Below, one piece after another: positions 1-5,638 of a stretch of 5,638 bases of DNA. The notes under the pieces are model-generated. The model was not told the DNA's origin. It did no database searches and worked only from the letters and a program-made list of their open reading frames with translations. How positions within the stretch are numbered: the first letter of the stretch is position 1; every line of letters starts with the position of its first letter. Position numbers and translations under genes: made by a program. The stretch lies in the IMG/VR virus record IMGVR_UViG_3300029079_000073; one strand, written 5' to 3'. The stretch comes from a virus. Lineage: Duplodnaviria > Heunggongvirae > Uroviricota > Caudoviricetes.

Positions 1-62
1 GTGCAACCGACGACGACCAGCGGCAACATCATCACGCAGAGCATCATTTTCAGCTTTCGCAT
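1..62 (-). CDS. rzoD: Rz1 o-spanin (outer-membrane lipoprotein), 5' part only; embedded in the +1 frame of Rz and running off the window
   Basis: Minus-strand ATG at 62..60 preceded by AAGGAG (75..70) with a 7-nt spacer. Translation [20 protein letters not shown] ends in a lipobox-like VVGC; this matches my recollection of lambda Rz1 ([20 protein letters not shown]...). Lies wholly inside the Rz reading frame, as in lambda. Confidence 0.7.
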
Positions 63-282
63 CAGCTAACTCCTTCAGGTATTTTGCATCGAGTGCAGCA
101 ACATCACGCTGGCGTATCTGCATGTCAGTAATGATTGCGGTCGCCTGGTTGAGTTTTTCCTTCACATTATCGCGTTGCGCTTTGTAGGTAATGGCATTAT
201 CACGGTAATGATTAACAGCCCATGACAGGCAGACGATGATGCAGATAACCAGAGCGGAGATAATCGCGGTTACTCTGTTCAT
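1..282 (-). CDS. rzpD: Rz i-spanin (inner-membrane spanin subunit), N-terminal 94 codons; 3' end beyond the window
   Basis: Hand translation of the minus strand from ATG 282..280 gives [94 protein letters not shown] with no stop to position 1; near-identical to recalled lambda Rz. The start overlaps the R stop (ATGA, 282..279). Not in the ORF track, presumably because it runs off the window edge. Confidence 0.85.
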
Positions 283-776
283 TGCTGACCCCACAAACAG
301 ATTTCACGCTCAATCTCACGACGAGTCATGAGACCTTTCCATTGCTTACCGCCAGCATATGTCCAGCGACGTAGCTGATCACATGCGCCTTTGATATCGC
401 CCTGGTTTATTTTGCGAAGAAGCGTCGATGTTCTGAAATTGCCAGCGCCCACGTTGTAAACGAACGAGTAAAGAGCGCCGCGCGTTGTTTCCGGTATATC
501 AACTTTTATGTACGGGTTAATTTGTCTGGCGACCGTGGCAAGGTCTTTATTCAGGAGGGCTTTGCATTCTGCTTTGGTATACGTTTTACCGAGCATGATG
601 TCTTTTCCTGTATGCCCGTGACATACAGTCCATACACCAACAATATCTTTGTATGGTATGTAGCTGACACCTTCCAGACCATCGTTACCACTTGGGCCAG
701 TGATTAACACTGATGCTATAGCAATTGCTCCGCCACCAATAGCAGCAGCAACGGCTTTTCGTAATGATGGAGGCAT
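279..776 (-). CDS. rrrD: SAR endolysin (phage 21 R-type, T4-lysozyme-like muramidase)
   Basis: 165-aa ORF. N-terminus is a Gly/Ala-rich weakly hydrophobic segment ([20 protein letters not shown]) typical of a signal-arrest-release domain. Glu35, Asp44 and Thr50 are present in the E-x8-D-x5-T spacing of the lysozyme triad. SD-like GAGGTG lies upstream of ATG 776..774. The start overlaps the holin stop (TAATG). Confidence 0.93.
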
Positions 777-991
777 TATTCACCTCTCGCAGCCTTGCGC
801 TTATCTTCTTTAATCTTGAAATAAAGGTTTGTCAGGTACGTCAGCAGGCCAAATACCAGGCTACCCAGCACACCTATTGCTGCCCACTGTGAGGGCGTGA
901 CTTTATCGAGCAGCTGTAAAAACCAGTAACCGGCACTACCTGCTGAGGTGCCATAGGCGACACCCGTTGTTAACTTATCCATGGATTTCAT
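776..991 (-). CDS. essD: Class II holin / pinholin (S21-type) with dual-start motif
   Basis: ORF track gives 776..1036 (86 aa), but the internal start MKSMDKL at 991..989 is preceded by GAGGTGG and yields the 71-aa size of phage-21 S. Met1-Lys2-Ser3-Met4 is the classic antiholin/holin dual start. Two predicted TM segments ([12 protein letters not shown]; [17 protein letters not shown]) and a charged C-tail [13 protein letters not shown]. Confidence 0.88.
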
Positions 992-1239
992 AACCCCACC
1001 TCGCAGACAAAGCGGGTGTAAATTGAGGGAATACAACGTATCGCAAAAAAGCAGAAACGTAACAGACTCGGAGTCAGTGAATAACTCAGGTATTGAGTTA
1101 TCAGCTAATATCGAGACTCAAAAAATGGAAAAACCAGCTCGACGGCGGGTTTAAGCTGTGTGACGAAGTAACCACTCTTAACAGCATAACCAATTTTTTA
1201 CGTACGTAAACCACTGAATGATATTTATGAGAATGCTAC

Positions 1240-1579
1240 CGAGTGTTCAAAACACCACCACAAATATATAAGAAAACCTCAACAAATAACCAATAAATAA
1301 TTTCCGGCGTTATTTTTAGTTGATTTAAATTAAACCACCGAATTATAGAACCCCCATAAATAACAGCCATTAATATAAATTAGCTAATAGGTTTATTTTT
1401 GTTCAAATAAGAGCCATAAATAGGTTTCGATAGAAAAAGTTCAGATAAAAATAGAGATCTACTTCACAAATTAAATGAGAAACTAAAACTTACATCTTGA
1501 AATAATCACATTGATTAGATGAATATTTATCGCGCAGTGACATCATTTTTTAATAATAGTTCAAAAAAAAGGGCTCACG
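1240..1579 (+). promoter_or_regulatory. Strongly AT-rich upstream region of the porin gene (promoter / nucleoid-protein binding region); boundaries approximate
   Basis: Visibly AT-dominated sequence with A/T tracts and short direct repeats (CCATAAATA at about 1364 and 1413; ATAGGTTT at about 1387 and 1419), directly 5' of the porin start. A weak SD (AAGGG) precedes ATG 1580. No single -35/-10 pair could be assigned with confidence. Confidence 0.35.
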
Positions 1580-2662
1580 ATGAAAAAATTAACAGTGGCA
1601 ATTTCTGCTGTAGCTGCATCAGTACTGATGGCGATGTCTGCTCAGGCAGCTGAAATTTATAATAAAGACAGTAACAAGCTGGATCTGTACGGGAAAGTTA
1701 ATGCCAAGCACTACTTTTCCTCTAACGATGCAGATGATGGTGATACTACTTATGCCCGTCTTGGCTTCAAAGGTGAAACCCAAATCAACGATCAACTGAC
1801 TGGTTTCGGTCAGTGGGAATATGAATTCAAAGGCAACCGCGCTGAATCTCAAGGTTCCTCCAAAGACAAAACCCGTCTTGCATTTGCAGGCCTGAAATTC
1901 GGTGACTACGGCTCAATCGATTACGGCCGTAACTACGGTGTAGCATACGACATCGGTGCGTGGACTGACGTTCTGCCAGAATTCGGTGGCGATACCTGGA
2001 CCCAAACAGATGTGTTCATGACTGGTCGCACCACTGGTGTTGCAACCTATCGTAACAACGACTTCTTTGGTCTGGTCGATGGCCTGAACTTTGCTGCTCA
2101 GTATCAGGGTAAAAATGACCGCACTGACGTAACTGAAGCCAATGGTGATGGTTTCGGTTTCTCCACTACTTATGAGTATGAAGGATTCGGCGTGGGTGCA
2201 ACCTATGCTAAATCAGATCGCACTGACGGTCAGGTCGCCTATGGTAAGAGCAAATTCAATGCCTCCGGCAAAAATGCGGAAGTATGGGCTGCAGGCCTGA
2301 AATATGATGCGAACAATATCTATCTGGCTACCACATATTCTGAAACTCAGAATATGACCGTTTTTGGTAATAACCATATTGCAAACAAAGCACAAAACTT
2401 TGAAGCAGTAGCACAATATCAGTTTGACTTCGGTCTGCGACCATCTGTTGCTTACCTTCAGTCAAAAGGTAAAGACCTTGGTGTTCATGGTGACCGAGAC
2501 TTAGTCAAGTATGTCGATGTCGGTGCTACTTACTACTTTAATAAAAACATGTCCACTTTTGTTGATTACAAAATCAACTTAATTGACGATAGTAAGTTTA
2601 CCAAAACAGCTGGTATTGATACCGACGACATCGTCGCTGTAGGTCTGGTGTATCAGTTCTAA
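1580..2662 (+). CDS. nmpC: General diffusion porin of the OmpC/OmpF/PhoE family, NmpC/Lc (prophage-borne) type; intact
   Basis: 360-aa ORF with a signal peptide ([23 protein letters not shown], then AEIYNKD). Porin hallmarks: the conserved start of the mature protein [15 protein letters not shown], Gly/Tyr/Asp-rich beta-strand pattern, and a C-terminal Phe (VGLVYQF). Position between Q and S on the opposite strand matches nmpC in DLP12 and lc in phage PA-2. Confidence 0.92.
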
Positions 2663-2670
2663 TCTGATTA

Positions 2671-2712
2671 CGAAAAAGATATGTTGCGGGAGGCTTTGCC
2701 TCCCCAACATAT
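2671..2712 (-). terminator. Candidate intrinsic terminator for minus-strand transcripts (possible tR'-like terminator of a short late leader)
   Basis: Imperfect inverted repeat ATATGTTG(C)GGGAGGC / GCCTCCCCAACATAT at 2679..2712 with a 3-nt loop. Read on the minus strand it is followed directly by CTTTTTCG (2678..2671). Confidence 0.4.
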
Positions 2713-2800
2713 AAGTGGCTCCCTCAAGCCACTTCCTTTAGAAGCACAACCTTGCTTCTAACTATATAAACCTTCTGTTATATATTACCCTTTATTTTTG

Positions 2801-2826
2801 GGGGCGTCTCAACGCCCCATTTTTAA
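2801..2826 (+). terminator. Rho-independent terminator of the porin gene
   Basis: GC-rich stem GGGGCGT (2801..2807), loop CTCA, ACGCCCC (2812..2818), followed by ATTTTTAATAATTTTT. Lies about 140 nt after the porin stop. Two further short perfect hairpins sit between (AAGTGGCT/AGCCACTT at 2713..2734; GAAGCA/TGCTTC at 2741..2758). Confidence 0.6.
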
Positions 2827-2851
2827 TAATTTTTAGTAAACAATTGGCATA

Positions 2852-3067
2852 TTAATTAGAGTTATTAACAACGATATCCATCTCTAACCGGATATCTAAT
2901 GCCATTAACATCCCTTCAATTATGCCCTCAGCCTTCTGTAACCTTTTCCCGATATAACCATCAGAGCAGCAATGCTTACCTGCCAGTGACATGAATGTCA
3001 TACCGACTACATAATAATCTACTAATAAATCGTGCAAATCGCTGTTGTTCTTTTTCAGACGGGCCAT
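2852..3067 (-). pseudogene. quuD: Late antiterminator Q (QuuD / Q21-family) remnant: C-terminal 71 codons only, 5'-truncated
   Basis: 71-aa ORF ([71 protein letters not shown]) matches the C-terminal half of the ~127-aa DLP12 QuuD as I recall it. An in-frame TGA lies 10 codons upstream (3097..3095) and the intervening codons (LPRCEDACY) are rusA sequence read in another frame. No SD before ATG 3067. Confidence 0.7.
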
Positions 3068-3381
3068 GTAACAGGCATCTTCACAACGCGGTAATCAACG
3101 ACCAGCTCATCATCCAGCCAGAAACCTGCTTTAGTGAGTGCGTCAAAAGCGGCTTTTTGCAGATTATCCAGGTCACGGCGACGGCGATCCGGCATGTGGC
3201 ACTCAATGCGGATTTTCACAGGCATAGCCAGGCCGATATCCAGCATTGCGTTTTTAATGATTCGGGCGACGTTATCGCGGTATGCCTGCCCCTCTGCGCT
3301 GACGTGCGTGCGCCCGCGATTATGGCGGTAATAGCGATTATTGCTCGGAGGCCAGGGTAATGTGATGCTGTAGGTATTCAC
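3055..3381 (-). CDS. rusA: Holliday-junction resolvase RusA (108 aa; C-terminus differs from the canonical 120-aa protein)
   Basis: Translation [91 protein letters not shown]... matches recalled E. coli RusA through about residue 105, then ends WPV-stop. GTG start at 3381..3379 overlaps the ybcO stop (GTGA). Confidence 0.9.
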
Positions 3382-3668
3382 GCCTTAATAACCCCCTCTT
3401 TCAGCCAGATAACCTGTGTTCTCGCCATACCTTCCAGCGCGCATTCTTTTGCATATGCAGCATCGACAAAATGTGTGCGGCGGTCGATTTCGTCGTGGCA
3501 GGCAGAACATGCAATGGTGGCAATCAGGTCTGGCGGTTTGGTACCGGTGCCGCACAATCCAGTCAGCCGGATATGTGCCAGTACAGACGTTTCAGGGTTG
3601 CCATTACATACGCCAGGGATTCTTACCTGGCATTCCCGACCACGCGCTGCTTTTCTCAAATCAGCCAT
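3378..3668 (-). CDS. ybcO: YbcO-like prophage protein (Cys-rich, putative zinc-binding nuclease; DUF1364-type)
   Basis: ORF track gives 3378..3707 (109 aa). The internal start [23 protein letters not shown]... at 3668..3666 is preceded by AAGGAGG with a 5-nt spacer and gives the 96-aa size I recall for DLP12 YbcO. Contains C-x7-C and C-x2-C motifs. Overlaps the stop of the upstream P/NinE ORF by 8 nt. Confidence 0.85.
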
Positions 3669-4371
3669 GATTCCTCCTTGCTGCCAGTCGCAACCATTTT
3701 TTATCAACCAGGCTGGCGGTATATCCGAGCAGTGTTGGTATTTCGGATGGTTTCAGCTCAGGCTTACGCTTACGACGATTTGGTACTCTGTAGATGTGTC
3801 CGTTCATGACACGAATACCGCCCATAACAGGAAGTTGTTTTACTGGTTCAGGTATCGTCTCACCACGGTTAATTCGCGCTGTCATACAGGTCAGTTCATC
3901 GGCAGCCTTGCGCCGTAATTCCGCGTCAGTCAGCGCATTGGCCCGCATGTTCTGGTACAAGTTGGTAACCAACCAGTAATGCGCGTTCGATTTCCACGGA
4001 TAAGACTCTGCATCCGGATACAGGCCACGCTTCCGGCAATACTCGTAAACCATATCAACCAGCTCGCTGACGTTTGGCAGCCCGGCGTTAACAGATGCTT
4101 CTTCCCGGCACCAGGCGACAAACTGCCCGGGTGATGGCAGGAATGGTCGATTCTGCCGACGGGCTACGCGCATTCCAGCGTTAACCTGTTCCATTGTGGT
4201 GATCCCGTTTTCCCGGAAAGCCAGAACCCACTGGCGGCGGATTTCGTTCAGTTCATTCTGGTCACGGTTAGCCAGGCTCGCCGGGAAAGTTGCCAGTAAC
4301 TGGCTGAACACACCGTTGATGATCTGCGCTACCTGCTGTACAGGCAACACGTAAAGATCCAACCAAGCCAA
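3661..4371 (-). CDS. Chimeric ORF: replication protein P (lambda P-like, lacking both termini) fused in frame to NinE; probably a deletion product
   Basis: Residues 11 to about 185 (VQQVAQIINGVFSQLLATFPASLANRDQNE...EPVKQLPVMGG) are near-identical to recalled lambda P residues about 33..207. The C-terminal about 50 residues ([51 protein letters not shown]) resemble NinE. The first 10 codons (TTG start at 4371, then AWLDLYVLP) are unrelated to P; SD AAGGAG sits only 3 nt before the TTG. Confidence 0.75.
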   Translation of the reverse strand: MAWLDLYVLPVQQVAQIINGVFSQLLATFPASLANRDQNELNEIRRQWVLAFRENGITTMEQVNAGMRVARRQNRPFLPSPGQFVAWCREEASVNAGLPNVSELVDMVYEYCRKRGLYPDAESYPWKSNAHYWLVTNLYQNMRANALTDAELRRKAADELTCMTARINRGETIPEPVKQLPVMGGIRVMNGHIYRVPNRRKRKPELKPSEIPTLLGYTASLVDKKWLRLAARRNHG

Positions 4372-4404
4372 AATCTCCTTACCTCACAACACGGCAAGCC
4401 TGCA

Positions 4405-4433
4405 TTGCGGCGCTTCAGTCTCCGCTGCATACT
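4405..4433 (+). promoter_or_regulatory. Weak sigma70-like promoter candidate for the integrase gene
   Basis: TTGCGG (4405..4410), 17-nt spacer, CATACT (4428..4433), about 40 nt upstream of the int ATG; SD-like GAGGAAAG at 4464..4471. Hexamer matches are weak (3/6 and 4/6 to consensus). Confidence 0.2.
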
Positions 4434-4474
4434 GTCCAGGTGAGCGCGGGTGATGGCATAACAGAGGAAAGAAA

Positions 4475-5638
4475 ATGTCACTCTTCCGCAGAAATGAAAT
4501 ATGGTATGCCTCGTATTCGCTCCCGGGCGGGAAACGAATTAAGGAATCTCTTGGCACAAAGGACAAGCGGCAAGCTCAGGAGTTGCACGACAAGCGAAAA
4601 GCAGAACTCTGGCGAGTAGAAAAGCTAGGGGATTTACCTGATGTCACTTTTGAAGAGGCCTGCCTAAGATGGCTTGAGGAAAAAGCTGATAAAAAATCTC
4701 TCGATTCAGATAAAAGCCGGATTGAGTTCTGGCTTGAACATTTTGAGGGTATAAGGCTTAAAGATATCTCGGAGGCAAAGATTTACTCTGCTGTAAGCAG
4801 AATGCATAACAGAAAGACGAAAGAAATATGGAAACAGAAAGTTCAGGCCGCCATCAGGAAAGGTAAAGAACCGCCTGTTTATGAACCAAAGCCAGTATCA
4901 ACTCAGACAAAGGCAAAGCATCTTGCCATGATAAAGGCCATTCTCCGTGCTGCAGAACGCGACTGGAAGTGGCTGGAAAAAGCGCCTGTCATCAAGATAC
5001 CAGCGGTCAGAAACAAGCGAGTCAGATGGCTGGAAAAGGAGGAAGCAAAACGCCTTATTGATGAGTGCCCCGAACCACTGAAATCTGTCGTCAAGTTTGC
5101 GCTGGCAACTGGTCTGAGAAAGTCGAACATCATAAATCTGGAATGGCAACAAATCGACATGCAGCGACGAGTTGCCTGGGTGAATCCAGAAGAGAGCAAA
5201 TCAAACCGCGCCATTGGTGTGGCGCTGAACGATACCGCCTGTAAAGTGTTGCGTGATCAAATAGGCAAGCATCACAAATGGGTGTTTGTACATACCAAGG
5301 CGGCTAAGCGAGCAGATGGAACATCAACGCCTGCGGTCAGGAAGATGCGCATCGACAGCAAGACATCATGGCTATCAGCTTGTCGTCGTGCAGGAATTGA
5401 AGATTTCCGTTTCCATGACCTCAGACACACCTGGGCAAGCTGGCTGATTCAGTCAGGCGTCCCATTATCAGTGCTTCAGGAAATGGGCGGATGGGAGTCC
5501 ATAGAAATGGTTCGTAGGTATGCTCACCTTGCGCCTAATCATTTGACAGAGCATGCGAGGAAAATAGACGACATTTTTGGTGATAATGTCCCAAATATGT
5601 CCCACTCTGGAATTATGGAGGATATAAAGAAGGCGTAA
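4475..5638 (+). CDS. intD: Tyrosine recombinase / phage integrase (DLP12 IntD, P21-family)
   Basis: 387-aa ORF with N-terminal arm-binding-like region and a C-terminal catalytic domain carrying tyrosine-recombinase signatures (ATGLRKSN box I region; [10 protein letters not shown] and VRRYAHL with the catalytic Tyr). Matches my recollection of E. coli IntD. SD GAGGAAAG precedes the ATG. The stop is the last codon of the window. Confidence 0.95.

What the first reader, a model, noticed from the sequence alone, without database searches (positions are those of the whole stretch)
1580..2662. Intact prophage-borne porin (moron) antisense to the late operon
An OmpC/OmpF-family porin with its own AT-rich upstream region and terminator sits between Q and S on the opposite strand, the position of nmpC in DLP12 and lc in phage PA-2. 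In E. coli K-12 nmpC is disrupted by IS5, whereas this copy is full length with signal peptide and C-terminal Phe. Prophage porins can change outer-membrane permeability and phage receptor availability (lysogenic conversion). Any Q-dependent late transcript would have to run antisense through this gene, which allows mutual interference.
Basis: partly seen in the sequence, partly recalled or inferred. Interest (0 to 1): 0.5.

Follow-up and report, generated by a model that had tools for sequence, protein, structure and literature searches.

The report
Intact NmpC porin in shrunken DLP12
This is an intact copy of the well-known prophage porin gene nmpC, with its known regulatory RNA tail ipeX, inside a heavily deleted DLP12 prophage of E. 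coli; it is common and already described, so it is ordinary.

Summary
Window 1580..2662 (+) is an uninterrupted 360-codon OmpC/OmpF-family porin gene with a signal peptide, a PEFGG constriction loop and a C-terminal Phe.

It is more than "like" nmpC. It is the nmpC locus of the DLP12 cryptic prophage at tRNA argU, here reduced to about 6 kb. The protein is 91% identical to the K-12 NmpC fragment. It is 100% identical to the porin carried by isolated lambdoid phages such as Perceval, ev017, 2G7b and PhiR11_1. A full-length relative of the gene is present in 2503 of 5426 complete E. coli genomes.

The promoter region matches the K-12 nmpC promoter, which was shown to be active. The "terminator" closes a 163-nt structured 3'UTR that differs by one loop base from K-12. 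This is the published ipeX RNA, which lowers OmpC and OmpF.

The antisense-interference idea is weak for this locus:
- Q is only a 71-codon C-terminal remnant, left by a 438-bp deletion.
- A published sigma-E-dependent start site for the lysis genes maps between the porin and the holin.
- Viable phages carry the same layout.

Verdict: already known, low interest.

The parts
1580..2662 (+). Intact nmpC-type porin gene (360 aa precursor; identical to RefSeq WP_000737271.1)
   Evidence: ORF found. Pfam Porin_1 E 1.9e-151 over the full model. NCBIfam OmpC subfamily match above its cut-off. 91% identical to the K-12 NmpC fragment. 100% identical to the porin of 13 phage records. Identical to the annotated protein in L001.
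1580..1648 (+). Signal peptide coding part ([23 protein letters not shown], cleavage before AEIYNK)
   Evidence: The alignment with OmpC and OmpF puts AQA|AE in register with their ANA|AE cleavage sites. PDB OmpC chains, which hold the mature protein, start matching at residue 24.
1497..1534 (+). Probable nmpC promoter PnmpC: -35 TTGAAA at 1497-1502, -10 GAATAT/AATATT at 1521-1527, start at G1532 or G1534
   Evidence: The element positions are my inference from the sequence. The region 1480-1579 is identical to K-12 apart from one A in an A-run. In K-12 a sigma-70 promoter within 199 bp of the start codon was shown to be active by deletion and 5'RACE, with a start at a 'G' (PMC11677980). The tool's own promoter scan did not call this site.
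1530..1563 (-). Sigma-E-type promoter and start site of the lysis cassette (TGAACTA-N15-GTCACT, start at about A1530), divergent from the porin promoter and overlapping it
   Evidence: PMC7918800 states that its amplicon covers -121 to +650 of the SRRz start site of Rueggeberg 2015. The forward primer from the supplement maps to 1652..1633 on the - strand. In K-12 the amplicon is 771 bp, which puts +1 49 nt upstream of the nmpC ATG. The match to the sigma-E consensus is my reading of the sequence.
1037..1579 (.). AT-rich intergenic region between holin and porin (GC 0.32)
   Evidence: Composition. Conserved at 92-100% in 83 related loci. Phages without the porin share only the part from about 1002 leftwards. 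SfII and POCJ13 share about 997-1210 at 74%.
2663..2825 (+). Structured 3'UTR of the porin mRNA, identified as ipeX; intrinsic terminator at 2801-2824
   Evidence: Terminator found. The fold has four hairpins plus the terminator: -62.9 kcal/mol, z -9.07, and 0 of 200 shuffles fold as well. There is one base difference from K-12 DLP12, in a loop. The region is 93-100% conserved in 84 loci. ipeX is described as a 167-nt RNA of DLP12 made as part of the porin transcript, which represses ompC and ompF (PMC12197685; PMC5069750).
2672..2812 (-). Candidate late promoter unit pR'-tR' next to the Q remnant. Low confidence. Elements: -35 TTGAGA 2812-2807; -10 TAATAT 2787-2782; -10-like TATAGT 2766-2761; hairpin 2712-2679 followed by CUUUUU
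   Evidence: Inference from the sequence and from the - strand fold (z -6.8). The spacer is 19 nt here and 18 nt in the commonest phage variant. The promoter/terminator scan did not call it. A related Q in phage 1H12 is followed by a clearer promoter plus terminator.
2852..3067 (-). quuD (antiterminator Q) remnant: C-terminal 71 codons only
   Evidence: Pfam Phage_antitermQ positions 57-118 of 118. Annotated as a pseudogene missing its N-terminus in L001. The full gene is 127-128 codons in K-12 and in the phages.
3068..3068 (.). Deletion junction: 438 bp of K-12 DLP12 are missing (rusA 3' end, ylcG, quuD 5' half and its upstream region)
   Evidence: blastn of the window against K-12: window 2621-3068 matches L002 11571-11124, and window 3068-3817 matches L002 10685-9936.
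776..991 (-). essD holin (phage 21 type), first gene of the lysis cassette
   Evidence: Pfam Phage_holin_2_1 E 3.5e-35. Annotated as essD in L001.
279..776 (-). rrrD endolysin
   Evidence: Pfam Phage_lysozyme E 1.3e-45. Annotated as rrrD.

Best explanation
The feature is an intact allele of nmpC, the lambdoid-phage porin gene known as lc in PA-2 and often labelled ompD. It lies in a strongly deleted DLP12 cryptic prophage at argU of E. coli.

**Shown here**
- The gene is full length and has every sequence hallmark of a 16-strand general porin.
- Its promoter region and its 3'UTR are essentially the same as in K-12.
- The identical protein is carried by viable lambdoid phages in the same Q-porin-S slot.

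**Taken from the literature**
- The K-12 nmpC promoter is active and is described as CRP-activated and OmpR/IHF/MprA-repressed.
- The identical porin of prophage Perceval is expressed in the lysogen.
- nmpC rises at 37 C in CFT073.
- The 3'UTR, ipeX, is made as part of the porin transcript and lowers OmpC and OmpF.

**Inferred**
- In this strain the gene is transcribed from its own sigma-70 promoter (start near 1532-1534).
- The precursor is exported and cleaved after AQA, then forms a trimeric outer-membrane pore.
- The ipeX tail of the same mRNA reduces host OmpC/OmpF, so the cell partly swaps its major porins for the phage one.
- The swap changes permeability and the set of receptors offered to phages and colicins. 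This is classical lysogenic conversion, kept after the prophage decayed.
- The half of the protein that carries external loops L4-L8 is the diverged part (65-79% nucleotide identity to K-12, against 95-99% for the 5' part). That fits exchange of surface-exposed alleles.
- Q-driven antisense transcription is not a working part of this locus, because Q is a remnant.
For: - **Gene and family:**. Constriction residues K39, R60, R99, R150, D130 and E134 fall in columns invariant with OmpC and OmpF.
- **Locus identity:** the full window matches six E. coli chromosomes at 99.5%, between rzpD/iss and intD/tRNA-Arg. Colinear pieces match K-12 DLP12.
- **Allele:** 91% identical to K-12 NmpC. 100% identical to the porin of phages 2G7b, ev207, ev017, Perceval and the PhiR phages, with the same gene order. 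100% nucleotide identity to the IS1-split copy in the strain AS19-RrmA-.
- **Frequency:** 2503 of 5426 complete genomes hold at least 80% of the gene in one place.
- **Promoter:** identity with K-12, activity and regulators from PMC11677980.
- **Expression of the identical protein in a lysogen:** PMC9928086.
- **Thermoregulation:** PMC12890032.
- **ipeX:**
- **Mosaic divergence:**
- **Q remnant:**
Against: - No expression data exist for the strain the window comes from. Historically nmpC was called a 'quiescent' porin gene (title of Prilipov 1998, cited in PMC3333887).
- The promoter elements I name are weak matches, and the scan tool did not call them.
- The primary ipeX paper (Castillo-Keller 2006) is not held, so the identification rests on secondary descriptions plus near-identity to K-12.
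- The mechanism by which ipeX acts is itself unsettled in the literature.
- The receptor and permeability consequences are inferred from the family, not tested.
Confidence: 0.88

Rival explanations
1. The gene is intact but silent in this strain. It would be a quiescent porin gene held off by nucleoid proteins or repressors on its AT-rich upstream DNA, with no effect on the cell envelope until a mutation or a special condition turns it on.
For: - The upstream region has 32% GC, typical of xenogeneically silenced DNA.
- nmpC was described as a quiescent porin gene (title cited).
- OmpR, IHF and MprA are listed as repressors.
- The scan tool finds no strong sigma-70 promoter.
Against: - The same promoter sequence gives a detectable transcript in K-12 by 5'RACE, and its deletion has a phenotype.
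- The identical porin of Perceval is transcribed 10-fold above local background in an LF82 lysogen.
- CFT073 nmpC copies are up at 37 C at both RNA and protein level.
Confidence: 0.15
2. One reading: Q-antiterminated late transcription from next to Q runs antisense through the porin gene. Convergent transcription then makes porin and late-gene expression interfere with each other as a functional switch at this locus.
For: - In all characterised lambdoid phages the late promoter lies directly after Q (established knowledge).
- A weak promoter-like site, a -10-like pause element and a terminator-like hairpin can be read on the - strand at 2812-2672.
- A related Q in phage 1H12 is followed by a clear promoter and terminator, then an antisense cargo gene.
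- Phage 434B grows with the DLP12 Q-nmpC::IS5-S segment.
Against: - Q here lacks its N-terminal 56 codons and its upstream region, so no Q is made from this locus.
- The lysis cassette has a mapped start at about 1530, downstream of the porin gene in the late direction.
- The candidate pR' has a 19-nt spacer and was not called by the scan.
- No transcript data are available.
Confidence: 0.07
3. It is a chromosomal core porin (an ompC paralogue, as the RefSeq label 'ompC: porin OmpC' suggests) rather than phage cargo.
For: - PGAP names it 'porin OmpC'.
- It passes the NCBIfam OmpC subfamily cut-off.
Against: - It is only 66% identical to K-12 OmpC.
- It lies between phage Q and S genes inside DLP12 at argU.
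- It occurs with 100% identity in 13 isolated phage genomes and in 80 viral contigs.
Confidence: 0.01

Closest known systems
nmpC of cryptic prophage DLP12 (qsr') in E. coli K-12
   Same: - Same chromosomal locus (argU/intD side of DLP12) and same orientation between quuD and essD.
- Same promoter region, identical over 1480-1579 apart from one A.
- Same 3'UTR, with one base different.
- 91% protein identity, and the first 148 residues are identical.
   Different: - The K-12 copy is split by IS5 after codon 346; this one is uninterrupted.
- The 3' half of the gene (external loops L4-L8) is only 65-79% identical at the DNA level.
- The surrounding prophage is much smaller here. There is no xis/exo remnant, IS3, emrE, ybcK-ybcN or ylcG, and Q is truncated.
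Porin morons of viable lambdoid phages (Perceval of LF82, ev017, ev207, 2G7b, PhiR11_1; historically Lc of PA-2)
   Same: - 100% identical protein.
- Same Q(-) porin(+) S R Rz(-) bor(+) order.
- Same flanking non-coding regions at 93-100%.
- Documented as expressed in the lysogen for Perceval.
   Different: - Those phages have a complete Q, ylcG and rusA and a full late operon. Here the element cannot make Q or virions.
- The comparison with PA-2 Lc rests on my knowledge of the literature; its sequence was not retrieved.
ipeX small RNA (3'UTR of nmpC/lc)
   Same: - Position directly after the porin stop codon, ending at the porin terminator.
- Length about 163 nt, against the published 167 nt.
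- One loop base different from K-12.
   Different: - Nothing detectable differs.
- Rfam has no family for it, so the identification is by position and by sequence identity to K-12 DLP12.
OmpC / OmpF / PhoE general porins (solved structures 2J1N, 2OMF, 1PHO and others)
   Same: - 62-66% identity.
- Full-length match and conserved constriction residues.
- PEFGG loop 3 and a C-terminal Phe.
   Different: - Phage-borne rather than a core gene.
- Different external loops.
- Fails the PhoE and OmpF equivalog cut-offs.
E. coli B nmpC (IS1-disrupted), as recalled from the literature
   Same: The coding sequence is 100% identical at the nucleotide level to the copy in strain AS19-RrmA-. I take that strain to be a B derivative from my own knowledge; the record does not say so.
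   Different: That copy is interrupted by IS1; this one is not.

Membership tests
General bacterial porin family (Pfam Porin_1; OmpC/OmpF/PhoE) | Full-length match to the family profile above the curated cut-off | tested here: met
   Porin_1 positions 1-337/337, 504.7 bits against a cut-off of 23.7. PDB OmpC chains match at E 6e-137 over residues 24-360.
General bacterial porin family (Pfam Porin_1; OmpC/OmpF/PhoE) | Cleavable Sec signal peptide with an AXA site before the mature AE(I/V)YNK N-terminus | tested here: met
   [23 protein letters not shown]|AEIYNK aligns with the OmpC/OmpF ANA|AE sites. Mature PDB chains start matching at residue 24. No dedicated signal-peptide predictor was available.
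General bacterial porin family (Pfam Porin_1; OmpC/OmpF/PhoE) | Constriction zone: basic cluster (OmpF K16, R42, R82, R132) facing acidic loop-3 residues (D113, E117) and the PEFGG motif | tested here: met
   K39, R60, R99, R150, D130, E134 and P133-G137 are invariant columns in the alignment with OmpC and OmpF. The OmpF residue numbers come from my knowledge of the structure.
General bacterial porin family (Pfam Porin_1; OmpC/OmpF/PhoE) | C-terminal aromatic residue (Phe) needed for outer-membrane assembly | tested here: met
   The protein ends ...VGLVYQF.
General bacterial porin family (Pfam Porin_1; OmpC/OmpF/PhoE) | Forms a trimeric diffusion pore in the outer membrane | not testable with these tools
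   Needs biochemistry. Inferred from 62-66% identity to solved trimeric porins.
NmpC/Lc prophage porin module of lambdoid phages | Located between the Q antiterminator gene and the S holin gene, on the opposite strand | tested here: met
   The order is essD (-) | porin (+) | quuD remnant (-). The order is the same in K-12 and in phages. Q is truncated here.
NmpC/Lc prophage porin module of lambdoid phages | High identity to the reference NmpC | tested here: met
   91% identity over 346 aa with K-12 NmpC. 100% with phage-borne copies labelled NmpC/OmpD.
NmpC/Lc prophage porin module of lambdoid phages | ipeX-containing 3'UTR between stop codon and terminator | tested here: met
   A 163-nt UTR with one mismatch to K-12, strongly structured. 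Descriptions of ipeX.
NmpC/Lc prophage porin module of lambdoid phages | Expressed in the lysogen from its own promoter | not testable with these tools
   The promoter region is identical to the K-12 PnmpC that was shown to be active. The identical gene is expressed in Perceval lysogens. There are no data for this strain.
DLP12 cryptic prophage | Integrated at tRNA-Arg argU with intD adjacent | tested here: met
   intD lies at 4475-5638. In L001, which is identical outside window 63-196, the tRNA-Arg follows 15 bp later, then fimZ. K-12 has the same arrangement.
Functional Q-dependent late transcription unit | Complete Q antiterminator gene | tested here: not met
   Only 71 C-terminal codons remain (Pfam positions 57-118 of 118). 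The deletion junction is at 3068 and the gene is annotated as a pseudogene.
Functional Q-dependent late transcription unit | Late promoter with Q-binding and pause elements followed by a terminator, directly after Q | tested here: inconclusive
   A weak candidate lies at 2812-2672 on the - strand. The scan did not call it. QuuD is only distantly related to Q21 (E 4e-8), so known Q-binding sequences cannot be transferred.

The most novel reading that the evidence does not exclude
Two pieces of regulatory geometry at this module appear not to have been described, as far as I could find.

1. The ipeX 3'UTR (+ strand, 2663-2825) and a possible short constitutive late-promoter RNA (- strand, about 2776 to 2672) would be almost fully complementary. 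The phage late promoter could then titrate or process the RNA that represses host porins, or the reverse.
2. The porin promoter (start near 1532-1534, +) and the sigma-E lysis-cassette promoter (start near 1530, -) start within a few base pairs of each other. Each has its -10 and -35 elements inside the other's transcribed leader, so they should exclude each other. That would give an envelope-stress-controlled choice between porin synthesis and lysis-gene expression.

Both points are inferences from sequence plus one indirectly mapped start site.
Probability: 0.12. Interest if true: 0.45.

Novelty: already known. Interest (0 to 1): 0.1.

Why it matters
For annotation, the gene should be called nmpC (phage porin), not ompC. 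It should be read together with its ipeX tail.

A strain with an intact copy may show lower OmpC/OmpF and a different porin at the surface. That bears on antibiotic permeability, on phage and colicin susceptibility, and on the reported link between NmpC and heat resistance.

It also illustrates how a decaying prophage keeps its cargo gene while losing its own regulators. None of this is new biology.

Tried and rejected
- **Rfam** scan of the whole window at E up to 1 found nothing, so ipeX cannot be confirmed by a curated model.
- **The promoter/terminator scan** called no promoter upstream of the porin and no - strand site next to Q. The elements I name are manual readings.
- **Primary papers not held:** Prilipov 1998, Castillo-Keller 2006 and Toba 2011. 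Rueggeberg 2013 and 2015 turned up in no search and were not requested by identifier. I used secondary descriptions and a primer table instead.
- **Literature searches that failed:** the search for 'phage PA-2' with porin and ompC returned nothing. The first literature search was swamped by unrelated meanings of IPEX and NMPC.
- **Transfer of the Q21 binding element:** I tried to locate the late promoter this way, but QuuD is only a distant relative of Q21 (E 4e-8).
- **Alignment of the DNA after Q** in phages 1H12 and POCJ13 with the window gave only a shared 9-mer (ATATAACAG) at different relative positions. This is probably chance.
- **Covariation in the 3'UTR:** variants differ at too few positions, mostly in loops or at helix ends, so the structure rests on thermodynamics alone.
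- **RybB and MicC pairing** with the 5' part of the mRNA is not better than shuffled controls (8% and 12% of shuffles reach the observed energy). However, the RybB 5' end GCCACUG has a perfect complement at 1594-1600, and nmpC is reported as a RybB target.
- **Large-database searches skipped:** I did not run the protein searches or structure prediction. Identity to known proteins and solved structures made them unnecessary.

Full report
**Observation**

The window has an ATG-to-TAA reading frame of 360 codons at exactly 1580..2662 on the + strand.
- It matches the Pfam porin model end to end (E 1.9e-151).
- It passes the NCBIfam OmpC subfamily cut-off but fails the PhoE and OmpF equivalog cut-offs.
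- It matches solved OmpC, OmpK36, PhoE and OmpF chains from residue 24 to the last residue.

In an alignment with K-12 OmpC (66% identity) and OmpF (62%), several features are conserved:
- The signal-peptide cleavage site AQA|AEIYNK is in register.
- The PEFGG loop is present.
- The residues equivalent to OmpF K16, R42, R82, R132, D113 and E117 are invariant.
- The chain ends in Phe.

The DNA upstream (1037-1579) has 32% GC, against 44% for the gene. A terminator-like hairpin with a T-run lies at 2801-2824. The described object is therefore real and far beyond chance.

**What the locus is**

The whole window matches six E. coli chromosomes over its full length at 99.5%. In one of them the order is cusS, a vgrG fragment, iss/bor, rzpD, rrrD, essD, the porin, a quuD pseudogene, rusA, ybcO, ninE, a P fragment, intD, tRNA-Arg, fimZ. 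That is the site of cryptic prophage DLP12 in K-12.

The window is identical to that genome outside positions 63-196, and the porin equals RefSeq protein WP_000737271.1.

Compared with K-12, the element has been cut down:
- Window 3068-3817 matches rusA-ybcO-ninE.
- Window 3816-4047 matches the peaD (P) remnant.
- Window 4380-5638 matches xisD/intD.
- The K-12 segment with IS3, emrE and ybcK to ybcN is absent.
- 438 bp are missing at position 3068. That deletion removes the end of rusA, all of ylcG and the first 56 codons of quuD.

So 'Q' is only a 71-codon C-terminal remnant (Pfam positions 57-118 of 118).

**The porin allele**

It is 91% identical to the K-12 NmpC fragment. The first 148 residues are identical, and the differences sit in the indel-rich segments of the OmpC/OmpF alignment, which correspond to external loops.

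At the DNA level the gene is a mosaic:
- 95-99% identity to K-12 over 1580-2000.
- 65-79% over 2100-2600.
- 98.7% again from the last 40 bases of the gene through the 3'UTR into quuD.

The same protein, at 100% identity, is encoded by 13 records of isolated lambdoid phages, including 2G7b, ev207, ev017, Perceval and several PhiR phages induced from ECOR strains. It is also encoded by 80 of 80 retrieved viral contigs. In those phages the order is Q, porin on the opposite strand, S, R, Rz, bor.

In complete E. coli genomes, 2503 of 5426 hold at least 80% of the gene in one place, and 617 records match at 99% or more. The strain AS19-RrmA- has a 100% nucleotide-identical copy split by IS1. K-12 has its own allele split by IS5. 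The laboratory phage 434B carries the K-12 Q-nmpC::IS5-S segment and is a viable phage.

**Regulatory parts: promoter**

The 100 bases before the start codon are the same as in K-12 and in the phages, apart from the length of one A-run.

For K-12, a recent study showed that the 199 bp upstream contain a sigma-70 promoter. It is active in glycerol medium, starts at a 'G', and is described as CRP-activated and OmpR/IHF/MprA-repressed (PMC11677980).

From the sequence I place it at TTGAAA (1497-1502) and GAATAT/AATATT (1521-1527), with a start at G1532 or G1534. This placement is my inference, and the scan tool did not call it.

**Regulatory parts: 3'UTR**

The stretch from the stop codon to the terminator is 163 nt. 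It folds into four hairpins plus the terminator, with a z-score of -9.07. It differs from K-12 by one loop base and is 93-100% conserved in 84 loci.

This is where ipeX lies. ipeX is a 167-nt RNA of DLP12, made as part of the porin transcript, that represses ompC and ompF (PMC12197685; PMC5069750; PMC3333887). Rfam has no model for it.

**Expression**

No data exist for the source strain. Indirect support comes from three places:
- The identical porin of prophage Perceval is transcribed 10-fold above local background in LF82 lysogens (PMC9928086).
- nmpC copies of CFT073 rise at 37 C at RNA and protein level, and NmpC has been linked to heat resistance (PMC12890032).
- The K-12 promoter is active (above).

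nmpC mRNA is also reported as a RybB target. The RybB 5' end has a perfect 7-base complement at 1594-1600, but the predicted duplex is not better than shuffled controls.

**The antisense claim**

Three points weaken it for this locus.
1. No Q can be made here.
2. The lysis genes have their own mapped start.
   - PMC7918800 cloned '-121 to +650' of the start site determined by Rueggeberg 2015.
   - Its forward primer maps to 1652..1633 on the - strand.
   - In K-12 the amplicon is 771 bp, which puts +1 49 nt upstream of the nmpC ATG. That is about 1530 in the window.
   - Just upstream on that strand is TGAACTA-N15-GTCACT, a good match to the sigma-E consensus. This fits the title of that study.
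   - Transcription of essD-rrrD-rzpD therefore need not cross the porin gene.
3. The same layout exists in viable phages, so any interference is compatible with phage growth.

Where the Q-responsive late promoter lies remains open. By analogy with other lambdoid phages it should follow Q. On the - strand I can read:
- TTGAGA (2812-2807), then a 19-nt spacer, then TAATAT (2787-2782).
- A -10-like TATAGT (2766-2761).
- A long hairpin (2712-2679) followed by CUUUUU.

This candidate is weak. It was not called by the scan and could not be checked against a known Q-binding element, because QuuD is only distantly related to Q21.

A related Q in phage 1H12 is followed by a clearer promoter and terminator and then an antisense lipocalin gene. 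POCJ13 has stx in that slot, and 434B has lpxR just upstream of the Q gene. The region around Q and S is thus a general cargo slot.

**Mechanism, with status of each step**
- Shown: the intact gene, the family hallmarks, conserved promoter and ipeX sequences, and identity to phage-borne copies.
- From the literature: promoter activity and regulators, expression in lysogens, and ipeX repression of OmpC/OmpF.
- Inferred: in this strain the porin is made and inserted as a trimer; its mRNA tail lowers host porins; the net effect is a changed permeability and receptor profile; the diverged loop half reflects exchange of surface alleles.

**Comparison and novelty**

This is the DLP12 nmpC locus with an uninterrupted allele that is also common in phages. 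Everything in the finding that holds up is already in the literature, and the part that would be new (functional antisense interference) is not supported here.

Two geometric details seem undescribed, as far as I could find, but rest on inference:
- The near-coincident divergent starts of the porin and sigma-E promoters.
- The possible full complementarity of ipeX with a short late-promoter RNA.

I rate interest at 0.1 and novelty as already known.

Noticed in passing
window 3055-3381 (-) and junction at 3068: rusA is fused by the 438-bp deletion to out-of-frame quuD sequence. The product is 108 aa (…MPVTWPV*) instead of 120 aa, so it loses the last 15 residues of RusA. RefSeq still annotates it as an intact rusA.
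   Followed up: partly
window 3661-4371 (-): One long ORF joins a lambda P replication-protein fragment (Pfam positions 1-162 of 162, but lacking the lambda N-terminus) in frame to NinE (NCBIfam positions 6-56 of 56). The junction is near 3816/3817. The whole ren-to-ybcN segment of K-12 DLP12 (IS3, emrE, ybcK, ybcL, ybcM, ybcN) is absent.
   Followed up: partly
window 63-196 (inside rzpD/rzoD): All 24 mismatches and the one shifted single-base indel between the window and its best genome match fall in this 134-bp patch. The other roughly 5,500 bases are identical. K-12 is also only 71% identical over 101-200. This looks like a short recombination patch in the spanin genes.
   Followed up: no
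window 1530-1563 (-): A sigma-E-type promoter (TGAACTA-N15-GTCACT) lies 6 nt before the lysis-cassette start site inferred from published primers. Its start is only 2-4 bp from the inferred porin start on the other strand, so the two promoters overlap completely.
   Followed up: partly
window 2672-2812 (-): The reverse strand of the ipeX region reads as a possible short promoter-to-terminator unit of about 105 nt. That RNA would be antisense to most of ipeX.
   Followed up: partly
window 997-1210; L087 3993-4073: The part of the holin leader nearest the holin is 74% similar to untranslated DNA in Shigella phages SfII and POCJ13 (in POCJ13, between Q and stx). The AT-rich part from about 1210 to 1579 occurs only together with the porin. 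This suggests the porin cargo unit spans roughly 1210 to 2830.
   Followed up: partly
L086 3367-3891; L085 1810-2769: Other lambdoid phages carry different outer-membrane cargo on the opposite strand near Q. Phage 1H12 has a Blc lipocalin directly after Q. Phage 434B has an LpxR lipid A deacylase just upstream of its Q gene.
   Followed up: no
L001 6437-7789 (outside the window, left side): Next to the remnant lie iss (a bor homologue, serum survival) and a truncated vgrG/tssI gene. So the left end of DLP12 is also deleted in this lineage.
   Followed up: no
H56, NZ_CP027430.1 953999-955858: The strain AS19-RrmA- carries a copy of this exact porin allele (100% nucleotide identity) split by IS1. 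The allele has thus been inactivated independently, by a different insertion sequence than in K-12.
   Followed up: no
window 1236-1370 (-): A 44-codon ORF lies in the AT-rich leader between the porin and the holin. Some phage records annotate hypothetical proteins in this stretch. There is no family match and it is probably not a gene.
   Followed up: no

What the first reader, a model, noticed from the sequence alone, without database searches (positions are those of the whole stretch)
3661..5638. Integrase sits directly against a P remnant: the whole early/immunity/excision region appears deleted
In lambdoid prophages int is separated from replication gene P by xis, the recombination genes, N, the repressor/cro region and O. 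Here the int start (4475) and the divergent P-derived ORF start (4371) are about 100 bp apart. There is no xis, repressor, cro, O or origin, and the first 10 codons of the P ORF are unrelated to P. This is the signature of a grounded prophage that cannot excise or replicate yet keeps an apparently intact integrase. The 4372..4474 spacer contains an imperfect inverted repeat (TGCA-tt-GCGG ... CCGCTGCA, about 4401..4429) that could be a regulatory site or a junction scar.
Basis: partly seen in the sequence, partly recalled or inferred. Interest (0 to 1): 0.6.

Follow-up and report, generated by a model that had tools for sequence, protein, structure and literature searches.

The report
Decayed DLP12 prophage: integrase beside P stump
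This is a heavily deleted copy of DLP12, the common E. coli cryptic prophage at the argU tRNA gene, in which three clean deletions have put an intact integrase gene next to a stump of replication gene P; that is ordinary prophage decay, but the cut point in P recurs in unrelated deletions.

Summary
intD (4475-5638, +) lies 103 bp from the start of a divergent 236-codon ORF (3661-4371, -) that is mostly replication protein P. The locus is a rare structural variant of DLP12, the E. coli cryptic prophage at argU.

Against the intact DLP12-type phage PhiR68_2, the window has three deletions: 438 bp, 5,066 bp and 8,117 bp. The int-side breakpoint is at 4339-4341 (shared TAC), inside the ORF and not in the 4372-4474 spacer.

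Window 4339-5638 is 100% identical to intact phages. So the spacer and its weak inverted repeat are native sequence, namely the 3' three-quarters of a P22-type xis that overlaps int. They are not a scar. xis has lost codons 1-31, including its helix-turn-helix.

The "P ORF" is a triple chimera: 10 antisense-xis codons, P residues 33-207, then NinE residues 6-56. No second att core lies within 10.9 kb in an identical genome, so the element cannot excise or replicate.

This junction occurs in 7 of 5,426 complete E. coli genomes.

Unexpectedly, the same TA in P is the endpoint of at least seven different deletions. I could not explain this.

The parts
4475..5638 (+). intD, an intact 387-aa tyrosine integrase
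   Evidence: PF00589 E 5.5e-47. 100% nucleotide identity to the integrase of phages 2G7b, ev243 and PhiR68_2, and 99.76% to K-12 intD. R215, H314, R317, W340 and Y349 are present and align with the HP1 integrase catalytic motifs. In an identical genome argU starts 16 nt after the stop codon.
4339..4619 (+). xis remnant: codons 32-123 of a P22-type excisionase gene, with no start codon and no helix-turn-helix; overlaps int by 145 nt
   Evidence: The full gene is L007 11910-12281 (PHROG 2907 excisionase, E 5.9e-46; HTH_17 at residues 6-36). Window homology begins at L007 12001.
   Evidence: Contiguous with int and 100% identical in intact phages. No sigma-70-like promoter or terminator was found in 3600-4700.
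4401..4429 (.). imperfect inverted repeat TGCAttGCGG...CCGCTGCA, lying inside xis coding sequence
   Evidence: Fold z-score +0.28; 124 of 200 shuffles fold as well. Present unchanged in intact phages.
4339..4341 (.). junction J3: P nucleotide 96 joined to xis codon 31/32, with shared TAC
   Evidence: blastn against NCCP12480, 2G7b and PhiR68_2, plus parental alignments. 8,117 bp are missing relative to PhiR68_2. Found in 7 of 5,426 complete E. coli genomes and one IMG/VR contig.
3817..4341 (-). P fragment: residues 33-207 of 233
   Evidence: PF06992 E 8.6e-62. 100% identical to L002 6001-6526. PGAP marks it as a pseudogene lacking both termini.
3661..4371 (-). chimeric 236-codon ORF: 10 codons of antisense xis, then P 33-207, then NinE 6-56
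   Evidence: TTG start. No evidence of expression.
3816..3817 (.). junction J2: ninE codon 5 joined to P 80 nt before its stop codon, with shared TA
   Evidence: 5,066 bp are missing relative to PhiR68_2 (ybcN, ybcM, ybcL, ybcK, ylcJ, emrE, ren, 3' end of P). Found in 6 of 5,426 genomes.
3661..3825 (-). ninE, 5'-truncated; its annotated start codon is a Met codon donated by P
   Evidence: PGAP annotation in the identical genome; translation.
3378..3668 (-). ybcO (DUF1364)
   Evidence: PF07102 E 1.1e-42; annotation.
3055..3381 (-). rusA, lacking its last 16 codons (108 aa instead of 120)
   Evidence: PF05866; homology ends at window 3068.
3068..3068 (.). junction J1: rusA 3' end joined to the interior of quuD, with 1 shared nt (G)
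   Evidence: 438 bp are missing (rusA end, ylcG, the first 55 codons of quuD).
2852..3067 (-). quuD fragment: the C-terminal 71 residues of the late antiterminator
   Evidence: PF06530, profile positions 57-118 only; PGAP pseudogene.

Best explanation
[quoted passage not shown] It has decayed through at least three internal deletions.

The deletion relevant to the finding (J3) joined nucleotide 96 of P to codon 31/32 of xis across a 3-nt shared TAC. Relative to an intact phage of the same type, it removed the P N-terminus, O with the origin, cII, cro, cI, the recombination genes and the 5' end of xis.

What remains:
- An integrase gene identical to that of living phages.
- A headless xis.
- A P stump fused at its other end to ninE.

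No replication initiator, origin, repressor, functional excisionase or partner att site remains nearby. The late antiterminator Q is also truncated. The element is therefore fixed in the chromosome.

The 103-bp spacer is ordinary xis coding sequence.

Shown: the identity of each piece, the breakpoints to the nucleotide, and the absence of the genes.

Inferred:
- The junctions arose by illegitimate, microhomology-associated deletion inside the prophage.
- Int is retained passively, not because it is used.
- The chimeric ORF is not functional.
For: - Six complete E. coli genomes are 100% identical over 3600-5638. There the locus is argU-intD-P'-ninE-ybcO-rusA-quuD'-porin-essD-rrrD-rzpD-iss.
- Phage PhiR68_2 carries the complete DLP12 gene set in the same order. 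The window maps to it in four collinear blocks separated by gaps of 438, 5,066 and 8,117 bp.
- Window 4339-5638 is 100% identical to 2G7b, ev243 and PhiR68_2.
- Parental alignments show each junction with 1-3 nt of shared sequence.
- xis was identified by PHROG 2907 and HTH_17. Only its first 31 codons are missing here.
- The 45-nt att core lies beside int. No second copy, not even an 11-mer, occurs in the 10.9 kb that spans the whole remnant out to cusC.
- K-12 and other strains show sibling deletion variants at the same locus.
- DLP12 is the most prevalent E. coli cryptic prophage, found in 74% of 638 genomes (PMC6379469).
Against: - Nothing contradicts the identification.
- It is uncertain whether J3 was one 8.1-kb event or a 1,253-bp event in a prophage that had already lost cI-exo. 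NCCP12480 is 100% identical to the window on all retained blocks and has such an intermediate structure.
- SW071614 carries the same J3 junction with a P' allele 3.2% divergent (17 mismatches within 3925-4282). So either the junction arose twice or flanking sequence has since been exchanged.
- Expression and activity of IntD were not tested.
- Only 10.9 kb to the left of int was searched for a second att core, not the whole genome.
Confidence: 0.9

Rival explanations
1. The J3 deletion, and most sibling deletions, were made by a sequence-specific activity that breaks and joins at TA. Candidates are a TA-targeting transposase that once sat in P, a serine recombinase using TA as its crossover dinucleotide (the phage carries YbcK and a Pin-type invertase), or a fixed DNA end created near the lambda-type origin. 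On this view generic replication slippage is not the cause.
For: - The same TA in P (window 4339-4340) is the endpoint of seven different deletions. The partners are xis codon 31, exo nt 25, a methyltransferase gene, int nt 161, int nt 899, the cro region and bet. Every partner shares TA.
- A TA in ninE is used with two partners.
- 11 of 16 mapped junctions have TA in the microhomology, against 3-15% expected. For the first 10 junctions mapped, P is about 6e-10 if they are treated as independent.
- Three of the seven TTACCT sites in the 13.3-kb region serve as endpoints.
- EC06 belongs to the K-12-like lineage and probably re-used the site after an earlier deletion there.
Against: - No insertion sequence or recombinase site was found at the P site in any sequence examined.
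- Five junctions lack TA (G, AA, AA, CCA, T). One of these, the O junction in NCCP12480, was examined as a prospective test of the TA rule and failed it.
- Partner sites share no clear motif beyond TA(CC).
- The statistics are post hoc and the junctions are not fully independent.
- Three of the seven partner types are each seen in only one complete genome, and two more only in single IMG/VR contigs.
Confidence: 0.25
2. The junction is not an internal deletion. It is a joint formed by illegitimate recombination between two different phage genomes, for example a resident remnant and an incoming argU-integrating phage that supplied a fresh xis'-int module.
For: The int block is 100% identical to living phages, whereas the P' block is only 94-95% identical to those same phages. 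The two sides therefore have different histories.
Against: NCCP12480 carries both blocks at 100% identity in the same order and orientation, with the missing 1,253 bp between them. Lambdoid mosaicism by homologous exchange explains the unequal identities without a special event. All retained blocks are collinear with the intact phage.
Confidence: 0.06
3. The deletion was made by IntD acting on a secondary attachment site inside P.
For: The 2G7b P allele shares the 9-mer ACCTGCGGC with the att core, in direct orientation, right at the hot site.
Against: The predicted product of P site x att core recombination is absent from all 5,426 genomes. The observed partners are not att sites. The shared sequence at junctions is 2-6 nt, centred on TA, and not a 7-bp overlap region.
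Confidence: 0.03
4. The int-P adjacency is the native gene order of a family of compact phages or satellites.
For: None found.
Against: P is truncated at both ends, xis lacks its start codon, and Q and rusA are truncated. Every intact relative has 8-10 kb between P and int. PGAP marks P and quuD as pseudogenes.
Confidence: 0.01

Closest known systems
DLP12 cryptic prophage of E. coli K-12 (intD, xisD', exoD', P remnant, ren::IS3, emrE, ybcK ...)
   Same: Same chromosomal site (argU). Same integrase (99.76% over 1,259 nt). Same lysis, nin and Q-region genes. It also has a P stump a few hundred bp from int and a truncated xis.
   Different: - K-12 keeps a 279-nt exo fragment between P' and int. 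Its xis starts at about codon 45 (int -95), and its P' is only the last 312 nt.
- K-12 keeps ren, emrE, ybcK, ybcL, ybcM, ybcN and an intact quuD and rusA, all lost or truncated here.
- K-12 retains a 47-bp attR and excises at below 1e-5 (PMC6379469, PMC3105296). The genome identical to the window has no second core within the remnant.
Phage PhiR68_2 (PV340576.1) and relatives 2G7b and ev243: intact argU-integrating lambdoid phages
   Same: int plus 136 nt upstream are 100% identical. The order of all retained genes is the same. PhiR68_2 even carries emrE, ybcK, ybcL, ybcM, appY and ompT, as K-12 DLP12 does.
   Different: They have full xis, the recombination genes, cI/cro/cII, O, full P, Q and all structural genes. 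The window lacks 13.6 kb of the corresponding 19.3 kb.
DLP12 variant of E. coli NCCP12480 (NZ_CP068680)
   Same: 100% identical to window 3068-5638 on every retained block.
   Different: It still has full P, a 5'-truncated O, DUF4222, full xis, ren, emrE and ybcN. It has its own 6,864-bp deletion from O to upstream of DUF4222, with shared CCA. It is a plausible structural intermediate.
Bacteriophage P22 int-xis module
   Same: IntD-type integrases match Salmonella P22-like phage int at 77-79% nucleotide identity. Xis belongs to a 117-position excisionase family, PHROG 2907; calling it P22-type rests on my recollection that P22 Xis is 116 aa.
   Different: Different attachment site (argU, not thrW, from general knowledge). 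Here xis is decapitated.

Membership tests
DLP12-type cryptic prophage at argU | Integrase immediately adjacent to the 3' end of tRNA-Arg argU, with the phage supplying the tRNA 3' segment | tested here: met
   In six genomes 100% identical over 3600-5638, argU starts 16 nt after the int stop codon. The 45-nt core is shared with the attP of intact phages. The window itself ends at the int stop codon.
DLP12-type cryptic prophage at argU | intD allele and DLP12 gene order (rzpD-rrrD-essD-porin-quuD-rusA-ybcO-ninE) | tested here: met
   99.76% identity to K-12 intD. Pfam assignments and PGAP annotation agree with this order.
DLP12-type cryptic prophage at argU | Defective: lacks replication, immunity and structural genes | tested here: met
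   Three deletions were mapped against PhiR68_2. Beyond iss the identical genome runs into a tssI fragment and then cusS.
Tyrosine recombinase (phage integrase) | PF00589 catalytic domain with the R, H-x-x-R, H/W and Y residues | tested here: met
   E 5.5e-47. R215, H314, R317, W340 and Y349 align with HP1 integrase 1AIH.
Tyrosine recombinase (phage integrase) | Catalytic activity on att substrates | not testable with these tools
   The only support is sequence identity to the integrase of inducible phages.
P22-type excisionase (PHROG 2907) | Start codon and N-terminal helix-turn-helix (residues 6-36) | tested here: not met
   Window homology begins in codon 31. Only codons 32-123 remain.
Lambda replication protein P | Phage_lambda_P domain | tested here: met
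   PF06992 E 8.6e-62, profile positions 1-162 of 162.
Lambda replication protein P | Full-length protein with its own start and stop, encoded next to O and the origin | tested here: not met
   Residues 1-32 and 208-233 are missing. O is absent from the window.
Int-promoted deletion at a secondary att site | One endpoint in the att core; product P site x att core | tested here: not met
   The predicted junction is found in 0 of 5,426 genomes, and the observed partners are not att.
IS-mediated adjacent deletion | An insertion sequence retained at the fixed endpoint | tested here: not met
   No IS abuts the P site in any of the 9 loci or contigs carrying it. Prior presence of an IS followed by its loss cannot be excluded.

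The most novel reading that the evidence does not exclude
One TA dinucleotide 96 nt into gene P of DLP12-type prophages (window 4339-4340) is a natural deletion hot spot. It has been used at least seven separate times with different partners, all at a TA. Two smaller recurrent sites exist as well, one in ninE and one in xis. This points to an undescribed sequence- or structure-directed breakage and joining process that shapes how lambdoid prophages decay, rather than random slippage.
Probability: 0.3. Interest if true: 0.55.

Novelty: already known. Interest (0 to 1): 0.27.

Why it matters
As framed, the finding matters little. DLP12 is the textbook grounded prophage, and an integrase left beside gene stumps is its known state. 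This is just a rarer, smaller variant, seen in 7 of 5,426 complete genomes.

Two things have some value.

- The locus gives a nucleotide-exact decay series. It runs from a living phage (PhiR68_2) through intermediates such as NCCP12480 to a remnant of about 6 kb. Such a series is useful for studying how prophages are whittled down.
- The deletion endpoints are strikingly non-random: one TA in P is used with seven partners. If that reflects a specific mechanism, prophage decay would be partly directed, and the idea could be tested in PhiR68_2 lysogens.

Tried and rejected
- **Inverted repeat as a functional hairpin or scar.** The fold is no better than shuffles. The sequence is native to intact phages.
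- **Promoter or terminator in 3600-4700.** None was found on either strand, so the source of int transcription is unknown.
- **IntD secondary-att hypothesis.** It was suggested by a 9-nt match between the P site and the att core. The predicted product is absent from 5,426 genomes.
- **Counting truncated P copies with a 160-nt query across the P site.** This was uninformative, because most genomes carry other lambdoid prophages with intact P.
- **Sampling right-hand endpoints with a 1.2-kb xis-int query.** It showed the main classes: the full xis-int segment in 934 genomes, the K-12 type, and a yfdT mosaic. It gave few new junctions.
- **Pattern scans of IMG/VR and metagenomes anchored on the P and ninE sites**. 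These added two new P-site partners (cro region, bet), one more J3 copy and one more P|exo copy. They found no IS-bearing precursor and no new ninE partners.
- **TA rule tested prospectively on the NCCP12480 O junction.** It failed; the shared sequence is CCA.
- **Motif guesses for the hot site.** I considered IS608 TTAC, the IS5 target, gix/hix half-sites, an EcoP15I site, Chi, and RusA cutting 5' of CC. I weighed these by eye only, and none fitted consistently.
- **Lindsey et al. 1989.** The paper could not be read.
Full report
**What is in the window**

ORF listing and Pfam scans assign the genes as follows.

| Coordinates | Strand | Assignment |
|---|---|---|
| 279-776 | - | lysozyme |
| 776-1036 | - | P21-type holin |
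| 1580-2662 | + | intact 360-aa porin |
| 2852-3067 | - | C-terminal fragment of antiterminator Q |
| 3055-3381 | - | RusA |
| 3378-3707 | - | YbcO |
| 3661-4371 | - | 236-codon ORF: full Phage_lambda_P domain (E 8.6e-62) plus a weak NinE match at residues 198-233 |
| 4475-5638 | + | 387-aa tyrosine integrase (E 5.5e-47) |

**Identity of the locus**

- Megablast of 3600-5638 against 5,426 complete E. coli genomes gives six 100% full-length matches.
- In strain SCZE5 the region is annotated argU, intD, P (pseudogene, both ends missing), ninE, ybcO, rusA, quuD (pseudogene), porin, essD, rrrD, rzpD, iss. A tssI fragment and cusS follow.
- This is the DLP12 cryptic prophage site. K-12 intD is 99.76% identical to the window's.
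- DLP12 is the most prevalent E. coli cryptic prophage, present in 74% of 638 genomes (PMC6379469). In K-12 it still excises at below 1e-5 per cell (PMC3105296).

**Intact relatives**

- Window 4339-5638 is 100% identical to phages 2G7b, ev243 and PhiR68_2.
- PhiR68_2 (PV340576.1, 49.7 kb) has the complete DLP12 gene set in order:
  - int, DUF4222, DksA-like, orf61, orf63, orf60a;
  - exo, bet, gam;
  - cI, cro, cII, O, P, ren;
  - emrE, ylcJ, ybcK, ybcL, ybcM, ybcN;
  - ninE, ybcO, rusA, ylcG, Q;
  - porin, S, R, Rz, bor;
  - head and tail genes, then ybcY, appY, ompT.
- The window maps to PhiR68_2 as four collinear blocks:

| Window | PhiR68_2 | Identity |
|---|---|---|
| 1-3068 | 19332-16265 | 94.3% |
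| 3068-3817 | 15826-15077 | 98.1% |
| 3816-4341 | 10010-9485 | 94.9% |
| 4339-5638 | 1367-68 | 100% |

- Three deletions, of 438, 5,066 and 8,117 bp, separate these blocks.

**The breakpoints** (parental alignments)

- **J3, window 4339-4341.** It joins P nucleotide 96 (…CTGCTGTAC) to a point 136 nt upstream of int (…GCCGCCTAC|AGGCAAC). TAC is shared.
- **J2, window 3816/3817.** It joins ninE codon 5 to P 80 nt before its stop codon. TA is shared.
- **J1, window 3068.** It joins the rusA 3' end to the interior of quuD. One G is shared.
- The 236-codon ORF is therefore a triple chimera: ten codons read from the antisense of the int-upstream segment, P residues 33-207 of 233, then NinE residues 6-56.
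- PGAP's ninE start codon is a Met codon borrowed from P.

**The spacer is xis**

- In the intact phages, an unannotated 123-codon ORF (L007 11910-12281) runs into the first 145 nt of int.
- It matches PHROG 2907 'excisionase' over 116 of 117 positions (E 5.9e-46). It has an HTH_17 domain at residues 6-36.
- J3 falls in codon 31/32. The window therefore keeps codons 32-123 (4339-4619) but has lost the start codon and the DNA-binding helix-turn-helix.
- The repeat folds no better than shuffled sequence: z = +0.28, and 124 of 200 shuffles fold as well.
- No sigma-70-like promoter or terminator is predicted in 3600-4700.

**Can the element move?**

- IntD carries R215, H314, R317, W340 and Y349, which align with the HP1 integrase catalytic motifs. 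At the nucleotide level it is identical to the integrase of inducible phages.
- The 45-nt att core (the argU 3' segment) lies beside int. No second copy, not even an 11-mer, occurs in the 10.9 kb reaching cusC in the identical genome.
- With no partner att, no Xis, no O or origin, a truncated P and a truncated Q, the element is grounded. I infer that Int is retained passively.

**How the early region was lost**

- NCCP12480 is 100% identical to the window on every block from 3068 to 5638. It still has full P, a truncated O, DUF4222 and full xis, and it carries its own 6,864-bp O-to-DUF4222 deletion.
- J3 may therefore have been a 1,253-bp second step rather than a single 8.1-kb loss. The two routes are equally parsimonious.
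- J3 occurs in 7 of 5,426 genomes and J2 in 6.
- The seventh J3 genome, SW071614, has a P' allele 3.2% divergent and different cargo in place of emrE-ybcK. Either the junction arose twice, or flanks have since been exchanged.
- The full DksA-DUF4222-xis-int segment is present in 934 genomes.

**Unexpected: recurrent endpoints**

Mapping sibling variants showed that the same TA in P is the left endpoint of seven different deletions.

| Partner | Shared sequence | Source |
|---|---|---|
| xis codon 31 | TAC | the window |
| exo nt 25 | GTACC | LD27-1 and at least 8 more genomes |
| methyltransferase gene | TACC | AR_0085 |
| int nt 161 | TACCTG | EC06 |
| int nt 899 | TA | strain D2 |
| cro region | TA | IMG/VR contig |
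| bet | TA | IMG/VR contig |

- None of these variants can be derived from another without re-using the exact site. EC06, which belongs to the K-12-like lineage, probably did re-use it.
- A TA in ninE has two partners, P (here) and the DksA-like gene (2017-03-3CC).
- A site in xis (window 4396/4397, shared AA) is used in two unrelated deletions.
- Overall, 11 of 16 mapped junctions contain TA in the microhomology, against 3-15% expected by simulation.
- Caveats:
  - The statistics are post hoc.
  - Junctions sharing a site are not independent.
  - Three of the seven partner types are each seen in only one complete genome, and two more only in single IMG/VR contigs.
  - One prospective test of the TA rule failed.
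- An Int secondary-site model was tested and rejected.
- No IS was found at the site.
- I could not identify the mechanism.

**Verdict**

- Four details need correcting:
  - the breakpoint position;
  - the surviving xis remnant;
  - the inverted repeat, which is no better than chance;
  - the second truncation of P.
- The phenomenon is a known one: a rare structural variant of DLP12. Interest is low as framed.
- The recurrent TA-anchored endpoints are the only part that might repay further work.

Noticed in passing
window 4339-4341 (P site); L004 8526, L005 6526, L010 5526, L057 3033, L063 4613, L065 (reverse strand) 2659: The same TA, 96 nt into P, is the endpoint of seven different deletions. 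The partners are xis, exo, a methyltransferase gene, int nt 161, int nt 899, the cro region and bet, and all share TA. This looks like a deletion hot spot of unknown cause.
   Followed up: partly
window 3816-3817 (ninE site); L011 5216-5218: The ninE endpoint of junction J2 is re-used in strain 2017-03-3CC with a different partner, the DksA-like gene, with shared ATA.
   Followed up: partly
One retains the right side (FDN-24) and the other the left side (an IMG/VR contig). Both share AA.
   Followed up: no
L060 and L061 (PhiR68_2, PV340576.1): This is an intact phage with the full K-12 DLP12 gene complement. It includes emrE, ybcK (a large serine recombinase), ybcL, ybcM, appY and ompT. These 'host-like' DLP12 genes are therefore cargo of a living phage.
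   Followed up: partly
L007 11910-12281; L008 about 4985-5356: The 123-codon xis overlaps int by 145 nt. It is unannotated in 2G7b and PhiR68_2. In phage Turner a different-frame 56-codon ORF is annotated instead. PGAP calls its first 22 codons an incomplete HTH pseudogene even in loci where the xis DNA is complete.
   Followed up: partly
window 3661-3825: The P'-ninE fusion is in frame. The annotated 54-aa NinE starts at a Met codon that belongs to P.
   Followed up: yes
window 1580-2662: The prophage porin gene (nmpC/ompD-like, 360 aa) is intact here. It is interrupted by an IS in AR_0085 and 2017-03-3CC.
   Followed up: no
L006 4084-5717 (SW071614): In the other J3-bearing lineage, the emrE-ybcK module is replaced by a NADAR-family gene and a phosphoribosyltransferase-like gene. 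This may be a defence cargo.
   Followed up: no
window 3055-3381: rusA lacks its last 16 codons because of junction J1, yet PGAP annotates it as an ordinary rusA protein (108 aa).
   Followed up: partly
L007 2066-2078 versus the att core just past the window end (L001 11055-11099): In the 2G7b P allele, the 9-mer ACCTGCGGC at the P hot site also occurs in the 45-nt att core, in direct orientation. The predicted Int-mediated product was not found in any genome.
   Followed up: yes
L001 3838-5190: In the identical genome, the far side of the remnant ends at iss (bor), followed by a tssI/VgrG fragment and then cusS. The K-12 attR, envY and nfrAB region appears to be missing.
   Followed up: partly

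What the first reader, a model, noticed from the sequence alone, without database searches (positions are those of the whole stretch)
3661..3850. In-frame P::NinE fusion consistent with a nin-region deletion
The ORF switches from lambda-P-like sequence (...EPVKQLPVMGG) straight into NinE-like sequence (IRVMNGHIYRVPNRRKRKPELKPSEIPTLL...), so the C-terminal about 26 residues of P, ren and the proximal nin genes are missing. The nin region is classically deletable in lambda, but an in-frame fusion that keeps the downstream ybcO and rusA translational couplings (8-nt and 4-nt overlaps) is notable. It may preserve expression of the downstream retained genes.
Basis: partly seen in the sequence, partly recalled or inferred. 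Interest (0 to 1): 0.5.

Follow-up and report, generated by a model that had tools for sequence, protein, structure and literature searches.

The report
Deletion scar in DLP12 cryptic prophage
The P::NinE fusion is real, but it is an accidental in-frame scar left by a 4.6-kb deletion inside the well-known, already decaying DLP12 cryptic prophage of E. coli, and nothing indicates that it is expressed or selected.

Summary
The 236-codon minus-strand ORF (3661-4371) runs from lambda P residues 33-207 directly into DLP12 NinE residues 6-56. The junction lies at window 3816/3817.

The window is the DLP12 cryptic prophage at tRNA argU. Compared with E. coli strain D2, whose flanks are 100% and 99.8% identical, 4,617 bp are missing. 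They hold the last 26 P codons, ren, emrE, ylcJ, ybcK, two hypothetical genes, a ylcH-like ORF, ybcN, and the ribosome-binding site and first five codons of ninE. The breakpoints share only 2 nt (TA), with no flanking repeat and no IS, so this is illegitimate recombination.

The expression-preserving reading is not supported:
- The 8-nt and 4-nt overlaps are identical in intact DLP12.
- P' also lacks its first 32 codons and its start codon.
- No promoter-like site lies upstream.
- ybcO has its own strong ribosome-binding site.
- rusA in DLP12 is reported as normally silent.
- A second 439-bp deletion truncates rusA and quuD.

Both junctions occur only in the same 6 of 5,426 complete E. coli genomes, apparently one lineage. 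RefSeq already annotates P there as a partial pseudogene. This is ordinary prophage decay, of low interest.

The parts
3661..4371 (-). Mechanical 236-codon ORF (TTG to TGA): the P'::NinE' chimera
   Evidence: ORF list. (alignment to lambda P and DLP12 NinE).
3817..4341 (-). P' fragment, equal to lambda P residues 33-207. Domain I (N-terminal lasso) is absent and most of domain IV (C-terminal lasso) is missing.
   Evidence: RefSeq annotates the same span as 'replication protein P, incomplete, missing N-terminus and C-terminus'. Domain limits are from PMC12661323.
3816..3817 (.). Junction A: 2-nt microhomology (TA on the coding strand) where P codon 207/208 is joined to ninE codon 5/6. 4,617 bp are missing relative to strain D2.
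   Evidence: No flanking direct repeat above shuffled background.
3661..3816 (-). ninE' : codons 6-56 plus the stop codon of DLP12 ninE. The native ribosome-binding site (AGGAGG) and ATG are deleted.
   Evidence: RefSeq calls a 54-aa 'NinE family protein' from the P-derived ATG at 3825, which has no ribosome-binding site upstream (sequence).
4342..4379 (.). Non-P sequence native to the int/xis-proximal end of DLP12-like prophages. It supplies the ORF's first 10 codons and a fortuitous AAGGAG 3 nt before the TTG.
   Evidence: alignment with K-12, D2 and lambda; this stretch is present in 1,248 genomes, but joined to P in only 7.
3378..3668 (-). ybcO (DUF1364, putative nuclease), intact. It has its own ribosome-binding site (AAGGAGG) and overlaps the ninE stop by 8 nt.
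   Evidence: The overlap is the same in K-12 and D2.
3055..3381 (-). rusA' : residues 1-105 of the 120, followed by W-P-V and a stop. It overlaps ybcO by 4 nt (GTGA).
   Evidence: PDB 1q8r aligns over residues 1-105 only.
3068..3068 (.). Junction B: a 439-bp deletion (rusA codons 106-120, ylcG, quuD codons 1-56) with a 1-nt overlap.
   Evidence: Present only in the same 6 genomes as junction A.
2852..3067 (-). quuD' : the C-terminal 71 of 127 codons of the Q-type antiterminator (pseudogene).
4475..5638 (+). intD integrase, divergent from the fusion ORF. tRNA argU lies just beyond the window end.

Best explanation
The window is the left half of the DLP12 cryptic prophage, integrated at tRNA argU in E. 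coli, in a rare and heavily eroded form. A single illegitimate-recombination deletion of about 4.6 kb, with 2 nt of microhomology, joined codon 207 of an already 5'-truncated P gene to codon 6 of ninE. By chance (1 in 3) the two frames agree, so a 236-codon chimeric ORF results.

The ORF is a pseudogene remnant, for these reasons:
- It has no native start codon and no recognisable promoter.
- It lacks both DnaB-gripping 'lasso' elements of P, and there is no O gene or origin next to it.
- The deletion removed ninE's own ribosome-binding site and ATG.

The ninE/ybcO and ybcO/rusA overlaps are simply the ancestral gene arrangement downstream of the breakpoint.

Shown here: the junction, the size and content of the deletion, its rarity, the second deletion, and the absence of consensus promoters. 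Inferred: that the ORF is not expressed, and that it is not under selection.
For: **Locus identity**
- Searches give the gene order argU-intD-P'-ninE-ybcO-rusA-quuD-porin-essD-rrrD, between fimZ and cusS.

**Junction and deletion**
- window 3068-3817 matches D2 12908-13657 at 100%. Window 3816-4343 matches D2 18273-18801 at 99.8%. The offset difference is 4,617 bp and the overlap is 2 nt.
- One search gives the protein-level junction: P 33-207 followed by NinE 6-56.
- no direct repeat around the breakpoints (score 7.5, shuffle mean 7.9). Microhomology of at least 2 nt is expected at 16% of random joins.

**Distribution**
- junction A occurs in 6 of 5,426 genomes.
- junction B occurs in the same 6.
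- three of them, from China, the UK and South Africa, are 99.96-99.98% identical over 13.9 kb including the chromosomal flanks.
- no phage record holds P-NinE collinearly.
- strain SW071614 shares the same 5' truncation of P but keeps the intact P C-terminus and intact ninE, rusA, ylcG and quuD. That is a pre-deletion state.

**Expression and function**
- no sigma-70-like site on the minus strand between 3382 and 5638, that is, within or upstream of the fusion ORF.
- (PMC12661323): lambda P domain I is residues 1-29 and domain IV (the C-terminal lasso) is residues 193-233. The C-terminal lasso is probably the first element to bind DnaB stably.
- (PMC1636454, PMC4118853): rusA in DLP12 is normally quiescent and needs an IS-borne promoter.
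- RusA is cut at residue 105 of 120, and QuuD lacks 56 N-terminal residues.
Against: - An AAGGAG lies 3 nt upstream of the TTG at 4371, and the ORF is uninterrupted for 236 codons, so translation is not excluded if a transcript exists.
- The strong argU promoter points the same way about 1.3 kb upstream, and read-through was not tested.
- The consensus promoter scan is crude.
- No expression data are available.
- With identical sequences in all carriers, selection cannot be measured.
Confidence: 0.9

Rival explanations
1. The in-frame fusion is functional or selected. Ribosomes translating P'::NinE' reach the ATGGCTGA overlap and so maintain translationally coupled expression of ybcO and rusA.
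For: - The ORF is open for 236 codons.
- The 8-nt and 4-nt overlaps are intact.
- An AAGGAG lies near the TTG start.
- The argU promoter is co-oriented about 1.3 kb upstream.
Against: - The overlaps are ancestral and identical in undeleted DLP12.
- ybcO has its own AAGGAGG ribosome-binding site.
- rusA is truncated at residue 105 and quuD is a pseudogene, so the 'retained' genes are themselves decaying.
- No promoter-like site was found.
- rusA in DLP12 is reported as silent without an IS promoter (PMC1636454, PMC4118853).
- An in-frame result is a 1 in 3 chance.
- The junction occurs in only one lineage, 6 of 5,426 genomes.
Confidence: 0.04
2. The deletion is real but was made by a dedicated enzyme rather than by illegitimate recombination. 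One candidate is the serine recombinase YbcK, encoded inside the lost segment and acting on pseudo-sites with a 2-bp crossover. Another is an IS-mediated adjacent deletion.
For: - ybcK (recombinase family) lies inside the deleted interval in D2 and K-12.
- The 2-nt overlap equals the crossover size of serine recombinases (established knowledge).
- K-12 carries IS3 in renD.
Against: - The two breakpoint regions share no similarity beyond 2 nt.
- No IS or IS end is left at the junction.
- The endpoints lie inside ordinary phage coding sequence, not at the borders of an inserted element.
- A 2-nt overlap is within chance expectation.
- The neighbouring 439-bp deletion has the same featureless character, with a 1-nt overlap.
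Confidence: 0.05
3. The C-terminal 51 residues are a normal part of some P-family protein, or the junction is an assembly artefact.
For: None found.
Against: - The tail is 51/51 identical to D2 NinE residues 6-56.
- The two halves lie 4.6 kb apart in D2 and 6.3 kb apart in K-12.
- 0 of 158 matching phage records hold the ORF collinearly.
- The identical junction is present in six independently sequenced complete genomes from different countries.
Confidence: 0.01

Closest known systems
DLP12 cryptic prophage of E. coli K-12 (argU; intD ... ninE-ybcO-rusA-ylcG-quuD-nmpC-essD-rrrD)
   Same: - Same integration site and same gene order.
- 98-99.8% DNA identity over int, P', ninE-rusA and quuD.
- Same 8-nt and 4-nt gene overlaps.
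- P is a pseudogene fragment in K-12 as well (peaD).
   Different: - K-12 keeps ren (split by IS3), emrE, ybcK, ybcL, ybcM, ylcH, ybcN, complete ninE, complete rusA, ylcG and complete quuD.
- Its P fragment (peaD) starts further downstream in P and keeps the C-terminus.
- Its nmpC is split by IS5, whereas the porin gene here is intact.
Lambda replication protein P (helicase loader; PDB 8v9t, 6bbm)
   Same: Residues 33-207 are about 97% identical. The full Pfam PF06992 profile is matched.
   Different: - It lacks domain I (residues 1-29) and residues 208-233 of domain IV. These are the N- and C-terminal lassos that grip DnaB (PMC12661323).
- No O gene or origin lies next to it.
- It carries a NinE tail.
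Lambda nin5-type deletions (nin region dispensable; from my own knowledge, about 2.8 kb between ren and Q)
   Same: A deletion that removes DNA between the replication genes and the Q-proximal nin genes.
   Different: - The endpoints lie inside P and inside ninE.
- Most of the lost DNA is DLP12 cargo (emrE, ybcK and others) rather than ninB-ninD.
- It occurs in a defective prophage, where phage viability imposes no constraint.
Deletional decay of cryptic prophages (pseudogene fusions from microhomology-mediated deletions)
   Same: - 1-2-nt microhomology at the junctions.
- Multiple independent deletions at the same locus in different lineages: K-12, D2, SW071614 and this one.
   Different: Nothing of note. 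This is a typical instance that happens to be in frame.

Membership tests
Lambda P replication protein / helicase loader (PF06992) | Sequence match to the family profile | tested here: met
   208 bits, profile positions 1-162 of 162; 170 of 175 residues identical to lambda P 33-207.
Lambda P replication protein / helicase loader (PF06992) | [quoted passage not shown] | tested here: not met
   only residues 33-207 are present. Domain limits are from PMC12661323.
Lambda P replication protein / helicase loader (PF06992) | Own start codon, and a partner O gene and origin immediately upstream | tested here: not met
   upstream lie 38 nt of int/xis-proximal DNA and then the divergent intD. There is no O gene.
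NinE (PF05322) | Sequence match to NinE | tested here: inconclusive
   - The Pfam score is 20.5 bits, below the 25-bit gathering cutoff.
- Residues 186-236 are 51/51 identical to D2 NinE 6-56, so the descent is certain.
NinE (PF05322) | Free-standing small gene with its own ribosome-binding site and ATG | tested here: not met
   the AGGAGG site and the ATG plus codons 2-5 fall within the deletion.
DLP12 cryptic prophage | Integration at tRNA argU between fimZ and the cus operon, with the int ... ninE-ybcO-rusA-quuD-porin-essD-rrrD order | tested here: met
   -.
- The window is 100% identical from position 197 to the end with six genomes that have this context.
Lambda nin5-like deletion | A deletion confined to the nin region (between ren and Q) of a viable phage, giving N-independence | tested here: not met
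   the endpoints lie in P codon 207/208 and ninE codon 5/6. The element is a defective prophage without N, cI, O or structural genes in the window.
Translationally coupled gene string | Overlapping stop and start codons | tested here: met
   ATGGCTGA at 3668-3661 and GTGA at 3381-3378. The same overlaps occur in K-12 and D2.
Translationally coupled gene string | Downstream translation depends on upstream translation | not testable with these tools
   This needs reporter fusions. ybcO has a strong ribosome-binding site of its own (AAGGAGG), which argues against dependence.

The most novel reading that the evidence does not exclude
The two deletions have brought ybcO (intact) and rusA' to within about 1.3-2 kb of the strong, co-oriented argU promoter. 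The in-frame P'::NinE' ORF could then let read-through transcripts be translated continuously up to the ybcO start. That would give this globally spread lineage constitutive expression of the putative nuclease YbcO, or of a 27-kDa P-NinE chimera that still contains the globular domains II and III of the helicase loader.
Probability: 0.03. Interest if true: 0.3.

Novelty: already known. Interest (0 to 1): 0.08.

Why it matters
It matters little. It documents one more step in the erosion of DLP12, with two small practical points:
- This lineage has lost emrE (a multidrug/quaternary-cation efflux gene), ybcK and ybcN, and has truncated rusA and quuD. Phenotypes attributed to DLP12 genes in K-12 therefore cannot be assumed for these strains.
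- Annotation pipelines call a 54-aa 'NinE family protein' starting at a methionine that actually belongs to P, with no ribosome-binding site. That call is probably spurious.

Tried and rejected
- **Junction in other collections.** An exact 39-nt junction pattern was searched in metagenome contigs and in GTDB species-representative genomes. Both gave 0 hits, so there is no evidence of the junction outside the one E. coli lineage.
- **First count of junction B.** A 120-nt query for junction B was uninformative, because the tool merges pieces less than 560 bp apart. It was repeated with a 41-nt query.
- **Breakpoint repeats.** I looked for direct repeats or extended homology at the breakpoints. 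There is none at junction A. An 18-nt imperfect repeat near junction B is out of register with the breakpoint.
- **Promoters.** A sigma-70 consensus scan on the minus strand between 3382 and 5638, covering the fusion ORF and everything upstream of it, found nothing.
- **YbcK or IS-mediated deletion.** Considered and set aside, because no site similarity and no IS remnant are present.
- **Large protein-database searches.** Not run.

Full report
**What the window is**

The ORF list and Pfam scans give this layout:

| Window coordinates | Strand | Gene |
|---|---|---|
| 4475-5638 | + | tyrosine integrase |
| 3661-4371 | - | P-like ORF |
| 3378-3668 | - | ybcO |
| 3055-3381 | - | rusA |
| 2852-3067 | - | Q-antiterminator fragment |
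| 1580-2662 | + | OmpC-like porin |
| 776-1036 (mechanical ORF; 776-991 by the RefSeq essD call) | - | holin |
| 279-776 | - | lysozyme |

Megablast against 5,426 complete E. coli genomes and the RefSeq annotation of the hits identify this as the DLP12 cryptic prophage. It is integrated at tRNA argU, between fimZ and the cus operon. From position 197 to 5638 the window is 100% identical to six genomes. The only differences are 26 positions in 63-196.

**Checking the observation**

- The 236-aa translation aligns to lambda P residues 33-207 over its residues 11-185 (170 of 175 identical).
- It aligns to DLP12 NinE residues 6-56 over its residues 186-236 (51/51 with strain D2, 50/51 with K-12).
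- At the DNA level, window 3068-3817 equals D2 locus positions 12908-13657 (100%). Window 3816-4343 equals D2 18273-18801 (99.8%).
- The two offsets differ by 4,617 bp, and the matches overlap by 2 nt, at window 3816-3817.
- On the coding strand, P reads ...ATG GGC GGT A|GA CCT and ninE reads ATG GCT ACA CCG CTT A|TT CGT. The window reads ...ATG GGC GGT ATT CGT.

The observation and its coordinates are correct.

**What was lost**

In D2, the closest undeleted relative, the missing interval holds:
- the last 26 codons of P
- ren
- emrE
- ylcJ
- the recombinase gene ybcK
- a P22AR-C-domain gene
- a hypothetical gene
- a ylcH-like ORF
- ybcN, the Orf/NinB analogue (PMC4118853)
- the ribosome-binding site (AGGAGG), the ATG and codons 2-5 of ninE

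So this is not the classical lambda nin deletion. It is a deletion of ren, mostly cargo genes and ybcN in a defective prophage.

**How the deletion arose**

- The breakpoints share only TA.
- No direct repeat lies within 100 bp either side (score 7.5, against a shuffled mean of 7.9).
- A microhomology of at least 2 nt is expected at about 16% of random joins.
- No IS end is present.

This is the signature of illegitimate (microhomology or end-joining type) recombination. The in-frame outcome has a prior of 1 in 3.

**Distribution**

- A 120-nt probe across junction A is contiguous in only 6 of 5,426 genomes. About 3,400 other genomes match one half or both halves separately.
- No phage record among 50,697 holds the ORF collinearly. 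The P homology stops exactly at the junction.
- The exact junction is absent from the metagenome and species-representative collections.
- Three carriers were compared: swine from China, human blood from the UK, and chicken from South Africa. They are 99.96-99.98% identical over 13.9 kb including the chromosomal flanks. This indicates a single origin in one lineage.

**The rest of the locus is also eroded**

- *The 5' end of P.* P homology starts at codon 33 (window 4341). The preceding 38 nt are native int/xis-proximal DNA found in 1,248 genomes, but joined to P in only 7. One of the seven, SW071614, keeps the intact P C-terminus, ninE, rusA, ylcG and quuD, and shows the pre-deletion state. 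The TTG 'start' of the 236-aa ORF is therefore mechanical.
- *A second deletion.* A 439-bp deletion at window 3068 (1-nt overlap) removes rusA codons 106-120, ylcG and quuD codons 1-56. RusA becomes residues 1-105 plus WPV. The solved structure 1q8r aligns over residues 1-105 only, and the Pfam match stops at profile position 111 of 124. Junction B is found in exactly the same six genomes.

**Does the fusion 'preserve expression'?**

Nothing supports this.
- The 8-nt (ATGGCTGA) and 4-nt (GTGA) overlaps are real, but they are identical in K-12 and D2 and lie downstream of the breakpoint. Any deletion ending in ninE would have kept them.
- ybcO has its own AAGGAGG ribosome-binding site.
- The consensus scans find no sigma-70-like site on the minus strand between 3382 and 5638, which covers the fusion ORF and everything upstream of it.
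- The literature states that rusA in DLP12 is normally quiescent and is activated only by IS2 or IS10 insertions that supply a promoter (PMC1636454). It also states that promoter-supplying insertions are needed for adequate expression of this operon (PMC4118853).
- As a protein, the chimera lacks lambda P domain I (residues 1-29) and most of domain IV (193-233). These are the two lassos that grip DnaB, and the C-terminal one is probably the first to bind stably (PMC12661323). There is also no O gene or origin.
- RefSeq already annotates the P part as a partial pseudogene. It calls a 54-aa NinE from the P-derived ATG at 3825, which has no ribosome-binding site.

**Residual uncertainty**

- The strong argU promoter (TTGACT-16-TATAAT) points the same way about 1.3 kb upstream. 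Only two terminator-like hairpins lie in between.
- A fortuitous AAGGAG sits 3 nt before the TTG.
- Read-through expression is therefore not excluded, but it is untested. I give it a few percent.

**Verdict**

The 'deletion fusion' reading is correct. The 'nin-region deletion that preserves expression' reading is not supported. This is ordinary deletional decay of a well-known cryptic prophage, and of low interest.

Noticed in passing
window 3068 (rusA'/quuD' junction; 2852-3381): A second deletion of 439 bp, with a 1-nt overlap, removes rusA codons 106-120, ylcG and quuD codons 1-56. RusA' ends ...PVT-WPV*. It is found only in the same six genomes as the P::ninE junction.
   Followed up: yes
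window 4338-4380: P is also truncated at its 5' end (codons 1-32 lost) and joined to int/xis-proximal DNA. This junction is shared by 7 genomes, including SW071614, which lacks the other two deletions. Strain D2 has a different int deletion whose endpoint falls at the same spot (window 4343). That coincidence is unexplained.
   Followed up: partly
window 63-196 (rzpD 3' part): There are 26 differences in 134 bp relative to the six otherwise identical genomes. This looks like a short recombination patch or an alternative rzpD/rzoD allele. No fetched locus matches the patch better than 91%.
   Followed up: partly
window 1580-2662: The DLP12 porin gene (nmpC, annotated ompC) is intact at 360 aa. 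The K-12 copy is split by IS5. A terminator-like hairpin follows at 2801-2818.
   Followed up: no
L005 6851-8484, compared with L002 14320-18196: The interval between P and ybcN is a variable cargo slot in DLP12-like prophages. D2 and K-12 carry ren-emrE-ylcJ-ybcK there. SW071614 carries a phosphoribosyltransferase-like gene plus a NADAR gene, a possible defence-type pair.
   Followed up: no
L001 9163-9190 (just outside the window, beyond 5638): The argU promoter (11 of 12 match to consensus) is co-oriented with the P'::ninE'-ybcO-rusA' string. Transcripts would run antisense through intD. The only terminator-like hairpins on that strand are at window 5225-5208 and 4927-4912.
   Followed up: partly
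window 3823-3825: RefSeq annotates a 54-aa 'NinE family protein' (WP_175077970.1) that starts at an ATG belonging to P (Met205 of lambda P). No ribosome-binding site precedes it, so this is probably an annotation artefact of the fusion.
   Followed up: yes
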